Sequence record: PZ445551.1
Direction: 5' to 3' (one strand)
Length of the DNA stretch: 64,000 nt
Source: a phage
Shown here one piece after another: positions 1 through 64,000 of the stretch. The notes beneath the pieces are model-generated. The model was not told the DNA's origin. It saw nothing but the letters and a program-made list of their open reading frames with translations, and did not search any database. The translations under genes and the position numbers were made by a program. Position 1 is the stretch's first letter. Each line of letters begins with the position of its first letter.

Positions 1-115
1 AACAAGCAAAGAAACAACCGTTACCCGTGAGCGGGAAAATTATTGGTTATATATTGCAAGCATGATCGTAATCCTGGCAAAACAGCATAACGTGGCGTAA
101 TTAAGAGGAAGAAAC

Positions 116-253
116 ATGAACGCATCACAGCAGATCGAAAAATTCAACCGCAGCAAGGCGCGTAAAGATTGGAACGAAGAGATCACCAAAAAAGGCGACA
201 AGCGGAACAAAACAAAGAGAGATCGCAGCACAAAAAGATACTGGAACGAATAA
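116..253 (+). CDS. small basic protein (45 aa), not in ORF track
   Basis: ATG 116 after RBS aagaggaag; Lys/Arg-rich; followed by terminator hairpin. Confidence 0.4.
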   Translation: MNASQQIEKFNRSKARKDWNEEITKKGDKRNKTKRDRSTKRYWNE

Positions 254-259
254 CAAAAA

Positions 260-280
260 GGGCGCAATAAGCGCCCTTTT
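260..280 (+). terminator. rho-independent terminator
   Basis: gggcgc-aataa-gcgccc stem-loop followed by TTTT. Confidence 0.55.
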
Positions 281-370
281 AGCTTATATAGAGGCTTGTT
301 ACCCATAGGCAATGGTAACGCCAGGATAAGCCTATAAACCACGTTAGACAGCTTTACAGGAGCTTTAAAA

Positions 371-553
371 ATGAAATTAGACGAAATAAGCAAGGCACTA
401 GCCCAGGGGCAAAGGTTATGCGCCCGATATCGTGATCAATATGGCTTCATAACTAGCGGCGTGATCCTGGGGATTGAAGGCAATAAGATTTTTATTGACA
501 CGTTGAAAAACGTTGTATATAGTGACAATATAATCTCAATAAAACATATATGA
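371..553 (+). CDS. hypothetical protein (60 aa)
   Basis: track ORF; RBS caggag upstream. Confidence 0.5.
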   Translation: MKLDEISKALAQGQRLCARYRDQYGFITSGVILGIEGNKIFIDTLKNVVYSDNIISIKHI

Positions 554-561
554 GGCAAGAA

Positions 562-963
562 ATGAAAAAATTATTGATCGCTGGTTTAATCTCTTTTGGC
601 ATGGTTGGAACATCTAGCGCGGCGATATCCTCCACAGTAGCAGAATTAAGCGCCGTTGATGCAATGGAAAACGTCATGCTTATTAATAACGCGATCCCCG
701 ATGAAATCATGGAGGATTCACACATGATCGCTTATGGTGCTGTTACACAACTAACGGCAAAAATAGATAAATCTATTGTTAACGGCTTAAATGAAGATGT
801 GCCATGTGAAATTATTACCAGTGTGCTGACTACTCAAAATTTTACGCCGTGGTTAAAAAGTATTCAAAAAGTACACAGTACAGCCGCAGATCGTAGCAAT
901 GAAAAACTAGTGTCAGCACTTGCAACGTATACCCTAGCAAAATGCACCGAGATAAAAGATTGA
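562..963 (+). CDS. secreted/periplasmic hypothetical protein with signal peptide
   Basis: track ORF trimmed to MKKLLIAGLISFGMVGTSSA (signal-peptide-like); RBS gaggcaag. Confidence 0.55.
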   Translation: MKKLLIAGLISFGMVGTSSAAISSTVAELSAVDAMENVMLINNAIPDEIMEDSHMIAYGAVTQLTAKIDKSIVNGLNEDVPCEIITSVLTTQNFTPWLKSIQKVHSTAADRSNEKLVSALATYTLAKCTEIKD

Positions 964-1010
964 CAACATAGAAAGCACGTTATAAGATACACACAACAAA
1001 GGAGAACTAC

Positions 1011-1313
1011 ATGAACGGCATAGCTAAAACGTTTTTTCTTTTTTCTGGTGTAAATGATCCATCAATAAAAGTCGATAGTGTAAAAGAAAACAATACTATC
1101 ACCGCTAAATTGTTTCAAGATGAAACAAATAACGTGCTAATCATTAATCTTAAAGAAGTAACTAAAGGTTATTATACTATTGCTTACCATGCGATTTATC
1201 ATGCTGGTACTAGTGAGGAAGTGCAAACAAGCAACAACGAAAGCGCGGCGCTACCTGGTGATCTGGTGCTGGGCGTTATCAGTTTAATTGTCAATGATTT
1301 TTTTAAGGAGTAA
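1011..1313 (+). CDS. hypothetical protein (100 aa)
   Basis: track ORF; RBS aaggag 7 nt upstream. Confidence 0.55.
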   Translation: MNGIAKTFFLFSGVNDPSIKVDSVKENNTITAKLFQDETNNVLIINLKEVTKGYYTIAYHAIYHAGTSEEVQTSNNESAALPGDLVLGVISLIVNDFFKE

Positions 1314-1317
1314 AACC

Positions 1318-1413
1318 ATGCCCTATTTACATTTATTTTTCGGTATCTTATTGACAGGATCTTTTTTCTTCTGTATGCTTGTTTCTATTGTAAACCACGT
1401 TTTAAGACATTAA
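1318..1413 (+). CDS. small hydrophobic peptide (31 aa), not in track
   Basis: ATG 1318 after RBS aaggag; single predicted TM segment. Confidence 0.3.
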   Translation: MPYLHLFFGILLTGSFFFCMLVSIVNHVLRH

Positions 1414-1422
1414 GGAAACAGC

Positions 1423-1542
1423 ATGAAAATTATTCCCGTACAATATAGCGTAATAAATCCAGCATACGAGGAAGGAAGGAAAACAAGCATGGCTTTATGT
1501 TGTATTGCTACTATAGCCATGTTGTTATATATTGTGTTTTAA
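1423..1542 (+). CDS. small membrane peptide (39 aa), not in track
   Basis: ATG 1423 after RBS aaggaaac; hydrophobic C-terminus. Confidence 0.3.
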   Translation: MKIIPVQYSVINPAYEEGRKTSMALCCIATIAMLLYIVF

Positions 1543-1571
1543 TAGGTTTTATAGTTGTACGCTTTAAGGGC

Positions 1572-1627
1572 TTGACAATTTTTTGTTATGCTTTAAACTA
1601 TATCTTGAAAACGGCAAAGGCCGCAAA
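1572..1627 (+). promoter_or_regulatory. sigma70-like promoter (TTGACA-16-TAAACT) plus 5'-UTR hairpin cggc-aaag-gccg
   Basis: TTGACA at 1572-1577, -10 at 1594-1599, hairpin 1611-1627 upstream of ATG 1643. Confidence 0.4.
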
Positions 1628-1642
1628 CAAAAGGGTAAAATT

Positions 1643-1966
1643 ATGAAATCTGTGATCGGTGTTTATTTGGATAACTCTGATTTTTTCTATCATCGCGCTC
1701 GTTTCCTTGATGCGATTGAAATGATAGAATCAGGCTTTAAAGAGTATCGCCTTGCACATGATGACCTGGAAGCATTACAGGGCAATAGTGTTTTTACATT
1801 GCAAGCTAAAGCACTATGCAAAAGCCGGATCGACATTGCGAGCAAAAAGATAGAACGCGGCATGTCCTGGTTGCGCACCGCAGAAATCAACATGGGGCAA
1901 TGGTACGGCGAAAACTTAGAAAATAAACATACTTTTGTCAATGTAGAAAATATTGAAGATTATTGA
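1643..1966 (+). CDS. hypothetical protein (107 aa)
   Basis: track ORF 1583..1966 trimmed to Met with RBS aaaagggtaaaattATG. Confidence 0.5.
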   Translation: MKSVIGVYLDNSDFFYHRARFLDAIEMIESGFKEYRLAHDDLEALQGNSVFTLQAKALCKSRIDIASKKIERGMSWLRTAEINMGQWYGENLENKHTFVNVENIEDY

Positions 1967-2028
1967 TTGACAGCACACCTAACGGGTAGTATATTGTATC
2001 TCATAGAGCGGGGAAATGGTTTCCCCGC
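1967..2028 (+). promoter_or_regulatory. promoter + conserved 5'-UTR stem-loop cassette (PeSL-like), copy 1
   Basis: TTGACA 1967-1972, 17 nt spacer, TATATT 1990-1995; hairpin GCGGGGAAA-TGG-TTTCCCCGC 2008-2028. Confidence 0.6.
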
Positions 2029-2048
2029 CTTAAAAGAAGAGATAAGCT

Positions 2049-2333
2049 ATGAAGATCACAAAAGCACTTTCCAACTATGCAGCACGTCGCGGATTATGTT
2101 TAACCGTTGAAAATTTAGGGAAAGAAGATTTTTTGTGCTTTTGGGAGCTTGAGAATGATAATGAGTGGATCTTCTCTTATTCTATCTGCGAAGATCAAAA
2201 CGGTTGTTTATTAACCTGGCGCGGTAATATCTATTTACCGGAAGAAATCAAAGAAGAATTACCAGGCACGATCATGACTGAGAAACAGCTTAAGGAAGTG
2301 ATCAATTTTGTAGGGCAAAACATTAAAAAATAA
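2049..2333 (+). CDS. hypothetical protein (94 aa)
   Basis: track ORF downstream of promoter/hairpin cassette. Confidence 0.55.
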   Translation: MKITKALSNYAARRGLCLTVENLGKEDFLCFWELENDNEWIFSYSICEDQNGCLLTWRGNIYLPEEIKEELPGTIMTEKQLKEVINFVGQNIKK

Positions 2334-2334
2334 T

Positions 2335-2392
2335 TTGACACTAGGCAAACAACGTAGTAAAGTTTATCACATAGGGCGGCAATAGTGCCGCT
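2335..2392 (+). promoter_or_regulatory. promoter + conserved 5'-UTR stem-loop cassette, copy 2
   Basis: TTGACA 2335-2340, -10 TAAAGT 2358-2363, hairpin GGGCGGCAATAGTGCCGCTC 2374-2392. Confidence 0.55.
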
Positions 2393-2414
2393 CATAACAG
2401 AAGAGAAACAAATC

Positions 2415-2585
2415 ATGATCCCGACTATGTTTTATGTATCGCGCAAAGGTCACAATATTTTTTGGTCTGAAGATTTAAATGAAGCTATGACGTTTGCCCG
2501 TGATCGTGTCGCTATCGGTGGCGTTAACATCACTGTAACCGATGAAAACGGCATTGAATACTATAACGGCGACGATGAAGAGTAA
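2415..2585 (+). CDS. hypothetical protein (56 aa)
   Basis: track ORF 2385..2585 begins at GTG inside the hairpin; trimmed to ATG 2415 with RBS gaagag. Confidence 0.45.
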   Translation: MIPTMFYVSRKGHNIFWSEDLNEAMTFARDRVAIGGVNITVTDENGIEYYNGDDEE

Positions 2586-2592
2586 TCAACAA

Positions 2593-2610
2593 GGCGGGAT
2601 TAATCCCGCC
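2593..2610 (+). terminator. GC hairpin GGCGGGA-ttaa-TCCCGCC, terminator-like
   Basis: perfect 7-bp stem after stop of 2415..2585; weak T tract; stem sequence echoes the cassette hairpins. Confidence 0.35.
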
Positions 2611-2629
2611 TGTATTAAAGGGTAATATA

Positions 2630-2767
2630 ATGAAAACTTTCAACGCAACAGCCTCGACAATTGGTTATATTATTACAGTGCAAGCCGTTGACCTGGTAGC
2701 GGCAGCAAACAAGATTAAAAAGATGATCCCAACAGGCAGCGAATTTTCCGTTTGGGAAGTAAAATAA
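2630..2767 (+). CDS. small hypothetical protein (45 aa), not in track
   Basis: ATG 2630, in-frame stop 2765-2767; lies between two cassette units. Confidence 0.3.
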   Translation: MKTFNATASTIGYIITVQAVDLVAAANKIKKMIPTGSEFSVWEVK

Positions 2768-2770
2768 ATC

Positions 2771-2828
2771 TTGACAATAGTTTATTACTTGATAGAATGT
2801 ATTTCGTAGGGCGGCAATAGTGCCGCTC
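2771..2828 (+). promoter_or_regulatory. promoter + conserved 5'-UTR stem-loop cassette, copy 3
   Basis: TTGACA 2771-2776, -10 TAGAAT 2793-2798, hairpin GGGCGGCAATAGTGCCGCTC 2809-2828 (identical to copy 2). Confidence 0.6.
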
Positions 2829-2849
2829 ACAACTAAAAGAGAAATCATC

Positions 2850-3044
2850 ATGGCGCTTAAAAAATTAACAAGCAATACTCGTTGGGATGAAATCGACGGG
2901 GAAGTATACATTTTCGCCCGTAAACCAGGTGATCAAAAATGGTCAAAGGCTTTTACTTGCCACCCTGCAACAATAGATCTAATAAAAAGTAAAGGTTTAC
3001 GTGAAGCAGTAGCGAGAAGTTTACTGATCCCTTATAAAAAATAG
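2850..3044 (+). CDS. hypothetical protein (64 aa)
   Basis: track ORF trimmed to ATG 2850 after RBS aaaagagaaatc. Confidence 0.5.
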   Translation: MALKKLTSNTRWDEIDGEVYIFARKPGDQKWSKAFTCHPATIDLIKSKGLREAVARSLLIPYKK

Positions 3045-3107
3045 TTTGACAATATGCTGTTATCTGGTAAAGTGTACGACATAGGGCGGGGCAATAAGGC
3101 AACGCCC
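3045..3107 (+). promoter_or_regulatory. promoter + degenerate stem-loop cassette, copy 4
   Basis: TTGACA 3045-3050, -10 TAAAGT 3067-3072, GGGCGGGGCAATAAGGCAACGCCC variant hairpin. Confidence 0.45.
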
Positions 3108-3125
3108 ATTAATGAGGGTAGAATC

Positions 3126-3230
3126 ATGTTAGAGAAAATTTTCACGGTTGTAGTAGTTGGCCTGGCGTTATCGGTTGGATTGGTTGCAACTATGGCTAAC
3201 ATGATCCTATCTTCCCACGGTATTGGATAA
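3126..3230 (+). CDS. small membrane peptide (34 aa), not in track
   Basis: ATG 3126 after RBS gagggtagaatc; hydrophobic core VVVVGLALSVGLVATMA. Confidence 0.35.
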   Translation: MLEKIFTVVVVGLALSVGLVATMANMILSSHGIG

Positions 3231-3240
3231 GGTGAATCAA

Positions 3241-3456
3241 ATGATCACGAATAAGACAGGTAAAACAGAATTTTTACGCGGCTTGCAAATAGGTAAACCT
3301 GAGATCTGGCATTGCACTAAATCCGCGCATAATGAAATGAAAGATTTTACCGCTACTTTACAACGTGTTAAAATATCTATCACGCAGAAAAAAGCCTTGT
3401 TAGTAGTAGAAAACGAGATACCGCAAACCATTATTATTGTCGAGCGTACAGCATGA
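3241..3456 (+). CDS. hypothetical protein (71 aa)
   Basis: track ORF 3223..3456 trimmed to ATG 3241 with RBS aaggtg. Confidence 0.5.
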   Translation: MITNKTGKTEFLRGLQIGKPEIWHCTKSAHNEMKDFTATLQRVKISITQKKALLVVENEIPQTIIIVERTA

Positions 3457-3839
3457 AAACTGAAATCATTATTGAAATCATCAACGGTTATAAAGAAGCC
3501 TTTATTTTTGCTGAATCAGCCAGGGATCATGAAGGCTATTTTATTGATAACTTAGACGATTATGATTTTTCAGATCAAGCCCATCAGCGGATCATTCATG
3601 ACGTAGCGGCTTATTGTGATGCCAATGATGCTGCTATCTCTGAGGCAATGAGCGACGGCGCTACAGCAAACCAGATCGGGAATGATTTACATTTTACCCG
3701 TAACGGTCACGGCGTAGGCTTTTGGGATCGCCCTGAAATATACACTACTAACACCGCCAACCGCCTAACAAATGCAGCTAAATTAATGCCATCGGTGCAT
3801 GCTTACATTGGTGAAGATAATTTGATTTATATTGAATAA
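3453..3839 (+). CDS. hypothetical protein (128 aa)
   Basis: track ORF; ATGA start/stop overlap with upstream gene. Confidence 0.55.
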   Translation: MKTEIIIEIINGYKEAFIFAESARDHEGYFIDNLDDYDFSDQAHQRIIHDVAAYCDANDAAISEAMSDGATANQIGNDLHFTRNGHGVGFWDRPEIYTTNTANRLTNAAKLMPSVHAYIGEDNLIYIE

Positions 3840-3845
3840 AAAGTA

Positions 3846-3904
3846 TTGACACCGATCCCCCATATGGTATTATTTACCACGTAGGCGGGAAATGGTTTCC
3901 CGCC
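3846..3904 (+). promoter_or_regulatory. promoter + conserved 5'-UTR stem-loop cassette, copy 5
   Basis: TTGACA 3846-3851, -10 TATTAT 3868-3873, hairpin GGCGGGAAA-TGG-TTTCCCGCC 3884-3904. Confidence 0.6.
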
Positions 3905-3927
3905 AGGTAATCAAAAAGGTAAATACT

Positions 3928-4317
3928 ATGCGCAACCTGGTTTCTGTTTCTAACGTTGAAAAATTTCAATCCTTGCAGGGTATCGTTAACAACGTAGCGC
4001 CTTTTTTAGTCAATGGCTTGATTGCAAAGATGAAAAATAAACATCATGCGGCATGGTCTGCTTACTGCTTTGATAATGATGAAAAAGCGGCTGAAATGAT
4101 GTTAGATATGCTGTTAAATAGTGTAGAAACATCTTTACCGGAAAACATCGCAGAAGAGATCACCTATCGTTATAATATGGCGATCACTTACCAGGAGGTT
4201 GCGCAATTTAATATGATGGATGATGACGAACAACAGGATCAGGAAATGTTTTGGGAGTATGCAGATCGTCAATCGGCTTTTGATGAAAAGTTAGCGATGT
4301 ATTATAACGAATATTAA
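3928..4317 (+). CDS. hypothetical acidic protein (129 aa)
   Basis: track ORF 3892..4317 starts inside the hairpin loop; trimmed to ATG 3928. Confidence 0.5.
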   Translation: MRNLVSVSNVEKFQSLQGIVNNVAPFLVNGLIAKMKNKHHAAWSAYCFDNDEKAAEMMLDMLLNSVETSLPENIAEEITYRYNMAITYQEVAQFNMMDDDEQQDQEMFWEYADRQSAFDEKLAMYYNEY

Positions 4318-4333
4318 TACACGGTAAAAGAAA

Positions 4334-4357
4334 GGGGCGCACTAAGCGCCCTTTTTT
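4334..4357 (+). terminator. rho-independent terminator
   Basis: ggggcgc-actaa-gcgccc hairpin followed by TTTTTT. Confidence 0.65.
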
Positions 4358-4703
4358 GTATTCTTTTTTCACGATGGAAGTAACACGTAAAGAATAAACG
4401 TAAAAGGTGGTGTAAAACAGCCTAAAACCGATTATAACCGCTTAAACAAGGTAGTAATGACTAATCACCTTGCCAGGATGAAAAAGCTGTTATAAAGCTA
4501 TTTAGAGCGTTTAAAGCACATAGGAAATAATTTGCTTTTTATCTTGCCTTTTATCCTGCTTTTGATTATTATTATGGAACGGGCGGCACCTGGGGACAGG
4601 GGAAGGTAATCACCGGAAGATCCCGCTATATATTGATAGCTAATATCTATTAAACAACAAAACATCAAAGGAATAAACTATCAAATCTTTACAATTCTAC
4701 CTA

Positions 4704-4763
4704 TTGACACAGGATCACCCTTATAATAAGATGTATCCAGTAGGGCGGGAAATGGTTTCCCGC
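4704..4763 (+). promoter_or_regulatory. promoter + conserved 5'-UTR stem-loop cassette, copy 6
   Basis: TTGACA 4704-4709, 17 nt, TAAGAT 4727-4732; hairpin GCGGGAAATGGTTTCCCGC 4745-4763. Confidence 0.6.
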
Positions 4764-4782
4764 TTGATATAGGAATCATACC

Positions 4783-5016
4783 ATGATCGAACAAATTAAA
4801 AGCACTACACCAAATGTTAACGGCAATGTTTCACACTTTATCGGGGATAATGAAAGGGGTACACCATACGCCGCCGTAACCGTGCAACCTAATGGCGATT
4901 ATTGGTTTACCGTGTACGGATCATATTCTTTCGGACGCCCGGCACATGATAAGATCTTGCAAGCGGTTAAGCCTACTGGGAAGAATATCACAGCAGAAAA
5001 ATTTTATAAAAAATAG
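4783..5016 (+). CDS. hypothetical protein (77 aa)
   Basis: track ORF; RBS taggaatc. Confidence 0.55.
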   Translation: MIEQIKSTTPNVNGNVSHFIGDNERGTPYAAVTVQPNGDYWFTVYGSYSFGRPAHDKILQAVKPTGKNITAEKFYKK

Positions 5017-5091
5017 CTTGCTTTATAGTCTCTGTTAATTTATAGTTATCGTGTAGGGCAAACAATTTTAAACGGTAAACGAGGAATCACC

Positions 5092-5475
5092 ATGAGCAAT
5101 ATCAGCAACCTGGCGGCTACTGTAAACGGTAAAGATTTTAACGGCGCTGTAGATCGTGATCCTATGTGGTGCTTATCAGTGTTTAAAGGCGATCTGGTTG
5201 AAGTTAGAACAACCGAAGGGTATAGCGATGATTATAAATGCGAGATCCATTTACACAACTGGTACACGGGTAAAACTTATGCGCTGAATCATGCGTTTAT
5301 CGGCAAGGTTGAATATAGAGAAATGATCGACGAAGAAACGGGGCAAGATTTTAGCGAGCATGTTTATATTCGTTCCGAGACATTAGCCGAACGTTTGATC
5401 GAGAAAATGAAAGCAAAAAATAAAATTAATTTATCTCATTGGATTGATATAACAAACGATCCAGCTTATCAGTAA
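5092..5475 (+). CDS. hypothetical protein (127 aa)
   Basis: track ORF; RBS acgaggaatc. Confidence 0.55.
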   Translation: MSNISNLAATVNGKDFNGAVDRDPMWCLSVFKGDLVEVRTTEGYSDDYKCEIHLHNWYTGKTYALNHAFIGKVEYREMIDEETGQDFSEHVYIRSETLAERLIEKMKAKNKINLSHWIDITNDPAYQ

Positions 5476-5490
5476 ATAACATTTCATACC

Positions 5491-5516
5491 AGGGCGCACA
5501 AAGCGCCCTTTCTTTT
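5491..5516 (+). terminator. rho-independent terminator
   Basis: agggcgc-acaa-gcgccct hairpin followed by T-rich run. Confidence 0.6.
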
Positions 5517-5722
5517 TACCTAAATAAAGATGATAGCTTTTACCTATCAAAAACGTTCACCGAAAAAAGTGAATAGATCGCGGTATCGAGCTAATCAAGG
5601 AGCAGATGAACAACCATACCATGAAGATCATAAGGCGCTTACAACGTGTTTTAGACCGCTTATTTTTAATTTCTCAATGTAACTATCTGGCAAAAACAGC
5701 CTTTTTCTTGTCTTTCCTCTTA

Positions 5723-5740
5723 AATGATAATCATTCTTAT
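5723..5740. promoter_or_regulatory. Fur-box-like site AATGATAATCATTCTTAT
   Basis: near match to the enterobacterial Fur box GATAATGATAATCATTATC. Confidence 0.35.
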
Positions 5741-5780
5741 TTATAGCTGATTATTTATGCAATAAACTGAATAATGCAAT

Positions 5781-5797
5781 AATGATAATCATTCTTA
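5781..5797. promoter_or_regulatory. Fur-box-like site AATGATAATCATTCTTA
   Basis: second copy, preceded by ATAATGCAAT. Confidence 0.35.
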
Positions 5798-6090
5798 ACT
5801 TATGACCATCTAACCTATAAAATAATAAGTTATCTAACTAAATTAAAACTAATTATCTCACCTTTATTTATAACTTACTGTTACTATCTCATTGATAACC
5901 TTATATTAAACAACAATAACCAATATAAATCATTACTAAGCTAAATATAATCTATCTAACCTTTAAAACTATAACTATAATCTATCGAATTGTTGCACAA
6001 AGTAACTATTAAATTGTTAGTAACATTACTAAATAATTAATATCCTATCTATTTATGATCTAATCTTTATCTTCCTATCTATTACCTAAA

Positions 6091-6121
6091 TAATCATTTC
6101 ATACAGTAATCATTTCATACA
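6091..6121. repeat. tandem direct repeat AATCATTTCATACA x2
   Basis: two adjacent near-identical 15-16 bp units. Confidence 0.5.
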
Positions 6122-6157
6122 ATAATTATAACAAGAAATATAATTCGCAAGCGTATC

Positions 6158-6192
6158 ATTAGCAGCCTATGCCGGACACATAGGCGGCTAAT
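6158..6192. repeat. 14-bp inverted repeat ATTAGCAGCCTATG / CATAGGCGGCTAAT around 7-nt spacer
   Basis: one mismatch; GC-rich island in AT-rich context. Confidence 0.5.
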
Positions 6193-6663
6193 AATAACGC
6201 AACTACACACCCCACATAATAACCATCACCGATAGTTATTATTTGTGCTTATGTAGCTTGCAACAATTGCAAGCGCAACAATATACATGGTATATTGTAT
6301 CCCTTACATTGTTGCGGTGCGTTATTATTAGCTAATGTTTAGAACATTGGCTATAATATAAGCTAAGTAATAAGCTATGCAATAATAAACATGGTGAATA
6401 ATGACATTGATGATCATAATGCGCCACCTTCCAGGGGGCGCTATGTGAACACAAAGAAATCTTTCTTGTCAAGAAAAAATATTGCCATTATTGCGCAAAA
6501 TTATTTATATCTGAATAGATGATTTTTCATACTATTGCCCCATATAACATACCTCATTTGTTGAGCATAGTTATAGCCTATTTGTTGAGCCTACTTTCTT
6601 AAAAGCGCAATAAATCAGAATTATCTTGATTTTTAGTCTGTTTTATAGTATAGAAAGTATGCA

Positions 6664-6679
6664 AATGATAATCATTATC
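6664..6679. promoter_or_regulatory. Fur-box-like site AATGATAATCATTATC
   Basis: 16/16 identity to the 3' 16 nt of the Fur-box consensus. Confidence 0.4.
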
Positions 6680-6849
6680 AGCTATCTTCCACGGGTAGCA
6701 CTATTTCACGCCAGATCATTTCATTTGGCAAGGTGTATATAGATGTTTAGACTTGCCAAGCCATTGATTTACTTAGAATTTATCTGTTTTGTTGTGAGTA
6801 GAGCCTTTCTTGCTCAGAAAATAATCAAAAGTCTTATAAGTCATTGAAT

Positions 6850-6874
6850 GATAATGCAAATGATAATTATTCTC
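6850..6874. promoter_or_regulatory. Fur-box-like site GATAATGCAAATGATAATTATTCTC
   Basis: repeat of the ATAATGCAA-ATGATAAT unit seen at 5771-5797. Confidence 0.35.
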
Positions 6875-7236
6875 ATTGATATTTGAGGGGGACGGTCGGC
6901 AGAAATCGGGGGGCGCTGAAAATCGCGTTAAGCACCTCTCGCAAGCGAGCAGTATTTTGCGGCAAGTTATTGATATTATTGGCTTTACGCTTATGAAAAG
7001 GGGGTGTGTCGAAATAAATCGGGTATACCGGAAAATTTTTGTGGCATAGATATTTATTTGTCTATATTATGTACAAAAGGGTGTGTTAAAAATATTAGGT
7101 ATATATAGAATAATTGATAGGGAAATCCTATACTAATTCCTCCATTAATGATGTTTCTATGTTACTGTTCTTGTAACAGATGAAAAGACGCTGTATGATG
7201 TGTGGCATGAAACGTAAATTTATAAAGGAGTCTGAT

Positions 7237-7596
7237 ATGTGTGTTCCTCTTAGCAGTCCACTGCTGTTAGAATTTTACAAAGCATGGATGGAAGATCATT
7301 CCTCAATGCATCGTGAGAATGTTGGTTTGTGTAATTGCCTTATGGATTACCTGGCAACCACTATGTCAAAGAAAAAACCTACGGAAGAAGATATAGAATA
7401 TTTCAAGATGGTTCGTAGCAAAACGCTGGAAGAGATGAAACTGCAATTCACGTGTGCTGGGCTATCCTCCTTTCTACCCTTTAATTATGATCTTCTGTGT
7501 TATGAAGATGAAGGTAAGACACATTCTTGCCATACCAACCCAAAGAGATTGCAGTGGGTGAAAGATCGTATTGCCGATTCATGCAAGGGTGTGTAG
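7237..7596 (+). CDS. paralog family member 1 (LLxFYxxW...GLCxCL...QFxxAGL...LPFN...RxQWVxDRI)
   Basis: track ORF 7180..7596 trimmed to ATG 7237 after RBS aaggag; shares motif with 7743, 10034 and 11312 genes. Confidence 0.55.
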   Translation: MCVPLSSPLLLEFYKAWMEDHSSMHRENVGLCNCLMDYLATTMSKKKPTEEDIEYFKMVRSKTLEEMKLQFTCAGLSSFLPFNYDLLCYEDEGKTHSCHTNPKRLQWVKDRIADSCKGV

Positions 7597-7597
7597 A

Positions 7598-7753
7598 ATG
7601 TTGGAATTGATTGGGATAGTTTGGTTAATGATAAAAGCAGGTTTCGTCGGTTTCGGACTTCTTATAATTTTGTGTATGTTCCTTAGTGCAATACAGGCAT
7701 TCTTTTATCTGCTAGGTAGAATACTTAAGTTGGGAGGTGATAATGAAAAGTAA
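7598..7753 (+). CDS. small membrane protein (51 aa)
   Basis: track ORF 7571..7753 trimmed to ATG 7598; two hydrophobic segments. Confidence 0.4.
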   Translation: MLELIGIVWLMIKAGFVGFGLLIILCMFLSAIQAFFYLLGRILKLGGDNEK

Positions 7754-8111
7754 TATTCCGTTGAGTAGTGCAGCTTTAATACGATTCTATAAAGCATGGA
7801 TTGCCAACCATCCTGCAATGAATCGCACAACGAGTGGCTTATGTGGTTGTCTGGTAGATTATGTAGATGATTTTGTTGGTGAGATAACTAGAGAAGAAGA
7901 TAAAAGATGGCGTGATCGTTTGTTGGATAGTTTGAAATACGAAATGAGGAAACAATTTACATGTGCAGGACTGGACTACAATCTTCCGTTCAATGCAGAT
8001 TGCATGGATTACCTTTCAGAGTGTATAGACTTGGCGTGTCATACCAACACGTTACGTCTTCAATGGGTGAAAGACAGAATCGAAGATGCAAATAATGCTT
8101 GCATTGAATAG
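7743..8111 (+). CDS. paralog family member 2
   Basis: track ORF (GTG 7737) trimmed to ATG 7743 after RBS gggaggtg; conserved GLCGCL, QFTCAGL, LPFN, LQWVKDRI. Confidence 0.55.
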   Translation: MKSNIPLSSAALIRFYKAWIANHPAMNRTTSGLCGCLVDYVDDFVGEITREEDKRWRDRLLDSLKYEMRKQFTCAGLDYNLPFNADCMDYLSECIDLACHTNTLRLQWVKDRIEDANNACIE

Positions 8112-8181
8112 AAATGTCTGTACACTGTGTTCCATAAGATATACAATATCGCGCATAACAAACTACTAATGAGAGGTGTAA

Positions 8182-8640
8182 ATGAAAACTGTATCTTTGT
8201 ATCTTGCTAACACGGAGCGTGTACATAATCTTGTAAAAGAATGCGGTGTGAGTGTTCAATTTAATACAGGAAAGCCTTCCGTGGTGACAGGCAGTGAGAT
8301 ATGTGTTATTGATTTCCTCAATGAATATTTTCGTGGAAAACCTATTGCTCGTCACTTCATTCAAGAAATGCGAGATGTACTACAGGCTTATGAATTCTAC
8401 CCTGAAGTTTGTGAACGCTATGAAACGATTCTTAGCTCTGTAGAAGATCCAGATACTAGTGAAACAGGTGCTTCCCACTTGCTGTGGATGTTGAATGAAA
8501 TTCAGGATGGGTGTAATGGTATGTCTGAAACCAAACGCCATCGTTGGCTAGGCTATATTCAGGGTGTTATGGTTATGAAAAACCTTATTACAGTGAATGA
8601 TGAACGTAACGCTACACGCCCAGTCTTTAATGGAGCATAA
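8182..8640 (+). CDS. hypothetical protein (152 aa)
   Basis: track ORF; RBS gagaggtg. Confidence 0.55.
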   Translation: MKTVSLYLANTERVHNLVKECGVSVQFNTGKPSVVTGSEICVIDFLNEYFRGKPIARHFIQEMRDVLQAYEFYPEVCERYETILSSVEDPDTSETGASHLLWMLNEIQDGCNGMSETKRHRWLGYIQGVMVMKNLITVNDERNATRPVFNGA

Positions 8641-8641
8641 C

Positions 8642-8857
8642 ATGAAAAGCATTAGGGTGTGTATCGAAAATAATTGTGGTTATCTGGGGTTGACACACGT
8701 CGCTTTCCCTCTTATATTGGATGCCGATATAGCTTACAGCGGAGTTGCTTATGTGTCATTCAAAACAATGAGCCAAGTACCTGGCTGGAATTGGGAAGTG
8801 GTTGATGTTGTTGAAGGAGAAGACTATGTTTTCCTTCCACACGAATATACAGTTTAA
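8642..8857 (+). CDS. hypothetical protein (71 aa)
   Basis: track ORF 8597..8857 trimmed to ATG 8642 immediately after upstream stop. Confidence 0.45.
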   Translation: MKSIRVCIENNCGYLGLTHVAFPLILDADIAYSGVAYVSFKTMSQVPGWNWEVVDVVEGEDYVFLPHEYTV

Positions 8858-8871
8858 AAGAGGAAAAGAAG

Positions 8872-9048
8872 ATGGATAAACAAACTACTATGTACTTAGT
8901 AACAAAGAATACCCCAGGCTGGAGCCAATGCAGCACTGTTCCTTATAAGATCTGTGCAACATTAGAACTAGCACAACGTGCAGAAGCAGAAGTGAATGCC
9001 ATGCAATACAGCTATGGTGAAATCATTCCTTTTACTCTTGAACAATAA
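8872..9048 (+). CDS. small hypothetical protein (58 aa), not in track
   Basis: ATG 8872 after RBS aagaggaaaag; fills gap between track ORFs. Confidence 0.4.
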   Translation: MDKQTTMYLVTKNTPGWSQCSTVPYKICATLELAQRAEAEVNAMQYSYGEIIPFTLEQ

Positions 9049-9059
9049 GGATTTGTGTA

Positions 9060-9512
9060 ATGTTTGAAATTGGTAAAGTGTATCGTTTTAAGAACCCATC
9101 TTATATCCGTAAGTTTGCTAACGTGTCTGAGTGCAATAGCAGGATTGCTTCTTTCTTAGGTGATTCTTATTTTCGTGTATTAGATGTGGATGATTGGTAT
9201 GGTGTCACTGCTTTGCAATCCTTGGCAGGAGAACAAGAAATTATCGCTCAAAATGAAGGAGACTTTCTTCAGTGTTACACGTTGCTTGCAAAAAGTGAGT
9301 TTGAGTATTTTGTAGAAGTCTTAGAGGAAGCACCAAAAAGTAAACACGAAGAGAAATACCTGCTTGTAGTGGATGGAGTTCCGATCATGGAAACCATCTC
9401 CCGTGAGGAAGTTGAAAAAGAGGCGAAACGTTACAAACTGGATCGTACACAGAGTGTAGTTGAAATCTATTCTCTTGTTGGTGTTGCAGATATTAGTGTG
9501 AACATCGTATAA
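9060..9512 (+). CDS. hypothetical protein (150 aa)
   Basis: track ORF. Confidence 0.55.
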   Translation: MFEIGKVYRFKNPSYIRKFANVSECNSRIASFLGDSYFRVLDVDDWYGVTALQSLAGEQEIIAQNEGDFLQCYTLLAKSEFEYFVEVLEEAPKSKHEEKYLLVVDGVPIMETISREEVEKEAKRYKLDRTQSVVEIYSLVGVADISVNIV

Positions 9513-9515
9513 TAT

Positions 9516-9728
9516 ATGTGTAATGACAGATACATTCTCCGTGTATCTGATAAGTCTCCTATGTTTGACTGGCGGGGCTGGTGGCTACTAGCTCCGATGC
9601 AAGGTCTGACAGACGTGGAAAAGGAGGCTTATGTGTATACAAAAGAAGAGATAGAAGATAGCCTTTATTTGACAGATAACATTAAGAATGGTATCTTTGA
9701 GTGTAAATTGAAAGGAGAGGAAGAATGA
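9516..9728 (+). CDS. hypothetical protein (70 aa)
   Basis: track ORF; tight spacing. Confidence 0.5.
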   Translation: MCNDRYILRVSDKSPMFDWRGWWLLAPMQGLTDVEKEAYVYTKEEIEDSLYLTDNIKNGIFECKLKGEEE

Positions 9729-10024
9729 CTATTACAGAAAAACTGCGCTGTATTGCAAAGCAAAGTGGAGAAGGTTTATGGTTTCCTATTGAGGAAATTA
9801 TTCAGGACTGTTATGATCAGGCTAAGACTGGCAAATACTCCAAAGCATTTAAACCGTCTGTTTTCGGTTTGGATGACTATCCAAAAAATGAACAAGCAAA
9901 GAAACGACAAGTTGATTTGATTGATCTTGCTATGGAAGCACTACGAGAGCATGGGCTTAGTAAGGTGTATGCTTTAAACACCAAAGAGGGCTTTGTAGAT
10001 TCAGTGATCGTAGACTGGTATTAA
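9725..10024 (+). CDS. hypothetical protein (99 aa)
   Basis: track ORF; start overlaps upstream stop. Confidence 0.55.
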   Translation: MTITEKLRCIAKQSGEGLWFPIEEIIQDCYDQAKTGKYSKAFKPSVFGLDDYPKNEQAKKRQVDLIDLAMEALREHGLSKVYALNTKEGFVDSVIVDWY

Positions 10025-10033
10025 GGAGAAGCC

Positions 10034-10402
10034 ATGCAAGAAAATAATAAAGTGTGTAACATGAAAAGCAGCCCCTATTTGCTACAATTTTATGAGTGGT
10101 GGTTAGAACAAGAAGATACAAACTTTAGCAAAAAGCATTATGGTCTTTGCACGTGTCTTGTAGACTTCTTATACAATATTGCTTGGATAAAAGATGTTGA
10201 GAATGTAGCAAACCTCCAGTCCTCTGTACGAGAGGAAATGAAGGAACAGTTTAAGAAAGCAGGTTTGAACCATTTACACCCATTTAATACAGATTTCTCA
10301 CATTACTTTACGGAAACAGAGTTAGGCATTGCACACCTTAACAAAGAACGTGTACAATGGGTGATTGATCGTATTCGTGATATGGAGGAATATAATGGTT
10401 AA
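10034..10402 (+). CDS. paralog family member 3
   Basis: track ORF; LLQFYEWW, GLCTCL, QFKKAGL, HPFN, VQWVIDRI. Confidence 0.55.
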   Translation: MQENNKVCNMKSSPYLLQFYEWWLEQEDTNFSKKHYGLCTCLVDFLYNIAWIKDVENVANLQSSVREEMKEQFKKAGLNHLHPFNTDFSHYFTETELGIAHLNKERVQWVIDRIRDMEEYNG

Positions 10403-10604
10403 GTTTAAAACTTTCTGTGCAATCTCTGTTTGTCTTATTCTTGCATACGTGTTATTCTCTAGTATCATTCGTTTAGGTGAGTATATGGCAAGAGAAGCTC
10501 GTGAAAGTGAAGCTAAAAAAGAACAGTGCATCGTGTTAAAGCACCAAAGGGATGCTGAAAAATTTCTTGAACAGGATTGTGGGCGCTATGTGAATTATAA
10601 TTAG
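10395..10604 (+). CDS. small membrane protein; paralog of the 15393 gene
   Basis: track ORF 10365..10604 trimmed to ATG 10395 after RBS ggagg; N-terminal TM helix then KEQCIVLKHQRDAEKFLEQDC. Confidence 0.5.
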   Translation: MVKFKTFCAISVCLILAYVLFSSIIRLGEYMAREARESEAKKEQCIVLKHQRDAEKFLEQDCGRYVNYN

Positions 10605-10613
10605 GAGGGAAGT

Positions 10614-10862
10614 ATGTTAGATATTTTTACCTTTGATCGTGTTGGTACACCGATTACCGAAGAAGAACGTACCAAAATTGAACAAGAATTGGATGCTTTA
10701 CGTGCGTCTCTTACAGACACAGCCTCACTACAACGTGAAGCTGCACATCTCACAGAGATCACTGGTATTCAGTGGAGCACGGAGTGGGTTGTAATTACAA
10801 TTGAAGCGGATATTTGGGGACATGAAGAGACGCTACGTACCGGAGTAGTAACGGTTTGGTGA
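10614..10862 (+). CDS. hypothetical protein (82 aa)
   Basis: track ORF; RBS taggaggg. Confidence 0.55.
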   Translation: MLDIFTFDRVGTPITEEERTKIEQELDALRASLTDTASLQREAAHLTEITGIQWSTEWVVITIEADIWGHEETLRTGVVTVW

Positions 10863-10908
10863 TAGATGTTATTCTTTTGTGTTTCTTGATATATAAATAG
10901 GAGGGTTT

Positions 10909-11133
10909 ATGGTAAAACGTCTGGAATGGGATGCGTGTACTGCTCACGCTTGTCACTGTAATATTGTGGAAGATCCTAATGGAGAAATGGTGTATTATGA
11001 GGATTACGAAGCATTGCATAATGCTGTGATCGCTTTACTGGATGATATTAGCTCACGCTATCCAGGACAACAGTTTACGTGTCCACATATCCAACTATTA
11101 GCCAAACTTACGGAGTATCCAAGTGTTTCATAA
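10909..11133 (+). CDS. hypothetical protein (74 aa)
   Basis: track ORF; RBS taggaggg. Confidence 0.55.
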   Translation: MVKRLEWDACTAHACHCNIVEDPNGEMVYYEDYEALHNAVIALLDDISSRYPGQQFTCPHIQLLAKLTEYPSVS

Positions 11134-11134
11134 T

Positions 11135-11302
11135 ATGGGTGTCCCTGAACAACTCCTCTTTATTGTAGGATTAGTGGGCTTATTAGCGGCTGGAGCCAAA
11201 GCCGCTTCTCACACGCATCACATAATGTTAAGATTTCTGTTCCTACTCCCTTCTATCCTTGTATTATTAGTCATATTGATTGATAACATTTTTCACAATT
11301 AA
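11135..11302 (+). CDS. small membrane protein (55 aa), not in track
   Basis: ATG 11135; hydrophobic segments; weak RBS. Confidence 0.3.
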   Translation: MGVPEQLLFIVGLVGLLAAGAKAASHTHHIMLRFLFLLPSILVLLVILIDNIFHN

Positions 11303-11311
11303 GGAGAGGTT

Positions 11312-11896
11312 ATGAGTAAAATTATACCAAGCAGTTATGAATTATTGCAGTTTTATGTATATTACTTAGACTGGGTTAATAGATCGAATGTTAAAGACAA
11401 TGCGATGTTTAGTAAAAACATCTGTTTAACAGAAAGTATCTTCCGTTATTGGCACACAGGCAGAAAGTGTACACACAGTGAAGCTATGCGTATTGTAGGT
11501 GAATACCTGGAGCAATTGCAAAAAGCAGAACTTCCTGTCCTTCACCCATTCAACGAATCTAAAGAAGAATTAGAACAAGAGTGTAGAGAAGGTAAGTGCC
11601 ATTTAAATGAAAAACGTATCGAATGGGTGAGGCAACGTTTAGCCGATGCAGGAAAGACTCCTAGTGACTCTGACTATACGTGGTATGATGTAGAGGGTTT
11701 AGTTCAAGGTTTTGAGGCTTGTGCTATAGATAATACCAACTTTGCCAAAGTTTTATGTGAGGCTTATGATCTGGCAGATAAAATCCGAAATCACGGATGG
11801 AAACAAGAGCATAAAGAATCATATGAACGCCTTGACAAGATTTTCAAACAGATCTATTCTAACCACAAGAAGATGTTCCAAATGGAGGATGTGTAA
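11312..11896 (+). CDS. paralog family member 4 (extended C-terminus)
   Basis: track ORF; RBS aaggagagg; LLQFYVYYLDW, HPFN, IEWVRQRL. Confidence 0.55.
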   Translation: MSKIIPSSYELLQFYVYYLDWVNRSNVKDNAMFSKNICLTESIFRYWHTGRKCTHSEAMRIVGEYLEQLQKAELPVLHPFNESKEELEQECREGKCHLNEKRIEWVRQRLADAGKTPSDSDYTWYDVEGLVQGFEACAIDNTNFAKVLCEAYDLADKIRNHGWKQEHKESYERLDKIFKQIYSNHKKMFQMEDV

Positions 11897-12582
11897 TGAA
11901 AGAGATTATGTTTGAAGGGCATTGTTACGAAGTTCCAGACAATGCAAATTTCATGGCTCGTGATATCACTGGAGATGTGTTCTGGTTTGAAGATGAACCT
12001 ATGTTTTCTTCGAACAAACACTGGTTTTCACAACAATCTTCTTCGGAAAATATGACTTTTGGCTACGTAGAGTCTAAAGTACGTTGCAAAGCAGCTTCTT
12101 CTTTGGTAAAAATTTCCCAAGATGACCAAGAAAATACTCAAGATGTTGTTAGTGCGCTACTGAAGTACATTGCAGAACTTGAGAAGAAAATTAAAGAAGC
12201 AGAAACTAAGGTGAAAGCACGATCAGCAATCATCGAAACTATGTCTGAACGTATTTTAGAACTAGAAGATTTGTGTGGAGAGGCTTATCAAGTGGTTGGT
12301 GCGCTGGCGTGTGAAGCACAAATGTTTGAAACTTCAGAACAAGTTTCGCATATGTTAGATAATTTGAGTGAATGTAAAATGATTCATGATGATGTATTGC
12401 CATTTTGTTGCAATGTTAACAAAACAGAGCAAACACAAGATTCAGAAACAGTTTATGTTCCGCTAATGTGTGTTCCAGATCATCTAAAAGGTGTATTCTC
12501 TTGTAAATGGTCGCTGTTGAGCGTTACTAATTGTGGTGAAAACTATTCTGCCAACATTGAATTGCTAAAACACGTTAAATAA
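11896..12582 (+). CDS. hypothetical protein with central coiled-coil (228 aa)
   Basis: track ORF; ATGA overlap with upstream gene. Confidence 0.55.
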   Translation: MKEIMFEGHCYEVPDNANFMARDITGDVFWFEDEPMFSSNKHWFSQQSSSENMTFGYVESKVRCKAASSLVKISQDDQENTQDVVSALLKYIAELEKKIKEAETKVKARSAIIETMSERILELEDLCGEAYQVVGALACEAQMFETSEQVSHMLDNLSECKMIHDDVLPFCCNVNKTEQTQDSETVYVPLMCVPDHLKGVFSCKWSLLSVTNCGENYSANIELLKHVK

Positions 12583-12592
12583 GGAGAGTAAT

Positions 12593-12997
12593 ATGTGGTC
12601 TGTTAAAATCAAATATAATGCGCAGTATTATGGTGGAAAGCCTTACGAAGTTGTTATTTGTGATTGTATCTCTAAAGAAGTTGCACAGCTTTGTGGCGCT
12701 GGTGTTAGTGAAGCTATGAACAAAATGCATAACTCTACTGTGCGTTACTTGGATCAAGATATTCCAGAAGATGTAAATGACTATGCTTACGAAGTTATTT
12801 ACAGTGAAGGTAAGAAGCTCTCTATTGAAGATGCACTTAAAGCACTACCTGCTATGTGCAGCCCAACACCAAAAGCAGTTAAAGAGATTTTACCAGAATC
12901 CAACCCCGATGAATATGCTGCTATGGTTGCTTCGGACATGTGGAATCTCTGTCGAGAAACTATGATTAAAAATCTGGTGGAAATGGCGCATGAGTAA
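12593..12997 (+). CDS. hypothetical protein (134 aa)
   Basis: track ORF; RBS aaggagag. Confidence 0.55.
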   Translation: MWSVKIKYNAQYYGGKPYEVVICDCISKEVAQLCGAGVSEAMNKMHNSTVRYLDQDIPEDVNDYAYEVIYSEGKKLSIEDALKALPAMCSPTPKAVKEILPESNPDEYAAMVASDMWNLCRETMIKNLVEMAHE

Positions 12998-13208
12998 AAC
13001 GCACTTTATACATCCGTTTGATCCAAAGAACAAGGCGGTTATACACCGCCGTTGGACTGAAACGCGCATTACAAAATGTCCTGTGCCAGCAGCACAGGAA
13101 TATAACAAAACATATAAAGCAGAATTTGTGGAGTACACCTTTGTAAATAACAAAGGGAAGGAGGTTTATGTTCCAGAATACTGCCTTTGGATAAAATGGG
13201 AGGAATAA
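12990..13208 (+). CDS. hypothetical protein (72 aa)
   Basis: track ORF. Confidence 0.5.
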   Translation: MSKTHFIHPFDPKNKAVIHRRWTETRITKCPVPAAQEYNKTYKAEFVEYTFVNNKGKEVYVPEYCLWIKWEE

Positions 13209-13375
13209 TGCAAACATTTTTTATCGACAAGTTCAATAAAAGTATGAACACGTGGATGGCAACATTCACTATGCAATTTGCGTCATTTAAAGAAGCTCAA
13301 GAATGGTGCGATCAACACAAGGATTTTGATTTTTACTATCAAGTTAATGCAAACCTTTCTCCAGAGGAGAAATAA
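13208..13375 (+). CDS. hypothetical protein (55 aa)
   Basis: track ORF 13187..13375 trimmed to ATG 13208 after RBS gggagg. Confidence 0.45.
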   Translation: MQTFFIDKFNKSMNTWMATFTMQFASFKEAQEWCDQHKDFDFYYQVNANLSPEEK

Positions 13376-13376
13376 T

Positions 13377-13721
13377 ATGTTGGCTGATATTGAAATCCTT
13401 ATGTACCGACAAGGTATGATCAAAATGTGGCTAGATTCTTTTAGCAACATATACTGCACAGTACGATCAGCAGACGAGCGTAAAACGCTTATTTTATCTG
13501 CTATTGTTGATAAACAACGTTTCTTCAAAGAAATTTTGCAAACAGGCTTCTCCGATGCAGGAGTAGAGATTGCAACGCTTAGTCTTGGAGTGCTGTCTTA
13601 CTTGGAATCCGTTGTTTTATATGTCTTCTCTTTAGAAGAACACTTGCAATTTGAAGCATTAAAACTTATCTTAGATGCTGCAATTGACATAGAACAAAAT
13701 CGAATTGATTCTTTTGAATAA
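13377..13721 (+). CDS. hypothetical protein (114 aa)
   Basis: track ORF 13278..13721 trimmed to ATG 13377 after RBS gaggagaaa. Confidence 0.5.
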   Translation: MLADIEILMYRQGMIKMWLDSFSNIYCTVRSADERKTLILSAIVDKQRFFKEILQTGFSDAGVEIATLSLGVLSYLESVVLYVFSLEEHLQFEALKLILDAAIDIEQNRIDSFE

Positions 13722-13737
13722 AAATAAGGAGGAAACT

Positions 13738-14196
13738 ATGCAAGAGGTTAAACATTATCCACATGGTCGTAGTTTTGTAGCTGTATGGCATGTTCCTGCT
13801 CGTAATGAACTATTTTGCGCATCTTTTCATTACAAAGATGGACAATATTTCACCTATGACGAGACGATGGATGATTTCATCCCAGAGTGCGATCATGGGT
13901 ATACACCAATGTTCTTTAAACGTATGAAAGCTCGTTTCTTCGTTACAGATGTTGATGGTGAACCTACTTGGCACATCGAAGAAGATTGGCAAGATTCTGT
14001 GGATATTAAAGAAGCCCCAGAATGGGCTACATTACTGGTACACGTCAAAACCCCTACTCTTGACGTTATGGCGTGGGTTAATCATGATGATACCCATTAC
14101 CAATACATAAATGGTAGCACAGAGATTTCTGGTGAGATTATTGGTCGTTGGAAGCCTACGAATCAGGTTGCTATTGTCGGGTATAAGACAGTATAA
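13738..14196 (+). CDS. hypothetical protein (152 aa)
   Basis: track ORF 13705..14196 trimmed to ATG 13738 after RBS aaggagg. Confidence 0.55.
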   Translation: MQEVKHYPHGRSFVAVWHVPARNELFCASFHYKDGQYFTYDETMDDFIPECDHGYTPMFFKRMKARFFVTDVDGEPTWHIEEDWQDSVDIKEAPEWATLLVHVKTPTLDVMAWVNHDDTHYQYINGSTEISGEIIGRWKPTNQVAIVGYKTV

Positions 14197-14197
14197 T

Positions 14198-14392
14198 ATG
14201 AAAAATAGTGTAGATTGGGATGATTTATCCGATTTTGAAAAATGGTTCTTAGGTAGTGGTTGTTATGCAGATGGGGATCTCGAAAGAGATCCTTCTGGAA
14301 ACTACACTATGCCATTAACCCAAGGTTTTTATGAGTGCTGGTGCGCAGCACAAAACAACGTACTGAATAAGGAGACAACACAATGCAATTAA
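14198..14392 (+). CDS. hypothetical protein (64 aa)
   Basis: track ORF 14111..14392 trimmed to first non-overlapping ATG. Confidence 0.45.
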   Translation: MKNSVDWDDLSDFEKWFLGSGCYADGDLERDPSGNYTMPLTQGFYECWCAAQNNVLNKETTQCN

Positions 14393-14622
14393 ACATCGGA
14401 CAACCAATTTTTGATGCAGATACTGGTCAATATGCAGTGATTGTTGCTCGTATGAGCGGTGATGACCTTATTGTTTCAGAACTACTCGGATCAGATCCGC
14501 AACTGCGCGTAGTATGTGACCTATATCTTCGAGACGAAAGTGATCGCATTGCACTGAAAGAAGATGGTATGCTCTACTATACCTGGACTAGAGATCCTGG
14601 GGTAACGGAGGTAGAGGTATAA
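14383..14622 (+). CDS. hypothetical protein (79 aa)
   Basis: track ORF; RBS aaggagac. Confidence 0.55.
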   Translation: MQLNIGQPIFDADTGQYAVIVARMSGDDLIVSELLGSDPQLRVVCDLYLRDESDRIALKEDGMLYYTWTRDPGVTEVEV

Positions 14623-14921
14623 TGGTAAGGAATAGGGGTTTACATAAAAGAAGACACCTTACTTACTGGCATCGTAAAGTACATGAACCTGTATCAAAGA
14701 AAGAATGGCAATATCTGCCTTATGGGAAGGAGCGAAGAAAGTACCTGTTAGCTCACTTAAGGGTACATGGTTCTCTTCCTGTTAACAGTAAGTGGCAATT
14801 GCAAACAGCTTATGACGAAGATATGAAATATCTGTTAAAGAGAGGCATTATTTGCCTTGTTAAGATAGGACGATGGAAATCTCGTCAATCTTATATCGTA
14901 CTTAAACAGGAGAAACGATGA
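14622..14921 (+). CDS. basic hypothetical protein (99 aa)
   Basis: track ORF; Lys/Arg-rich. Confidence 0.5.
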   Translation: MVRNRGLHKRRHLTYWHRKVHEPVSKKEWQYLPYGKERRKYLLAHLRVHGSLPVNSKWQLQTAYDEDMKYLLKRGIICLVKIGRWKSRQSYIVLKQEKR

Positions 14922-15169
14922 ATATCAAAGATGTTGTAGCATACGTAGAAGATGAAGTTAAAAACCATACAAGTTTACTGAAAGTAATGGTTGTGGTTAA
15001 AGATGGTATTGGACAAGTAAACGTACAACATGTCTTATCTGACACTGTATATAATGTGTTTGAATGTAAAGAAACACCTCATGGAGTACGTGTGGTTTAT
15101 ATTGATAACAATTTCAAAGAATGTGTGAGACATACCTTAGAAAATGAACTAAGGATCACAATCTTATGA
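14918..15169 (+). CDS. hypothetical protein (83 aa)
   Basis: track ORF. Confidence 0.5.
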   Translation: MNIKDVVAYVEDEVKNHTSLLKVMVVVKDGIGQVNVQHVLSDTVYNVFECKETPHGVRVVYIDNNFKECVRHTLENELRITIL

Positions 15170-15339
15170 GTTATTATGTTGTACCTTATGCCAATAAGTG
15201 GAGAGTAAGAGAAACTTGTTTTCTATTCTCTTGGTGGGCTACGTTCGGAGATGGTTGTGGAAATGATACAGGAAAGCCTGTAGAGTACGACACAAAAGAA
15301 GAATGTGAACAGTGGATAAAATTAACACAAAGATGTTGA
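15166..15339 (+). CDS. small Cys/Trp-rich protein (57 aa), not in track
   Basis: ATG 15166 overlapping upstream stop (ATGA); in-frame TGA 15337-15339. Confidence 0.4.
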   Translation: MSYYVVPYANKWRVRETCFLFSWWATFGDGCGNDTGKPVEYDTKEECEQWIKLTQRC

Positions 15340-15392
15340 CACGATCTTAACTTCTTGTTAGTATCAATGTGTACTAACGATAAGGAGGGTTT

Positions 15393-15617
15393 ATGAAGTC
15401 TGTAAACAAGTTGCAACAATTTTTGTTATCAACAGCAATCTTTTTGCTTTTGTTAATTGGTATTCTGTATGGTGCATCTAACTTATACAATCTACATAAT
15501 GATGTAGAACAGAATAAAGAGAAGTGCATCATTCTAAAACACAAGAAACAAGCAGAAGATTTCTTAAAGAATAAGTGTTACAACTACATTGATTATGAGG
15601 AGACAAACAATGATTAA
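15393..15617 (+). CDS. small membrane protein; paralog of the 10395 gene
   Basis: track ORF; RBS aaggaggg; TM helix then KEKCIILKHKKQAEDFLKNKC. Confidence 0.55.
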   Translation: MKSVNKLQQFLLSTAIFLLLLIGILYGASNLYNLHNDVEQNKEKCIILKHKKQAEDFLKNKCYNYIDYEETNND

Positions 15618-15852
15618 AGAATTAGGTATGCGAGTATACAGTGAGTGGACTCCAAGCAATGGCCCAGGAGTTGTTGCAGCTAAATGTATCAATGGTCGTA
15701 TTGAGTACCTGGAAGGGTATGAAGATAATGAAGAGTTAGTAGATTATGCTAAATCTTTTATTGAAGATGATACAGACTTTATTGTATTATATGATACAGG
15801 AGAGTTAGAGTATGGGTATGATGGAGATGGGGATATCTTTGAACTTCAATAA
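15610..15852 (+). CDS. acidic hypothetical protein (80 aa)
   Basis: track ORF 15589..15852 trimmed to ATG 15610 after RBS gaggag. Confidence 0.5.
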   Translation: MIKELGMRVYSEWTPSNGPGVVAAKCINGRIEYLEGYEDNEELVDYAKSFIEDDTDFIVLYDTGELEYGYDGDGDIFELQ

Positions 15853-15872
15853 GAGTAGTAAGTAAGGTATAA

Positions 15873-15919
15873 AGAGTATATAGTTAGTTATAGAGTTAGT
15901 AACATTACATATACTCTTT
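15873..15919. repeat. perfect 11-bp inverted repeat AAAGAGTATAT / ATATACTCTTT flanking 25 nt
   Basis: read directly; loop contains AGTTAGT direct repeats. Confidence 0.55.
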
Positions 15920-16059
15920 CCATGTATAACATGGAATATTCTCTACCTCGCTATCGCTCGGTATATAAGATTAGGGTAGCATGTTTTTTACGAAAAGTAA
16001 AACTGTTTATACCGATTGATAGCAGGTTTTTAATAGATTCTATCTATGAGGAGTAGAAA

Positions 16060-16278
16060 GTGTACAAATTATATAAAGGAAAAGATAAGTTTACGGGTAA
16101 TACATCTGGTTTCTATGTAACACCACGTGGCGTTGCCGTATTTGATTGGATTCCTGGTACTCCAGATCGTGAAATGATCTCTCTTGTAAAACTGTCGGAA
16201 CAAGAGTACACTTACGGTGACATTACAACATTCTATTCTCGTGCAGAAAATCCAAAACTGATTGCGGAGTGGGAATAA
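16060..16278 (+). CDS. hypothetical protein (72 aa), GTG start
   Basis: track ORF; RBS gaggag 6 nt upstream of GTG 16060. Confidence 0.45.
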   Translation: MYKLYKGKDKFTGNTSGFYVTPRGVAVFDWIPGTPDREMISLVKLSEQEYTYGDITTFYSRAENPKLIAEWE

Positions 16279-16541
16279 TGGTTACACGATATGATTTAGA
16301 GGTGTACAGCCAAGGTGCTGCTGGTCAATGTGATATTGTACCAGATCCAGAAGGAGACTATGTTCTTCTTGCTGATTACAACAAGCTAGAAGAAAGACTT
16401 CTGGCTGTGTATGCTAAAGAGAACAAAACAATCTGTCCTTATTGCAATGGAATGGGTTGGGTGGTTGCAGATGTTGGACAAATGTATGAGTGTGTACCTT
16501 GTAAAACCACAGGCTTTATTGAAAAGGATACTGACAAATGA
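16269..16541 (+). CDS. hypothetical protein with CxxC...CxxC zinc-ribbon motif (90 aa)
   Basis: track ORF; CPYCNG ... CVPCKTTG. Confidence 0.5.
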   Translation: MGIMVTRYDLEVYSQGAAGQCDIVPDPEGDYVLLADYNKLEERLLAVYAKENKTICPYCNGMGWVVADVGQMYECVPCKTTGFIEKDTDK

Positions 16542-16786
16542 CTGTAGCAGATAAAATGAGAGAACTGGCAGAAAACGCAGAACTTAACAAAGCAAAGGAG
16601 AGTTTACAAAACATCTACGCGTATATTGAAAGAGCAGCTAAAGATGGAGACAGAGAAGCCGCTATATACACGCTTTATCCAACTTTTGTAAAAGTTAGTT
16701 TGGATGCTGAAGGTTTTTCAACTTTTATTGATACAGAAACATCTCATTACGATGAAAACTTTACTCGAATAGTTATTCGATGGTAA
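16538..16786 (+). CDS. hypothetical protein (82 aa)
   Basis: track ORF; ATGA overlap. Confidence 0.5.
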   Translation: MTVADKMRELAENAELNKAKESLQNIYAYIERAAKDGDREAAIYTLYPTFVKVSLDAEGFSTFIDTETSHYDENFTRIVIRW

Positions 16787-16891
16787 ATTTCTGATATTTA
16801 TGCGCCCTGGTTACCTGGGCGTAATAAATTCAGCTTATATTTGATCCGCGCCTTCGGCGCTTAGGCAAAGCCACGCCACACAGGAGAGTTT

Positions 16892-17302
16892 ATGTTCAAA
16901 TGGTTAAAAGAGTTTCTAACATCTTTGGTAGAACCTAAGCAAGACGTTATTAAAAGCTCTATCACAGGAAAACCGCTTGTTATAGTTACAGGCGGCTTTG
17001 GTCATGGGTTTTCTCTTAAACAAACAGATATAGGTTTACAGGGATCTTTGATTAGTTTTAGAATCACTCAATTAGGAGATAATAGACAAACAATCTTAGA
17101 CCTTTTCAATGGGGAATTTGATGACTATTTATCCAAGAGTGGTAAAGAACGTCTGATCGAGCATATAAAACACCGCTATGAGCATGGTGGTTACTACTTA
17201 GATACAAAACGTAATGCACAAGGTGATCTTGACATAGTTCGTATAGCGTGGGATAATGAATTTAAAACTAAACTTGGTAAACTTCTGGAGGAGTTATGGT
17301 AA
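16892..17302 (+). CDS. hypothetical protein (136 aa)
   Basis: track ORF; RBS caggagag. Confidence 0.55.
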   Translation: MFKWLKEFLTSLVEPKQDVIKSSITGKPLVIVTGGFGHGFSLKQTDIGLQGSLISFRITQLGDNRQTILDLFNGEFDDYLSKSGKERLIEHIKHRYEHGGYYLDTKRNAQGDLDIVRIAWDNEFKTKLGKLLEELW

Positions 17303-17478
17303 ATATTAAAACAGGTGATATTGTACGTCTTGCTAGTGAAGAAATGTTAATGACTGTAATGGTATCTACCTACGATACTTGCGAAGTGGTATGGTTTGAT
17401 GTTAATGAACAACTACAGAAAGCTACATTTGATAAACGTATGCTTCGTAAAGTTGAAGAAGTGAAGGAGGAAGAATAA
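17296..17478 (+). CDS. hypothetical protein (60 aa)
   Basis: track ORF. Confidence 0.45.
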   Translation: MVNIKTGDIVRLASEEMLMTVMVSTYDTCEVVWFDVNEQLQKATFDKRMLRKVEEVKEEE

Positions 17479-17479
17479 T

Positions 17480-17692
17480 ATGACAATGTTGCTTCGTATG
17501 TTTGTGTTTCTTATGTTCTGGATTATCGTTGGTAACGGTATTGTGTTTTTGATTTTTCCTGAAGTAATGACAGGTAATGAAAATAAGGCAGTGCCTTACA
17601 TTATGCTTATCGGTTACGGTATTGGTACACTCGGATTACTGTTTGCTGACTGGTTAGTCAATACTTTGTTCTCTAAGTACAGGAACAACTAA
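17480..17692 (+). CDS. two-TM membrane protein (70 aa)
   Basis: track ORF; hydrophobic segments. Confidence 0.5.
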   Translation: MTMLLRMFVFLMFWIIVGNGIVFLIFPEVMTGNENKAVPYIMLIGYGIGTLGLLFADWLVNTLFSKYRNN

Positions 17693-17693
17693 T

Positions 17694-17966
17694 ATGTCGG
17701 AAAAATTACCTAATGTTTTCTTTTGTTTTGTAGATTGTGTTACACAAGAAATTATAGTTGACGAAGAAGGTATGTTTACTTATTTTGCATCTGAAGAAGA
17801 GGCAAAACTGTCAGCTATGAAATGTATAAGCCAATTGTCAGTACCTGCTGTCAACAGGTTCGGTATTGCACAGGTGTATAAAACAGTAACAGAGTTTACA
17901 CCAGATCGAAAACTAACTTTTCTTAACGTTCACTTTGTTTGTAAGTTTAGTGAACTACGACATTAA
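17694..17966 (+). CDS. hypothetical protein (90 aa)
   Basis: track ORF. Confidence 0.5.
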   Translation: MSEKLPNVFFCFVDCVTQEIIVDEEGMFTYFASEEEAKLSAMKCISQLSVPAVNRFGIAQVYKTVTEFTPDRKLTFLNVHFVCKFSELRH

Positions 17967-17979
17967 ATCAGGAGTGAAA

Positions 17980-18579
17980 ATGAAAGAATATTGGAGTGGT
18001 GAGAAGGGCTTACTAAAGCCAGGAATGCTTTTGCGAGTGAAGAACATGTTGATCACACAAGATTACATAATGCCTAATCCTGGAGCATTAGTAGAATTCC
18101 TTACTGCGCGAGATCAACCTGGGGTTGGTGAAATGTGGATTGTAACGTGGATATCTCTCGATGGTAAATTGCGCGTTGCTCCTATTGACCCAAAACACCT
18201 AGAATCTCCTTACGCCAGTATTGATCCTCGGATCATAGATTTGGCTAGAGTTTATAAAGCTCGGACTGGTGTAGAATTAAATGTGGAAATTTTAAATCAA
18301 TGTATTGACTTCTTACCGGAAAAAGTGCATAATGCTCAACAAGAAGGTAACGGTTTAGAAGTTGTTCTTCTTAATGATGGGATGTTCTCTGGTTTGGCAT
18401 CCGTAGATTTTCCAATAACATTAAGATTGTTACCTGGAGAATATGTACTGGATGAAGATACTATTGCTATATCCTCTAAAATTTTAGAACTCATTCCAGG
18501 TGCAAGGTGTGTTGGTGATACATCTTCCTTGCTGTTTACTCTGAATGAAGAAGCCATTATAGTTAAAAAGGAGAAGTAA
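17980..18579 (+). CDS. hypothetical protein (199 aa)
   Basis: track ORF 17935..18579 trimmed to ATG 17980 after RBS caggagtg. Confidence 0.55.
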   Translation: MKEYWSGEKGLLKPGMLLRVKNMLITQDYIMPNPGALVEFLTARDQPGVGEMWIVTWISLDGKLRVAPIDPKHLESPYASIDPRIIDLARVYKARTGVELNVEILNQCIDFLPEKVHNAQQEGNGLEVVLLNDGMFSGLASVDFPITLRLLPGEYVLDEDTIAISSKILELIPGARCVGDTSSLLFTLNEEAIIVKKEK

Positions 18580-18684
18580 ATGATGACGTTTATTGTTGGT
18601 GTTGTTGTTGGTTATTTTGGTCACAAGTACCAGGATGTTATCATCGCTAAAGTTGACGAAGTAATCGAAAAATTTAAACACTAA
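18580..18684 (+). CDS. small membrane peptide (34 aa), not in track
   Basis: ATG 18580 after RBS aaggagaag. Confidence 0.3.
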   Translation: MMTFIVGVVVGYFGHKYQDVIIAKVDEVIEKFKH

Positions 18685-18735
18685 TTTTTTAAAAGGCTGT
18701 ACTGCTGTGCAGCCTATCTTTCAAAGGAGAGTAAA

Positions 18736-18909
18736 ATGTTCAAAGATACCAATTATAAATGTGTACATTGTGGTAAATCTTTTGGTGATCACAAAGCTAA
18801 AACATTCAATTGTCCACGAAAAGGGCGAGGTAGCTTTAAAGGTTTTAATCCATCCCACGTTTATTCTCCCAACTACGAGAAACCAGAAGAAGAAAAATTT
18901 GTAATCTGA
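18736..18909 (+). CDS. small zinc-ribbon-like protein (57 aa), not in track
   Basis: ATG 18736 after strong RBS aaaggagag; CVHCGK...CPRKG; preferred over track ORF 18707..18904 in another frame. Confidence 0.45.
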   Translation: MFKDTNYKCVHCGKSFGDHKAKTFNCPRKGRGSFKGFNPSHVYSPNYEKPEEEKFVI

Positions 18910-18918
18910 GGAGGCAAT

Positions 18919-19206
18919 ATGGAACTAGTGCAAGAAGTTTATGAAAAACTGAAAGAAGAGAATCTTGATTGGCCTGAACATGCTCTTATTGTCGTCAAAG
19001 ATACTAATGGTGAAATAAAATTCTCAAGTGTAAGTGAAGATGATGTTGTTTTAAGTCCTACAGGATATTATATGAGAGGTGTTACGTGTCTATTCAACAC
19101 CAAAGTGTATCCTGAAATTAAACTTAGTTACGGTGAACCTGATCATCCAGAAATCGTTACACGTAATGAATATGAAAATTATTATTTTGCTCGTGAAAGC
19201 AAATAA
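18919..19206 (+). CDS. hypothetical protein (95 aa)
   Basis: track ORF; RBS gaggagg. Confidence 0.55.
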   Translation: MELVQEVYEKLKEENLDWPEHALIVVKDTNGEIKFSSVSEDDVVLSPTGYYMRGVTCLFNTKVYPEIKLSYGEPDHPEIVTRNEYENYYFARESK

Positions 19207-19214
19207 GGAAAACT

Positions 19215-19538
19215 ATGCAAAAAATAAACACTGGTTCTCGTCCTAAACAGAAGCAAACAAAAGCAAGGGTATCTTATGTTGACAACTCTTGTTATAATTT
19301 CAAAAATGTTAAAGAAGTTATCATTGATGAAAAAGAAGGTTTGATTCACATTTCATCTGAACGTTTGAAAGGTAGTGTTACTCTTCGTGAGAATGTATCT
19401 ATACCTATGAAAGTTGTGGCTACACTCTGTGTTGATAAACCAGATGTTGTTAACTACTATGTGTTCCGTGATAGTTGTATTTCATTACATAATAAGATTT
19501 TTAAATCTTCGCACGTTAAAACAAAACACATTGTATAA
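19215..19538 (+). CDS. hypothetical protein (107 aa)
   Basis: track ORF. Confidence 0.55.
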   Translation: MQKINTGSRPKQKQTKARVSYVDNSCYNFKNVKEVIIDEKEGLIHISSERLKGSVTLRENVSIPMKVVATLCVDKPDVVNYYVFRDSCISLHNKIFKSSHVKTKHIV

Positions 19539-19544
19539 CACATA

Positions 19545-19567
19545 AACCCGCTTCGGCGGGTTTTCTT
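19545..19567 (+). terminator. rho-independent terminator
   Basis: cccgc-ttcg-gcggg hairpin followed by TTTTCTT. Confidence 0.6.
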
Positions 19568-19612
19568 GTATGTGTGTTTTTATTTGTCTTAGCATAAACA
19601 ATAGGAGGTATT

Positions 19613-19834
19613 ATGTCTGTAGTTGTAGAAGGTAGTATTGGCTTCTTAGTAGATAACCCTCACCCTTTCGTGGTTAAGGTTCATATTCAAGAAAAGGTAA
19701 GCAACAATACGTGGTTGTGCTTGTTAGATAGTAAGATACACTCTTACACAGAGGTTTATCTTCATACTTGGCAAATTGGTACGATAACAGCAGAGGATGA
19801 ATTGATAATTGAATTATATGAACGAGATCTATAG
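19613..19834 (+). CDS. hypothetical protein (73 aa)
   Basis: track ORF; RBS taggaggt. Confidence 0.55.
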   Translation: MSVVVEGSIGFLVDNPHPFVVKVHIQEKVSNNTWLCLLDSKIHSYTEVYLHTWQIGTITAEDELIIELYERDL

Positions 19835-19915
19835 ATGACTTTACTAGAGAGTATCGTAGTGTTAATCATCTTTATCATTGTTGTCATAGGATATTTTACA
19901 GAAGACTAAAATAAA

Positions 19916-19948
19916 GCCCCCTAGAAGCGATTCTAGGGGCTTTTGTTT
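19916..19948 (+). terminator. rho-independent terminator at end of plus-strand module
   Basis: gcccctagaa-gcga-ttctaggggc followed by TTTTGTTT. Confidence 0.6.
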
Positions 19949-20010
19949 GCATTAGATAGGGAAACGTATTACTAAAATAAAAAGTGCGTTAGAATGCGTT
20001 ACAGGAGGTT

Positions 20011-20268
20011 TTAGGAATGCATAAAATCTTCTTCAGGGCAGGTTGAGAGATAAGAGATGCACGTTGGGACAACAACAACATTATCTTTAAGGTTTGCAAC
20101 CAAGCCTTTTGTAATTCCAGCCACTGCCCCGTTAATATCTGCTTGACGGATACCAAAACCTTGTTGTGCGGATAGATAACAAAATCCCTCACCTTTCTGT
20201 TGATTATTATTGAAGTAATAAACGTAGTGCATCATAAAATGGTCTTTAACGATTTGTTCTGTGGTCAT
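20011..20268 (-). CDS. hypothetical protein (85 aa)
   Basis: track ORF; RBS aggag upstream on minus strand. Confidence 0.5.
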   Translation of the reverse strand: MTTEQIVKDHFMMHYVYYFNNNQQKGEGFCYLSAQQGFGIRQADINGAVAGITKGLVANLKDNVVVVPTCISYLSTCPEEDFMHS

Positions 20269-20283
20269 AATATTCTCCTATAA

Positions 20284-20306
20284 GAAAAAAGGGGCTTTCG
20301 CCCCTT
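20284..20306 (-). terminator. rho-independent terminator after Sir2-like gene
   Basis: minus strand reads GGGGC-gaaa-GCCCC then TTTTTT; same hairpin sequence recurs at 31572 and 45005. Confidence 0.6.
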
Positions 20307-20313
20307 GGTCAAG

Positions 20314-21126
20314 TTACTTAGTCAAATGATCTTCTATCATTTTTATGAAAGCAGGATTGCTAAAAGCATCTGCTGCCTTTTCTCTATAAACAAAGACTCC
20401 TCTATCTTCGTAAAGAAGAGTTTCTTCGTAATTAATTCCTGGGTTAACAACAATCATTTTTATACCCATAGTAAGTGCAGGGAATAATTCCCAATTAAAA
20501 TTGATAACTTGGTTTGAACATCCTACTACAACAACCAAATCTTGCATGGTCAAAGTATCAAACAAGTGAGCCATATCTGCATACAAAGGTGCAGCCTCAC
20601 CAAAAAATACAACATTAGGCTTCACCCAGTTATAATCATCTATGTTTATACTATTGTAACCAATGTCTACCAGTGTTTTGTAATCTCCAGGGTGCATACG
20701 GTAAACTACTTCAGGAAGATACCCGTGCACGTGAATAACAGAATCCCTGTCCACACCTGCTCGCTCTAGTAGATCATCAACGTTTGTTGTCAAGTTTACT
20801 ACTTGGTTAGGATATTCCTTAAACCACTTTGCTATTTGAATATGTGCAGCATTAGGTTGTACATCTTTAAGCTCAACACGTCTTTTGTTATAAAATTCGT
20901 GTGTTTTGGCATACAAGTCCATACCGTTCTCGTCTACACCACCGACCACTGGAAGATCTGGAGATGTTCTCACACGATAACCTGCTTGGAAAGCTCCAAT
21001 ATCGCAGACCTCTTCTAAATCATATTCTTCCCACAAGGCACGACCACTATCTGTGTCTGTTCGGAATGTTCGAATCCCACTGTCTGCACTTAAACCTGCG
21101 CCACTAACAAAAATTACTCTTCGCAT
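20314..21126 (-). CDS. Sir2-family (sirtuin-like) NAD+-dependent protein, no zinc-ribbon cysteines
   Basis: N-terminal GAGLSADSGIRTFR matches sirtuin GAGxSxxxGIPxFR; VIHVHG catalytic His; 270 aa. Confidence 0.7.
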   Translation of the reverse strand: MRRVIFVSGAGLSADSGIRTFRTDTDSGRALWEEYDLEEVCDIGAFQAGYRVRTSPDLPVVGGVDENGMDLYAKTHEFYNKRRVELKDVQPNAAHIQIAKWFKEYPNQVVNLTTNVDDLLERAGVDRDSVIHVHGYLPEVVYRMHPGDYKTLVDIGYNSINIDDYNWVKPNVVFFGEAAPLYADMAHLFDTLTMQDLVVVVGCSNQVINFNWELFPALTMGIKMIVVNPGINYEETLLYEDRGVFVYREKAADAFSNPAFIKMIEDHLTK

Positions 21127-21683
21127 TCAATATCCTCTTCGTAATCATCATCCCAAGAAGATGCGTCGTAACGCTCTTCCTCTTCGAAATCCCAATTAAT
21201 TTCTACTCCAAAATCTAAAAACAATTTAACAATGTTTTCTGTAGAGTAGTATTTATCATAAGCGTCAGCTAGTTCCCAATACTTGTCACTCAATTTTTTA
21301 TATTTAGGATCATTATAGTCATAATCTACTTTATAACCATAATCATACATCTCTTGTTCAGCTTTAAGCATAGCTTCTGGTGTAAGAAGATTAGGGAACG
21401 GACGATTTCTTTCTTTTAACTTAGAAACAATCCAGTTTGCAACATTTGCCACTTCACCATCTTGATTATCACCTAAACAACTTGCATAATCTCCATCTTC
21501 GTAAGTGCCTAAATCCCCACAGACCACATGTACAATACTTGAATACGATCCACACGTTTCACAATCTGAAAAAGTGTCTACTGTTGTAATATCAATAGAT
21601 AAAACTGGTAAAGCCATAGCTTCTTTCACACAAGCCTCCTCATATAATAACATATCATCAAAACCCATATATCCTCCACACAA
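21114..21683 (-). CDS. acidic hypothetical protein co-transcribed with Sir2-like gene
   Basis: track ORF; 13-nt overlap with Sir2-like start; very acidic C-terminus. Confidence 0.5.
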   Translation of the reverse strand: MCGGYMGFDDMLLYEEACVKEAMALPVLSIDITTVDTFSDCETCGSYSSIVHVVCGDLGTYEDGDYASCLGDNQDGEVANVANWIVSKLKERNRPFPNLLTPEAMLKAEQEMYDYGYKVDYDYNDPKYKKLSDKYWELADAYDKYYSTENIVKLFLDFGVEINWDFEEEERYDASSWDDDYEEDIECEE

Positions 21684-21687
21684 ATAA

Positions 21688-21708
21688 AGCCCCTGATTGG
21701 GGCTTTGG
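21688..21708 (-). terminator. hairpin terminator (agcccc/ggggct)
   Basis: GC hairpin between the 21723 and 21683 genes; moderate T tract. Confidence 0.35.
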
Positions 21709-21722
21709 TTAAGTTTTACGGA

Positions 21723-22331
21723 TTATACCAGACTTTTAAGGTACTTGTCAAGGGCTTCTTGATCACCTTGACAAACATAGCAACGGAAGTCTTGAGCAGA
21801 AGGTTCTTTGTCCTCGTCCCAATCCCAATAGACAGTACCTTTATAACGTGAGCCTGGGAACTCGAAATATGCTGTATGAGTAATATGATGTGGGCCACCC
21901 CAAAACTGTGTAAAAGTAAATTGAGGATACGCTGCTTTAACTGTATTTTCAAACCAAGTTTTACGATCTAATGCTTCGTTTATAAAATAAGCATGGCGTT
22001 CCATTTCATCCCAGTTTTTCCAAACGCATTTTTCATCCAGAGAAAAAACAAAATCTTCACTGTTGAATTCATCTGTATCTTCCAAAATATCATAATCATG
22101 TGCACTAGGTATCCACCATCCAGCTTCTAATAGTGCTTTCACGGGTACAAAACCTTTTTCAGCATATTGATCAAATTCTTTTACTCTACGTACAGTGCAG
22201 TATTCATCTTCACCACCAATGTCCAGTAGAAAAGCACCTTTGCGTCTTGCTGCAAGACCATGTGTATCAAAAACTACAACACTACCTTCACCATCTTCAC
22301 GATCTACTTGATATGCAACTTTTTGAGTCAT
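21723..22331 (-). CDS. hypothetical protein (202 aa)
   Basis: track ORF 21723..22487 trimmed to ATG 22331 so it no longer overlaps the methyltransferase gene. Confidence 0.45.
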   Translation of the reverse strand: MTQKVAYQVDREDGEGSVVVFDTHGLAARRKGAFLLDIGGEDEYCTVRRVKEFDQYAEKGFVPVKALLEAGWWIPSAHDYDILEDTDEFNSEDFVFSLDEKCVWKNWDEMERHAYFINEALDRKTWFENTVKAAYPQFTFTQFWGGPHHITHTAYFEFPGSRYKGTVYWDWDEDKEPSAQDFRCYVCQGDQEALDKYLKSLV

Positions 22332-22455
22332 ATTACCCCCCAATGTACATGGGAAATTAACCAAAAGATAAATTCCCAAAAACACCAACCAAGAAAAGTT
22401 AATGGAATTATAAAAGCTATCAGAGCAGTCTTCCAGCCTTTCCACAATGTTTCCA

Positions 22456-23445
22456 CTATTCCTCCATACATTTAAGAATATGTGCAATGACAGGTATAGT
22501 CCAACCGTTACCTAACATCTTATATGCTTGTGTGTTACTACTCACTTTAAAGTAATCATCTGGAACACCTTGTAAGCGGCAACACTCTTTAACCGTTAAC
22601 TTTCTATAATGTACGCCTTCACTCAATTTTTCAAAGGCATCTAGATATCTTCCAGGTGGAATGTAGGCTAATAGTACGTCTTTAGGCACAGTCGTGAGGC
22701 AACGAGTTTTTTCACTGTCCTGAACTTCCAAACAATGTACCAAACGATCAGTTTTAGATGTACTACGTTTGCCATTTTCATTAATTCTACGCCCATATAT
22801 TGCTGCCGGATAAAAAACCAGTTGTCTGCGACTCTTTTCAAAATACTGTTCTATATTACCACCTTTGGCATAATTTGCATCTATGCAATAAGCCTTATCT
22901 CTGTCTACAATACTATCATCTTCAATTATATCTTGCAACACTTCATTGGTAATCTCCCAGGGTTTTATTTCCCAGTTGCACCAGTATAAACGTTGTCTAT
23001 TCTGTGCCGTGAAATCTGCGGAGTTAATGAATACGGGATCAACACCTAAGTAACTTGTGATCACGTTTTCCCACTCCATTTTCATCTTAACGTTTTCAAG
23101 CATGAACTTAACATTAGGATTAAACTTTTTAATATGTTCAAGAATTTCAACATATTCGAAGAATAGCTTAGATCGTGGATCTTGAAAGTTCAAACCCTTA
23201 CCAGAAGAAGAGAAGCCTTGACACGGACTACCACCTAACAAAAGATCAATTTCTCCCCACGGGATATCCCATTCTCTCCATTTTGTAACATCACCTAACT
23301 GAATAATATCTGGAAAATTTGCTTGGCTTTCAGCTACGGCAAATTTGTCTAATTCTGAAGCGTAATATGTATCTACTTCAATACCTGCACTTTTTAGCGC
23401 AAGCATTCCTCCTGACATACCATCAAAAAGACTTAAAACTTTCAT
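22456..23445 (-). CDS. dcm: DNA (cytosine-5)-methyltransferase
   Basis: motif I LFDGMSGG, motif IV GGSPCQGFS, motif VI ENV; 329 aa. Confidence 0.85.
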   Translation of the reverse strand: MKVLSLFDGMSGGMLALKSAGIEVDTYYASELDKFAVAESQANFPDIIQLGDVTKWREWDIPWGEIDLLLGGSPCQGFSSSGKGLNFQDPRSKLFFEYVEILEHIKKFNPNVKFMLENVKMKMEWENVITSYLGVDPVFINSADFTAQNRQRLYWCNWEIKPWEITNEVLQDIIEDDSIVDRDKAYCIDANYAKGGNIEQYFEKSRRQLVFYPAAIYGRRINENGKRSTSKTDRLVHCLEVQDSEKTRCLTTVPKDVLLAYIPPGRYLDAFEKLSEGVHYRKLTVKECCRLQGVPDDYFKVSSNTQAYKMLGNGWTIPVIAHILKCMEE

Positions 23446-23447
23446 TA

Positions 23448-23858
23448 TTACTTCTTCTCCTTAACACTAGCTGGTAATTCTGCCTTGAGGCAGAAGTTTA
23501 AACGGTAAGCCTCATTCTCATTTAAAAGTACAGATTCACACGATAACCAGAACAAGAGATCCTCAATACCAGGACTGTTAAGCCAACAGTGCAGAAGAGA
23601 ATGTTGTTCTATATCAATGTAATTTAGTAACAAGGCTTGTAAGGCGTAACTAGTTCCTGTCGTTTTTGCTTTTTCAAGGATGATATTGTGTTTACTAACA
23701 ACTTTCTTCCTAAGACCAAACCATTTATTAACAACAACAGTCTCTTCTTGTAGTTGTTTTCTTATTTTCTCACATTCTTTAACTACAATCTGCATCTTAT
23801 CCACTGCTGATTGAAGTTGTTCTTTTGTTGGGTTTACAAAATAATCACTATAATACAT
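23448..23858 (-). CDS. hypothetical protein (136 aa)
   Basis: track ORF. Confidence 0.5.
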   Translation of the reverse strand: MYYSDYFVNPTKEQLQSAVDKMQIVVKECEKIRKQLQEETVVVNKWFGLRKKVVSKHNIILEKAKTTGTSYALQALLLNYIDIEQHSLLHCWLNSPGIEDLLFWLSCESVLLNENEAYRLNFCLKAELPASVKEKK

Positions 23859-23914
23859 GCTAAACTCCTCTTCTGTTTTTCTGTAGTCTATTCGAAAAAA
23901 CTGGTGTTGTCAAC

Positions 23915-23936
23915 AAAAAACCCGCCGAAGCGGGTT
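23915..23936 (-). terminator. bidirectional hairpin terminator
   Basis: cccgc-cgaa-gcggg flanked by A-run and T-run. Confidence 0.55.
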
Positions 23937-23940
23937 TATA

Positions 23941-24198
23941 TTATTCTACAGGAACTTCTTCACCAAGAGAAACTTCTAAACGGAATGCTTTACTTTCAAT
24001 ACATTCACTACCTTTTAGAAAATCAAATTGCACTATAGACTGACTTAATAGGATAGATAGAATCACATCACAATCTTCACTAGGAGCTAGATGTTTGTAT
24101 TCTTCCTTCAAGGTAACATCATAAAAACATAAATCCCCTACTCCTAGTTCATCCCATCCTTCCCACGCATCTACAAAGTTAAACTCTAAACCTTTCAT
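23941..24198 (-). CDS. hypothetical acidic protein (85 aa)
   Basis: track ORF. Confidence 0.5.
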   Translation of the reverse strand: MKGLEFNFVDAWEGWDELGVGDLCFYDVTLKEEYKHLAPSEDCDVILSILLSQSIVQFDFLKGSECIESKAFRLEVSLGEEVPVE

Positions 24199-24719
24199 AC
24201 AACCTCCTCGTAATTGTTATTGTGTTTTACTGTCTCAACATACAATAAAGATTCCATCTGTAATACATTACCAGAAATAATAAACCCATAAGCCATTTCA
24301 GATGTGTCTATATCATATGCCCCGTCTTCCGGTTTAGCAAAGTGTAAAACTATTTCATCTGGGTTTTCTTCATCCCATAGTTTAGAAATTTTCCGAACCA
24401 GAATGTTAGCTAAAATAGTTGACATTCGGGATAAAGCTGTATCCTCATATCTTTTAAAACCTAGCCAATAGAGGTTAAGAATTTCTACTTCTTCTTGTGT
24501 TAAGTTTTTGTCTAAAGTAATCAGATCTGTAGAGCACGGCGTTTTTGTTGAACCTACGGTTACAAAACCTGGAGTGTTATGAAAAACAATCTTAACTTTA
24601 TCACGTATAAAGTTTAAACCTTGTGCCTCAACTATATATTGTATTGTAGGTACAATATCGTTTGTTACATCAATAAAACTATCTTTAATGACGCTTATAT
24701 TATTTCTGGACAAGACCAT
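24195..24719 (-). CDS. hypothetical protein (174 aa)
   Basis: track ORF. Confidence 0.5.
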   Translation of the reverse strand: MVLSRNNISVIKDSFIDVTNDIVPTIQYIVEAQGLNFIRDKVKIVFHNTPGFVTVGSTKTPCSTDLITLDKNLTQEEVEILNLYWLGFKRYEDTALSRMSTILANILVRKISKLWDEENPDEIVLHFAKPEDGAYDIDTSEMAYGFIISGNVLQMESLLYVETVKHNNNYEEVV

Positions 24720-25278
24720 TCTCCTCTAAAATAGGCTTAATAAACTCGAAAATTTGTTTTTTACTTTTACCTCGAATATTAAAACAAGGAACATTAAACT
24801 TTTTAGCCAACATCCAAGCTGTTCTTGTACCACCTAAAGGATCTCCATTTTTATCTGTATTTGCACAAGCTAAAAGAAAACAAGATGGTTTTGGATTCTC
24901 AAGATCTCTTCCAAGAACTTGGTGAATATTTCTTTGATGTAATTTTTTAGAACCTTGAGATAATCTGTCCCAAGCTGGATGCAATTCTTTTGCATATTGC
25001 AAGGTTAGAGCATAGTTTACACTATCTGGTCTGTCAAGAACAATAACCTCTCCCTCTATTTCATTACCTTTAAACGAGAGCCAAGGGATGTATATTTCTT
25101 TCTTTGTATTGTTCCCACTATCATATACCCCGCATTCAAATGCGGAATCTGCACCTGCTGCTTTACCAGATCGCAAAATGAACCATGTAGATAACCATTT
25201 TGCAACAGATACCATAGTATCCCATTCTTCGTCTGTAATATCTCTGCTACCAACACCTGTGTAGAATAAATCGCTCAT
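24700..25278 (-). CDS. Rossmann-fold SLOG/DprA-like protein (192 aa)
   Basis: track ORF trimmed to MSDLF after RBS aaggag; YTGVGSR...RSGKAAGADSAFECG resembles the DprA/LOG/SLOG core. Confidence 0.4.
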   Translation of the reverse strand: MSDLFYTGVGSRDITDEEWDTMVSVAKWLSTWFILRSGKAAGADSAFECGVYDSGNNTKKEIYIPWLSFKGNEIEGEVIVLDRPDSVNYALTLQYAKELHPAWDRLSQGSKKLHQRNIHQVLGRDLENPKPSCFLLACANTDKNGDPLGGTRTAWMLAKKFNVPCFNIRGKSKKQIFEFIKPILEENGLVQK

Positions 25279-25288
25279 GGTTTTCTCC

Positions 25289-25609
25289 TTAACAAGTAAT
25301 ATTGGGAGTAACAATTGGATTAACAATTGGAGTAATAGGGTACGTAAACCAAGGGCTTCCAATTTCCCAAGGATTATAAGGTCTACGAGGATCAAATGGA
25401 GGAGTTACTTCAGGCTTTTTCCAAATCTCCGCTAGTTGTTTCTTCCATTTATCCCTTGCTGTCTCATTATCTTCATCCAACTGTTCATCATTATCTTTTA
25501 TTTCTGGTTTTGGAAATAAAAGCTCTTTGACTAACTCAACATCTTCCGTCTCAATAGTAGTTTCTTTCGTAAGTTCTCCTACTGTTTCTTTAATTGTGAT
25601 TTTATACAT
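25289..25609 (-). CDS. hypothetical protein (106 aa), Pro/Trp-rich C-terminus
   Basis: track ORF; RBS gaggagg; TAATG overlap. Confidence 0.5.
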   Translation of the reverse strand: MYKITIKETVGELTKETTIETEDVELVKELLFPKPEIKDNDEQLDEDNETARDKWKKQLAEIWKKPEVTPPFDPRRPYNPWEIGSPWFTYPITPIVNPIVTPNITC

Positions 25610-26355
25610 TAGTCCTCCTCTAAAGTAGAATAAAATTGTAACGTATTTGAATCATCAAAATATGCAAAGGTTAAATTACCATTGAAGCAAGATCCTGTGT
25701 CCATATATACCCTATTACTGCTAATCACAGGTTTAGGAACATAAGAATGCCCGTGAAATACATAATCTACTCCTGAAACCCTAGGGAGAAGAATTCCTTC
25801 AAGTGCGCAATCTATCATATCACGATCCCACATTAAAGATTCTGTGAATCGAGAAACTTGCTCTTTATTCATATTCAAACAAAATGGCAAAACTTCTGTC
25901 ACTGGTAAATGTTTCAAAACTGAAGGATACCCACCGTGAATAAAGCCTAGTTTCATATTACGATAATTGACAACAAGTACAACAGGTAAATCTTCTAGCA
26001 TCAAAGCAAGAGCAGTTGCACCCTCTTCTCCACACTCGTCTAGAACTGTATGGCCTCCGTTCTGAAACCAACATTCGTAATATCGTCTATCACCTTCTAG
26101 CAACCCTTTAATCATCATATCTTCATGATTTCCACGAATACCATAACGATTTAGCTTTCTGGTGAATTCAACAACACAACGAAAATTCTGCTTGCCGCGA
26201 TCTGTAAGATCTCCTAAAGATACAACAACATCTTGATCTCGGATACCTAAAGTATTAACACCTTTCTGGTACAAATCAAAGCAACCATGTAAATCACCAA
26301 TAATAAACAGGTCTTGATCATCTTTTACACTAATTTCTTGATATACTAGCATCAA
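25609..26355 (-). CDS. Ser/Thr protein phosphatase (PPP/lambda-phosphatase-like metallophosphoesterase)
   Basis: GDLHGC, GDLTDRG, GNHE motifs. Confidence 0.8.
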   Translation of the reverse strand: MMLVYQEISVKDDQDLFIIGDLHGCFDLYQKGVNTLGIRDQDVVVSLGDLTDRGKQNFRCVVEFTRKLNRYGIRGNHEDMMIKGLLEGDRRYYECWFQNGGHTVLDECGEEGATALALMLEDLPVVLVVNYRNMKLGFIHGGYPSVLKHLPVTEVLPFCLNMNKEQVSRFTESLMWDRDMIDCALEGILLPRVSGVDYVFHGHSYVPKPVISSNRVYMDTGSCFNGNLTFAYFDDSNTLQFYSTLEED

Positions 26356-26678
26356 CTCTCCTCAAAATCCATAAGTATAAAGATATTAACTTTACCTTCT
26401 ATATTATGTTCTACAACAAGATCTGCAAATTCTTTGTAGGCTTTTTCTTCTATTTGTTCAATGTGAGACGCTACATCTTTGTATATAGCGTCACCATCTA
26501 CTTTAACAAGGAGGAATAGAGATCTTACTTCAATCTCTTTATTTTTACGGGGTAGAAAATCGACGGCTTCTTGTATACGCCAGCCGAGATACCCTGGAGT
26601 CCTTTGAATATCCTCCAAATGACTTTCTAAGATTTCCCTTCCTTTGTCTATTAAAGCCTGTTCTGTCGTTATTTTCAT
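26352..26678 (-). CDS. hypothetical protein (108 aa)
   Basis: track ORF. Confidence 0.5.
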   Translation of the reverse strand: MKITTEQALIDKGREILESHLEDIQRTPGYLGWRIQEAVDFLPRKNKEIEVRSLFLLVKVDGDAIYKDVASHIEQIEEKAYKEFADLVVEHNIEGKVNIFILMDFEES

Positions 26679-26688
26679 CCCCTTCTCC

Positions 26689-27261
26689 TTAATGTGTTAA
26701 TGAAACTGCGTAACTAAACACAGGTTCAGATATTACATCGGCTACAGTAATAAAAACGTCTTCGTCTTGAGTTGTTTCTACACGACATACAGTTACACCA
26801 TTCACCACGAATTCAACGCAATGTGGAATATCTTCACAAACGAAGGTAGTGTAAGTAACACCCAAAGCATCATACAAAGATTTAACAGTGTTTGCAAGTG
26901 CCGCAGTTTCTTCTTTTTCTGAGACAATGAATGCTGTAACAACAAGATTGTTTGCATAGTTTAGACTGTCCTCTATAGCCAATGATTTACAAGGTAGTAA
27001 TGCAAAATATTTACCTGGTTTAATCAGACCTGCTTCCCATTGATTCAAAATTGCTTGGGATGGTTTAGTAATATAAAACAGATTTTCACTTGGGTTATCA
27101 ATATTACTTCTGGCGATACAACGTGAAGGATTATTAATATCAAACACATGATCAAAATCTACACAAACTGGTAAACTGAAAGGTGTGAATTTTTTACCTA
27201 ATAATCCTACTGCTGACAATATGTTTGCTGTGCTTATCTTCCCGTTAAAAGCTAAACGCAT
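26689..27261 (-). CDS. hypothetical protein (190 aa)
   Basis: track ORF. Confidence 0.5.
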   Translation of the reverse strand: MRLAFNGKISTANILSAVGLLGKKFTPFSLPVCVDFDHVFDINNPSRCIARSNIDNPSENLFYITKPSQAILNQWEAGLIKPGKYFALLPCKSLAIEDSLNYANNLVVTAFIVSEKEETAALANTVKSLYDALGVTYTTFVCEDIPHCVEFVVNGVTVCRVETTQDEDVFITVADVISEPVFSYAVSLTH

Positions 27262-27272
27262 ATTTAACTCCT

Positions 27273-27476
27273 TTAACTAGCAACCGTAACTTCCGAACTT
27301 TCTTCTTTCGTACTGTCTACGATATGCCTGGTGGCAATATACGAGACTTGCCAGTTACCATCTGGTGTAGTCTCAATAAGTACCCTATCTACTTCGAGAA
27401 AATGCAAAAATTCAACCATCGCTCGCTTCGATAGGAATTGTTTTTTAACAGTCTCCTCAAAAGATTGAACTGCCAT
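27273..27476 (-). CDS. hypothetical protein (67 aa)
   Basis: track ORF. Confidence 0.45.
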   Translation of the reverse strand: MAVQSFEETVKKQFLSKRAMVEFLHFLEVDRVLIETTPDGNWQVSYIATRHIVDSTKEESSEVTVAS

Positions 27477-27485
27477 GTTTCCTCC

Positions 27486-28148
27486 TTATTTAATATTCAA
27501 TTTTGCACAAAGACGTTGTACCGCTTTGGCATCGAACAAACTCCCACGAATAGTTCTCTTTCCTGATTCATTCAGATGTTTTGCAATCGTCATATATGGC
27601 GTTTTACAAGCTCTGTATGCAACTAAAGAATCTTTTAAAGAAAGCGCAAACTCTTTTGAGCGTTTTGCTTCTTCCGTTTTCGTATAATCTGTTCTTTTGT
27701 ATTTAGGGTTTGCTGCACCAAGAAGCGTTCCCTTCGCTTTTGCTACTTTAAGGCTCTTCTTAACACGATCAGATATTGCACGAGCCTCTTCTTCTGCCAG
27801 AACTGCTAAAATATTTATTATCATATTTTCAGCGGAGGGCATAGTTGCTATTCGTACATTAATCATCTCTAACAAGGTTGCAACAGAAGCTGTGTTACGT
27901 CCAAGACGGTCAACCTTAGCAACAACAAGTGTAGCACCTGTTTCTTTGCAAAGATTAACAGCTTTTACAAGCTCTCTACGTTGCTTCCAATCGCCTTTAC
28001 CCGAATAAAACTCTGCAAAGCTACCTACAATAGTATAATTTTCTTGTGAATCCAGGAAGCGTTGGATATCTGCTTCCTGTGATTCTATACCATACTGGTT
28101 GCCTTGTTGTTTCTTCTTAGAAAGTCGATGATACAGTACAAACTTCAT
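27486..28148 (-). CDS. serine recombinase (resolvase/invertase family)
   Basis: RLSKKKQ catalytic-Ser region, VVAKVDRLGRNTASVATLLE, AVLAEEEARAISDRVKKSLKVAKAKG, C-terminal HTH. Confidence 0.8.
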   Translation of the reverse strand: MKFVLYHRLSKKKQQGNQYGIESQEADIQRFLDSQENYTIVGSFAEFYSGKGDWKQRRELVKAVNLCKETGATLVVAKVDRLGRNTASVATLLEMINVRIATMPSAENMIINILAVLAEEEARAISDRVKKSLKVAKAKGTLLGAANPKYKRTDYTKTEEAKRSKEFALSLKDSLVAYRACKTPYMTIAKHLNESGKRTIRGSLFDAKAVQRLCAKLNIK

Positions 28149-28205
28149 AATACCCTCCTGTTCTGTTACAGGAAGTATGCACTACCTTAACGTTAAAGTC
28201 AACAG

Positions 28206-28421
28206 TTAAGTAGTGGTAATATCATCTTCTTGAATATCAGGATCAACTTCTGCAAAGATAGCTTCTACAGGAATTTCTTCACCTGCTATTCTAGAAAGAA
28301 GCACTGAACCAATAGCTTTTGCGTGTTCTTCGGATTCCGCATAAACATTAGTCCCTGTGTCTTTTTTCTTAGTTTCGTTAAAATATACCAGATAGTAATT
28401 GTATGCCATTATTCTTCCCAA
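28206..28421 (-). CDS. hypothetical protein (71 aa)
   Basis: track ORF. Confidence 0.45.
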   Translation of the reverse strand: MGRIMAYNYYLVYFNETKKKDTGTNVYAESEEHAKAIGSVLLSRIAGEEIPVEAIFAEVDPDIQEDDITTT

Positions 28422-28660
28422 TCGTTGTTACGAGCATTTTCAAGAACCTTGACAACTTCTGCATACTCTACAGCTAAACCAGCACACACTTCAGCTTGTT
28501 TTGCAATTGCTTGTTTAAAGAACATAGCGATTGCAACACTCTGTGTTGTGTGAATGTTATCTGCTTTAGTTGATACGTGAAGATCAAAATCTTCTTCATC
28601 AAAGGTGAGTTCCATAGTAACAATAAATTTCTCGGTCATAAAAATGCTCCTCTTAAACAA
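28409..28660 (-). CDS. hypothetical protein (83 aa)
   Basis: track ORF. Confidence 0.45.
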   Translation of the reverse strand: MFKRSIFMTEKFIVTMELTFDEEDFDLHVSTKADNIHTTQSVAIAMFFKQAIAKQAEVCAGLAVEYAEVVKVLENARNNDWEE

Positions 28661-29162
28661 AATAGAAAGGTTGAGTTAAACCCAGCCTGTTTTTTGGGTC
28701 GTAGACGTACCAAGCATATGCTGTCTTATCAGTACCACCTGCAACAAAAGATGGTCGTTCAGAAAGAACAATCAAATTTGTTGGTGGATTCTGTTTATGG
28801 AATTCCCTTCGTTTAATAGACTCTAGGAAACCAAGACGCAACAAGTATATGCAAACGTCTGCTTCTTTTAAGCTCTTTTGCAAGAACTCAAGTGCAAGTT
28901 TGAATGGGGGATTTGTGATTATAATATCCGGCTTAGTATGCCATTCGTGGTTAAAATAATCTTTCCCTTCTTCTAACTCACAATATTCTGATCCTTCTGG
29001 AAAATGTTGATAAATTGCAGCAGCAGCGCCTTTACACGGTTCTGCAAAAATAAAACCTTCTTCTTTAAGGTTATTAAAATCTATTACACTAAATAATGCA
29101 TTTATACATTTTTGTGGAGTAGGATAGTAATCAGTTGGTGGACGATCATACTTATTTGCCAC
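28653..29162 (-). CDS. putative N6-adenine methyltransferase (phage Dam-like, NPPF motif)
   Basis: DYYPTP and IIITNPPF motifs; 169 aa. Confidence 0.55.
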   Translation of the reverse strand: MANKYDRPPTDYYPTPQKCINALFSVIDFNNLKEEGFIFAEPCKGAAAAIYQHFPEGSEYCELEEGKDYFNHEWHTKPDIIITNPPFKLALEFLQKSLKEADVCIYLLRLGFLESIKRREFHKQNPPTNLIVLSERPSFVAGGTDKTAYAWYVYDPKNRLGLTQPFYFV

Positions 29163-29580
29163 TACTTAAAATCTCCTCTTTTGTGATTTCAGGGTCTTCT
29201 TCAAAAACCATAATATCTCTTAAGAACGTTAATTCTTCCATAGATACTGGTATTGTATCTTCTTCTGTTTTTCGTTTACATAAATCGTCAAGAAAGTTTT
29301 TAAAGTTTTCTGACAAATCGTAAAATTTCAACAGTTGATAATCACAGGAGGAGATCCTATCTAGTTCTAACATTCTTTCTAAGATATTTTCTGTGTTGCC
29401 ATACAGCACACGAACTTCTCCGAAAGGGTTGACTGAGTATTGTGAAGTTCTGAACCATCCCTTTTTAGATACAGTGTAACGCTGTTCTGCTAAACTTTCA
29501 ATAAAATTTTTAGCTCTTTTACAGTTTTGTTCTAAAGAGTAGTAGGCTTTTTCTACAAAGGTTACAGGTACTGGTAACAT
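29152..29580 (-). CDS. hypothetical protein (142 aa)
   Basis: track ORF. Confidence 0.5.
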   Translation of the reverse strand: MLPVPVTFVEKAYYSLEQNCKRAKNFIESLAEQRYTVSKKGWFRTSQYSVNPFGEVRVLYGNTENILERMLELDRISSCDYQLLKFYDLSENFKNFLDDLCKRKTEEDTIPVSMEELTFLRDIMVFEEDPEITKEEILSSGK

Positions 29581-29620
29581 ATCTCCTCCTAATAACCCCC
29601 TTGCGGGGGTTTATACTAGA

Positions 29621-30274
29621 TTAATTATCAGAGGACACTTTATCAAGTTTTTCAGAGACTGTCAATACTTTTTCTTGTGATTCTTTCATTTCTGCTAAAA
29701 TACTTTCAGCTTCATCACTATCAGGATCACCAGTCAACAGCATACTAATTAGTTGCTCCTTGCTGAAGTTCAGAATATCTTCCGCTGTTAGCTCCAGTTG
29801 TTCTTCGATCTCTTCAATAAAAGTTTCACCGCCGGAAAAAGCATCTCGTAGTTTTGCAACTTCCATCGCTTCTTCTGGAGTTGCCCCTGCATCTAAAGCT
29901 GCTAAAGCAAAATCTGCCCCACTACCAACAGCATAATAATCTTCAGTTAAAGGATATGCTCGCGTGGGATTATTACCCTCGTGCATATAAATTTTACCGT
30001 CTGGGTGAACAACCAATGCCACAAATTCTTCATCTTCTTTATCAGGATCTGACTGGATCACCAAACCTGGGATTGTCTCTTGTGCTGCTTGGCATTGTAA
30101 GTTTTGTTCGAACCAAGAAAAGAAAGTCAGGATAGAAGACAGACGTCCTGCACCACCAACAAGGTAGTCCCCAATTTTACGCACTTTCTTGAAATTTAAA
30201 GTGTCTACACGACTACCTACTGTTACTTTACCGTCAGACAGAATTTTGTTACGTGTTGCAATAATTGTTGTCAT
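29621..30274 (-). CDS. HslV-like Ntn-hydrolase (proteasome beta-type) protease subunit
   Basis: MTTIIATRN (Thr2), KVRKIGD, GGAG, AVGSGADFALAAL resemble HslV; acidic C-terminal extension. Confidence 0.6.
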   Translation of the reverse strand: MTTIIATRNKILSDGKVTVGSRVDTLNFKKVRKIGDYLVGGAGRLSSILTFFSWFEQNLQCQAAQETIPGLVIQSDPDKEDEEFVALVVHPDGKIYMHEGNNPTRAYPLTEDYYAVGSGADFALAALDAGATPEEAMEVAKLRDAFSGGETFIEEIEEQLELTAEDILNFSKEQLISMLLTGDPDSDEAESILAEMKESQEKVLTVSEKLDKVSSDN

Positions 30275-30765
30275 TGTACTTCCTCCTGTAGTGTTTTAAG
30301 GACTGCTTTACCACCGCTTACATATTTACGGAGGTAATCAATAGCTCTTAGTGTTTCTTTATCCACAAGAATTTTATTAGTTCTTGTTAGTGGATGATTT
30401 AGTAAATCACTGCAATTTCTTACTAACATAGATTTCTTGTGAAAGATACTGCTAAGAAAAAGAAGTTTAGAATCTTCTTCATCAATCAGGAGTAATTCTG
30501 AATTAGACCCAGCTATATTTATTATACACTCAAACAAGCCTTCTTGACTATCAGATAATTCCTGGTAATATTTAGTTAGCCAATCCTCGCCTTTTAACCA
30601 ACTAAAAAACATCTGAACTTTTTGCAAAGTTGTCATGTTCTCTAAACGAAGAGATATTTCTTTTTCAATCTTGTCAATATAAATCTGTCTAAACTCATTC
30701 GGCTTAACTAAGCCAGCTTGATAGCATTCATCAATACCATTGCGATCAATCTCAATTAGCGTCAT
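30271..30765 (-). CDS. hypothetical protein (164 aa)
   Basis: track ORF. Confidence 0.5.
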   Translation of the reverse strand: MTLIEIDRNGIDECYQAGLVKPNEFRQIYIDKIEKEISLRLENMTTLQKVQMFFSWLKGEDWLTKYYQELSDSQEGLFECIINIAGSNSELLLIDEEDSKLLFLSSIFHKKSMLVRNCSDLLNHPLTRTNKILVDKETLRAIDYLRKYVSGGKAVLKTLQEEVQ

Positions 30766-30801
30766 TTAACCTCCATAACAGGCATCCTTGCCTTGTAATT
30801 A

Positions 30802-31554
30802 TTAATATACTTCCGTGATGAACTGAGACAAACGGGAACGTTGGTTATCAGCAGTTGTCATTTCAACATAACCAATAAAATCCACAATAGCTTCCCTTTC
30901 TCCTTCTTCATTAATAGGAACAACACGATCTAACAAATCACCTAACCCGTTAGCTCTTCGTTTAATTGCATATGTTTGATTAACATCACCCATAATGACA
31001 ATACGTGTATTAAGACCTGCTCGCTCAAGGAGAAGTTTTACTGTATTTGGTGACATAAGTTGAACTTCATCAATAAGAATAATGCTGTTATCCCACGTAG
31101 CACCTAGTGCATAGTTTGGAATATTAAGTTCAATTTTGCCACTTGCAATATCGTTTTCCAATTTATTTGCAGTCATAAACTGTTGGAAAATTCTTTTAGT
31201 TGATTCGTAGTGTGCTGCTAGTTTATCAGTCTTATCTCCAGATAAGAAACCAATTTGATCATCACCTACTTCTGTCGGGTTTTTAAGGAAAATCAACTTT
31301 CTGAAATCACCAGCTTTAAGCATTTGCAATGCTTTCCACAGTGCTGTTGTCGTTTTTCCTGTTCCTGCTGGGGCATTAACAATGGTTAAATCATTCCAAA
31401 CCATGCTTCTTACAATAGCTTCTTGATTCCCAACAGGGGTAAATTCATCAAGACGGTAATCATCATTTCCTACTGCTTTAGCCGCATAACGACTGGCACG
31501 TTTGTCATCATTGGCTGCTGATTGACGACGAGCCTTTGCGGTTTTATTTCCCAT
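30802..31554 (-). CDS. phoH: PhoH-like ATPase
   Basis: Walker A NAPAGTGKTT and PhoH-like downstream region. Confidence 0.8.
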   Translation of the reverse strand: MGNKTAKARRQSAANDDKRASRYAAKAVGNDDYRLDEFTPVGNQEAIVRSMVWNDLTIVNAPAGTGKTTTALWKALQMLKAGDFRKLIFLKNPTEVGDDQIGFLSGDKTDKLAAHYESTKRIFQQFMTANKLENDIASGKIELNIPNYALGATWDNSIILIDEVQLMSPNTVKLLLERAGLNTRIVIMGDVNQTYAIKRRANGLGDLLDRVVPINEEGEREAIVDFIGYVEMTTADNQRSRLSQFITEVY

Positions 31555-31571
31555 GTTTGCACTCCTTATAA

Positions 31572-31590
31572 AAGGGGCTTTCGCCCCTTT
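31572..31590 (-). terminator. rho-independent terminator after lysozyme gene
   Basis: GGGGC-gaaa-GCCCC then TTTT on minus strand. Confidence 0.6.
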
Positions 31591-31592
31591 GT

Positions 31593-32093
31593 TTAGTTAT
31601 AAGCGTCTAATGTTCCAGTTTTAAGTACCTGAATTACACGCTCTGCGCGATTAGGCGTTTGGCGATACCATTTACTTTTACGTAAATTTATAGAGGCTTG
31701 AGTATAATATGAATTACTCACTAAAGTCAAGCTATTTTTGAAAGATTCTGCACCTTTCAATCCCATTTGAAATACCATATTGATAATAGCCATTTTACGA
31801 TTAGGACTTACTTTATCGTAAATAGGAGATAATATGGTACTTGAATGGATTTGTTGTATCGCTTTCTTTACGTCACTTTCAAAGATTCTTCTAGCTTCCG
31901 CTTCAGTAATAACTCCATTGGTTTTTCTACCTACTAAGTTATCAAGAATGCGTATAGCTTCTGCTTTATCTTTGAGTTTTGTCAGAAGGTGTCCAATACC
32001 AACTGTCCAATACCCTTCGGTATCAGGATATACAGTTAGCTTTAGTCCTTCATCAAAACGTAACATATCAAACACATCAACTACTTTAGCCAT
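31593..32093 (-). CDS. T4-type lysozyme (endolysin, GH24)
   Basis: MLRFDEGLKLTVYPDTEGYWTVGIGHLLTK matches the T4 e catalytic E/D/T region. Confidence 0.9.
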   Translation of the reverse strand: MAKVVDVFDMLRFDEGLKLTVYPDTEGYWTVGIGHLLTKLKDKAEAIRILDNLVGRKTNGVITEAEARRIFESDVKKAIQQIHSSTILSPIYDKVSPNRKMAIINMVFQMGLKGAESFKNSLTLVSNSYYTQASINLRKSKWYRQTPNRAERVIQVLKTGTLDAYN

Positions 32094-32105
32094 GTTTTCC
32101 TTATA

Positions 32106-32249
32106 TTAGTCGCCCTCCCCATGATCTAGCTCTTGAAACAGTAGGTGTTCAGGAGACATTTCACGTTTAGGCTTCGTCTTTTTAGTTTGGGACTTAAGCT
32201 CTGTTGCCAAAGCACGAGAAAAGATTTTACGTTTCTGTTTACCTTTCAT
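32106..32249 (-). CDS. small basic protein (47 aa), not in track
   Basis: ATG 32249 after RBS ggag; Lys-rich. Confidence 0.3.
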   Translation of the reverse strand: MKGKQKRKIFSRALATELKSQTKKTKPKREMSPEHLLFQELDHGEGD

Positions 32250-32253
32250 ATTG

Positions 32254-32520
32254 TTACTCCGCAATCTGAGCCATGAATTCACGTAGTTCAGAAAAACCTC
32301 CTACGTGGGTTAGCTGTTCACCATCTTCCACAAAAATCTGAGGAAATGTGCGTGGTAGAACACCTGTTTTCTCTAAAACCAGATTCTGAATCTGATCTAA
32401 AGAATAGTCTTCATCTAAGGTAAGGTATTTAAAATCCTGTTCACGCTGTTCTAGTAGAATCTTAGCGTTAGTGCAGAAAGGACAATTTGGTTTACCGTAG
32501 ATAATAAAATTCATTTTCAC
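32254..32520 (-). CDS. glutaredoxin/thioredoxin-like (NrdC/NrdH-type)
   Basis: CPFC active-site motif near N-terminus; 88 aa. Confidence 0.75.
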   Translation of the reverse strand: MKMNFIIYGKPNCPFCTNAKILLEQREQDFKYLTLDEDYSLDQIQNLVLEKTGVLPRTFPQIFVEDGEQLTHVGGFSELREFMAQIAE

Positions 32521-33347
32521 TCCTTGTTTAAAAGTATAGTTAAAGTTCTTACAATACCGCTATCAACACTTCGCGGATTTAAAGTAGGATCTGTTTTTAA
32601 ATAAGATGTTGCTGGTCTGACTGCTTTTGAATTATAGGTTGAAGCAGATACAGGATTAACTGTAACAGATAAATCTATAACAAGAAATATCTTTCGTGCA
32701 AAATCATACCAAGAAATATAATCTGCACCTGCATAGTGTACAATTTTACTATTTACACCATCTTTTACAAGTTTAAAAATTGTTTCTGCAAGATCAGGTG
32801 CATAAGTAGGACATGATAAATGATCACATACTACATTAAATTCTTTTTGACCACCGTTGTAGCGTTCCAACATAGTTTTCAAAAAGTTATGTCCAAATTC
32901 ACTATAAACAGAAGCTGTTCGGATAATAAGTGCTGTAGGACAAACTGTTTGTACTAAAGTTTCACCTAATTGTTTACTATAACCGTAGGTGTTCAAGGGG
33001 TTTGTTTTACTATCTTCTGTACCAGCAACATGCCCATCAAAAACATAGTCTGTTGAAATATGTACAAACTGTATCAGTAAATCATTACATGCTTTGGCAA
33101 TGTTTGTTGCACCGTATGCATTAACATTTATACAGGTGTTAACATCTTCTTCAGCTTTATCTACTGCCGTGTAAGCCGCACAATTCACAACAACATCAGG
33201 CACATGCTGTACAAGACTATTCATAACATCTTTAAAGTTGGTAATGTCTACATCACTTGCTTCAATCAAAATAACATCTTCGGGCGCAACTTTTGCCAAA
33301 GACTGTCCTAATTGACCTTTTGAACCAAAGACTAAAAATTTTGTCAA
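32517..33347 (-). CDS. rmlD: dTDP-4-dehydrorhamnose reductase
   Basis: N-terminal GxxGQLG Rossmann motif; position after rmlC. Confidence 0.75.
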   Translation of the reverse strand: MTKFLVFGSKGQLGQSLAKVAPEDVILIEASDVDITNFKDVMNSLVQHVPDVVVNCAAYTAVDKAEEDVNTCINVNAYGATNIAKACNDLLIQFVHISTDYVFDGHVAGTEDSKTNPLNTYGYSKQLGETLVQTVCPTALIIRTASVYSEFGHNFLKTMLERYNGGQKEFNVVCDHLSCPTYAPDLAETIFKLVKDGVNSKIVHYAGADYISWYDFARKIFLVIDLSVTVNPVSASTYNSKAVRPATSYLKTDPTLNPRSVDSGIVRTLTILLNKE

Positions 33348-33898
33348 AATATGATCTCCTTTAGTGTTTTGGCTTCCTGATCTTTTTGTGACAAGATAGG
33401 TTTAAAATTAATATCATTAAAGATTAAATCAAAACCCCAATCTATATTGATATCTGGATCATTCCACGCAAGACTACACTCTGAAGTCGGATCGTAATAT
33501 TCTGTACATTTGTATTCAAAATCAGCAATATCACTAATCACAACAAAGCCATGAGCGAAACCAGGAGGAATCCAAAATTGTGTTTTATTCTTTTCAGATA
33601 AGAGAACACCTACCCATTCTCCAAATGTTGGACTACCAACCCTAATATCTACAGCAACATCATAAACTTCACCACGAACACAGCGTACTAACTTCCCTTG
33701 TGGGTTTTTCTTTTGAAAATGAAGCCCACGTAGAACTCCTCGGATAGAACGTGAATGGTTATCTTGGACAAAGTTTTGTTTACCTATGTATTGATCATAT
33801 AAAGCCTGATTAAAACTTTCTAAGAAAAAGCCACGTTCATCTCCATAAACGTCAGGTTGAATGATCAACAAGTCTTCGATTTTTGTTGCTTGAATCAT
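33344..33898 (-). CDS. rmlC: dTDP-4-dehydrorhamnose 3,5-epimerase
   Basis: cupin-type RGLHFQ region; 184 aa. Confidence 0.8.
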   Translation of the reverse strand: MIQATKIEDLLIIQPDVYGDERGFFLESFNQALYDQYIGKQNFVQDNHSRSIRGVLRGLHFQKKNPQGKLVRCVRGEVYDVAVDIRVGSPTFGEWVGVLLSEKNKTQFWIPPGFAHGFVVISDIADFEYKCTEYYDPTSECSLAWNDPDINIDWGFDLIFNDINFKPILSQKDQEAKTLKEIIF

Positions 33899-33910
33899 TT
33901 AATTCCCCTT

Positions 33911-34780
33911 TTATTTTAATTTAAGTAAATACTTACCGTAGTCTGTTTTACTTAAAACCTCTCCAGAACTTTTTACAGAGTCTAAAGTAATCCATTCATT
34001 TTTAAAAGCAATCTCTTCCAGGCATGCAACCTTCATACCTTGTTGCTTCTCTATTGCATGAACAAATTGAGATGCTTCCATAAGACTTTCATGTGTTCCT
34101 GTATCCAGCCAAGTGAAACCTCTTCCTAGCTTACAGACACGTAAAGCCTTTTCTTTCCAGTACATCTCATTTATATCTGTGATCTCTAACTCCCCTCTAG
34201 CAGAAGGCTTAACGCTTTTAGCTTTCTGTATAACAGAATTATCGTAAAAGTACAAGCCTGTAATTGCATAGTTGCTTTTTGGTGCTTTTGGTTTTTCTTC
34301 AATACTTACCACTGTACCTTCAGAATCAAACTCAACAACACCAAATCTTTCAGGATCATTTACGTGATACCCAAAAATATTAGCTCCACCATTCTTTTCA
34401 ATATGTTCTTTAGCAGAATCTAAAATGCTACCAAAACTCTGACCAAAGAATAAATTATCACCTAGCACAAGTGCTACAGAATCTTCACCAATAAAGTTCT
34501 CACCAATAATAAACGCTTCTGCTAAACCTTTTGGGCTATCCTGTACTGCATACTGTAGGGAAATACCAAAAGAAGAACCGTCACCTAGAAGATTTACAAA
34601 ATTAATTTGATCTTCTGGTGTTGTAATTATTAGTATTTCCCTAATTCCAGAAAGCATTAGGACAGAGAGTGGATAATAAATCATAGGTTTATCGTAAATT
34701 GGTAATAGTTGTTTACTAACCCCTTTAGTAACTGGGTAAAGTCTTGTTCCACTACCACCTGCTAAGATAATACCTTTCAT
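33911..34780 (-). CDS. rmlA: glucose-1-phosphate thymidylyltransferase
   Basis: [19 protein letters not shown]-terminal signature. Confidence 0.85.
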
Positions 34781-34788
34781 ACTCCTCC

Positions 34789-35778
34789 TTAAACTTTATT
34801 TTCCCACCACTCTTTGTTATCTACATACCAATCAATGGTTGAATAAAGTTTTTCTTCAAATGTGCCTTTAGCTTTCCACCCTAATTCCTTTTCAATCTTA
34901 TAAGGATTCACTTCATATCTTAGATCATGCCCAGGCCTATCTGTAACCATCTCAATGAGGCTACAAGCATCTGTTTCAGATGGATATACCGCATCCATAT
35001 AATCACAAATCATATAGATTACATCAATATTAGTTCTAGGGTTTCTGCTCCCAATATTATATGTTTCTCCAGATTTGCCTTTAGTTACTACTAGGTGTAA
35101 TGCTTCTGCGTGATCGTCAACGTATAGCCAGTCTCTTACTTGAAGACCATTACCATAAACAGGGATTGGTTTATTCATTAAGATATTTGTTATCGTCTTA
35201 GGTATTAGTTTTTCTGGATGATGATATGCTCCAAAATTATTTGAACAATTTGTTATAACTGTCGGAATACCATAAGTACGATGCCACGCTCTTACCAAAT
35301 GATCGCTTGCAGCTTTAGATGCAGCATATGGACTACTTGGTTTATAAGGATTCTGTTCTGTAAACGGATAATCCCCTTCTTCCAGATCACCATACACTTC
35401 ATCTGTTGAAATATGATGGAACATTTTAAGATTTGATTTATCTCCCATTAAACGAACAGCTTCTAGAAGATTAAATGTCCCAACAATATTTGAATTTATA
35501 AAAACACTCGGTGATGCTATTGAATTATCTACGTGACTCTCTGCTGCAAGATGCATTATATAATCTGGATTAACATCTGCCACAATCTTAGCAGTTAACT
35601 GCGCATTTGTCAAGTCAACACGACAAAACTTTACATTAGGTGTTTCTGATAAATTCCTAGGGTCTGAAGCGTAACCCCATTTATCTATAACGTAAATATC
35701 ATTCTTAGTATTTTTAGCTAGGAAACGAACTACCGCACTTCCAATAAAGCCTAAACCACCTGTTACTAAGTATTTCAT
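34789..35778 (-). CDS. rmlB: dTDP-glucose 4,6-dehydratase
   Basis: TGGLGFIGS Rossmann motif, SDR YxxxK region. Confidence 0.85.
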
Positions 35779-35972
35779 TTAGTCTCCTTCCAATTATTCC
35801 CTTCAGTAAAAATAATACCTTCATAAAACAACCATCTGGAACCTTTTTCAACAGGAACAGGAAGCTCTTCTTCAGTAAAGTTATAAACCTCTCTAGCATC
35901 TTCTAAAAGTGATGCAAATGTTTTTGGACTTACTGTTACGCGAGGAGCATTGATCAGTTGATCTAGCATCAT
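35775..35972 (-). CDS. hypothetical protein (65 aa)
   Basis: track ORF 35775..36065 trimmed to MMLDQ after strong RBS aaggagg. Confidence 0.45.
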   Translation of the reverse strand: MMLDQLINAPRVTVSPKTFASLLEDAREVYNFTEEELPVPVEKGSRWLFYEGIIFTEGNNWKETK

Positions 35973-35985
35973 TCTACTATCCTCC

Positions 35986-36312
35986 TTACCAAACGTGTTG
36001 AGAAATAATAGTTTCCGTTTCAATGTTATATTTTTCAAGAAGTTGTGCATAGGCTTCTTTTGCATTTTTATTTAGTTGCTCAAGATCTACAGCTACACTT
36101 CCTTCGCCACCTTCTAAATAAATGCCATATATGCAATAAGATTCATCAGCATCATAGAAAGGAGAGATACGACTTAAATCAAGACCTTCTTGTAAGAACC
36201 AGTTAAAGTCTCCATCAAATTCTTCTTCAATTCTAGGATCTTCTCCTACAGCTTCTTCCCATTTATTAAAAGGTGCGCCCTGTAACATACGCCATTCAAT
36301 ATTAGTCCCCAT
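35986..36312 (-). CDS. hypothetical acidic protein (108 aa)
   Basis: track ORF. Confidence 0.5.
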   Translation of the reverse strand: MGTNIEWRMLQGAPFNKWEEAVGEDPRIEEEFDGDFNWFLQEGLDLSRISPFYDADESYCIYGIYLEGGEGSVAVDLEQLNKNAKEAYAQLLEKYNIETETIISQHVW

Positions 36313-36442
36313 TATCTTCCTCTTCTTCTTCAGTATGAACGAAACCTAAACCGTTACAATTCCAACAAGGAATAAATTGTTCCATACTAACAATAAAATT
36401 CCCAGTACCACCGCAGATAGGACAAATACTTACATCATCCAT
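36302..36442 (-). CDS. small zinc-ribbon protein (46 aa), not in track
   Basis: ATG 36442 after RBS gaggag; CPICGG ... CWNCNG. Confidence 0.35.
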   Translation of the reverse strand: MDDVSICPICGGTGNFIVSMEQFIPCWNCNGLGFVHTEEEEEDNGD

Positions 36443-36444
36443 TA

Positions 36445-36651
36445 TTAAAGCTCCTCAATCTTTTCTAACATCTGTTTTAACTCATTCTCTGTTAACAGAA
36501 TTTCTGTGATACCATCATAAGTTTCTACCATCAGAGTAAAACATTTCTCTCCATCTGAACACACAAAAGCACCACCTTCATCTTCTGTTAAGTCAGAATT
36601 AATATCTACATCAACAAAATCAATCATCTTTTTCTCCTTTGATAATTTCAA
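36445..36651 (-). CDS. hypothetical acidic protein (68 aa)
   Basis: track ORF; start uncertain. Confidence 0.4.
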   Translation of the reverse strand: MKLSKEKKMIDFVDVDINSDLTEDEGGAFVCSDGEKCFTLMVETYDGITEILLTENELKQMLEKIEEL

Positions 36652-36838
36652 ACTTGGCTACACCATTAACTATAATGTGACCGCAAGACATAACTCCTAG
36701 CCAATGATCACCATTCTTTTTTAAACGTTTACCGTAAACATCACAGAAACCATTCTGTAATTCGGAAGCCTCATAAGAGGCTCCCTTTTCGAAAACGTCT
36801 TTGAAGTCAGAAATTAATCCAACACAAAGTAGTTTCAT
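36620..36838 (-). CDS. hypothetical protein (72 aa)
   Basis: track ORF. Confidence 0.45.
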   Translation of the reverse strand: MKLLCVGLISDFKDVFEKGASYEASELQNGFCDVYGKRLKKNGDHWLGVMSCGHIIVNGVAKFEIIKGEKDD

Positions 36839-37923
36839 TAAAAGTCTAACTCCTCGTCATCACTTACATCTTTATTTGCTGAATTCAGTTTGTAAGCTGT
36901 AATTTGGATCTCCTGTGCTGCTGCTTGAATTTGATCTGGATTTAACCAAACATCCATCCAAGGCAGTGGACTTTTCTTCGGTGCACGGAATTTGTGTTTC
37001 ATTTTCAGTCTGCGATAGATAGGCGCAGCATTGAAGTAAACCCAAAGTTTGAACAACTCTGCGTTACCACCAACGATAATCCTTCCTTCACTAAACAGAT
37101 AGTCACACCAATCTTCCTCTTGTCCAACTACCGTGTCAAGAATTTCTGTCAGAACGTCGATATTATCTTCGTATACTTTTCTCCAGACAGGATCTTTCAG
37201 CAGTGCATCAATAATAGCATAATCCATTTTAACGTGCAATAGTTCATCCAACATAATTTTTTGAATGAGTTTAGCTGCACCTACAAACAGTTGCTGCTCT
37301 GCTAAGGCAAATGTTGCAGCAAAAGATGATATGAATTGAATGCCTTCCAGACCGATAAGTGCAATCATTCCTTTCAGAATCAGTAGACGAAGGTTATCAT
37401 CCTTCTCAATCAGACCTAGAGCATATTTATGCCCTGCCTCTGCCAGATCACTCATTATCTCTTCAACTATACCCATCCTCTGGAAGATTCTTTCGTTCTC
37501 CATAATCTGATCGATAACTTCATTTGGATTAGGGATACACTGACGAATAATTTCAGAATATGTCAAAGCGTGTAAAACTTCCATTTCTGATTGCTTCATC
37601 ATCATTGCACATGCTTCGTTGTTGCTTAAAAATGGTGCAAACAAAGTGATGATTGATTTAGCAAGTGAATCATTTTCCCACTGGAAAGATAGGTTTTTGA
37701 TCATAACATCATAGTTGCTTTTAGAACAAGCTACGAAATCTTTTCGTGTCTGATCTAAGTTTACTTCGTTTTCATCCCAGTCTTGCTGTTTTTGTAGTTT
37801 GTACAGACGATGCATTTCTGGGTATGTTACATTAATAGAATCAAAAATACCTAACTGTTCTCCCAAAAACACAGGGTAGAAACCTTCTTTGTAAGTGTCG
37901 TTGTATAAGTTAATTGCTGCCAT
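36838..37923 (-). CDS. nrdB: ribonucleotide reductase class Ia beta subunit
   Basis: ferritin-like di-iron protein of the right size (361 aa), adjacent to nrdA. Confidence 0.85.
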   Translation of the reverse strand: MAAINLYNDTYKEGFYPVFLGEQLGIFDSINVTYPEMHRLYKLQKQQDWDENEVNLDQTRKDFVACSKSNYDVMIKNLSFQWENDSLAKSIITLFAPFLSNNEACAMMMKQSEMEVLHALTYSEIIRQCIPNPNEVIDQIMENERIFQRMGIVEEIMSDLAEAGHKYALGLIEKDDNLRLLILKGMIALIGLEGIQFISSFAATFALAEQQLFVGAAKLIQKIMLDELLHVKMDYAIIDALLKDPVWRKVYEDNIDVLTEILDTVVGQEEDWCDYLFSEGRIIVGGNAELFKLWVYFNAAPIYRRLKMKHKFRAPKKSPLPWMDVWLNPDQIQAAAQEIQITAYKLNSANKDVSDDEELDF

Positions 37924-37945
37924 TTAAAAATTCTCCTCAATAAAA

Positions 37946-37965
37946 AGGGGCCGAAACCCCTTGAT
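37946..37965 (-). terminator. rho-independent terminator
   Basis: GGGG-tttcgg-CCCC then TTTTT on minus strand. Confidence 0.5.
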
Positions 37966-37967
37966 GT

Positions 37968-38624
37968 TTAGCCTTGGAACACTGTTTTTGTTTCTGCCAA
38001 GTGATAGTATAAATCTGCCTTGTTTATAAGAGTGTTGTATACCTCTTGACAAAAATGTTCTTCCTCTTTGTAACGATTCGCTGTTTCCCTGATCGACTTG
38101 GCTTTATCTTTTAACCAAGCGAAGTGTGCCTCTTCCTCTGTAGCGAAATAGCCTAAATGCTTGCTTTTGCTTCCAGAAGTTTTGGCATAAATCTTGCCAT
38201 CTTTCCTAATATGCGCTCCGAGTAAGTATTTCCTTTTATGTCTCTTGGCATAACTTAAAAGTGTATTGATATAGGGAGGAACAAACCTACAATATTCAGG
38301 ACAATAGACAGTATTTCCCTCAAGAACAAGATCTTTGTCTAAAACAAAACCTTCGACATTGTGTTCTTGATACCAATTATCAAAATTTGAAAAAGTAAAC
38401 CAAGCATCACAGACGGTAACATCTTTATACCCTGGTCTAATATCTTCCATCTTATATGCACGATGAAACATGCCTTTCCAAGCTGCATAGGAAGGGTCTA
38501 TGAATGTGTTAACCCTTTTCCCGTTGACAACGCCACCTTCCCACAATCTACGTTCAACATCCACAATCAAGGGGATTTCTCCCCTCTCTGTGAGAACAGT
38601 AACTTTACGTTTACCCTTCTTCAC
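37968..38624 (-). CDS. putative homing endonuclease with AP2-like DNA-binding domain
   Basis: HLGYFATEEEAHFAW AP2-like motif; free-standing between nrdA and nrdB. Confidence 0.55.
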   Translation of the reverse strand: MKKGKRKVTVLTERGEIPLIVDVERRLWEGGVVNGKRVNTFIDPSYAAWKGMFHRAYKMEDIRPGYKDVTVCDAWFTFSNFDNWYQEHNVEGFVLDKDLVLEGNTVYCPEYCRFVPPYINTLLSYAKRHKRKYLLGAHIRKDGKIYAKTSGSKSKHLGYFATEEEAHFAWLKDKAKSIRETANRYKEEEHFCQEVYNTLINKADLYYHLAETKTVFQG

Positions 38625-38632
38625 CTGTCCTC

Positions 38633-40897
38633 CTACATTTTACAGGCGCTACACCCCTCGTCTTCAGAATCTTCTTGAGCGAGTGAGGATGCCGATTTTG
38701 TTCTGCTATTTAGATAGTACAAAGATTTACCACCAAGTTTTGCAAACTGAAGAATATATTGCATTTCTGATTTAATGGATAAACGACCACCTTCCATCTT
38801 AGAGTAGTCAATCCACTTATCACATGATGCACCTTGATCTAAGAATTTAGTCAACAGGCCATATGCTTCAGCCATATCTTTATCTGGCGTATCCCAAGCC
38901 GATTGGTAAATATCTTTTAGTTTATCGTAATCTGGCACAATAAACAGAACATTACCTTTTTGGCTTTGTTTATAAACTATAGTATCACGTACAGGATACA
39001 CAGAGTTAGTCGTATTACTTACAAGACTACTGGACTCATTTGGAGCAATAGCTGCTAATACGCTATTTCGGATACCACCTTGTGCAATGATATCTTGTCG
39101 TAAACCTTCCCAATCCATTTTAAGTTTAAAATTGCCAATATCGTCTACAGCTTTAGCGTAGGTGTCAATAGGCAACCATCCTTCAGGCCATTTGGTTTTA
39201 TGCATCCATTCTGCATTACCTTTCTCTTTTGCCAAACGAAGAGAAGCTCTTGCTAACCAATAATAATGTCTTTCTGCTAATTCGTGAATTAGTTTTTTGC
39301 CGTAAGGATCTGAATAAGTAACAAAATTACTTGCCAGATAATGTGCAAGGTTTGTAATACCTACACCGATAGACCTACGTGCTTTAGCAGTGATTTCGTT
39401 ATGTTTAAACGGATACTGCATTGTTTCAATAACATTATCAATAGTCAGAACGGTATAATATGCAACATCTTCATATTCTTCTGGTGTAACACGACCAGCT
39501 ACAATAGAAGACAGGAAGCATAATGCCAATTCTTGATCTTCTGTATTCTCACCTGTGAAAAGATCAGTCATATTGTGAAATGCTTTCGTAGGTAAGAAAA
39601 TTTCTTGGCACAAGTTTGACTGGTAAATAACATCCTTAAACGGAGTATGTTTATTAGCATTATCCGCAAAGAACATATAAATACGTCCTGTCTCTGCTCT
39701 TTGTGTAATAATTTCTGCCAGAAGATCTCGTGCTTTTACAAACTTCTTCTTAATTCGTTTGCGACTAACTTTTTCATATACTTCTTCAAACTCTTCCTCG
39801 CTTTTATAAAGCGCCTCATAGAGTTCTGGTGCTTCGTCATAACTGACTAGCATCCAATCTTTACCTTTTGCTGCACGGCGCAGGAAAGCATTGTTTACTA
39901 CAATAGAGTAATCAAGTTTATCTACTCGTTTTTCACTAACAGTAGTTGGGTTTTTCAAACGTACCAGATCTTCAAAATCAGGTTCTAGTATTGTAAACGT
40001 TACTGTTGCACTTCCACCACGGCTTGCTTGTTTTGATGCTCCAACACTTGTTTCCATCCATTTCAGATATGGTAAAAGACCACCGTGAACGATACGGTTG
40101 TTCTTAACACCTTGTCCTGTAGCACGGGTTTGGAGGTTAACACCAATACCTGCATTATTCAATGTATATTCATGAGCAAGATAGTTAGCAATTGCTAAAG
40201 ATTCTGCTGTATCATCTGCTCTAAACAGGCAACAAGAAGCACTACCTTTAATCTTAGTACGCAAAGTTGTTAAATAAGGTGATGGTAAGTTAATCTTAAG
40301 ATCACTTACGTAGGTATATAGACGTTTAATGTCTTCTACTCTGCGATCTTTTGGTTGAATTTCCATTACCTTCATTGCTACACCAATGAATAAAAACTGT
40401 GGTGATTCAAAAACAACATCATTGATCGCATCTTTCACAAGATACTTATCAACCATCTGGCGCAGTACGGAATAACCATAAGTTAGGTTTTTATCGTGAT
40501 TGACAATTTTACCAATCTCAATAATTTCTTCTTCTGTATAATCCATTTTTCCCCAATAGCCTTTACTTACAGCCATATTGTAGAAATCCAGGAGGGAGGG
40601 GATATTATGATATCCCCCATGAGCCTGTTTATAAATCATACCAAGAAGTAACCGACCTGCCATATCACTATATGCCTGATCTTTCTTATCAATACATGCT
40701 GCTATCATAGCTTTATGTAAATCACGAGTAGGCACACCGTCGTAACAACGTTTAACAGCTTCAAGTTCAATTTCAGACCAATTTAATTTACCAGCAGCAA
40801 ACTCTGACCATTTACGAAGTTTTTCTGGATTAAATTCTTCTTTCTTGCCGTTTGTTTTTGTTACATAACGGATAGATTTGCTTAGATACTGAGTCAC
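38633..40897 (-). CDS. nrdA: ribonucleotide reductase class Ia alpha subunit
   Basis: 754 aa; conserved RNR large-subunit core with catalytic Cys and C-terminal CSAC. Confidence 0.9.
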   Translation of the reverse strand: MTQYLSKSIRYVTKTNGKKEEFNPEKLRKWSEFAAGKLNWSEIELEAVKRCYDGVPTRDLHKAMIAACIDKKDQAYSDMAGRLLLGMIYKQAHGGYHNIPSLLDFYNMAVSKGYWGKMDYTEEEIIEIGKIVNHDKNLTYGYSVLRQMVDKYLVKDAINDVVFESPQFLFIGVAMKVMEIQPKDRRVEDIKRLYTYVSDLKINLPSPYLTTLRTKIKGSASCCLFRADDTAESLAIANYLAHEYTLNNAGIGVNLQTRATGQGVKNNRIVHGGLLPYLKWMETSVGASKQASRGGSATVTFTILEPDFEDLVRLKNPTTVSEKRVDKLDYSIVVNNAFLRRAAKGKDWMLVSYDEAPELYEALYKSEEEFEEVYEKVSRKRIKKKFVKARDLLAEIITQRAETGRIYMFFADNANKHTPFKDVIYQSNLCQEIFLPTKAFHNMTDLFTGENTEDQELALCFLSSIVAGRVTPEEYEDVAYYTVLTIDNVIETMQYPFKHNEITAKARRSIGVGITNLAHYLASNFVTYSDPYGKKLIHELAERHYYWLARASLRLAKEKGNAEWMHKTKWPEGWLPIDTYAKAVDDIGNFKLKMDWEGLRQDIIAQGGIRNSVLAAIAPNESSSLVSNTTNSVYPVRDTIVYKQSQKGNVLFIVPDYDKLKDIYQSAWDTPDKDMAEAYGLLTKFLDQGASCDKWIDYSKMEGGRLSIKSEMQYILQFAKLGGKSLYYLNSRTKSASSLAQEDSEDEGCSACKM

Positions 40898-40908
40898 TTC
40901 CTCTCCTA

Positions 40909-41169
40909 TTAATTATGCATATTTAGAACATCTACATCATAACCGCCACGCATCTCGTTATATAAGCCATTTGCGTATAGAAAACCTTCAAAATGATCTA
41001 TACCTTCAAAACCTTTTGCCTTTGCTTTGCGGTCTGCTTCTTGTCTTTTTGGAGATAATCTTTTAGATGTATCAAGGATAACTGTTACATTGCAACCTAA
41101 TGTTTCATCAAAATAGACTTCAATTTCACAGCCTTCATATTTATTACTTTCTGTCATTTGGCCTCTCAA
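40909..41169 (-). CDS. hypothetical protein (86 aa)
   Basis: track ORF. Confidence 0.5.
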   Translation of the reverse strand: MRGQMTESNKYEGCEIEVYFDETLGCNVTVILDTSKRLSPKRQEADRKAKAKGFEGIDHFEGFLYANGLYNEMRGGYDVDVLNMHN

Positions 41170-41580
41170 TTAGAATTCAGAATCATCATCTCGTGATGGA
41201 TCATGTTCATTTCCGAAGTCTTCCATTTTGATATGAGAGCTACCCCAACCTGTAAAATCTTCTTCTCCAAAGTGCAAAATATCCACACCTTGATAGATTC
41301 GTTTATATTTATAGTCTTGACGAACTGGGAAAGTATACAATGTAGTATTTGCAAACACCACACGTCGATTGTTGTTACTACGAATATTAACACCACGTTC
41401 TACTGTATAATGTCCATCGGTAGACATACCAAGCATTACTAATGCTGCTCGCAATGTAGTGTTATGATACTCGTGAGGAATTTTTCCTCCGTGCTTTTTA
41501 GCCATTTCTTTCCAGATCGGTGTAGCCTTAATGGTAGACATACTTACGGTCGCCCAAATGGTTGTATTAATTAGTGACAT
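41170..41580 (-). CDS. hypothetical protein (136 aa)
   Basis: track ORF. Confidence 0.5.
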   Translation of the reverse strand: MSLINTTIWATVSMSTIKATPIWKEMAKKHGGKIPHEYHNTTLRAALVMLGMSTDGHYTVERGVNIRSNNNRRVVFANTTLYTFPVRQDYKYKRIYQGVDILHFGEEDFTGWGSSHIKMEDFGNEHDPSRDDDSEF

Positions 41581-41677
41581 AAATTCTCCTTCTCTCTTTT
41601 AAGGAGAGCATAGCTCTCCTAACGTTAGCCTATACTACACGAATCTCAATTAAAAGTCAACTATAATTTTAAGTTGA

Positions 41678-42649
41678 TCACCATTTTGTATGGTTAGTCA
41701 AAAGTTGACGATGTTGAATCCAACCACAGAAGTTTCCACTCCACAAACGATGTTTACGATCCATATGTGTAATACCTTCTTCCCAAGAGGAAGGGAACGG
41801 AGGAATATTAATACCACCTTTCTGTTGTTTTAATCCTGACAAATCCATTTCTTTCATTGGCGTTGCCTGGTGTTCAAACGGAGATGCATGTACCTTTTGT
41901 CCAGACAGCAAACGAGAATAGATATCCAATGCTTTATCTTTAGTATCATTCAACTTACGATAACTTACCTGAGCGCAACAAGAAGCTGAAATAGCTTTTG
42001 CTTCATCTTCTGTCAACATTTTCTCGTTGGAGAAGGTTTCACCCAAGAAATAACGGATCATACCAGTTTCTGGATCTCGATCACGATTAACGTAAGGTGT
42101 ATGCCACTCCCCTGGGAAAAGAAGATATGGTTCAGAAGATTCATACAGTTTTTTAATTTCTTTAGCAAGAGCCTCAATAGTAGGATCTGCATCAGCATCT
42201 ACGCGCAACCACAAGAAGTTTTCTAATTCTGTAGTGGTTACTACAGTCTTCATACGCTGGAATGGTTCTAGTAGTCGGTTTGCAACCTGTTTATGATAAC
42301 CAGCAAGGGCAAACTCTTCTGCAAAACGTGCAGCACTTAGTGCAGCCAAGTCCCACCATTCTTTTGCAGTGTAACCTGCATCAATCAGGGCATCGTGATC
42401 TGTGCCTTTATCTTGCATACCTGGTTGGTTAGCACCAAAACGATAAGGACGTGCTGGAGATTGCCGTACCATTTCAATCAGGGTTTTAACAGGGATAGCT
42501 CGACTTGATGCGGCATTACGAGAAAACAAACGATGCGTCATCAACTCAGAGTGAATGATTCGAGGATATTCAAGTTCAAAGGTAACAATATCCTTACCTT
42601 CAGATGTTTGAGAGTGTGCAATAATTTTTGCTGAAATAGAATCTGTCAT
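41678..42649 (-). CDS. thyX: flavin-dependent thymidylate synthase
   Basis: ThyX signature HRLFSRNAASSRAIP (RHR...S motif). Confidence 0.85.
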   Translation of the reverse strand: MTDSISAKIIAHSQTSEGKDIVTFELEYPRIIHSELMTHRLFSRNAASSRAIPVKTLIEMVRQSPARPYRFGANQPGMQDKGTDHDALIDAGYTAKEWWDLAALSAARFAEEFALAGYHKQVANRLLEPFQRMKTVVTTTELENFLWLRVDADADPTIEALAKEIKKLYESSEPYLLFPGEWHTPYVNRDRDPETGMIRYFLGETFSNEKMLTEDEAKAISASCCAQVSYRKLNDTKDKALDIYSRLLSGQKVHASPFEHQATPMKEMDLSGLKQQKGGINIPPFPSSWEEGITHMDRKHRLWSGNFCGWIQHRQLLTNHTKW

Positions 42650-42658
42650 TGTTTCTCC

Positions 42659-43249
42659 TTAAGGTAGTAAAATACTTTCAATTTCTTCCCACTGATTATC
42701 TAAACCAGTGATAATTACATTAGGAAGTTTCTTTAACTCTTCCAAATATGGATCTTCGTAAATAGTGTTGAAATATATTTTCAACGTTTCATCTGGAAAC
42801 AGGACAAGATTTTCAGCCCTATCATCAATAGTTACGTCGCAAGGCAATAAGTATTTTTCTTTTGTTGCGAAAAAACCATTACCAGATGTTCTACTAAAAT
42901 CCACTTTATCTAAAGACCGTGTTACGTGTCTATATTTAGAACTAAGGTGTCCACCCTTAGTGTGGCTTGCTATAGATATATTAGCTCCATTTGCAATTAT
43001 ACGATGAACAACATCTGTACTATTAGGTACTACTCCCATAGTATCATATAGATGTTGGTTATCCCAAAAAGAGTAAGGATCAACACCAAATTGCTTTTTA
43101 AAATCAGGGAAATATTTCGTAATATCATAATGCACAGTTTTATGTGTATTATCAAATTTGATATTAGATCTACTTACCGCATTTAACCAATTTAACCACT
43201 CTATATCCGCAGGAGCTATTACTAAATCCCAATCACATACTAGACGCAT
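42659..43249 (-). CDS. HAD-family 5'(3')-deoxyribonucleotidase-like protein
   Basis: track ORF trimmed to MRLVCDWDLV after RBS aggag; DxDxV-like motif I and IDDR motif. Confidence 0.45.
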   Translation of the reverse strand: MRLVCDWDLVIAPADIEWLNWLNAVSRSNIKFDNTHKTVHYDITKYFPDFKKQFGVDPYSFWDNQHLYDTMGVVPNSTDVVHRIIANGANISIASHTKGGHLSSKYRHVTRSLDKVDFSRTSGNGFFATKEKYLLPCDVTIDDRAENLVLFPDETLKIYFNTIYEDPYLEELKKLPNVIITGLDNQWEEIESILLP

Positions 43250-43796
43250 TATTTCTCCTGTTATAACATTTTCTACACATTGTTTCGTAAATGTCTTCTC
43301 CCCCAATAACAATCTGTTCTTTAGAGTCGATAAGTCTAGCATTGAAAATAGCTTTTCTTCCACATTTACAAATGCTTTTCAATTCTGTAATTGAATCTGC
43401 TATGGCTAATAACCGTTCAGAACCTTCAAACAATTCTGTAGCAAAATCTGTTTTAAGTCCATAACAGAATACAGGAATATCGTAATTATCTACCACATCT
43501 CCAAGAATGTCAACCATATCTTTAGTTAGGAATTGTGATTCGTCCACAAATACTGCATCTACTGGATTTTCTTTAAGCTGTGTATAAATTTCCAGCATAT
43601 CTTCTTTTGTTTTAACTGGTTTTGCTTCCTCTTTAATACCTATCCTAGAAGCAATAGCACTACCAGATCTGGTATCTAAAGCTGAAGTTAAAAGAAGAAC
43701 TTTCATATTTCTTTCTTTATAGTTCCAAGCTGTTTGTAGAAGATGTGTGCTTTTACCACTGTTCATTGGACTATATCGGAAATAAAGTTTAGCCAT
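43233..43796 (-). CDS. tdk: thymidine kinase
   Basis: Walker A SPMNSGKST, CxxC zinc pairs in C-terminus. Confidence 0.85.
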   Translation of the reverse strand: MAKLYFRYSPMNSGKSTHLLQTAWNYKERNMKVLLLTSALDTRSGSAIASRIGIKEEAKPVKTKEDMLEIYTQLKENPVDAVFVDESQFLTKDMVDILGDVVDNYDIPVFCYGLKTDFATELFEGSERLLAIADSITELKSICKCGRKAIFNARLIDSKEQIVIGGEDIYETMCRKCYNRRNNASSM

Positions 43797-43841
43797 ATTT
43801 TCTCCTCTAACGCTCCCATTTGTGGGAGCGATAATACTTTA

Positions 43842-44417
43842 TTATTTCTCTTCGTCAAGAAGAATTTTTACTATCTGTTTTCTTCGCTTATTTACTGTAC
43901 TTTCTGGTGAAATTCCGCGCTTCGTTAGCCAATTTTTATCCTTTTTAGACTGGCACAAAGCTATCGCTTCCTTCTCCGCTTTTGCTTCCCTGAATGTCAT
44001 ATCGTGCTTGTCAGCATAAGCCAGGATAGCGTTACACTGCTTACAAACTACACGCAGGTCGTCTTCTGTTACATACAATAGGCGTAAAACAAAACTTGGG
44101 ATATCTTCATAACAGGTTAATGTACCTGCTGCATTAATATGGTCTACTTGAAAGTCTTTCATACCTCCTGTGTGTCCACACAATTCACATTTACAATTCC
44201 AAACCTGTTTCGGTTTGCCTGTTTTCTTATCTAAAACTATATTGCCATCTTTATCCAATCTATCGGCTTTAAATCGTACAGATTGGATCTTTTTTATCTT
44301 ATTCGGGTGTCTCACCCATGCTTTCCTTAAGCAACCCCTTAAATATGTATAAAAGGCTGCTTGAGTTTTCCAAGGTGTTCCATCTCCCCAAATAACTTTA
44401 GGTTCTTTATTTTCCAA
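43842..44417 (-). CDS. HNH endonuclease
   Basis: CKCELCGH...DHINA...CKQCN HNH/zinc motif. Confidence 0.65.
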   Translation of the reverse strand: MENKEPKVIWGDGTPWKTQAAFYTYLRGCLRKAWVRHPNKIKKIQSVRFKADRLDKDGNIVLDKKTGKPKQVWNCKCELCGHTGGMKDFQVDHINAAGTLTCYEDIPSFVLRLLYVTEDDLRVVCKQCNAILAYADKHDMTFREAKAEKEAIALCQSKKDKNWLTKRGISPESTVNKRRKQIVKILLDEEK

Positions 44418-44601
44418 TAGTGCTCACCTTTTTAGCTACATAATCTCCAGGTGGAATGTTATACTTAAAGAAAAGCATACGGTCTAAACCAGCCTTACAC
44501 ATGTTTTCTGGGATTGTGATTGTATATAAGAGTTTATCTCCACGTTTATTGTATATTTTATATACTTCACCCTCTCCGTATTGTTTACCGTGAGAAGCCA
44601 T
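44407..44601 (-). CDS. hypothetical protein (64 aa)
   Basis: track ORF. Confidence 0.45.
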   Translation of the reverse strand: MASHGKQYGEGEVYKIYNKRGDKLLYTITIPENMCKAGLDRMLFFKYNIPPGDYVAKKVSTIGK

Positions 44602-44986
44602 CTACACTCTCCTTCAATTGTTCAATAGCATCTGCTGCTTCAATGTACTTACCTTTATACATTGCTTTTAAAGCCTTACGAACAAGATCATCGTCTGTGT
44701 ATAAATCAATTAGCTGGTTAGCTAACTCAATTTTTACAGGGTTTTTTAGATTAGGGTAGGCTTCATACAACATATTGTAATACTTATCACTTAATTCTTT
44801 TTCAATATGAATAACGTGAATCGCTTTGTTTAGGTTGATCACACGATCACCTTTGTTTCGACAAGCATACTTAGCTAACTTAGTGAAACAAGGAGTTGCA
44901 CCAATTAGATATGCAAGTTCCAAAGGTTGCATACGCATACGTTTGTAGTGATCACCATCAATTTGAATATCCAGTGCTGTAGTCAT
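44585..44986 (-). CDS. hypothetical protein (133 aa)
   Basis: track ORF. Confidence 0.5.
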   Translation of the reverse strand: MTTALDIQIDGDHYKRMRMQPLELAYLIGATPCFTKLAKYACRNKGDRVINLNKAIHVIHIEKELSDKYYNMLYEAYPNLKNPVKIELANQLIDLYTDDDLVRKALKAMYKGKYIEAADAIEQLKESVDGFSR

Positions 44987-45004
44987 AAATCCTCCAAAAA
45001 TAAA

Positions 45005-45024
45005 GGGGCTTTCGCCCCTTTTTA
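45005..45024 (-). terminator. bidirectional rho-independent terminator
   Basis: GGGGC-tttc-GCCCC flanked by A-run and T-run. Confidence 0.6.
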
Positions 45025-45987
45025 TTAAATTCCAATAACAGTGTTTACACGCTTCTCTTTGCTACGCAAATTAACACGTCCACGAGACAGGCTATTACAT
45101 GATGTGCATCTTAGCACTTGGAATGTACTAACCGCTGTTGTGTAAACCTTACCAGGAACAACTTCAAGGTGCTCTTTACCGCAACGAGGACAACGAAGTT
45201 TTTCATCGTCATAGAATGCAGATACGTTAGGATGTTGTGGAATCCATGCACGAAGTTTGATGTAAAGATCTCTAAGAGAAACAACATCACCATCATTGTA
45301 TGTTTGCATACGGAAGAAGGCATGTCTATCTCCTTCACAACATGCTTTCCACAAAGGAAAACCTTCATTATCAAGTTTAAAGTTTTCTGTATCAAAATAC
45401 AAACACATTTCTTTAAGCGCATTAGAAGGTAGTGCAAACTGCTTCTTAGCTGCCTTGAGTGTATCAATTACAACATAATGTGATGGTGGCTCCATACCGT
45501 GAAAAGCAAAACGTTGGTTAATATAAGCCTTATCAAACTTAATACCATTGTGCGCGATCACAATATCTGCATCGTCAAGTAAGTGCCAGAGATCTTGACA
45601 TAATTCCCAATCATCTGTATGATCTATGTCAAACAAAGGGTAATTGCTAAGGTTCTTACCTTCTACTTCCCCTGTTTCTAAATCAGCAGATGAATAGGAA
45701 AGCAAGTAACCTCGACGAATAACTTGTTCAGGTGCAATAAAGGCTTTGAAACGTGAGAAGCTATACACAATCTCCGGTGCTGTCTCTACGTCAATAATTT
45801 TAATTACTGGCCCACCTTTATCTTGCGGAGCACCGCGATGTGGTGAATTTACACGAGCTAAGTAATCATTTACTGTGCTCTTCTTAGTAGAACTTCCCAA
45901 CACCTCTTGTGCAATCTTACGCGAAGAATAACCTTGTGCTTTCATAGATACAATCAAGGCTTTCTGTTCGTCTGTTAATTTACTCAA
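45025..45987 (-). CDS. DnaQ-like 3'-5' exonuclease with N-terminal HTH and C-terminal zinc ribbon
   Basis: IIDVETA and AHNGIKFD exonuclease motifs; CPRCG...CTSCN. Confidence 0.6.
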   Translation of the reverse strand: MSKLTDEQKALIVSMKAQGYSSRKIAQEVLGSSTKKSTVNDYLARVNSPHRGAPQDKGGPVIKIIDVETAPEIVYSFSRFKAFIAPEQVIRRGYLLSYSSADLETGEVEGKNLSNYPLFDIDHTDDWELCQDLWHLLDDADIVIAHNGIKFDKAYINQRFAFHGMEPPSHYVVIDTLKAAKKQFALPSNALKEMCLYFDTENFKLDNEGFPLWKACCEGDRHAFFRMQTYNDGDVVSLRDLYIKLRAWIPQHPNVSAFYDDEKLRCPRCGKEHLEVVPGKVYTTAVSTFQVLRCTSCNSLSRGRVNLRSKEKRVNTVIGI

Positions 45988-47018
45988 TGTTCCTCCTGCT
46001 CTGAAATATATGCTTGTAGCATACTTTCAAAAGTTGTTTCATCATTCGCCCAACGTTTCATATATACCAACTGAAAAATTGTCTCTATCCATTCATCAGT
46101 TGTCATTTCTACTTCTTCACCATCCCAAGAAGTAAATTTAACGCCATCTGGGAACCATTCATAATACTGATCTTTAACTGTCTGAAAAAGTTCAGCCTGT
46201 GTTTTACATTTGGAAATAAGATTAAAGCAAGTAATATCTCCAAACTTAACATCGAAATCTTGGTAAGGTCGAATACTATCTGTCTTATCGCCCATTAGCA
46301 TTTGATAAGCTAACCAGTAACTACCCCAACCCTTAATTTCTTTTTTCTTACCTTTTTCTACGATCCAGATATCACCGATAGATTCATCAATCAGAATAAT
46401 ACAAGGATTTTTATAAACACCATCCTCTTTATAAAAGTTAAAGAGTAAACTTGGTGTGTGCAAGCTATCTTTGTCGATAGATGCTACAATATGAGAAAAC
46501 TTACCAGTTTCCTTGTAGGCTTTATACCCTGCATATCCATAGATTTCTAAAGCATCATCTGCCTCAATACCAGTAACAACGTCACCGTTATGTTTTTCAA
46601 CTAGATAATCTTTAGTATCTGATAAATGGATTGGTCTTAAATCTGATCGTTCTGATTTATATTCTTTTGGCATTTTGAAAGAATGCCGGAAGGTTTTTCC
46701 TACCCCAATGACACCGCAATACTTTTGAAGTTTTAGGTGATCCATCATCTGGGTTATTTTTGTCTTTGCAGCTTGAAACGTAAAAGAAATATTATCTGGG
46801 ACTATTTGAACATCTTTTATTTCAAAATCTTCTCTAGAGAACAACTTCTTACCAGCAGCTTCGCGTTGCGCGTTAAGTGCTCCTAACCATCCTCCAATAT
46901 TTTTTGAAGATTTACCCCAAAAATCTGTTCTTGTTTCAAACTCTTTTACATTACCGGAAGCCTTGTGTACAGCGTGGATTTTTCTTTGTTCTAAAGCTGA
47001 AGACGCTTGGAACGCCAC
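45984..47018 (-). CDS. FEN-family 5'-3' exonuclease / RNase H-like
   Basis: GIEADDAL, SIDKDSLH, LMGDKTDSI motifs; divergent N-terminus. Confidence 0.55.
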   Translation of the reverse strand: MAFQASSALEQRKIHAVHKASGNVKEFETRTDFWGKSSKNIGGWLGALNAQREAAGKKLFSREDFEIKDVQIVPDNISFTFQAAKTKITQMMDHLKLQKYCGVIGVGKTFRHSFKMPKEYKSERSDLRPIHLSDTKDYLVEKHNGDVVTGIEADDALEIYGYAGYKAYKETGKFSHIVASIDKDSLHTPSLLFNFYKEDGVYKNPCIILIDESIGDIWIVEKGKKKEIKGWGSYWLAYQMLMGDKTDSIRPYQDFDVKFGDITCFNLISKCKTQAELFQTVKDQYYEWFPDGVKFTSWDGEEVEMTTDEWIETIFQLVYMKRWANDETTFESMLQAYISEQEEH

Positions 47019-47110
47019 TTGATCGTAGTCTATTGCAAGAATTGTGTTCTCGTCAACATATTTGTGCAGGTCTTCCGGTTGGATTAAAATGTAACCGCTA
47101 ATATTACCTC

Positions 47111-47323
47111 CTATTCATCATCTGAACTCTCTGTTGAGAATGTTCGTGTATAGGGACACTGACGACTTGCAGAAACCTCTATAACCTTGTCGTACATACC
47201 GTTAGAGTAAAAACAGTATTTTGTACTTCCAGAAACTTGTTCTCCAGAATTAATTAAAGTTATTTGACCAGCATAAGAATAAGAACTGATTACTAAAAGT
47301 AAACCGACAAGAAGTTTTTTCAT
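47111..47323 (-). CDS. small secreted protein with signal peptide (70 aa)
   Basis: MKKLLVGLLLVISSYSYA signal-peptide-like N-terminus. Confidence 0.5.
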   Translation of the reverse strand: MKKLLVGLLLVISSYSYAGQITLINSGEQVSGSTKYCFYSNGMYDKVIEVSASRQCPYTRTFSTESSDDE

Positions 47324-47397
47324 GGTGTGTCTCCTTAAAAGCCCACCTAACTAAGTAGGTAGGCATATTAACACATATTAAATTAGTAAGTCAAGTA

Positions 47398-48282
47398 TTA
47401 TTTTTGAATAGTTGACTTAATAAGGTCTTGCATAATACCACGGATTTCATTAAAGCACAGAAGAACAGATGCTTCAAAAGATCCTTCTTCATCGTTAAAG
47501 TATTTAGGGAATTTAATACCACTCAACTTAAATTCTTTATCAACAATAAAGTTAACGAAACCGTCATATTCCAGGCCAATGGCAACAACGTGCTTACCAT
47601 CTTCCATAAGTTCTACTGCACGAGATTCATAAAGGGATTCTTTACTCCATACAACCACACCTTCCGAATCTTCAAGTTTAATATAATTACCAAGGGTCAG
47701 TCGTTCAGCCTCATGTTCTTCTAAGATGGTGTCAAAACCTTTAATAATGGCTTCTTCGTGTACACTAAACGGCAGAACTGGGAAAGTACCCAACACCTCA
47801 CGAAGAAACACAGCAATATCTTCACTAATTTTCTTAGAACCATTAAGAACGTAGGTAATACTGTTTTCAGTGTCTACAACAACATAGTTATAGAAATCAT
47901 CTGCCTCTGTTTCTGGGAGCAGAGAAAACACGATATCAGCCTCAATTGCTTTTTTACTTTCTTTGTCCAGGAAGAATTCTTTAGTAGGGTTTGCAGCAAT
48001 AAACTCTTGTTCCATCTCCTGGAGTTTTTCATTAAGAATGCGTTTAACTTTTTTCTTGTTAACTTTCTTAACAGATTGCCCTACTTTAATAACCTCTAAA
48101 CCAGAGAACACTTTTACATAGGAGCCATCATCTTCAAAACGAACAAGACCAATGGTATGTGCTTGTTGCCCCTGTGCCACAACAAAATCCAGCGGTTTGT
48201 CTGTTACTGTGTTCAGTGCTGAAATAGACAGACCATCACCAGAAATCAGGGTTACGCAAGATTTGAAATTTTTAGCAAACAT
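47398..48282 (-). CDS. hypothetical protein (294 aa)
   Basis: track ORF. Confidence 0.55.
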   Translation of the reverse strand: MFAKNFKSCVTLISGDGLSISALNTVTDKPLDFVVAQGQQAHTIGLVRFEDDGSYVKVFSGLEVIKVGQSVKKVNKKKVKRILNEKLQEMEQEFIAANPTKEFFLDKESKKAIEADIVFSLLPETEADDFYNYVVVDTENSITYVLNGSKKISEDIAVFLREVLGTFPVLPFSVHEEAIIKGFDTILEEHEAERLTLGNYIKLEDSEGVVVWSKESLYESRAVELMEDGKHVVAIGLEYDGFVNFIVDKEFKLSGIKFPKYFNDEEGSFEASVLLCFNEIRGIMQDLIKSTIQK

Positions 48283-48292
48283 AGTTTTCTCC

Positions 48293-48571
48293 TCAAATAA
48301 TAACTACAAAATATTTTACACCATCATATTCGACAATATGATCAGGATATTTAAATCCTTTATAAGATTTACCAAACAGACTAACAGCTTCATTAGCTTT
48401 GTTTTGCGGATTACTCAACCACTGTTCTTCTGTGTAAAACTTAAACTCTGTTCTCTTACCTTCTTTTTCTAAACCAACAATTTCCTGTGTGATATCTTCA
48501 ATACCTGCATTCTTCAAGGATTTGATTACCTGACGCAAACCGTGTTTAAAGATATCTTCTGCTGTTAACAT
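48293..48571 (-). CDS. hypothetical protein (92 aa)
   Basis: track ORF. Confidence 0.5.
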   Translation of the reverse strand: MLTAEDIFKHGLRQVIKSLKNAGIEDITQEIVGLEKEGKRTEFKFYTEEQWLSNPQNKANEAVSLFGKSYKGFKYPDHIVEYDGVKYFVVII

Positions 48572-48607
48572 AATACCTCCAATAAGCCCCCGAAGGGGCT
48601 TTATTTC

Positions 48608-49330
48608 TTAAGCAATGATTGCTGCGATATTAGGTTTAACAAAGGTAGATGGTTTCATAATTTTACCTTTGTCATCAAAGAATACGTACACCTTTTGAAC
48701 TTCGTTATATACAGCATGTACCCCAGTATAAGAACCTTCTGCACGATCTTTGCTTCGCATCTCGATAGCATCGCATTCTTTTTCAAGAGCTTCAATAATA
48801 TCCTTAGTTTCCCAAATAGCCAGGATTTGCTTCTTGGTAGGATACTTGGACTCATTGCTATTCAACACTTCACGCATAACCTTCTTCTCGTTATAGACAG
48901 AACGTACCAAAGTATCTCGTGCCATACGTGTAAGTGTAAGAGACATTAGGGCAAATTGCAAGTCATTTTCTACCATTTTATCAAATTCAATGATAACATC
49001 GTAAATGTTTTCTGCCAGAACATCCCCTGTCGGCATTTCCAGAGCTTTATCAACACCTTCTTTACCAAAGAACATAAATGCCAGGTAGGAGGCTACCACA
49101 AAAATATCTGCTGCTGCATCAAGTAATTCAACGTGATCATTTTCCTGTGCTGCTGCTTGGAACTCTTTAAGTTCTTCTCGTACAAAAGAAAGTTGAGCTT
49201 CAAACATCTCTTGAGTAAATTCTGGAGTTACTCCACCACGTGCCTTAGCATTCCAAGCAACAATTTGATCGGCAGCTTTGATAAAGAAGCTATTGTCCAC
49301 TTTTACTTGTTTGAAAAAATTCTCGATCAT
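48608..49330 (-). CDS. MazG-like nucleoside triphosphate pyrophosphohydrolase
   Basis: EExxE...ELLDAAADIFVV metal-binding region. Confidence 0.55.
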   Translation of the reverse strand: MIENFFKQVKVDNSFFIKAADQIVAWNAKARGGVTPEFTQEMFEAQLSFVREELKEFQAAAQENDHVELLDAAADIFVVASYLAFMFFGKEGVDKALEMPTGDVLAENIYDVIIEFDKMVENDLQFALMSLTLTRMARDTLVRSVYNEKKVMREVLNSNESKYPTKKQILAIWETKDIIEALEKECDAIEMRSKDRAEGSYTGVHAVYNEVQKVYVFFDDKGKIMKPSTFVKPNIAAIIA

Positions 49331-49339
49331 TGTTTCTCC

Positions 49340-49546
49340 TTATTTAAAATATTGTTCTAACAAAACACTAATGCGAACTACAGATTCGCCCATATACGCC
49401 CCAGCACAGAGGAAAACAACAAATCTACAAAAATTGCAGTACCATTTGTCCACTGGAAACGACGCTAACATTATAATTGCAATAGCAATTAACATCATAA
49501 GAACTGTTACTAATACCATATTACCTCTTACTCTGCTGGTTCCCAA
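49340..49546 (-). CDS. small membrane protein (68 aa)
   Basis: track ORF; hydrophobic. Confidence 0.45.
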   Translation of the reverse strand: MGTSRVRGNMVLVTVLMMLIAIAIIMLASFPVDKWYCNFCRFVVFLCAGAYMGESVVRISVLLEQYFK

Positions 49547-50643
49547 GTACCTGGAATCATCTTACGTACACGTACCCCAACAGGCTTGGTAGGAATACCT
49601 TCATCTGAAAATTCTTCGTACTCAATTTCAACAAATTGACCAATAAGTGTCAAAGCATTTTCTTCTTTACGATAGTTAATGGTTTCATCTGAATCCTTAC
49701 GCATCAGGAATTCGACTACTTTACCATTTTCCATCTCGCCTGTCAATACCCCGTCACCATTTTTATCACGCTTTGCACTTACCACTTTAACTTCAAGCGT
49801 CTGCCGTGGTTTACGTTTAATAACATCATAAGAACGTTTATCAAACTCGTAAACACCTTGTGCATTACGATACACAACACCTTCCGCTTTCTCACGCAGA
49901 GCTTTTGCATAGAATTCATCAAACTGCTCTTGGTTTTCAATGTACTCTGTATGTACTACACAAATAAGTTCATCTAAACCTTTATCTTCAACAACGTCTT
50001 TTAGAGCAGCCAAAACTTCAACCCTCTTCTCAAATGGTACAGATGGCACAGGAACATCATATACATAGTATTTAAGAAGCGGAGTGTTAGCATTATGCTT
50101 TTTCCACGCACTATTAATTTGTTGAAGGCTAAGGACACCCAAACCAGCAAAAACTTCACCGTCAAGAGGATGACCAACTACTTCTTTAATGAAGGTTGGA
50201 ATTTCTTTCCAGTGAGGTGGAAGTTTATATACTTCCCCAGCTTTAGATAAACATTCACCTTGCATGTTAATCATTGAACGTAGACCATTCAATTTATATT
50301 GTGCATAACCTGGGAACAAAACACGATCAGCATAATCTTTATAATCCTGACATTTCATGGGTGTGGAAGGAACATGGTTTTCAGCTTCCTCTTTTGTTTT
50401 ATAATACCCATTCTTAAGTTGTTTTGTCCATTTGGCAAGAGCTTCTATTTCAGCTTGTTCTTCTGCTGTTGTTTCATTTGAGCGACCAATATTTTTAGGT
50501 TCTGCTGTATAAGATTTGCTAGTGATCTTTCCACCTAATTGACCATGAGCAACAGTTACAACACTACCTTCGGTATAGACTGACCACTGTTTAATTTTAC
50601 CTGTAGAAGTTTTACCATACAATGTAGGATTAGTTTGTTTCAT
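49528..50643 (-). CDS. ATP-dependent polynucleotide ligase-like nucleotidyltransferase (DNA ligase candidate)
   Basis: track ORF trimmed to MKQTNP after RBS ggagg; motif I KLNGLR, LDGEVF, EGVVYR, KRKP. Confidence 0.55.
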   Translation of the reverse strand: MKQTNPTLYGKTSTGKIKQWSVYTEGSVVTVAHGQLGGKITSKSYTAEPKNIGRSNETTAEEQAEIEALAKWTKQLKNGYYKTKEEAENHVPSTPMKCQDYKDYADRVLFPGYAQYKLNGLRSMINMQGECLSKAGEVYKLPPHWKEIPTFIKEVVGHPLDGEVFAGLGVLSLQQINSAWKKHNANTPLLKYYVYDVPVPSVPFEKRVEVLAALKDVVEDKGLDELICVVHTEYIENQEQFDEFYAKALREKAEGVVYRNAQGVYEFDKRSYDVIKRKPRQTLEVKVVSAKRDKNGDGVLTGEMENGKVVEFLMRKDSDETINYRKEENALTLIGQFVEIEYEEFSDEGIPTKPVGVRVRKMIPGTWEPAE

Positions 50644-50833
50644 CTTTAACCTCCAGTTGCGAAAGAACCCATTTAGCCATTTCAATTTCACCGTGTAGTC
50701 TGCCTAGTTCATAGGCATCATCAATATTACCACCAGTGTAATCATCCACCATAAAGTAAGGATCTTCACTACTGTTAGGCGCGTTTGCAATTCTCGTTAG
50801 TTCTTCAATAAATGTCATAGTTAACCTTACCAA
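50630..50833 (-). CDS. hypothetical protein (67 aa)
   Basis: track ORF. Confidence 0.45.
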   Translation of the reverse strand: MVRLTMTFIEELTRIANAPNSSEDPYFMVDDYTGGNIDDAYELGRLHGEIEMAKWVLSQLEVKDETN

Positions 50834-51051
50834 TTATACACAAGAGTTTGAATTTCTTCCATCAAGTCTTCAAGATCTGTATCAACATATTCAGAAGATG
50901 TTGCCATAAAGTATGTAATCATTGTGAACCCTTCAGAAGAAAGGGCATCAAGGATATCATTAAACATATCTTCCATTTCAGTATTCTCACCAAATGAAAA
51001 TAACATTTGTTGATCTTCGCTTACACCTTTAACATAGATAGCTGTACTCAT
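50827..51051 (-). CDS. hypothetical acidic protein (74 aa)
   Basis: track ORF. Confidence 0.45.
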   Translation of the reverse strand: MSTAIYVKGVSEDQQMLFSFGENTEMEDMFNDILDALSSEGFTMITYFMATSSEYVDTDLEDLMEEIQTLVYNW

Positions 51052-51054
51052 ATA

Positions 51055-51375
51055 TTAATCCTTAAGACGTTCATTTAAATCTGCAATAACATCACCTAAA
51101 TCTTCACATTCTAGGGTTAACTCTGAAACTTGTCCATTCAAATAACAAACTTCTTCATTTAGATCTGAAATAATGTTTTCTAATGAATCTACTTGGTCAT
51201 CATATGAACGTTTTGTTTCTTCAAGGTCTTCCATAAGACTATCAATCAAATGCAGCAAAGATAAGATATAGCCGTCTCCTGTCTCGTTCCTCCACTCACT
51301 TCCGTAGCGATAAATAATAATTTCACCATTATCGACTACTGTAAAATACTTACCTTCACCAGAATAAATTTCCAT
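51055..51375 (-). CDS. hypothetical coiled-coil protein (106 aa)
   Basis: track ORF. Confidence 0.5.
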   Translation of the reverse strand: MEIYSGEGKYFTVVDNGEIIIYRYGSEWRNETGDGYILSLLHLIDSLMEDLEETKRSYDDQVDSLENIISDLNEEVCYLNGQVSELTLECEDLGDVIADLNERLKD

Positions 51376-51384
51376 ACACTCTCC

Positions 51385-51789
51385 TTATTGTAGCTTAAGT
51401 GAACTGCGAAGACGTTTTTCTTGCTGATCACGAATATGTTTTGGAACCTCATGAATTGAATCGTTACCGTGCCTATTTTCAACTACTAAAGAGATAACTT
51501 GATAACCAAACTCTTCAGCAAGAGTTAAATAAGGTTTAAGTTCTTTCTCTGTGGTTGAAGTGTTAGAGACAATAATCTTTTTAATATTAGATGCCATAGC
51601 ATCACGAACAATACTCTGACACCATGCGTGTGCTTTACCTACATTCTCTGGCTTCCAATCGTAAACACCACTTTCTGTGTAATGATATTGATCTGCCTCA
51701 CAGATAGGCCAATAACCTTCAGAAATAATTTCTGCTACTGTAGATTTACCTGCACCTGAAACACCACGTAAGATGATAAGTTGTTTCAT
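51385..51789 (-). CDS. P-loop polynucleotide kinase-like protein
   Basis: Walker A GVSGAGKST; 134 aa; directly upstream-adjacent to the RNA ligase-like gene. Confidence 0.55.
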   Translation of the reverse strand: MKQLIILRGVSGAGKSTVAEIISEGYWPICEADQYHYTESGVYDWKPENVGKAHAWCQSIVRDAMASNIKKIIVSNTSTTEKELKPYLTLAEEFGYQVISLVVENRHGNDSIHEVPKHIRDQQEKRLRSSLKLQ

Positions 51790-52722
51790 TTAGCCTCCAA
51801 AGAAGTTTTCTATTTCTTTACGTCTCTCTTGTGGATCGAGAGCAGCCCATTGAGCCTTCGTAAATTTATTTCGAAGCCATTCTAGCAAAGTATAATATTC
51901 TTCGTCAACAATTTGTTTAGCATTGTTTGGGTTGTCCCAAATCATATCCCACTTCTTATTGCCACCACGCATAAGGAATTTCTTAGCAAGATAGTATGGT
52001 GACTTAATCTTTAACAGTAAGTTAAACGGGTAGTTTGTTTCACGAACAACAAACCCTTCGTGTTTACAATGTTTAGACATTTCAACAACATCTGAAAATT
52101 TAATCATCGGATAAACTTCAGGACGTTTAAACTTTGTAATAGATGCAATCCCATCAAGAACACCTTCAGGTAACATGAAACTTGTCCCATCAAGATTTTG
52201 AATTCTTGCTCCAATTAAGTATGCGCCTGGTTCTTCTTCGACAATATGTGGATCAGAAGGATCACAGATTTCAAAAAGAAAAGTTGCTTTTGCACTTTCT
52301 GTCCACTTAATGAAATACTCTATGTCGTCACACTCGGAAACAATACGGTTCTTTGCCATAATTGCAAAATCTGATTCTAGACTCCCTGTTGTTGATACAA
52401 CAAGTTTCCCTTTGTACACACCTACAGATGCCATAAAACCGTTTACTTTACGGACAGCATCTACAATTTCGTCTGCTGGAAGATCTGTACCATTTTCAAA
52501 ACGATTAAAGATTTTAGTAAAAGGCCAAATAACAACATTGTCTTCTGAGTCAACAACCAACCCACGACAATCTAAAAGTCGTTTGTCAACGTTCCACAAG
52601 TTATCCCAGAATACATTGTTTTTGTATTTAAGTACAGCAAGACCAGCATACTCTCCAGATTTAACTTCTTTTTTATGCACTAAACCTTTTGCAATCAGGT
52701 CATCACAATTGAACTTAGCCAC
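51790..52722 (-). CDS. RNA ligase-like nucleotidyltransferase (Rnl2-type candidate)
   Basis: motif I KVNGFM, EGFVVRE, KIKSPYY. Confidence 0.55.
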   Translation of the reverse strand: MAKFNCDDLIAKGLVHKKEVKSGEYAGLAVLKYKNNVFWDNLWNVDKRLLDCRGLVVDSEDNVVIWPFTKIFNRFENGTDLPADEIVDAVRKVNGFMASVGVYKGKLVVSTTGSLESDFAIMAKNRIVSECDDIEYFIKWTESAKATFLFEICDPSDPHIVEEEPGAYLIGARIQNLDGTSFMLPEGVLDGIASITKFKRPEVYPMIKFSDVVEMSKHCKHEGFVVRETNYPFNLLLKIKSPYYLAKKFLMRGGNKKWDMIWDNPNNAKQIVDEEYYTLLEWLRNKFTKAQWAALDPQERRKEIENFFGG

Positions 52723-52723
52723 C

Positions 52724-53275
52724 TTAATCTCCTTTGATTATCTTATGATGATCTACAACAATAATATCACGCTTATCCATAATAGAAATGATTTCGTCAA
52801 AATGCAAGATTTTCCCGTGTGCATCCCAACCAACATCCAACATTTTCCCATACAAATGATCAGGGAATGATCCGTGAGAGTGTCCGTGTAGCATGATTGA
52901 TCCATGCCCTTGTTTATTCCAGGCAGCCATAGGGTAATGACTTAAGACGAAGAACAGCTTCTGATATTTCACTTCGTCATAATACACAACTTCTCCATAC
53001 TCTGCAAGCACTTTTCTGTGTTTACTATAATCATGGTTCCCAACACAGTAAGTAATATCCCCTTGGAGACGGGAAGCAATCTTACGGGTATCTTCTTCAG
53101 TCCCGAAACAGAAGTCCCCAAGATGGTACATCTTTACTCCTGGTGTTGTGGCACATTTATTCCATGCTTCGATCAGTGCTTCTGTCATATGCTCCATATC
53201 TTCCCACGGACGATATTCAGGAGCAAACTCTCGGATACGTTTGTGCATAAAATGCAAATCACTTGTAATAAACAT
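52724..53275 (-). CDS. calcineurin-like metallophosphoesterase (candidate 2',3'-phosphatase)
   Basis: SDLHF, HLGDFCFG, VGNHDY motifs. Confidence 0.65.
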   Translation of the reverse strand: MFITSDLHFMHKRIREFAPEYRPWEDMEHMTEALIEAWNKCATTPGVKMYHLGDFCFGTEEDTRKIASRLQGDITYCVGNHDYSKHRKVLAEYGEVVYYDEVKYQKLFFVLSHYPMAAWNKQGHGSIMLHGHSHGSFPDHLYGKMLDVGWDAHGKILHFDEIISIMDKRDIIVVDHHKIIKGD

Positions 53276-53634
53276 TAGTATAATCCCTCGCTGAATAGTT
53301 CACTGTTGTGACCATTTCTTTCGTAGTTAATTTGTTTGGCGTTATCTGCAATGATATAAGCATCTTTGCGACTCCACCAGTTATAATACTGATCAATAAA
53401 CCCTTGATTATCAGGTAAGCAAAACAGTTTATCAATCAATCCTGCATCTTTTAAAACATTAAGTTGTGCAGATAGTACAGGATTTGCATGCCTAACACAA
53501 GGAATAATTAACTCTTCGCCATTATTGAGAATATACTTATTCGCAGCGCAGACTATAACACGTTGAGCATAGTGATCCTCACCAAGCCAAGTAAGAGGTT
53601 GGTAACAAATATCATGTTGATTAGTAGCGCACAT
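53275..53634 (-). CDS. hypothetical protein (119 aa)
   Basis: track ORF (TTG 53637) trimmed to ATG 53634. Confidence 0.5.
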   Translation of the reverse strand: MCATNQHDICYQPLTWLGEDHYAQRVIVCAANKYILNNGEELIIPCVRHANPVLSAQLNVLKDAGLIDKLFCLPDNQGFIDQYYNWWSRKDAYIIADNAKQINYERNGHNSELFSEGLY

Positions 53635-53792
53635 CAATTTTCCCCATACTCTTTTAATCTATCAGCGAAAAAACTGTAATCAGGAAGTAAAAGATCATTA
53701 CTCGTATCGCTACAGTTTTCTTCCTCTTTATAGATAAAATGCCCTTCATCCTCTTCTTGCTCTGACCAAACTGAGTAATGCATAATACCTAC

Positions 53793-54134
53793 TTAATAGT
53801 TAACACGTTTAATTTCAACACCATAGGATGAAATAAAATTTTCCTTAGCTAACATATATTTACCAGCAGCAGAAGGATTTGATGTATGAACATAGATAGT
53901 TTTAAGAGCATCCCATTCACCCGCGTACAACATACATTCTACGTCTAAGAACGCATGATATCCTTCTTGATCTTCTCCAAGATCATTATCGAAGTGTATC
54001 TCTGAGATATTATTGAAATTATCTTCATCTGAAACAAAAGATAACCAATCCTCAAAAGATTTTAACCAAATGGCATCCTCATAACCATAATCTTTAGGAT
54101 CTCTTAAATCGTCTAACCAAAGAATTTTAGCCAC
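53793..54134 (-). CDS. hypothetical acidic protein (113 aa)
   Basis: track ORF. Confidence 0.5.
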   Translation of the reverse strand: MAKILWLDDLRDPKDYGYEDAIWLKSFEDWLSFVSDEDNFNNISEIHFDNDLGEDQEGYHAFLDVECMLYAGEWDALKTIYVHTSNPSAAGKYMLAKENFISSYGVEIKRVNY

Positions 54135-54137
54135 TAT

Positions 54138-54329
54138 CTACCCCCCTTCCTGTTTCTCTTCTTTCCAAGTTTTACCATTATCTACCAACTTCTTAGAAAC
54201 AGCAAATCTTTCTCCATTGATATAAAACAAATAAAGAATAAAGGATTTTCCTATAGTTACAGTATCTGCTACTTCTACACGCTTTACACCTTGCATGTAT
54301 TTGGCTTTACCTGAATAAATAAGAAACAT
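54138..54329 (-). CDS. hypothetical protein (63 aa)
   Basis: track ORF. Confidence 0.45.
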   Translation of the reverse strand: MFLIYSGKAKYMQGVKRVEVADTVTIGKSFILYLFYINGERFAVSKKLVDNGKTWKEEKQEGG

Positions 54330-54607
54330 TACTTATTCCTTTTGTTGTTGATCACATCTAAAGCTGTGTAAGGTTTGTTTGTACCGCTGTATTCAAGAAT
54401 AATTGGTACATATTCATAGACCAACTCAAAAGTGCCATACACAGAATCTGCAACTGAAATAAGCATTTCAGTGCCTTCGTCGTTCTTAATTAATGAAAAT
54501 CTTGCCCCTGGTTTATTGAGCACTTCATATTTCTTACCTGCTGTCAGCAAACCTGAATACCATTCATTTTGCACAACAGACAAACACTTCAGATAAGTTT
54601 TTCTCAT
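54329..54607 (-). CDS. hypothetical protein (92 aa)
   Basis: track ORF. Confidence 0.5.
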   Translation of the reverse strand: MRKTYLKCLSVVQNEWYSGLLTAGKKYEVLNKPGARFSLIKNDEGTEMLISVADSVYGTFELVYEYVPIILEYSGTNKPYTALDVINNKRNK

Positions 54608-54945
54608 TTCTTTTTGCTCCTTCTTTTAGGCTTCTCGTATAAACCTAACACAGCCGATTCTTTTGCACAAATAGGAACTGACTTCATTCCTCGTTTTTTA
54701 GCTTCTGGTAGATTCAAAACCCACCAGCCAAACCAGTACAATTCATCTTCTGTGAAAGGATCTGCCATAGGATCTGCATCACGTGCTTCAAATTTAGCAA
54801 GAGCTTCTTCTATCTTTTCTATTGGAGTATCAAAGACAAAAGCCTCTGTGTCAAATTTTTGTTTCTTAGGAGCGGCTTTTGCCGCCCCATCTTTAGATGC
54901 GCGCTTTGTTACGGATCGCTTCTTCGGTGTTTTCGCCATCAACAA
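54604..54945 (-). CDS. hypothetical protein with Lys-rich N-terminus (113 aa)
   Basis: track ORF; KKRSVTKRASKDGAAKAAPKKQK tail. Confidence 0.5.
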   Translation of the reverse strand: MLMAKTPKKRSVTKRASKDGAAKAAPKKQKFDTEAFVFDTPIEKIEEALAKFEARDADPMADPFTEDELYWFGWWVLNLPEAKKRGMKSVPICAKESAVLGLYEKPKRRSKKK

Positions 54946-55132
54946 CCTCCATGCGGTGTAAGAAATCTTGCTGGAATCGCCAATACTGTTGACCAGTCCT
55001 TACATCTTCGTAGATCACAACAGGATCAAATACTTTAGATACACCCGCTGGTTTAGGAAAGCCAACTACACGATATAAACCGCCTTTGCTAATACAAGAA
55101 TATGTTACATCAGTTAAAATTTCTTTTTTCAT
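54893..55132 (-). CDS. hypothetical protein (79 aa)
   Basis: track ORF; overlaps downstream gene by about 50 nt. Confidence 0.4.
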   Translation of the reverse strand: MKKEILTDVTYSCISKGGLYRVVGFPKPAGVSKVFDPVVIYEDVRTGQQYWRFQQDFLHRMEVVDGENTEEAIRNKARI

Positions 55133-55326
55133 TTCTTAATAAACTCCAATACAGGTACGTGATCAGCAGTTAAAGTTACACAATTGTAACTCACCTTTTC
55201 AACTTCAGAGAATGCTTCAACCCAAAGCAAGAAATTCTCTTTAGCTTCTTCATAATTCAATGTTGACTTAACAACATGGAACTCACCAAGGATGACTCTA
55301 TAGATTGTTTGCATAGTTTGATTCAT
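55129..55326 (-). CDS. hypothetical protein (65 aa)
   Basis: track ORF. Confidence 0.45.
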   Translation of the reverse strand: MNQTMQTIYRVILGEFHVVKSTLNYEEAKENFLLWVEAFSEVEKVSYNCVTLTADHVPVLEFIKK

Positions 55327-55392
55327 TTATTTTTCCTTTGTTTAAAATGTGTTAAACAATCGCAAATGCTTGTGACGCACTTTGTGATCCCA

Positions 55393-55761
55393 CTAATTAA
55401 TGTCAGCACTATGATTGTTGAGAGTATAGGATACTCCATCGCCCAAGTCAACATGAATCTCAACTCCTAACTGTCTTTCTAATGGTAAACGTTTTGAGAA
55501 TTGATAATTACAAAGTTTACAGTCTAAGTCAAGCAATTCATGTTTGCTTAAACCTAGGATGATAACTTTGCTTCCCACTGTCCACTCAATACCTTCAAAG
55601 TTATCTCTTCTTTTCAAAATGTCAAGTAAGAAGATGATTTGTTGCCATTCCGTAGACAAGTCTTCTTCATAGAACGCAGAACAAAAAGTTTTATCATCGT
55701 AGAAAGCATACATTATGCCTCCATCTATTGTTTCACTTCTAACGTAACGTGTGACCCTCAT
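55393..55761 (-). CDS. hypothetical protein (122 aa), first gene of the minus-strand module
   Basis: track ORF; RBS aggagg upstream. Confidence 0.5.
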   Translation of the reverse strand: MRVTRYVRSETIDGGIMYAFYDDKTFCSAFYEEDLSTEWQQIIFLLDILKRRDNFEGIEWTVGSKVIILGLSKHELLDLDCKLCNYQFSKRLPLERQLGVEIHVDLGDGVSYTLNNHSADIN

Positions 55762-56102
55762 TATTTCCTCCTGTACGGCTCTGTAACGAGCTAATAGCCT
55801 CTAAGATATGCAATCACCTTACCTCACAGTAAAACTCGTTACAATCGTTTTTAGGAGGTTTAGGTTGTACTTAAAAATAATCTAAAAAGGTGTTGACAAA
55901 CGCAAAAAAGTATGCTACCCTAACCCCCGAAAAACGCCGAGCGCAGCGAGGGGGTGTTATCTAATCTTGTGATACATGATCTAACAGACAACTGAGTAGT
56001 CTACATATAGCACTATGTTATGTCTATAATACTAACATACATACTCTATACTAACAATAGATTCTTTATTAATTTTATTATTAATTAAATAATAAATATC
56101 TA

Positions 56103-56131
56103 TTGACTTTAGATCTATCTGTATGTAGAGT
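56103..56131 (+). promoter_or_regulatory. sigma70-like promoter TTGACT-17-TAGAGT
   Basis: read directly upstream of the Prs-like gene. Confidence 0.5.
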
Positions 56132-56170
56132 AGAGAACATAAAGTCCTAACTCAACTAAGGAGATAAACA

Positions 56171-57064
56171 ATGAAAGTTAGTATTCTACATGGTGTTGAC
56201 TGTTATGTTACTGATGTAGACGTTAAAGTCTTTACATTCTCTGGTGGAGAACAACATGTTCAACTAGATACGAATCTATCAGGTTTCAATCATGCTACAG
56301 ACAGAATCTTACTCTCTTTAGAAGTAAGATCTGCTAAAGACTTGATGACTTTGGTTATGACTAAGAATGCATTGGACAATATGCTATATCATAAACCATA
56401 TTGTGTTGATTTACTCATGCTGTATGTGCCATATGCACGACAAGACAGAGTGTGTGAACCTGGGGAAGCATTCGGAGTTAAAGCATTTGCTTCTATAATT
56501 AATTCATTAAATTTCTCACGTGTTATCGTTGCTGATCCACATAGTGATGTTACTCCAGCAGTGTTTGACAGACTCTGTGTAATACCTCAAGAAGAGATTG
56601 CTTACGAAACTTTAAAATGGAAGTTACGTATGGAGAATTTTGCTCTTGTTAGCCCTGATGGTGGTGCTCTTAAGAAAATATTTAAATTATCTAAGAAAAT
56701 GTCTTTAGATGTGTTCTGTGCAGAGAAGGTTAGAGATACCGCAACAGGTGCTATTGTTCGTACAGACATTTCTGTACAGGATTTCAATAAGCGTAACCTG
56801 ATGATCGTAGATGATATCTGTGATGGTGGTAGAACTTTTATCGAATTGGCTAAAGTGCTACGTGCTCGTAACGCAGGTAAGATTGAGTTATATGTTACAC
56901 ACGGTATCTTTTCTAAAGGTCTTAAAGAGTTAAGTGAGCACTTTGACTGCATTCATTCTCTTAATGTGTGGGAAGATAACATCCAAGAAGATTCCGGTGT
57001 TCTTGTTAAGAATCAGTCAGATTTGCAACAACAAATTGTATCTCCATACGTGTGGAATTTTTAA
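56171..57064 (+). CDS. ribose-phosphate pyrophosphokinase (Prs) family protein; candidate ADP-ribose pyrophosphate synthetase (Adps-like)
   Basis: VPYARQDR, VSPDGGA, MIVDDICDGGRT, VTHGIFS motifs of the PRPP synthetase fold. Confidence 0.75.
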   Translation: MKVSILHGVDCYVTDVDVKVFTFSGGEQHVQLDTNLSGFNHATDRILLSLEVRSAKDLMTLVMTKNALDNMLYHKPYCVDLLMLYVPYARQDRVCEPGEAFGVKAFASIINSLNFSRVIVADPHSDVTPAVFDRLCVIPQEEIAYETLKWKLRMENFALVSPDGGALKKIFKLSKKMSLDVFCAEKVRDTATGAIVRTDISVQDFNKRNLMIVDDICDGGRTFIELAKVLRARNAGKIELYVTHGIFSKGLKELSEHFDCIHSLNVWEDNIQEDSGVLVKNQSDLQQQIVSPYVWNF

Positions 57065-57074
57065 ATAATAAGTG

Positions 57075-57103
57075 TTGACAACAGGGAGTATGCTTAGTAA
57101 GAT
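57075..57103 (+). promoter_or_regulatory. sigma70-like promoter TTGACA-17-TAAGAT overlapped by 7-bp inverted repeat GGGAGTA/TACTCCC
   Basis: read directly upstream of the NAMPT-like gene. Confidence 0.5.
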
Positions 57104-57135
57104 ACTCCCACACTAACAAACAAGGAGACATAACT

Positions 57136-58884
57136 ATGAATATTTTTGCACCTTTTGCTACTGATTGGTATAAACCTGGTCACAAGCAGATGTACAACCA
57201 AAATACAAAACTCATTTTCTCTAATTTAACTCCTCGTAATGATAAAAACTTTGCACACTATGCAGATCGTGAAGCACGTGGTGTGATTGTTTTAGGTATT
57301 CGTCGAGCAGTCACCGATGCCCTTGTAACTATGTGGGACAGCTTCTTTAAAATGTCTCGTAGTGCAGCAGTAAATAAATTTTATCGTATGTCTAAAAATG
57401 CATTAGGTGCTTCTGCTCCTTCTGCTGAATGTTGGGGAGAATTGCACGATTTAGGTTATCTTCCGCTAGAAGTTCGATCTCTGCCAGAAGGTGTTTTGTG
57501 TCCTATTGGTGTTCCTGTGTTTACTGTGCATAACACTTTAGAAAAATTCTTTTGGTTAACTAACTATGTGGAAACACTATTGTCAGATGAAACTTGGAAG
57601 ACAATGACTAACGCCACAGCAGCTTTTCAGTATAAGCGTATCGCTATGGCGTATGCGATGGCAACGTGTGATAACATTGATCACGTTAATTTCCAGTGTC
57701 ATGACTTTAGTCTACGTGGCTTAAGCAATATCGAAGATGGTTATAAGAGTGGTATCGCTCATTTGGCATCTTTCACAGGAACAGATAATATTCTGGCTAT
57801 TGAAACTGTGCATGATTACTATGGTATTGATTATGATCAATTTGTTGCAGGTTCTATTCCGGCAACAGAACATTCAGTAGCAACGACTAACATTGGAGCT
57901 ATTGTTGAAGATCTGAAGAAACATTTCCCACATCTTAAAGATGATGTTGATGGGCTTCGTTATGTAGCAGAGAAAGAGTTTCTTCGCCGCTATATTGAAG
58001 AAATTGTCCCAGAAGGTTTTTGTTCATATGTAGCAGATTCTTATGATTACTGGGCTGTCTTGACTCGCATTCTGGTAGAATTGAAAGAGTCCATTATGTC
58101 ACGAAATGGTCGTCTTGTTATTCGTCCAGATTCAGGAGATCCGGTTAAAGTTGTTGCAGGATACAATGTTGAATCTTTTGATAACTATGAAGACCTTTTA
58201 AATAATGGTATTGCTACAGCCACTGAAGTAGTACATTTGGCTGATGTTAATAAGTATTACAATGTTCTTCAGGATTGCAGTGTTGCTGATTGTATCGATG
58301 AAACTTATGAGATTCCTTATTGTGAAGCAGTAGGTTCTATTCAAATCCTTTGGGAAGTGTTTGGCGGTACTATCAACCGAAAAGGCTACAAGGTTCTTGA
58401 TCAGCACATCGGTATGATTTATGGTGATTCTATTACTGTTGAACGAGAACACGAAATCTTACGCCGACTGAAGAAGAAAGGCTTTGCTGCTTCCAATATT
58501 GTATTTGGTGTTGGTAGTTATACTTATCAGTTCAATACACGAGATACTTTTGGTTTTGCTGTTAAAGCAACAGGTAGTATCATCGGTGAACACGAAATTT
58601 TGGTAAGTAAGGAGCCTAAAACTGATCCTGGTAAACGCTCTGCAAAAGGTTTTATTAAGGTTGTTAAGGATACAAATGGTAAACTTTCTCTTGTGGATAA
58701 TCTTTCTTTTAAAGATATCCAAGATGAAGACAATGAGTTAAAAGTTATCTTCAGGGATGGTACGGTTATTACACCACAAGTAGAAGGACGTGATGAAACA
58801 TTTACTGATATCCGTAACCGTGTTGATGTAGAGGTTCTTCGTACTATGGGAACCATCCAGGTTGACTACATAAAAACTTCGTGA
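57136..58884 (+). CDS. nicotinamide phosphoribosyltransferase (NAMPT/NadV) family protein; candidate nicotinamide ADPR transferase (Namat-like)
   Basis: N-terminal TDWYKPGHKQMY matches the NAMPT TDSYK.TH motif; 582 aa. Confidence 0.75.
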   Translation: MNIFAPFATDWYKPGHKQMYNQNTKLIFSNLTPRNDKNFAHYADREARGVIVLGIRRAVTDALVTMWDSFFKMSRSAAVNKFYRMSKNALGASAPSAECWGELHDLGYLPLEVRSLPEGVLCPIGVPVFTVHNTLEKFFWLTNYVETLLSDETWKTMTNATAAFQYKRIAMAYAMATCDNIDHVNFQCHDFSLRGLSNIEDGYKSGIAHLASFTGTDNILAIETVHDYYGIDYDQFVAGSIPATEHSVATTNIGAIVEDLKKHFPHLKDDVDGLRYVAEKEFLRRYIEEIVPEGFCSYVADSYDYWAVLTRILVELKESIMSRNGRLVIRPDSGDPVKVVAGYNVESFDNYEDLLNNGIATATEVVHLADVNKYYNVLQDCSVADCIDETYEIPYCEAVGSIQILWEVFGGTINRKGYKVLDQHIGMIYGDSITVEREHEILRRLKKKGFAASNIVFGVGSYTYQFNTRDTFGFAVKATGSIIGEHEILVSKEPKTDPGKRSAKGFIKVVKDTNGKLSLVDNLSFKDIQDEDNELKVIFRDGTVITPQVEGRDETFTDIRNRVDVEVLRTMGTIQVDYIKTS

Positions 58885-58940
58885 TAAGATTAAGGTAAGG
58901 AGAGCCTGCAACTGCCCTGGATGGGCTTCACGAAGGATTT

Positions 58941-59162
58941 ATGAAACAACATAATTTTTATTTTCGTTGCCGAGCCTGTAACAGACACTTGACTAATCAC
59001 TCCCGTAGAGACAGGAATGGTAATATTCAAGAGTCGGATCTATGCTCGATTTGTACAAGTTTGGCATTCGACGACAGTCCCGAAAGGGTTTATCAACATC
59101 AAAGTGTAACTGATCTTCTTCTAAATTACACAGCACCAGAGGAGGAATTAGATTTCACATAA
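58941..59162 (+). CDS. small zinc-ribbon protein (73 aa)
   Basis: track ORF; CRACN ... CSIC. Confidence 0.5.
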   Translation: MKQHNFYFRCRACNRHLTNHSRRDRNGNIQESDLCSICTSLAFDDSPERVYQHQSVTDLLLNYTAPEEELDFT

Positions 59163-59175
59163 TTAAGGAAACAGT

Positions 59176-59286
59176 ATGTCTACAGAAATTATTTTTGGCT
59201 TATCTGTTTTTATTGCTCTTGTATCTTTTGTATGCGGTTATACACTAGGTTACAGATCAAGAAAAAATATTGTAAAAACTAGTTGA
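59176..59286 (+). CDS. small membrane peptide (36 aa), not in track
   Basis: ATG 59176 after RBS aaggaaacag; one TM segment. Confidence 0.35.
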   Translation: MSTEIIFGLSVFIALVSFVCGYTLGYRSRKNIVKTS

Positions 59287-59342
59287 CAACATAGCTAGTT
59301 ATTTGCTAAGATAAGCCCAAGTTAAACAAAAAGGAGAAAACT

Positions 59343-59609
59343 ATGACAGAACGTACTTATGGTAAAGAATTGATTGAGAAGCACGTATTGATTGATAATA
59401 AAGGTGGAGCAATCTTTATTTTTGAACCTGAATCAGTTCTTACTGAAAACGAAAATGGTAGCGTTAGCCTTAAAACAGAAAGTTTGGTAATTGACTTCCT
59501 TGCTCTTCTGGATGAAATGGGGCTTCCTCACGAAGAAGAAGCAGCTATTGCTTTGATTGCAGTTCTTCTGGAGAAACGCGAAGCTGGTGAAATGACCCAG
59601 TATGCTTAA
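59343..59609 (+). CDS. hypothetical protein (88 aa)
   Basis: track ORF; RBS aaggagaaa. Confidence 0.55.
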   Translation: MTERTYGKELIEKHVLIDNKGGAIFIFEPESVLTENENGSVSLKTESLVIDFLALLDEMGLPHEEEAAIALIAVLLEKREAGEMTQYA

Positions 59610-59616
59610 TATTCAA

Positions 59617-59692
59617 GGTTCCATAGCTCACTGACGAGAGCGCACACCTCATAAGTGTCGAGGGCAGGGATTGTAACCCTGGGGAACCTCCA
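59617..59692 (+). tRNA. tRNA-Met(CAT) (or Ile2), atypical T-loop ATTGTAA
   Basis: manual cloverleaf: acceptor GGTTCCA/GGGAACC, D-arm GCTC..GAGC, anticodon loop CTCATAA, CCA encoded. Confidence 0.6.
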
Positions 59693-59723
59693 TTTAAAAG
59701 GAGGTGCTATGCATCTCCTATAT

Positions 59724-59809
59724 GCAAGTGTGGTGGAATTGGTGATACACATTGTGCTTAAAACGCAACGCTTAAATGCTTGAGGGTTCGAATCCCTCCA
59801 CTTGCACCA
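59724..59809 (+). tRNA. tRNA-Leu(TAA), type II
   Basis: acceptor GCAAGTG/CACTTGC, anticodon loop CTTAAAA, long variable arm, T-arm GAGGG-TTCGAAT-CCCTC. Confidence 0.75.
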
Positions 59810-59824
59810 ACACCTAAAAATATC

Positions 59825-59853
59825 TTGACATTTACTTAGTTTTTTGTTATAGT
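59825..59853 (+). promoter_or_regulatory. sigma70-like promoter TTGACA-17-TATAGT
   Basis: read directly; 11 nt upstream of the tRNA-like element. Confidence 0.5.
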
Positions 59854-59864
59854 TACTATGAAAA

Positions 59865-59946
59865 CGGGGTGTATCTCACCTGACTTCTAATCAGGCGTTA
59901 ACCGAGTAATTGGAGTATGCAGGTTCGAATCCTGTCACCCCGGCCA
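59865..59946 (+). tRNA. atypical tRNA-Arg(TCT)-like element lacking a D-arm
   Basis: perfect acceptor CGGGGTG/CACCCCG, T-arm GCAGG-TTCGAAT-CCTGT, anticodon hairpin CCTGA-CTTCTAA-TCAGG, but only 7 nt between acceptor and anticodon stem and a 23-nt insert before the T-arm. Confidence 0.4.
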
Positions 59947-60009
59947 AAAAGTTTTAAAAACTACTTGACAAGCAAGATAGTTTTATGTTAGATTTAAAGT
60001 ATAATAACT

Positions 60010-60099
60010 GGAAGGTAGGGCGCAGCGGTGCGCAACCAGGTTTGAACCCTGGCCCATTGTAGCGATACGGTGATGGTTCGACTCCATTATCTTCCTCCA
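60010..60099 (+). tRNA. tRNA-Ser(TGA), type II
   Basis: acceptor GGAAGGT/ATCTTCC, anticodon loop TTTGAAC, long variable arm, CCA encoded. Confidence 0.75.
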
Positions 60100-60117
60100 A
60101 ATTCTCTTAGGAGCTTT

Positions 60118-60270
60118 ATGAATTATAAAACTATTGGACAGGTTGTTACCGGAGTTAAGATTGTAAATAATAAAGTTGTTTATGAGTATTCTAATCTTCA
60201 ACAATCTGAAGATGGTAAGAATATTCGTATGGTAAAAACAGAACAAAAAGATTCCGGTTGTTTTGAATAA
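60118..60270 (+). CDS. small hypothetical protein (50 aa) embedded in tRNA array
   Basis: track ORF 60070..60270 trimmed to ATG 60118 after RBS aggag so it no longer overlaps tRNA-Ser. Confidence 0.45.
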   Translation: MNYKTIGQVVTGVKIVNNKVVYEYSNLQQSEDGKNIRMVKTEQKDSGCFE

Positions 60271-60278
60271 TTAAAAAC

Positions 60279-60364
60279 GGTAGATTGGTGAAATGGTAGC
60301 CACAACAGTTTGCTAAACTGTCGTCGGAAACGGCGTGTAGGTTCAAGTCCTACATCTACCGCCA
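60279..60364 (+). tRNA. tRNA-Ser(GCT), type II
   Basis: acceptor GGTAGAT/ATCTACC, anticodon loop TTGCTAA, long variable arm, T-arm GTAGG-TTCAAGT-CCTAC. Confidence 0.8.
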
Positions 60365-60498
60365 AGTTATCTTTAATGTAGCTTGTAATCTTACTTTAGC
60401 AGAGTAAATCTTCGGCAAGTGGCGGTAACCACTTTACCGATACCCCAATACTTCATAGCTAAGTGCCGCAAACACTGGCTATTTTAAAGATAATTTAT

Positions 60499-60574
60499 AC
60501 ATCGTTAGCTTAGTTGGTAGAGCAAGGGGCTTTTAACTCCAAGGTCGAAGGTTCGAATCCTTCACGATGTACCA
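60499..60574 (+). tRNA. tRNA-Lys(TTT)
   Basis: acceptor ACATCGT/ACGATGT, D-arm GCTT..GAGC, anticodon loop CTTTTAA, T-arm GAAGG-TTCGAAT-CCTTC. Confidence 0.85.
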
Positions 60575-60579
60575 AACAC

Positions 60580-60666
60580 GTAGGTATCGCATAGCGGCAA
60601 TTGCTGGAGACTGTAAATCTCCTGCCCTTCGGGGCTTCGTTGGTTCGAGTCCAACTACCTGCACCA
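60580..60666 (+). tRNA. tRNA-Tyr(GTA), type II
   Basis: anticodon arm GGAGA-CTGTAAA-TCTCC, variable-arm hairpin GCCCC-TTCG-GGGC, T-arm GTTGG-TTCGAGT-CCAAC. Confidence 0.8.
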
Positions 60667-60673
60667 AATTAAA

Positions 60674-60758
60674 GATGGATTGGCCTAGTGGTTGGGCGAC
60701 GGACTGTTAATCCGTGAACGAAAGTTCTAGCAAGGTTCAAATCCTTGATCCATCGCCA
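60674..60758 (+). tRNA. tRNA-Asn(GTT) with unusually long (15-nt) variable arm
   Basis: acceptor GATGGAT/ATCCATC, anticodon arm ACGGA-CTGTTAA-TCCGT, variable hairpin GAAC-GAAA-GTTC, T-arm CAAGG-TTCAAAT-CCTTG. Confidence 0.7.
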
Positions 60759-60837
60759 AATAGTGCTTGTAGAGTTAATAGAAACCTCTAGAATTTTCTA
60801 GAATTGTAGGTATCAAATCCTACCAAGCAAATATTTT

Positions 60838-60912
60838 GCTCCTATCGTATAACGGCTATTACGGTTGCCTTGTAAGCAACTTATCAGGGTTCGAGTCCTT
60901 GTGGGAGCACCA
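60838..60912 (+). tRNA. tRNA-Thr(TGT)
   Basis: acceptor GCTCCTA/TGGGAGC, anticodon arm GTTGC-CTTGTAA-GCAAC, T-arm CAGGG-TTCGAGT-CCTTG. Confidence 0.8.
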
Positions 60913-60935
60913 ATTTTAACTCTAAAGGAGTGTAT

Positions 60936-61259
60936 GTGACAGAAAAAGAGTTAGAGAAATATTTTAATATCAATGTTTTCGATGGTTTTGATGATATTGA
61001 AGATGTTGAAAGATATTATGAAGTAGAGTTAGATAAGGATAACATTGTAATTCTTTCTGCCACTTATGATTGTGCATATTATGAAGGCGAATCTCACGTT
61101 TATTTTTATGATATGAAAACATCTTTGTTTTATGAAGTACACGCATATCATTGTTCTTGTTATGGCTTAGAAGGTCAGTGGGAACCTGAAGAAATAGGTG
61201 ATTTGGACTTTACTATTGCATATCTAAACAGACGTGGTTCATCTACTATTTTAAAATAA
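60936..61259 (+). CDS. hypothetical acidic protein (about 107 aa) embedded in tRNA array
   Basis: track ORF 60930..61259; likely GTG start at 60936, 5 nt after RBS aaggag. Confidence 0.5.
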   Translation: MTEKELEKYFNINVFDGFDDIEDVERYYEVELDKDNIVILSATYDCAYYEGESHVYFYDMKTSLFYEVHAYHCSCYGLEGQWEPEEIGDLDFTIAYLNRRGSSTILK

Positions 61260-61273
61260 ATATCAAAAGCCTC

Positions 61274-61303
61274 TTGACAAAGGGGCTAATAATATGTTAG
61301 AGT
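61274..61303 (+). promoter_or_regulatory. sigma70-like promoter TTGACA-18-TAGAGT
   Basis: read directly; about 12 nt upstream of tRNA-Gly. Confidence 0.5.
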
Positions 61304-61314
61304 AATATTATTAA

Positions 61315-61389
61315 GCGGGTATAGTGTTAATGGTAGCATATGAGGTTTCCACCCTCCAGGTGCAGGTTCAAGTCCTGTTACTCGCTCCA
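61315..61389 (+). tRNA. tRNA-Gly(TCC)
   Basis: acceptor GCGGGTA/TACTCGC, anticodon loop TTTCCAC, T-arm GCAGG-TTCAAGT-CCTGT. Confidence 0.8.
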
Positions 61390-61488
61390 AGATTATTTAA
61401 ATGGAATCGTTAGAGAAAATTTCTCTTTTCGCTCATGGTTTTCTCCTTCAAACTCTAGCGGTTCTTTTTAAGTGATTTTTTAGTTTAT

Positions 61489-61563
61489 TGGAGATTAGCC
61501 TAGTGGGAAGGCAACGGCCTTTGAAGTCGTGATGACTAGGTTCGATTCCTAGATCTCCAGCCA
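61489..61563 (+). tRNA. tRNA-Gln(TTG)
   Basis: acceptor TGGAGAT/ATCTCCA, anticodon arm ACGGC-CTTTGAA-GTCGT, T-arm CTAGG-TTCGATT-CCTAG. Confidence 0.8.
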
Positions 61564-61570
61564 ATATTTA

Positions 61571-61646
61571 CAGTGCGTAGCGCAGTTGGTAGCGTGGGAG
61601 CCTTGGACGCTTCAGGTCGCAGGTTCGAGTCCTGCCGCACTGACCA
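61571..61646 (+). tRNA. tRNA-Pro(TGG)
   Basis: acceptor CAGTGCG/CGCACTG, D-arm GCGC-AGTTGGTA-GCGT, anticodon loop CTTGGAC, T-arm GCAGG-TTCGAGT-CCTGC. Confidence 0.85.
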
Positions 61647-61651
61647 AATTT

Positions 61652-61726
61652 GCAGAGATAGCTGAGACGGATTAGTGCTACCCTGAAAAGGTAGAAAGGA
61701 TGGATCGTTACCATCTCTCTGCACCA
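61652..61726 (+). tRNA. tRNA-Phe(GAA), atypical T-loop ATCGTTA
   Basis: acceptor GCAGAGA/TCTCTGC, anticodon arm CTACC-CTGAAAA-GGTAG, T-stem GATGG/CCATC. Confidence 0.75.
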
Positions 61727-61803
61727 AATAACACCATCCAAGGAGTAGACTTGGTTAACTGTCAATAGCACATTGAGGCTTCTTACAGTGGTGTACTTAT
61801 TAT

Positions 61804-61888
61804 GGCTAAGTGGTGGAATGGTATACACGATACGCTTAGAACGTATTGCCCCAAGGGATTGTGAGTTCGAGTCTCACCTTAGCTACCA
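61804..61888 (+). tRNA. tRNA-Leu(TAG), type II
   Basis: acceptor GGCTAAG/CTTAGCT, anticodon arm ATACG-CTTAGAA-CGTAT, long variable arm, T-arm GTGAG-TTCGAGT-CTCAC. Confidence 0.8.
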
Positions 61889-61903
61889 AATTATTACAGA
61901 TTG

Positions 61904-61982
61904 TGCGGGATAGAGGAGTCTGGTCGTCCTCGCCAGTTTCATATGCTGGAGATCATCGGTTCGAATCCGATTCCCGCCTCCA
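61904..61982 (+). tRNA. tRNA-Met(CAT) (second CAT tRNA; elongator Met, initiator or Ile2)
   Basis: anticodon arm CCAGT-TTCATAT-GCTGG, T-arm ATCGG-TTCGAAT-CCGAT, acceptor with mismatched 1-72 pair. Confidence 0.7.
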
Positions 61983-62040
61983 ATAAATACCTCCCTTCTG
62001 GTGTAATGATTAAGTTACATTGACACTTCAAGGAACTCAT

Positions 62041-62123
62041 AGCCGGGTAGATTTAAAAGAGTATGGTACTCAATATGGCTCCAAACCATAGATCAAGGGG
62101 TTCGATTCCTCACCTTGCTGCCA
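62041..62123 (+). tRNA. atypical tRNA-Trp(CCA)-like element (possible pseudo-tRNA)
   Basis: anticodon arm TATGG-CTCCAAA-CCATA and T-loop TTCGATT present, but 11-nt insert between acceptor 5' strand and D-arm and imperfect acceptor/T stems. Confidence 0.3.
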
Positions 62124-62128
62124 ATTAT

Positions 62129-62204
62129 TGTGGTATCGTACAGATGGTTAGTACACTCGACCGATAATCGAGAAACAACGGTTCGACTCCGTTTACCACG
62201 ACCA
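62129..62204 (+). tRNA. tRNA-Ile(GAT)
   Basis: acceptor TGTGGTA/TACCACG, D-arm GTAC-AGATGGTTA-GTAC, anticodon arm CTCGA-CCGATAA-TCGAG, T-arm AACGG-TTCGACT-CCGTT. Confidence 0.8.
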
Positions 62205-62312
62205 AACTCCGTGCCAGCGGTGTCTTCGAAGAACAAGCCTAGTTCCTTCTGAGATGGAGGGGTGCGACTCCTTAACGCACATACTACTACTAAATACTTA
62301 TCAGGAGATATT

Positions 62313-62582
62313 ATGTATACTTTAAAAGTAATTCGCAAGTTTCCTCAAGAAGAGGAAGTAAGAATTTATAACACTGTCCCATTCGTAGTAAATGAAGAAG
62401 AATTCTTTTATTGCTTAGAAGATGAAGTGATTATTCAATATCATTGGGAAGGTTATGACAGACCAGATGGTGTTGTAGCTTCTGTGATTGCTGGTGAAAG
62501 AGTGTTATTCATTCACAAAACTGAATCAGCATATTTAATGAATGATAAAGGACAAACTGTTAAAGTAATTAACAGACCATAA
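62313..62582 (+). CDS. hypothetical protein (89 aa)
   Basis: track ORF 62262..62582 trimmed to ATG 62313 after RBS caggag. Confidence 0.5.
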   Translation: MYTLKVIRKFPQEEEVRIYNTVPFVVNEEEFFYCLEDEVIIQYHWEGYDRPDGVVASVIAGERVLFIHKTESAYLMNDKGQTVKVINRP

Positions 62583-62595
62583 AGAATTTTATAAA

Positions 62596-62619
62596 AGCCT
62601 CCTTTTTGGAGGTTTTTTA
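62596..62619 (+). terminator. rho-independent terminator
   Basis: agcctcc-ttttt-ggaggtt followed by TTTTTT. Confidence 0.65.
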
Positions 62620-62688
62620 TTATCTATAAAATAAAGATCTTTACAAAACGTATAAAATATGTTATCCTTAAGTAAGGAGGTGCATATT

Positions 62689-62979
62689 ATGCCTAAATTG
62701 AAAAGAGGTCGAGGTAGACCTACAGCCGAAATGCAACAGATTTATGCTATGGATGCTGCACAGGCGCAAGTAAAAGAAATTTTTGCTGGTCGTTATTTAG
62801 ATGCTATGCGTTACATTGCAGATCTTGTTGTAGATGAAAAGGCTTCTGCTAATATTAAGTTGACTGCTTCTAAGATCATCAAAGAACAAGTAGAAGAATG
62901 GCTGGAAGAACATTATGAATCTATGGAAGAAGAAGATATTCTTCCAGAAAATTCTCCCCCTCAAAAAATCGTTATCTAA
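62689..62979 (+). CDS. small protein with N-terminal AT-hook (KRGRGRP) and acidic C-terminus
   Basis: track ORF 62659..62979 trimmed to ATG 62689 after RBS aaggagg. Confidence 0.5.
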   Translation: MPKLKRGRGRPTAEMQQIYAMDAAQAQVKEIFAGRYLDAMRYIADLVVDEKASANIKLTASKIIKEQVEEWLEEHYESMEEEDILPENSPPQKIVI

Positions 62980-63026
62980 TTCTCCTCTCTTGGGAACTTT
63001 GTTCCCCCTCTCCTTGTTAATTAACA

Positions 63027-63056
63027 CCCCTTTCCGAAAGGTTAGGGGGTTTTTTA
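63027..63056 (+). terminator. rho-independent terminator
   Basis: cccc...ggggg hairpin followed by TTTTTT. Confidence 0.5.
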
Positions 63057-63116
63057 TTTATACCTATTGCTTTTATATATGTTTTTATGATATGATTAAT
63101 ACAGGAGGATTATAAA

Positions 63117-63290
63117 ATGAGAAACTATGTAGCTAAACACGATTTCAATAGGGCTTCTTATCACAGAGATAAGAAGAACAGTTATTCGCGTAAATGGGAT
63201 CTGGAGGAAGAGTTAGACTATGATTACAGAAGAACAATGGAAGGAGATTTTGGAGAATGCACAACCGATGGTAGTGAAGAAGATAGTTAA
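63117..63290 (+). CDS. small hypothetical protein (57 aa), not in track
   Basis: ATG 63117 after strong RBS caggagga. Confidence 0.45.
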   Translation: MRNYVAKHDFNRASYHRDKKNSYSRKWDLEEELDYDYRRTMEGDFGECTTDGSEEDS

Positions 63291-63325
63291 TAATTCACCA
63301 AGTCTCCCTAAAGTAAAATTTAAAG

Positions 63326-63757
63326 ATGATGATACTGACTATGTTAATAAACCTACTGAAGAATAAATGGGTTAGGTATTTTGTTCTTATTATAGCACTG
63401 TTTGGTGGTTTGTATGTTGGTTTAAACAAATTACACGATGACGTGTATGCACAAGGCTACAACGCAGGTGTTGCTAAACAAGAACAAATATTACAACAAA
63501 ACCAAATTAAAGCAAAACAGCAATTCGATATCTTACAAGCAAAAGCAGATGCAGAAAGATCTAAATTGAATGAAAAAATTCATTCATTAACGAAAGAAAG
63601 AAATGATCTTCTTACACAACTGGATAAGAAGAGTAATAACATAACACAAGAGAGAATAGATTATGCGAAAACATCTTCTGGCGCTATGTCTTGTTTTAGC
63701 CCTAATGATGACGGGTTGCGCATCATCAACAACAGCTTCCCAGCCTCTACTGATTGA
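63326..63757 (+). CDS. i-spanin (Rz-like): N-terminal TM anchor plus periplasmic coiled-coil
   Basis: hydrophobic VRYFVLIIALFGGLYVGL then Gln/Lys/Glu-rich helical region; o-spanin gene overlaps its 3' end. Confidence 0.55.
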   Translation: MMILTMLINLLKNKWVRYFVLIIALFGGLYVGLNKLHDDVYAQGYNAGVAKQEQILQQNQIKAKQQFDILQAKADAERSKLNEKIHSLTKERNDLLTQLDKKSNNITQERIDYAKTSSGAMSCFSPNDDGLRIINNSFPASTD

Positions 63758-63992
63758 GCAGTGTAAAGCTGTAGCAACACAACAAATAAAAGCCCCTGAT
63801 TCTGTCAGTATGGAAAAACCATCTACCCCTGTTTTATATACCCCTAATCAAATAAAAAAAGGAGTTACAAGATCAGAGGTAGTTGATAATCAAACTTTAA
63901 ATAACGCTTTGTGGGAGAAGGATAGGATAAAACTTATCAGTTTACAAAATTATATTAAAACATTACAAAGCGAAGGAATAATTTCTAATTAG
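63663..63992 (+). CDS. o-spanin (Rz1-like outer-membrane lipoprotein)
   Basis: lipoprotein signal MRKHLLALCLVLALMMTGC (lipobox MTGC); starts inside the i-spanin gene in another frame. Confidence 0.55.
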   Translation: MRKHLLALCLVLALMMTGCASSTTASQPLLIEQCKAVATQQIKAPDSVSMEKPSTPVLYTPNQIKKGVTRSEVVDNQTLNNALWEKDRIKLISLQNYIKTLQSEGIISN

Positions 63993-64000
63993 GAGGAGAT

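Follow-up and report, generated by a model that had tools for sequence, protein, structure and literature searches.

Non-canonical tRNA-like genes and a structured RNA antisense to a plasmid abortive infection gene in the tRNA operon of a phi92-like coliphage

The tRNA operon and its embedded genes

The window analyzed here, a 64,000-nucleotide stretch of sequence record PZ445551.1, shows 100% identity to the phi92-like Escherichia phage VivaForever (Justusliebigvirus), and its region from 59617 to 62204 is the tRNA operon of this virulent E. coli phage. The array itself is already known because the VivaForever tRNAs have been annotated. It consists of blocks of tRNA genes that are each preceded by a sigma-70-type promoter, three promoters in all, with gaps between adjacent genes of typically 5 to 7 nt, and every feature described below lies on the plus strand. 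The original prediction that the phage carries a compact array of tRNAs, equipped with promoters of its own and enclosing small genes, was borne out by ARAGORN, a promoter scan, PHROG searches, and the existing annotation. The longer "spacers" between the tRNAs are genes for structured RNAs encoded on the same strand as the tRNAs. They include two oddly folded tRNA genes overlooked by gene finders together with one structured RNA that is antisense to a plasmid abortive infection (abi) gene.

ARAGORN returned exactly the same 15 tRNAs that had been folded by hand, with identical start and end coordinates and anticodons, and an encoded CCA, previously attributed to nearly all of them, is present in 15/15. 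The Rfam tRNA model placed 13/15 above its gathering score, namely tRNA-Leu (TAA, 59724..59809), tRNA-Ser (GCT, 60279..60364), tRNA-Lys (TTT, 60499..60574), tRNA-Tyr (GTA, 60580..60666), tRNA-Asn (GTT, 60674..60758), tRNA-Thr (TGT, 60838..60912), tRNA-Gly (TCC, 61315..61389), tRNA-Gln (TTG, 61489..61563), tRNA-Pro (TGG, 61571..61646), tRNA-Phe (GAA, 61652..61726), tRNA-Leu (TAG, 61804..61888), an initiator-like tRNA with a CAT anticodon (61904..61982), and tRNA-Ile (GAT, 62129..62204). The initiator-like gene has a U1-C72 mismatch, a long D stem, and 66% identity to T5 tRNA-fMet. As for the other two, tRNA-Ser (TGA, 60010..60099) fell below the Rfam tRNA gathering score, its sole listed match being to the tRNA-Sec model (35.3 bits versus a gathering score of 47), while the Rfam tRNA model gave no match even at E<=10 for the other CAT tRNA (59617..59692), which ARAGORN also recovered and which is of the elongator Met or Ile2 type. 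Its elbow is degenerate, as the D loop ACTGACGA lacks GG and the T loop reads ATTGTAA. It is closest to the Met tRNA of Citrobacter phage Tr1 (62%), followed by T5 Ile2 (60%), and the phi92 record labels its counterpart "Hypothetical tRNA". With neither GG nor the T-Psi-C motif in this gene, and with two non-canonical tRNA genes missed, a count of fifteen canonical cloverleaves was slightly generous. The earlier inventory was also incomplete, since it overlooked the tRNA-like genes at 59865-59946 and 62041-62123, and its list of spacers did not include 61983-62128, which contains the latter gene, or 62205-62312.

Of the sigma-70 matches within 59300-62700, an interval in which the scan called 19 sites versus 8.6 +/- 3.2 in shuffled sequences, the three predicted promoters (59825, 59965, and 61274) score highest. 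All three have TTGACA, a 17 to 18-nt spacer, and a TG before the -10 element. The first (59825..59853, TTGACA-17-TATAGT, extended -10, 11/12 matches) precedes the Arg-like gene described below by 11 nt, the second (59965..59994, TTGACA-18-TAGATT) is kept in ESCO5 and PsgM04F, and the third is located at 61274..61303 (TTGACA-18-TAGAGT). The two embedded small protein genes that had been proposed each belong to a conserved phage protein family, with a 50-aa ORF at 60118..60270 matching PHROG 22441 (E 3.5e-39) and a 107-aa ORF at 60936..61259 matching PHROG 8792 (E 6.7e-44). Among relatives, tRNAs and HNH genes are freely gained and lost within these arrays. By analogy with what is described for stable RNAs in the tRNA clusters of T4 and T5, we infer that RNase P cleavage at every tRNA 5' end, combined with 3' trimming, would free the spacer RNAs as discrete molecules.

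Two tRNA-like genes with rearranged D regions

The first of the overlooked genes, S0 (59865..59946), is a non-canonical tRNA-Arg(UCU)-like gene that is entered in the GenBank record as "tRNA-OTHER" and scores 38.6 bits with the Rfam tRNA model. Its 5' part comprises a 7-bp acceptor stem, U8A9, and a 3-bp helix (CUC/GAG) around an anticodon arm with the loop CUUCUAA, and its 3' part carries an invariant D-loop-like stretch, UAAUUGGAGUAU, followed by the T arm, G73, and CCA. There is no D hairpin; the Rfam alignment has 4 nt instead of the 15 D-arm positions plus a 20-nt variable insert. When 35 sequences from diverse phages were aligned, 95% of the cells were paired and 17/21 pairs had changed on both sides, which was equaled in 0/500 shuffles, while slid controls were 32 to 45% paired. 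The 3-bp helix covaries as well, with one pair occurring as UA in 28 sequences, GC in 4, and AU in 3, and another as CG in 33 and UA in 2. Full-length homologues were found in Felixounavirus, Asteriusvirus, Sugarlandvirus, Mydovirus, and in Vibrio and Streptomyces phages, usually within a few nt of adjacent tRNAs. A canonical Arg-tct gene accompanies S0 in only 2/57 S0 loci, where other Arg isoacceptors are often present, and ESCO5, Tr1, PsgM04F, and BP9 carry a canonical Arg-tct gene and no S0. The short connector between the acceptor and anticodon stems, lacking a D hairpin, is reminiscent of mitochondrial tRNAs devoid of a D arm (PMC7609411). Unlike these, S0 is found in phages of bacteria, and its D-loop-like stretch and one D-stem strand have moved 3' of the anticodon arm, such that the D arm is rearranged, not missing. 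The same review of non-canonical tRNAs mentions no phage or virus case, and one statement in PMC11551756 (2024) describes all known bacterial tRNAs as canonical.

The second gene, S5 (62041..62123), which ends 5 nt before tRNA-Ile, is tRNA-Trp(CCA)-like and likewise non-canonical. It reaches only 22.9 bits in Rfam and has 16/23 compensatory pairs among 6 sequences from at least three genera. Its acceptor stem, which includes a conserved C-U at 4-69, is followed by U8A9 and a linker of 9 nt. Next come a D stem of 6 bp capped by a UGG loop of 3 nt, an anticodon arm whose loop reads CUCCAAA, the T arm, G73, and CCA. Among the matches listed, 40 records of 66, the S5 region bears a tRNA annotation in 0/40, and ARAGORN detected no canonical tRNA-Trp in the array regions of the relatives examined.

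Both S0 and S5 have kept three arms (acceptor, anticodon, and T) as well as the discriminator and CCA, with strong covariation, and standard finders miss or mislabel them because their D regions are rearranged. Judging from these sequences, they most likely decode AGA and UGG, and they appear to occupy slots in which related arrays either carry a canonical tRNA-Arg(UCU) or lack tRNA-Trp altogether. We consider it unlikely that they are instead non-decoding decoys or mimics that absorb host tRNA-targeting defense nucleases or tRNA-modifying enzymes. Phage tRNAs do counter anticodon nucleases, recognition by proteins would shift with the rearranged D regions, and by inspection 6/35 of the Arg-like sequences have an acceptor helix extended to 14 to 18 bp and no CCA, so that these six may not all be chargeable tRNAs. 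However, the features associated with charging and decoding are otherwise kept, including the 7-bp acceptor stem, G73 or A73, and CCA (in enterobacterial phages), an anticodon loop of the canonical 7 nt, the T loop TTCGA(A/G)T, and a GGA that is invariant within the D-loop-like stretch, A20 being an identity element for ArgRS. A role as decoys would also leave aside that S0 and S5 fill the UCU and CCA slots, which are otherwise empty in these arrays.

A four-way-junction RNA antisense to a plasmid abi gene

The 135-nt S1 RNA (60363..60497) has its 3' end at the 5' end of tRNA-Lys and folds into a 17-bp closing helix with three hairpins, forming a four-way junction (z = -3.82). Its covariance model, R1, scores 117.7 bits on the plus strand versus 28.7 on the minus strand, and an alignment of 17 sequences was 99.4% paired with 7 pairs changed on both sides, compared to 0 in slid controls. 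S1 occurs in 184 phage records from three phage families and is annotated as a feature in 0/184. Among phage loci, it is almost always found directly 5' of tRNA-Tyr, and in Tequintaviruses it immediately follows the promoter from which tRNA-Tyr is transcribed, in the slot that T5 fills with its pre-tRNA-Tyr leader after promoter P14a. Neither sequence nor covariance-model searches found S1 in T5 or BF23, in which the same slot is filled by a leader that is unrelated to S1 yet equally structured (z = -5.88).

Hairpins 1 and 2 of S1 together with ACCGAUACCCCA constitute a 58-nt core (60390..60447) with 58/58 identity to plasmids. This core is reverse complementary, without a mismatch, to the final 18 codons and the stop of the ColIb-P9 gene encoding a 114-aa "abortive infection protein". 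The match is antisense over the C-terminal codons WGIGKVVTATCRRFTLLK and the stop, with the hairpin TTACT-TTAGCAG-AGTAA lying antisense to the stop-codon region. ColIb-P9 (NC_002122.1) is 100% identical over a 103-nt plasmid query containing the core and has an intact ORF, while the phage variant L079 matches plasmids at 80/82 positions. The element is present on 457 PLSDB plasmids, ColIb-P9 included, of which 417 are conjugative, and in 201/5426 complete E. coli genomes. Four plasmid alleles examined pair with distinct phage alleles, the same polymorphisms being common to both sides: VivaForever versus L084 (58/58), phi92 versus L093 (55/58), the Phapecoctaviruses dw-ec, ABPW7, and Schickermooser plus phage EF1-1 versus L094 (53-55/58), and A7_1 versus L095 (47/54). 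A substitution test in the antisense frame yielded 33% synonymous changes versus 32% in another frame. On the plasmid, the candidate plus-strand promoter is weak and the promoter scan made no call there.

According to PMC10644984, ColIb aborts T5 and BF23 infection with a loss of membrane potential, the trigger is the pre-early protein A2, and the abi/ibf gene products have so far not been identified. The DUF4238 gene neighboring the 114-aa gene is a validated anti-T7 defense (PMC9122126). The 114-aa gene itself is a candidate for the functional ColIb abi, based upon its database names, its location beside cib/imm, and its hydrophobic translation. From the complementarity, S1 most likely pairs with the abi mRNA by way of hairpins 1 and 2, in loop-loop contacts that would silence or destabilize the transcript and allow the phage to escape ColIb-type abortive infection. 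We infer that S1 is a putative antisense anti-Abi RNA. Since an antisense RNA produced after infection cannot remove pre-existing Abi protein, this model requires that Abi be freshly synthesized or turn over quickly. The absence of S1 from ColIb-sensitive phages refers to two phages (T5 and BF23). Among the closest known cases are phage RNA mimics or antagonists of abortive infection modules under RNA control, namely the pseudo-ToxI of phage PhiTE against ToxIN and the exclusion of T4 by the type I toxin-antitoxin locus hok/sok. In a comparable arrangement, S1 is a phage RNA identical or complementary to part of a plasmid abortive infection module, with matched alleles, and if the analogy holds, it would neutralize a small membrane-active toxin. 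Unlike pseudo-ToxI, S1 does not copy a repeat antitoxin but runs antisense to the toxin gene itself, at the 3' end of its coding region; unlike both systems, it is embedded in a tRNA operon and the abi module has no demonstrated plasmid antitoxin RNA. The 114-aa target is also longer than typical type I toxins. Overall, we regard it as likely that, in this tRNA operon with its spacer RNA genes, the two odd tRNAs decode and S1 serves as an anti-abi antisense RNA.

The identity between S1 and abi could alternatively be a recombination scar, with phage DNA having entered plasmids or the reverse, and S1 merely a structured 5' leader aiding the processing of tRNA-Tyr or tRNA-Lys. Phages and defense islands do recombine, S1 is nearly always directly 5' of tRNA-Tyr, and the T5/BF23 leader is unrelated but structured, therefore the slot may need structure only. 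Even so, this seems improbable to us, as at least four distinct allele pairs are common to plasmids and phages of different families, which points to repeated exchange or tracking. Moreover, some phages carry stacked pairs of modules that differ in allele type (the loci L012 and L051 each have tandem S1 modules, the inserted one being 44/49 identical to allele L095), the phage transcript is antisense to abi in every case examined, and the common part is exactly two hairpins with exposed loops.

Other spacers and the stable RNAs of T5 and T4

S2 (60763..60830), a tRNA-like RNA, belongs with the RNA3 family of T5/BF23. Its elements are an acceptor stem and the motif GTAGAGTTAA.(G)TAAACC, together with one arm that lacks an anticodon loop and a T arm whose loop is 8 nt long, and CCA is not encoded. 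The shared motif, the cloverleaf, 9/22 compensatory pairs in an alignment including T5 RNA3, and a position directly after tRNA-Asn in both phages make it a true homologue of that RNA. The suggestion that 60760-60837 is a degenerate tRNA was thus right as to its tRNA-like cloverleaf, but its stems covary and are maintained, not decaying. S3 (61390..61478) is a hairpin of 24 to 26 bp, rich in G-U pairs and capped by a conserved pyrimidine-rich loop (CUCAUGGUUUUCUCCUU), with a folding z of -4.17 on the plus strand versus -0.81 on the minus strand and 4 compensatory pairs among 5 sequences. It may be a site for RNase III or other processing, or else a stable RNA. Reading the spacers as degenerate tRNAs or processing signals suits only some of them, such as 61390-61488 as a possible processing site, but not 60365-60498, which is neither. 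The tRNA-sized S4 (61727..61803) has a closing helix and the hairpin CCAAG-GAGTAGA-CTTGG (z = -1.74), which, like the S1 hairpin, was correctly quoted from the sequence. S4 is present in close relatives only, and the spacer found at this position in Tr1 equals it in size but is unrelated. The 72-nt S6 element (62210..62281) is 85-92% conserved across genera and 80% in one metagenomic locus, and a search for its fold gave no convincing structure (z = +0.31).

That the spacers are only decayed tRNA pseudogenes or passive processing spacers, functionless after excision, as the first reading suggested, strikes us as quite improbable. It would accommodate S4, which is confined to close relatives and folds no better than ~5% of shuffles, the fold-less S6, the elbow motifs that the 59617 tRNA has lost relative to its Tr1 homologue, and the free turnover of the arrays. 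On the other hand, decay does not give compensatory changes across genera and families like those in the stems of S0, S5, S1, and S2, and it is likewise at odds with the invariant anticodon loops, discriminators, and CCA of S0 and S5 and with the retention of S1 in three phage families and 184 records.

The tRNA regions of T5 and BF23 also encode stable non-tRNA RNAs (RNAI, RNAIII, RNAIV, RNA1, RNA2, RNA2H, RNA3, and RNAX; NC_005859, NC_042564), several of which are described as tRNA-like, and in these large virulent coliphages RNA genes similarly lie amid tRNAs, small ORFs, sigma-70 promoters, and HNH genes. Besides S2, the window spacers resemble no T5 RNA by sequence comparison or with the S1 covariance model. 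T4 rnaC and rnaD (species 1 and 2 RNAs) are likewise small stable RNAs beside tRNAs, functionally unexplained for ~50 years, and rnaC folds tRNA-like with a canonical T arm; however, T4 belongs to a different phage family and its RNAs resemble S1 neither in sequence nor by the covariance model (9.6 bits). E. coli genomes and plasmids contain no counterpart of the T5 and T4 RNAs, in contrast to S1. The complementarity of S1 to abi and the matched alleles might also reflect sensing of S1 by the plasmid, in which pairing with the abi mRNA 3' end activates or stabilizes toxin expression and plasmid alleles track phage alleles, but although Abi systems require a phage-specific trigger, this is very unlikely given that the published ColIb trigger for T5 and BF23 is A2 (PMC10644984), that both phages are without S1, and that selection would make phages lose or diverge S1, whereas three families keep it and some members duplicate it with a second allele type.

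The tRNA array and its surroundings

The region from 59400 to 62500 is 100% identical to Escherichia phage VivaForever (PP925843.1) and ~98% identical to phi92 and other Justusliebigvirus members, and records of the VivaForever/phi92 type annotate it as a run of tRNA genes accompanied by small hypothetical ORFs. The tRNA array as such is already known, routine, and present in GenBank. ARAGORN returned all fifteen of the tRNAs that had been folded by hand in the original prediction, with identical coordinates and anticodons and with 7-nt anticodon loops (15/15), and the encoded CCA that had been noted in nearly all of them is in fact present in all 15. The Rfam tRNA model (RF00005, gathering score 29 bits) confirmed 13 of the 15, the exceptions being the gene at 59617 (CAT), for which the model gives no match, and the gene at 60010 (Ser-TGA), for which the sole listed Rfam match is to the tRNA-Sec model and lies under its cut-off. 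Two tRNAs were expected to carry a CAT anticodon, and ARAGORN places them at 59617 and 61904. The latter is initiator-like, having a 1-72 mismatch and 66% identity to T5 tRNA-fMet, and the former is closest to the tRNA-Met of Citrobacter phage Tr1 and to T5 tRNA-Ile2, although the GG and T-Psi-C motifs of its elbow are lost. The three proposed TTGACA promoters proved to be the top three sigma-70 matches of the region, and the two embedded ORFs both fall in conserved phage protein families. Gaps between adjacent genes of the array are typically 5-7 nt. The broader interpretation was thus correct in part: the phage tRNA array stands, whereas the suggestion that the spacers are degenerate tRNAs or processing signals applies to only some of them. 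It is the spacer content that yields a single lead open to testing and of potential importance.

Across Stephanstirmvirinae and Vequintavirinae, the array occupies a syntenic position. A nicotinamide phosphoribosyltransferase gene (57136-58884) is located just upstream, a neighbor shared with PBES02 and phi92, while the genes downstream include those for spanin and terminase. The tRNA-Ser(TGA) and tRNA-Phe genes (60010-60099 and 61652-61726) were both found by ARAGORN in the window, the Phe gene scoring 49 bits in Rfam; both are marked as pseudogenes in the phi92 RefSeq record, and VEcB labels its equivalent of the Phe gene 'tRNA-Leu-GAA'. In VEcB, an HNH gene (locus L092:2334-2693) is inserted between tRNA-Gln and tRNA-Pro.

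Two tRNA-like families with rearranged D regions

Two further tRNA-like genes on the plus strand were not found by ARAGORN. The first, an Arg(UCU)-like gene that we refer to as S0 (59865-59946), scores 38.6 bits with the Rfam tRNA model and is annotated 'tRNA-OTHER' in GenBank. In the Rfam alignment its D arm is deleted, with 4 nt replacing 15, and its variable region contains a 20-nt insert. Full-length homologues with 82-86% identity occur in Felixounavirus, jumbo Asteriusvirus, Sugarlandvirus, Mydovirus, a Vibrio phage, and Streptomyces phages. Overall, 234 phage records contain the family at full length (coverage of 80% or more), and it has more copies in IMG/VR contigs, where a motif scan gained 50 loci; tRNA annotation is almost absent among the homologues, reaching 'tRNA-OTHER' at most in the records examined. 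Across 35 distinct sequences, 95% of the cells of the proposed structure are paired and both-side changes occur at 17 of 21 pairs, while 0 of 500 shuffles were as good and slid-partner controls were only 32-45% paired. Between positions 9 and 26 there are just 4-5 nt and no D hairpin, and a GG-bearing stretch is found instead 3' of the anticodon arm. Specifically, CUC after U8A9 pairs with GAG 3' of the anticodon arm to form a 3-bp helix that covaries (CGC/GCG, CAU/AUG), and directly after this helix comes an invariant D-loop-like stretch, UAAUUGGAGUAU. From the covarying helix and the invariant stretch, we can conclude that the S0 D arm is rearranged, rather than lost.

The S0 anticodon loop CUUCUAA is invariant, and the gene is usually only a few nt away from adjacent tRNAs. 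A canonical tRNA-Arg(tct) co-occurs in only 2 of 57 S0-bearing loci, even though other Arg isoacceptors are often there, and relatives having the canonical Arg(tct) are without S0. Judged from these sequence comparisons, S0 most likely serves these phages as their functional tRNA-Arg(UCU). In six IMG/VR loci (L024, L026, L032, L037, L045, and L047), the acceptor helix of the Arg-like gene runs 14-18 bp into the flanks and CCA is not encoded; these copies could reflect leader-trailer pairing of CCA-less precursors or could be something other than tRNAs. HNH endonuclease genes are located directly 3' of the Arg-like gene in several unrelated phages (L016:2547-2945, L018:2591-3100, L047, and L054).

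The second gene, the Trp(CCA)-like S5 (62041-62123), scores 22.9 bits with the Rfam tRNA model, below its threshold of 29. Homologues were found in Citrobacter phage Tr1, Cronobacter phage PBES02, Proteus phage Mydo, Klebsiella phage BIS47, and two metagenomic phages, and their alignment shows compensatory change at 16 of 23 pairs. In the acceptor stem, C-U is conserved at 4-69, and UA follows the stem. In place of a D hairpin bearing G18 G19 between positions 9 and 26, there are a linker of 9 nt and a D stem of 6 bp closed by a 3-nt UGG loop. The anticodon loop reads CUCCAAA, and the T arm, G73, and CCA come after it. Its 3' end is 5 nt from tRNA-Ile. S5 is present in 66 records, and tRNA annotation was found for 0 of the 40 matches listed. 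ARAGORN detected no canonical tRNA-Trp in the array regions examined of the relatives.

As these two widespread tRNA-like families are mostly without tRNA annotation, the tRNA repertoires of many phages are under-counted. If charged, the S0 and S5 RNAs would be natural rearranged-D-arm tRNAs operating on bacterial ribosomes. A review of non-canonical tRNAs does not mention any example from phages (PMC7609411), and a 2024 article states in its abstract that every known bacterial tRNA is canonical (PMC11551756).

S1 and the abi gene of ColIb-type plasmids

The spacer RNA S1 (60363-60497, plus strand) folds into a four-way junction composed of a 17-bp closing helix and three hairpins (z = -3.82). 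The 184 phage records that contain it belong to Stephanstirmvirinae, Vequintavirinae, and some Tequintaviruses; it is nearly always directly 5' of tRNA-Tyr and is annotated as a feature in 0 of the 184. In an alignment of 17 sequences, 99.4% of cells are paired and both-side changes are found at 7 pairs, compared to 0 in slid controls. With the covariance model, the tRNA strand reaches 95-135 bits and the other strand 25-40 bits. Hairpins 1 and 2, which have 7-nt and 6-nt loops, lie fully within a core at 60390-60447, and hairpin 2 covaries; the core is thereby displayed in stem-loops of a kind able to initiate loop-loop pairing. The hairpin-1 loop begins with UUAG, a YUNR-type motif.

Several candidate identities for S1 were rejected. 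Homology to T4 rnaC/rnaD or the T5 RNAs found neither a BLAST match nor one by covariance model with filters off, and Y-RNA-like, T-box-like, retron, or ribozyme identities had neither a model match nor a fitting architecture. The notion that the hairpin-1 loop UUAGCAG kisses the anticodon loop of tRNA-Ser(GCU), or that it mimics a codon, was dropped because a UUAAUAG variant exists and the match to plasmid abi explains the loop better. Upon sequence inspection, a short minus-strand ORF running through S1 in VivaForever (MKYWGIGK...) was found to be without a Shine-Dalgarno and to lose its frame in ESCO5.

An IMG/VR scan for S1 with the hairpin-1 motif returned 6 matches only, 3 of which were chance matches within coding sequence. 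Among the contigs of the S1-motif metagenome scan, those of 51% G+C having the core only were enterobacterial plasmids. Of 5426 complete E. coli genomes, 201 contain the S1-core element, nearly always on a plasmid, and in PLSDB it is found on 457 plasmids, 417 of which are conjugative. The 58 nt of the core are identical to plasmid sequence, and ColIb-P9 (NC_002122.1), one of the 457, has 100% identity over a 103-nt plasmid query containing the core. The core is antisense to the last 18 codons plus stop of the plasmid abi gene (ending in WGIGKVVTATCRRFTLLK), with perfect complementarity over 58 nt, while one phage variant (L079) has 82 nt (27 codons) in common with abi at 98%. The same E. coli genomes (n=5426) gave no match for the other window spacers, the T5 pre-Tyr leader, T4 rnaC/rnaD, or seven T5 stable RNAs (RNAX left out). 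Among the RNAs tested, the plasmid link is specific to S1.

The abi gene encodes a 114-aa hydrophobic protein named 'abortive infection protein' by both NCBI and UniProt, and its ORF is intact in ColIb-P9. Its neighbors are the colicin Ib and immunity genes and a DUF4238 gene, DUF4238 being a validated anti-T7 defense (PMC9122126). That the 114-aa gene is the functional abi rests upon these database names and this context. Two ColIb-type plasmids (L084:1995-5240 and L097:2336-5581) have a conserved order of DUF4238 on the plus strand followed by abi, an 84-aa ORF, and a 308-aa ORF on the minus strand. Neither the 84-aa nor the 308-aa ORF is matched by Pfam, NCBIfam, or PADLOC, and PADLOC and NCBIfam gave nothing meaningful for the plasmid genes, the sole PADLOC match being JetA (E 0.0037) in a different neighboring ORF. 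The PLSDB gene table for ColIb-P9 omits the intact abi ORF, and in the L094 plasmid DUF4238 is interrupted by IS26.

Alleles are shared between plasmids and phages, as the polymorphisms of the four plasmid alleles examined match those of phage S1 alleles. The VivaForever S1 agrees with plasmid allele L084 at 58/58 positions and the phi92 S1 with L093 at 55/58, while those of the Phapecoctavirus phages dw-ec, ABPW7, and Schickermooser and of phage EF1-1 agree with L094 at 53-55/58 and that of A7_1 with L095 at 47/54. Furthermore, two loci (L012 and L051) contain two tandem S1 modules of differing allele types, the inserted module agreeing at 44/49 with allele L095 versus 31/49 with the VivaForever core. 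An antisense-frame test for coding-type substitution in S1, which bears on the direction of transfer, did not separate the frames, as 154 of 461 differing codon pairs were synonymous, compared to 134 of 423 in another frame.

From this arrangement, we propose that S1 is freed from the tRNA transcript, that its two hairpin loops would pair with the abi mRNA, and that such pairing may reduce Abi production. An antisense RNA would leave Abi protein made before infection unaffected. Three other explanations remain, namely that the S1-abi identity is a recombination scar, that S1 is a trigger sensed by the plasmid, or that S1 is a mere leader; however, each of them is made less likely by the recurrent matching of alleles and by the stacked modules of two allele types. 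The candidate promoter that would drive a sense S1-like RNA in the plasmids combines a perfect -35 with a poor -10 and was not called by the promoter scan; for this reason, we do not claim a type I toxin-antitoxin pair. The antisense reading would make S1 a phage-encoded RNA that disarms the classic ColIb abi gene in an allele-for-allele arms race between plasmids and phages over a 58-82-nt module, with two specificities stacked in some phages. Separately, S0 and S5 would provide the first description of functional rearranged-D-arm tRNAs in the bacterial world. We put forward this combined interpretation tentatively, placing it somewhat short of an even chance.

ColIb plasmids have long been recognized to abort infection by T5 and BF23, with membrane potential being lost, and the ColIb abi product was described as unidentified as late as 2023 (PMC10644984). 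As a correlation, T5 and BF23, both aborted by ColIb, are without S1 and at the S1 slot have an unrelated structured leader behind the same promoter, whereas HildyBeyeler, phA11, and HMD-P5 have S1 in that slot. As the leader is replaced by S1 in other Tequintaviruses with identical flanks, the slot is a cassette-exchange site. The T5 and BF23 leader spans P14a to tRNA-Tyr on the minus strand (L022:7429-7534 and L096:8214-8321; z = -5.88) and is not among the annotated T5 stable RNAs. For ColIb abortion of T5 and BF23, a phenomenon that is about half a century old, the S1-abi complementarity singles out one 114-aa gene, together with its natural antagonist, as candidates. The antisense reading also offers a first concrete function for one non-tRNA RNA of phage tRNA clusters. 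If true, at least some of the stable RNAs of such clusters, which have been known since the 1970s, would be RNA anti-defense cargo that uses tRNA promoters and tRNA processing.

The remaining spacers

This locus is of the same kind as the T4 and T5 tRNA clusters, which contain tRNAs and stable RNAs, their own promoters, small ORFs, and homing-endonuclease traffic. New here, compared to those clusters, are the two tRNA families with rearranged D regions and the S1-abi complementarity. Mobile genes use the array as a landing site. S1 and the spacer elements S2, S3, S4, and S6 are all non-tRNA, are on the tRNA strand, and are flanked by tRNA genes or a promoter within the operon.

S2 (60763-60830, plus strand) is a cloverleaf RNA with no anticodon loop that aligns with RNA3 of T5 and BF23, which is annotated as tRNA-like, and it is likewise positioned directly 3' of tRNA-Asn. 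The two have in common the motif GTAGAGTTAA(G)GTAAACC as well as a T loop that is unusual in having 8 nt, (A/T)ATCGAAT, the VivaForever allele of S2 having ATAGAAACC and the T-loop ATCAAAT. Of the 22 pairs in the S2/RNA3 cloverleaf, 9 are compensatory. Unlike T5 RNA3, which encodes a 3' CCA, the S2 alleles end in CAAGCA-AATA or CGAGTCC-CAG.

S3 (61390-61478, plus strand) is a hairpin of 24-26 bp with four compensatory pairs and an invariant pyrimidine-rich stretch at its apex. Its folding z is -4.17 on the plus strand versus -0.81 on the minus strand, a strand specificity due to G-U pairs. An RNase III-type processing site is a plausible role for this predicted hairpin. At the apex (61432-61448) is the invariant 17-mer CTCATGGTTTTCTCCTT, which on the opposite, minus strand reads AAGGAGAAAACCATGAG, comprising a strong Shine-Dalgarno, a spacer, and ATG. 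The minus-strand ORF that this ATG opens has 8-14 codons, reading MSEKRNFL in the window, MSKRESFLATLY in ESCO5, and MSEKGKSFLTILFK in Tr1, each followed by a stop. On the plus strand, the apical loop exposes an anti-Shine-Dalgarno-like CUCCUU. In phi92, a 330-bp insertion after S3 (L002:3590-3921) includes a 43-aa ORF annotated 'rIII'.

S4 (61727-61803) is limited to close relatives, its structure is not significant, and homology to the Tr1 spacer was not found. Searches of the spacers against curated Rfam families other than tRNA (gathering score, E<=10) gave only far-sub-threshold plastid, miRNA, or riboswitch matches. S6, the 72-nt element after the last tRNA (62210-62281), neither folds significantly nor matches Rfam. 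Its conservation, 85-92% in Tr1, ESCO5, and PsgM04F and 80% in one metagenomic locus, equals that of the tRNAs, and it contains the palindrome TCTTCGAAGA as well as the T-arm-like GGAGGGGTGCGACTCC.

What the first reader, a model, noticed from the sequence alone, without database searches (positions are those of the whole stretch)
59865..59946. tRNA-Arg(UCU)-like element missing its D-arm
A perfect 7-bp acceptor stem, a canonical T-arm (GCAGG-TTCGAAT-CCTGT) and an anticodon hairpin with the loop CTTCTAA are all present, and a strong TTGACA-17-TATAGT promoter lies 11 nt upstream. However, only 7 nt separate the acceptor from the anticodon stem, so no D-arm can form, and 23 nt containing a D-loop-like TTGGA segment lie between the anticodon stem and the T-arm. 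It could be a rearranged or degenerate tRNA-Arg, or a tRNA-like decoy for an anticodon nuclease. The decoy idea is speculation.
Basis: partly seen in the sequence, partly recalled or inferred. Interest (0 to 1): 0.55.

Follow-up and report, generated by a model that had tools for sequence, protein, structure and literature searches.

The report
Phage tRNA-Arg with a rewired D-arm
This is a conserved phage gene for an arginine tRNA (anticodon UCU) whose D-arm is not lost but re-threaded: the D-loop sits after the anticodon arm and its stem is made with the short linker. At least 205 phage tRNA genes share this non-cloverleaf design, which the papers I could search do not describe.

Summary
At 59865-59946 there is a 7-bp acceptor stem, a 7-nt linker, an anticodon hairpin with loop CUUCUAA, a 23-nt region, a canonical T-arm, G73 and an encoded CCA. 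A TTGACA-17-TATAGT promoter ends 11 nt upstream.

It is not degenerate. The window is a phi92-like coliphage, and near-identical or 82-86% identical copies occur in Felix O1-like, rV5-like, 121Q-like jumbo and phiEco32-like phages and in a Streptomyces phage.

Scans of viral contigs recovered 205 distinct genes with the same layout. Their anticodons are only Arg (181), Ile (21) and CAU (3).

Covariation shows that linker nt 4-6 (CUC, 59875-77) pair with the 3 nt (GAG, 59904-06) just 5' of a D-loop-like UAAUUGGA. The D stem therefore exists, but it encloses the anticodon arm.

All four E. coli ArgRS identity elements are present (A20, C35, U36, G73). The phage has no canonical tRNA-Arg, and AGA makes up 24% of its Arg codons. 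In phiEco32-like phages the same slot holds either a canonical or a rewired tRNA-Arg(UCU).

Best reading: a working, non-cloverleaf tRNA-Arg(UCU). Expression and charging are not shown. I found no prior description.

The parts
59825..59853 (+). Sigma-70-type promoter TTGACA-17 nt-TATAGT with TG extension. It ends 11 nt upstream of the tRNA 5' end, which predicts a leader of only about 5 nt.
   Evidence: 11 of 12 matches, best site in the 3.1-kb region; sequence. Function as a promoter is inferred.
59865..59871 (+). Acceptor stem, 5' strand (CGGGGUG).
   Evidence: Pairs perfectly with 59936-42. All 7 pairs show double compensatory changes in the family.
59872..59874 (+). U8-A9-like dinucleotide plus one nucleotide (UAU). 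U8 and A9 are invariant in the family.
   Evidence: Invariant columns T8 and A9 in A1 and A2. Watson-Crick pairing of A9/N10 with the final AU is not supported in this class: 20 of 78 cells unpaired.
59875..59877 (+). 5' strand (CUC) of the D-stem-like helix h2. It plays the topological role of the canonical D-stem 3' strand, running into the anticodon stem.
   Evidence: Pairs with GAG 59904-06. Covariation: 93-94% of cells paired; middle pair 78/78 paired with GC 37, CG 20, UA 11, AU 10. RNAalifold predicts it independently.
59878..59878 (+). Single unpaired A between h2 and the anticodon stem (position-26-like).
   Evidence: Sequence. The assignment is inferred.
59879..59895 (+). Anticodon arm: stem CCUGA/UCAGG, loop CUUCUAA, anticodon UCU (59886-88) reading AGA and possibly AGG. 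C35 is at 59887 and U36 at 59888.
   Evidence: The four stem pairs counted in A1 (the outermost pair was left out because of an alignment artefact) all show compensatory changes.
59896..59903 (+). 8-nt connector CGUUAACC between the anticodon stem and h2. It is 4-5 nt in most family members. The motif CGUUAA is conserved in this subclass. Its role is unknown.
   Evidence: Alignment A1.
59904..59906 (+). 3' strand (GAG) of helix h2. It plays the topological role of the canonical D-stem 5' strand and is followed directly by the D-loop-like segment.
   Evidence: Within the window's own subclass the pairs are CTC/GAG, CTT/AAG, CGC/GCG, CCC/GGG, CGG/CCG, CGT/ACG and CAG/CTG.
59907..59914 (+). D-loop-like segment UAAUUGGA (A14-R15-like AA, G18-G19-like GG, A20-like A at 59914).
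   Evidence: T43, G48 invariant and A44, A45 at 90% or more in A1. The nucleotide after GG is A in 170 of 181 Arg-type members and U in 19 of 21 Ile-type members. The tertiary roles are inferred from canonical tRNA.
59915..59918 (+). Connector GUAU to the T stem. The final AU is conserved at 90% or more. The U may take the place of Y48 (inferred).
   Evidence: A53 and T54 nearly invariant.
59919..59935 (+). Canonical T arm GCAGG-UUCGAAU-CCUGU.
59936..59946 (+). Acceptor stem 3' strand CACCCCG, discriminator G73 (59943) and encoded CCA (59944-46).
   Evidence: G73/A73 is a minor ArgRS determinant (PMC9976931). 59943 is the only variable site among six phi92-like copies, G or A.

Best explanation
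The element is a functional gene for a tRNA-Arg(UCU) with a non-cloverleaf secondary structure. It belongs to a large, previously unrecognised family of phage tRNAs, mostly Arg and some Ile.

Shown here:
- The 7-nt linker (U8 A9 U CUC A) pairs through CUC with GAG, which lies just 5' of a D-loop-like UAAUUGGA placed after the anticodon arm.
- The limb therefore reads: 3-bp D-like helix, then a 1 x 8 nt internal loop, then the 5-bp anticodon stem. The D-loop-like segment leaves this helix on its 3' strand and runs through 4 nt into the T stem.
- Compared with a normal tRNA, the '5' D-stem strand plus D loop' has moved from before the anticodon arm to the position of the variable loop.

Inferred:
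- The three changed chain connections join ends that lie next to each other in the normal L-shape (8/9 to 22, 43/44 to 10, 21 to 48/49).
- U8, A14, R15, G18, G19 and a Y48-like U are kept. The RNA can therefore still build the elbow (GG docking on the T loop) and an L-shape.
- It is transcribed from its own promoter, trimmed by RNase P and 3' exonucleases to the encoded CCA, and charged by host ArgRS through A20 (59914), C35, U36 and G73.
- It then supplies decoding of AGA, the rare host codon that this AT-rich phage uses about five times more often.

Why this fold is preferred over a cloverleaf is not known.
For: Structure:
- Helix h2 was tested with anchors that were not fitted to pairing. 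94% of cells pair (n=85) against 55% after partner shuffling and 24-37% in shifted registers.
- On a MAFFT alignment of 78 sequences, all 3 pairs show double changes and 93.2% of cells pair.
- RNAalifold predicts the same helix on its own.
- The sister class with an 8-nt linker has a second 3-bp helix on the other side of the D-loop-like bulge, 94.9% paired.

Family:
- 205 distinct members score at least 46 bits, and no canonical tRNA in the one search listed below that range scored above 36.1 bits.
- Anticodons are only Arg (UCU 118, ACG 26, UCG 25, CCU 11, GCG 1) and Ile or CAU (24).
- Members lie in tRNA clusters, with a median of 7 tRNAs per locus.

Identity:
- Arg-type members have A after GG in 170 of 181 cases. 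Ile-type members have U in 19 of 21, and all 24 Ile/CAU-type members have A73.
- A20, C35, U36 and A/G73 define E. coli Arg identity (PMC9976931).

Need:
- VivaForever, 100% identical over the 801-nt query around the element, has 15 tRNAs and no canonical Arg.
- AGA is 9.7 per 1000 codons and 24% of Arg codons in the window. In E. coli K-12 it is about 3.6% of Arg codons (PMC9965538).
- The Felix O1-like phage EC6 has 23 canonical tRNAs including Arg(ACG) but no Arg(UCU). The rewired gene fills that gap.

Natural replacement:
- In phiEco32-like phages the same intergenic slot holds a canonical tRNA-Arg(UCU), their only tRNA, in UKE3 and ECBP2. In HC-25922 and TH42 it holds the rewired one, and the 1-6bf group carries a rewired copy as well.

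Conservation:
- 1 of 82 sites varies in the element, against 9 of 112 in the adjoining spacers, among six phi92-like copies.

Against: - There is no expression, processing, charging or decoding evidence. All functional steps are inferred.
- For this one sequence the nearest-neighbour model prefers a local hairpin CCGA-GUAA-UUGG (-26.3 kcal/mol) over the h2 fold (-21.4).
- h2 has only 3 bp, and its third pair is unpaired in about 18% of family members.
- 14 of 138 rewired genes share a locus with a canonical tRNA-Arg(UCU). The two are therefore not strictly exchangeable, and the odd fold may serve something beyond supply.
- U73 is common among Arg-type members (51 of 181), which is not the E. 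coli preference.
- The scans that built the family required a GGTTCGAATCC T loop, and two of them required GGA. The census is biased, although the anticodon-based scan gave GGA in all rewired hits.
- The L-shape is argued from topology, not modelled.
Confidence: 0.68

Rival explanations
1. It is a translation-competent tRNA whose unusual core is selected because it escapes a host or competitor factor that recognises the normal D-arm or elbow of tRNA-Arg and tRNA-Ile. Candidates are a tRNA-targeting defence nuclease or toxin. This would be immune evasion by fold rather than by anticodon-loop mutation. It refines the best explanation rather than excluding it.
For: - About 10% of loci carry a canonical and a rewired tRNA-Arg(UCU) side by side, which plain supply does not explain.
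- The fold is restricted to two isotypes, as expected if a specific enemy targets them.
- The rewired allele replaces the canonical one in only some phiEco32-like phages, a patchy pattern typical of arms-race genes.
- Phage tRNAs are known to counter PARIS, retron and other tRNA nucleases (PMC11464382, PMC11555353 and PMC10264068, listed).
Against: - No nuclease specific for tRNA-Arg plus tRNA-Ile is identified here.
- The anticodon loop CUUCUAA is the ordinary one, so an anticodon-loop nuclease would still cut it.
- No defence or anti-defence gene was linked to the element in this work.
Confidence: 0.25
2. It is a tRNA-like decoy or sponge that is not used in translation. It would bind or be cut by an anticodon nuclease, a modification enzyme or ArgRS.
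For: It keeps a normal Arg anticodon loop and T arm, which such enzymes could recognise. ARAGORN rejects it as a tRNA.
Against: - A decoy does not need a perfect 7-bp acceptor stem, a discriminator, an encoded CCA, or A20/A73 that track the anticodon class.
- It is the only Arg-anticodon tRNA in phages that use AGA heavily.
- It occupies the slot of the sole canonical tRNA-Arg in phiEco32-like phages.
Confidence: 0.07
3. It is a truly D-armless tRNA of the mitochondrial tRNA-Ser(AGY) kind, with a class-II-like variable-arm hairpin (CCGA-GUAA-UUGG). The linker stays single-stranded and helix h2 does not form.
For: The single-sequence minimum-free-energy fold gives exactly this. It is 4.9 kcal/mol better than the h2 fold in the nearest-neighbour model.
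Against: - The hairpin is not conserved. EC6, HC-25922 and Turkey5 break its closing pair, and 1-6bf (AGAA...UUGG) and many other members (for example GUG-UAAUUGG) cannot form it.
- The 3 nt before UAA covary with the linker, not with the invariant UGG.
Confidence: 0.08
4. It is a decaying pseudogene left by a deletion or rearrangement of a normal tRNA-Arg gene.
For: Some annotators leave it out or flag it: 'tRNA-OTHER' in VivaForever and unannotated in phi92.
Against: - The same layout recurs in 205 distinct sequences from unrelated phage groups, with compensatory changes in all helices.
- It evolves more slowly than the flanking spacers.
- It has its own strong promoter.
Confidence: 0.02

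Closest known systems
Canonical bacterial and phage tRNA-Arg(UCU), such as E. coli argU, phage T4 tRNA-Arg, and the single tRNA of phiEco32-like phages
   Same: Same anticodon loop CUUCUAA, 7-bp acceptor stem, 5-bp T stem with UUCGAAU loop, and the A20, C35, U36 and G/A73 identity nucleotides. Same genomic niche: tRNA clusters, and the same slot in phiEco32-like phages.
   Different: There is no D hairpin and no 4-5-nt variable loop. The D-loop sequence lies 3' of the anticodon arm, and its stem is formed with the linker so that it encloses the anticodon arm. ARAGORN misses 126 of 138 such genes.
D-armless mitochondrial tRNAs (mammalian mt-tRNA-Ser(AGY), nematode mt-tRNAs; PMC7609411, PMC9427863)
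   Same: A short connector replaces the D hairpin between the acceptor and anticodon stems. The RNA is still thought to act as a tRNA.
   Different: Mitochondrial forms have lost the D loop and the G18-G19/T-loop contacts, and they depend on co-evolved synthetases, EF-Tu and ribosomes. Here the D-loop motif (A14, R15, GG, A20) and a fully canonical T loop are kept, only moved, and the RNA must work with ordinary bacterial machinery.
Class II tRNAs (Leu, Ser, Tyr, Sec) with a long variable arm
   Same: A long segment of 18-31 nt lies between the anticodon stem and the T stem. Rfam aligns the segment as a variable-region insertion.
   Different: Class II tRNAs keep a normal D arm, and their variable region is a self-contained hairpin. 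Here the segment pairs with the 5' linker and carries the D-loop motif.
allo-tRNAs and tRNA-Sec with 8/4 or 9/3 acceptor/T branches (Mukai et al., PMC5389517)
   Same: They are naturally occurring non-canonical tRNA shapes found in bacteria and their phages by metagenome mining. A neighbour in this same cluster (60010-60099) has such an 8/4 shape.
   Different: Those variants change helix lengths but keep the four-arm cloverleaf order. The present family keeps 7/5 and changes the order of the strands.
Circularly permuted or split tRNA genes (Cyanidioschyzon, archaea; PMC3978253) and viral tRNA-like structures (TYMV-type TLS)
   Same: They show that the tRNA L-shape can be encoded with a different strand order.
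   Different: Permuted genes are processed back into a normal cloverleaf. TLSs are 3' UTR elements with pseudoknotted acceptor stems. Here the mature RNA itself would have the changed connectivity, and nothing suggests splicing or circularisation.

Membership tests
tRNA (Rfam RF00005 / functional transfer RNA) | Score at or above the curated gathering threshold of the tRNA covariance model | tested here: met
   38.6 bits against a gathering score of 29. Model positions 1-71 are matched end to end, with the D-arm block (15 positions) replaced by 4 nt.
tRNA (Rfam RF00005 / functional transfer RNA) | 7-bp acceptor stem, 5-bp anticodon stem with a 7-nt loop (U33, purine 37), 5-bp T stem with a TPsiC-type loop, discriminator and CCA | tested here: met
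   Sequence. Covariation is seen in all three helices.
tRNA (Rfam RF00005 / functional transfer RNA) | Cloverleaf D arm: a local hairpin between position 9 and position 26 | tested here: not met
   Only 7 nt lie between the acceptor and anticodon stems. ARAGORN makes no call. A non-local D-like helix replaces it.
tRNA (Rfam RF00005 / functional transfer RNA) | Expression, 5'/3' maturation, aminoacylation and use on the ribosome | not testable with these tools
   This needs tRNA sequencing or a Northern blot, acid-urea gels, in vitro charging, and genetics.
tRNA-Arg identity set (E. coli ArgRS) | A20 in the D loop, C35, U36 or G36, A73 or G73 (PMC9976931) | tested here: met
   A at 59914 directly after GG, C at 59887, U at 59888, G at 59943. 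A follows GG in 170 of 181 Arg-type family members. Whether this A is presented to ArgRS like a canonical A20 is inferred.
Rewired-D-arm phage tRNA family (defined in this work, model R1) | Linker of 7-8 nt starting UA; linker nt 4-6 (or 5-7) paired with the 3 nt 5' of a UAAYUGG(A/U) segment that lies between the anticodon arm and the T arm | tested here: met
   76.1 bits on R1 (the element was in the training alignment). CUC 59875-77 pairs with GAG 59904-06. Homologues in Felix O1-like, Mydovirus, Kuravirus, jumbo and Streptomyces phages that were not in the training set score 65.6-75.5 bits.
D-armless mitochondrial-type tRNA | Loss of the D loop and of D-loop/T-loop contacts; degenerate T loop; dedicated translation factors | tested here: not met
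   The D-loop motif with GG and a consensus T loop UUCGAAU are retained and nearly invariant. The host is E. coli with standard machinery.
Class II (long variable arm) tRNA | Normal D arm plus a self-paired variable-arm hairpin | tested here: not met
   There is no D arm. The candidate hairpin CCGA/UUGG is predicted only for single sequences and is not conserved or covarying.

The most novel reading that the evidence does not exclude
Phages have evolved, and spread across unrelated lineages, a second architecture for elongator tRNA. It is a strand-swapped core in which the anticodon arm is nested inside the D stem, and it works with unmodified bacterial ArgRS/IleRS, EF-Tu and ribosomes. Its selective value would be that it makes tRNA-Arg and tRNA-Ile invisible to a host tRNA-targeting immune nuclease or toxin that reads the normal D-arm or elbow. 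That would be immune evasion by refolding the tRNA body.
Probability: 0.22. Interest if true: 0.92.

Novelty: new variant of a known kind. Interest (0 to 1): 0.8.

Why it matters
The cloverleaf is treated as universal for bacterial-type translation. [quoted passage not shown]

If these genes work, common laboratory and therapy phages of E. coli and Salmonella (phi92, Felix O1-like, rV5-like, 121Q-like, some phiEco32-like) already supply a natural non-cloverleaf tRNA that standard bacterial machinery accepts. Four consequences follow:
- It gives a direct test of which parts of the tRNA core ArgRS, RNase P, EF-Tu, modification enzymes and the ribosome really need.
- It offers a new scaffold for orthogonal tRNA engineering.
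- It shows that ARAGORN, and many annotated genome records, miss a class of tRNA genes. ARAGORN missed 126 of 138, and some records lay protein-coding genes over them. Phage tRNA repertoires and codon-supply analyses are therefore incomplete.
- It raises the question of why only Arg and Ile tRNAs took this form, which may point to an unknown tRNA-targeting defence.

Tried and rejected
- **Alternative normal cloverleaf.** Neither Rfam nor ARAGORN finds one. By hand, no 3-4-bp D hairpin fits into 7 nt.
- **Linker pairing with the second GAG or the 3' end of the 23-nt region (AU-CUC/GAG-U-AU).** This was my first idea. I dropped it because family covariation places the partner strand just 5' of UAAUUGG. 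A9/N10 with the final AU is not supported (20 of 78 cells unpaired).
- **Variable-arm hairpin CCGA-GUAA-UUGG.** It is favoured by energy for this sequence but is not conserved.
- **Host origin or prophage.** There is no match in 5,426 complete E. coli genomes.
- **Scan of bacterial genomes for the motif.** Most of the 120 hits were ordinary tRNA-Ser variable arms (GGGUAACUGGA), a false-positive class of my pattern. About 16 were true rewired genes, all in metagenome-assembled genomes. I did not check whether these lie on prophage or mis-binned phage contigs.
- **Strict mutual exclusion with canonical tRNA-Arg(UCU).** This was rejected: 14 of 138 rewired genes co-occur with one.
- **Other isotypes with this fold.** None were found among 205 family members in about 2.5 Mb of phage loci, but those loci were chosen with Arg-biased patterns.
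- **Literature.** Eight full-text searches and readings of reviews on non-canonical tRNAs and tRNA identity found no description of this architecture. Absence from this library is not proof.
Full report
**1. The observation**

The sequence at 59865-59946 reads:

CGGGGTG TATCTCA CCTGA CTTCTAA TCAGG CGTTAACCGAGTAATTGGAGTAT GCAGG TTCGAAT CCTGT CACCCCG G CCA.

- a perfect 7-bp acceptor stem;
- a 7-nt linker;
- a 5-bp anticodon stem with loop CUUCUAA (anticodon UCU);
- a 23-nt region that contains TTGGA;
- a consensus T arm, a discriminator G and an encoded CCA.

The promoter TTGACA-17-TATAGT at 59825-59853 is the best consensus match in the tRNA region. It matches 11 of 12 positions, has a TG extension, and ends 11 nt upstream.

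Rfam's tRNA model scores the element 38.6 bits, above its gathering score of 29. It aligns it end to end but replaces the 15 D-arm positions with 4 nt and treats the 23 nt as a variable-region insertion. ARAGORN other tRNAs in the window but not this one.

**2. Where the window comes from and who else has the element**

The region is 100% identical to Escherichia phage VivaForever and 98-99% identical to phi92 and other Justusliebigvirus phages.
- VivaForever annotates the element as 'tRNA-OTHER'.
- phi92 and Paula leave it unannotated.

A sensitive search with the element alone found full-length copies at 82-86% identity in unrelated phage groups:
- Felixounavirus (EC6, Si3, bumzen);
- Mydovirus KNP2 (Vequintavirinae);
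- Kuravirus-like podophages (HC-25922, 1-6bf);
- 121Q/PBECO4-like jumbo phages (Turkey5);
- a Streptomyces phage (Stanimal).

These copies are almost never annotated as tRNA. Some records place a 'hypothetical protein', an 'HNH endonuclease' or a 'tRNA-Leu' over them. No similar sequence exists in 5,426 complete E. coli genomes.

**3. A family, not an accident**

I ran pattern scans of IMG/VR viral contigs. One required CTTCTAA followed at 22-40 nt by GGTTCGAATCC. Two required GTAAT(T)GGA followed at 3-14 nt by the same T loop. A simple parser then gave about 140 distinct genes with the same layout.

I built a covariance model (R1) from 78 of them and ran it over about 280 phage loci.
- It found 205 distinct members scoring about 46-91 bits.
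- In the one search that also listed weaker matches, no ordinary tRNA scored above 36.1 bits.
- Homologues from named phages that were not in the training set score 65.6-75.5 bits.
- The members sit in tRNA clusters, with a median of 7 ARAGORN tRNAs per locus.
- ARAGORN itself misses 126 of 138 of them.

**4. The structure**

The family has two layouts, with a 7-nt linker (the window type) or an 8-nt linker. In both, the linker starts with an invariant U-A. The long region contains a nearly invariant UAAYUGG(A), which is the D-loop consensus (A14, R15, Y16, Y17, G18, G19, A20).

The three linker nucleotides before the last one pair with the three nucleotides immediately 5' of that motif. I tested this in three ways.

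- **Fixed anchors, not fitted to pairing.**
  - 94% of cells pair in the 7-nt class (n=85). The middle pair is 85/85 paired, with UA 11, CG 20, GC 41 and AU 13.
  - 90% pair in the 8-nt class (n=53).
  - After shuffling partners the figures are 55% and 64%. In shifted registers they are 19-40%.
- **A MAFFT alignment of 78 sequences.** All three pairs show changes on both sides, and 93.2% of cells pair. For the whole structure, 96.8% of cells pair against 64.7% in shuffles and 35-45% when partners are slid.
- **RNAalifold.** It predicts the same helix with no input from me.

In the 8-nt class a second 3-bp helix joins linker nt 2-4 to the 3 nt just after GGA. It is 94.9% paired, with types AGC/GCU, AAC/GUU, AGU/ACU, ACA/UGU and ACC/GGU. 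In that class the D-loop-like segment is therefore a 7-8-nt bulge in one continuous helix that stacks on the anticodon stem. In the window's class this second helix is not supported: A9/N10 against the conserved final AU leaves 20 of 78 cells unpaired.

For the window element, the helix is CUC 59875-77 with GAG 59904-06. Within its own subclass, marked by the connector CGUUAA, the helix covaries cleanly as CUC/GAG, CUU/AAG, CGC/GCG, CCC/GGG, CGG/CCG, CGU/ACG and CAG/CUG.

One caveat applies. For the single window sequence, the energy model prefers a local hairpin CCGA-GUAA-UUGG (-26.3 kcal/mol, against -21.4 for the h2 fold). That hairpin is broken or impossible in many relatives, and it does not covary.

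**5. What the topology means (inference)**

In a normal tRNA the chain runs: acceptor, 8-9, D 5' strand, D loop, D 3' strand, 26, anticodon arm, variable loop, T arm.

Here it runs: acceptor, U8-A9-N, a strand that runs straight into the anticodon stem as the D 3' strand does, the anticodon arm, a 4-8-nt connector, a strand followed by the D loop as the D 5' strand is, the D-loop-like segment, 2-6 nt ending in U, and the T arm.

The three changed connections join ends that are neighbours in the known L-shape: 8/9 next to 21/22, 43/44 next to 10, and 21 next to 48/49. The nucleotides that build the core and elbow are retained (U8, A14, R15, G18, G19, a Y48-like U, and the T-loop U54/A58/C56 positions).

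An L-shape is therefore plausible. I could not model it.

**6. Function**

Several independent lines point to a decoding tRNA-Arg.

- **(a) Identity elements.** E. coli ArgRS relies mainly on A20 in the D loop, then on C35, U/G36 and A/G73 (PMC9976931). The element has all four (59914, 59887, 59888, 59943).
  - Across the family, Arg-type anticodons go with A after GG in 170 of 181 members.
  - Ile-type anticodons (UAU, GAU) go with U in 19 of 21.
  - All 24 Ile/CAU-type members have A73.
  - Two of the scans required GGA. In the scan that did not, every rewired UCU gene still had GGA.
- **(b) Need.**
  - The VivaForever genome has 15 tRNAs, all inside this window, and none is a canonical tRNA-Arg.
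  - AGA is 9.7 per 1000 codons and 24% of Arg codons in the window's ORFs. It is about 3.6% of Arg codons in E. coli K-12 (PMC9965538).
  - The other tRNAs of the cluster also read A- or U-ending codons.
  - The Felix O1-like phage EC6 has 23 canonical tRNAs, including Arg(ACG), but no Arg(UCU). The rewired gene sits between Ile(GAU) and Ser(UGA).
- **(c) A natural swap.**
  - phiEco32-like phages are reported to have a single tRNA, tRNA-Arg(UCU), explained by AGA usage (PMC9965538).
  - In UKE3 and ECBP2 that gene is a normal cloverleaf.
  - In HC-25922 and TH42, between flanks that are about 95% identical to UKE3, the rewired gene lies in the same place. The 1-6bf group also carries a rewired copy.
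- **(d) Several isoacceptors per phage.** Some contigs carry two or three rewired tRNAs with different Arg anticodons or with Ile anticodons. This fits a set of decoders.
- **(e) Conservation.** Among six phi92-like copies, one of 82 sites varies (the discriminator, G or A). Nine of 112 sites vary in the adjoining spacers.

Against a pure supply role, 14 of 138 rewired genes share a locus with an unrelated canonical tRNA-Arg(UCU), sometimes directly adjacent. Why only Arg and Ile tRNAs adopt this fold is also unexplained. An advantage against a tRNA-targeting defence is an attractive guess, but it is untested.

**7. Comparison with what is known**

The element passes the Rfam tRNA threshold and has Arg identity elements, but it fails the defining cloverleaf feature of a local D hairpin. 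It also differs from each of the nearest known types:
- **Mitochondrial D-armless tRNAs.** It keeps the D-loop motif and a consensus T loop, and it must work with standard bacterial factors.
- **Class II tRNAs.** It has no D arm, and the long region is not a self-contained hairpin.
- **allo-tRNAs.** It keeps the 7/5 branch.
- **Permuted genes.** Nothing suggests re-joining of the strands.

Eight full-text searches and two reviews of non-canonical tRNAs and tRNA identity gave no description of this architecture. A 2024 paper states that all known bacterial tRNAs are cloverleaves (PMC11551756). I therefore rate it a new variant of a known kind, with the reservation that the searchable library is incomplete.

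**8. Verdict**

- The reading as a degenerate or decoy element is not supported.
- The element is most likely a working tRNA-Arg(UCU) of a widespread, overlooked, non-cloverleaf phage tRNA family.
- Confidence is about 0.9 in the family and its secondary structure, and about 0.68 in function in translation.
- Interest is high, because the claim can be tested directly in well-known E. coli phages.

Noticed in passing
window 60010-60099 (+): The next gene, tRNA-Ser(UGA), also looks non-canonical. Its minimum-free-energy fold has an 8-bp acceptor stem, a 5-bp D stem with a 4-nt loop, a 7-bp variable arm and a 4-bp T stem, an 8/4 shape like allo-tRNA or tRNA-Sec. The Rfam tRNA model misses it at its gathering score. 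The best match is tRNA-Sec at 35.3 bits, below that model's threshold of 47. The phi92 record flags it as a pseudogene.
   Followed up: partly
window 59617-59692 (+): Only ARAGORN calls this tRNA-Met(CAU). It does not reach the Rfam tRNA threshold. Its T loop is AUUGUAA rather than UUCRANU. phi92 labels it 'hypothetical tRNA'. Whether it is a Met, an Ile2 (lysidine) or a defective tRNA is open.
   Followed up: no
window about 59815; L008, L012, L014: PD06-like relatives carry an insertion of about 125 nt between tRNA-Leu(UAA) and the promoter of the rewired tRNA. It contains a T-arm-like GGTTCGATTCC, so it may be an extra tRNA or a tRNA fragment.
   Followed up: no
L397 about 1605-1640 and further downstream; L401: In Kuravirus HC-25922 an orphan tRNA 3' half (GGAGGGTTCGAATCCTTCCGTCCCGACCA) lies just downstream of the rewired tRNA. 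A second orphan 3' half (CTGGTTCGATTCCAGATAGTCCACCA) lies downstream in both HC-25922 and UKE3. These may be scars of tRNA cassette exchange, perhaps linked to the HNH or homing endonucleases annotated nearby.
   Followed up: no
L013, L033, L048, L051, L090 (viral contigs): These are tRNAs with a normal D arm plus a long class-II-type variable arm, but with a UCU anticodon. They could be type-II tRNA-Arg or Ser-like bodies reading AGA. They are a different oddity from the rewired family.
   Followed up: no
window 59300-62400: Promoter-like sites are enriched in the tRNA cluster: 17 found against 7.4 +/- 2.6 in shuffles. Three strong TTGACA sites (59825, 59965, 61274) each precede a tRNA. This suggests several short transcription units rather than one operon.
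   Followed up: no
GenBank records of 121Q, bumzen, 1-6bf, FM4b and others: Public annotations place protein-coding genes ('hypothetical protein', 'HNH endonuclease') or a wrong 'tRNA-Leu' over rewired tRNA genes.
   Followed up: partly
L343, L277, L316, L340, L357, L294 and others (bacterial MAG contigs): About 16 true rewired tRNA genes occur in metagenome-assembled bacterial genomes, including a 4.2-Mb Methyloligellaceae contig and Blastocatellia contigs. I did not determine whether they lie in prophages, in mis-binned phage contigs, or are cellular genes.
   Followed up: no
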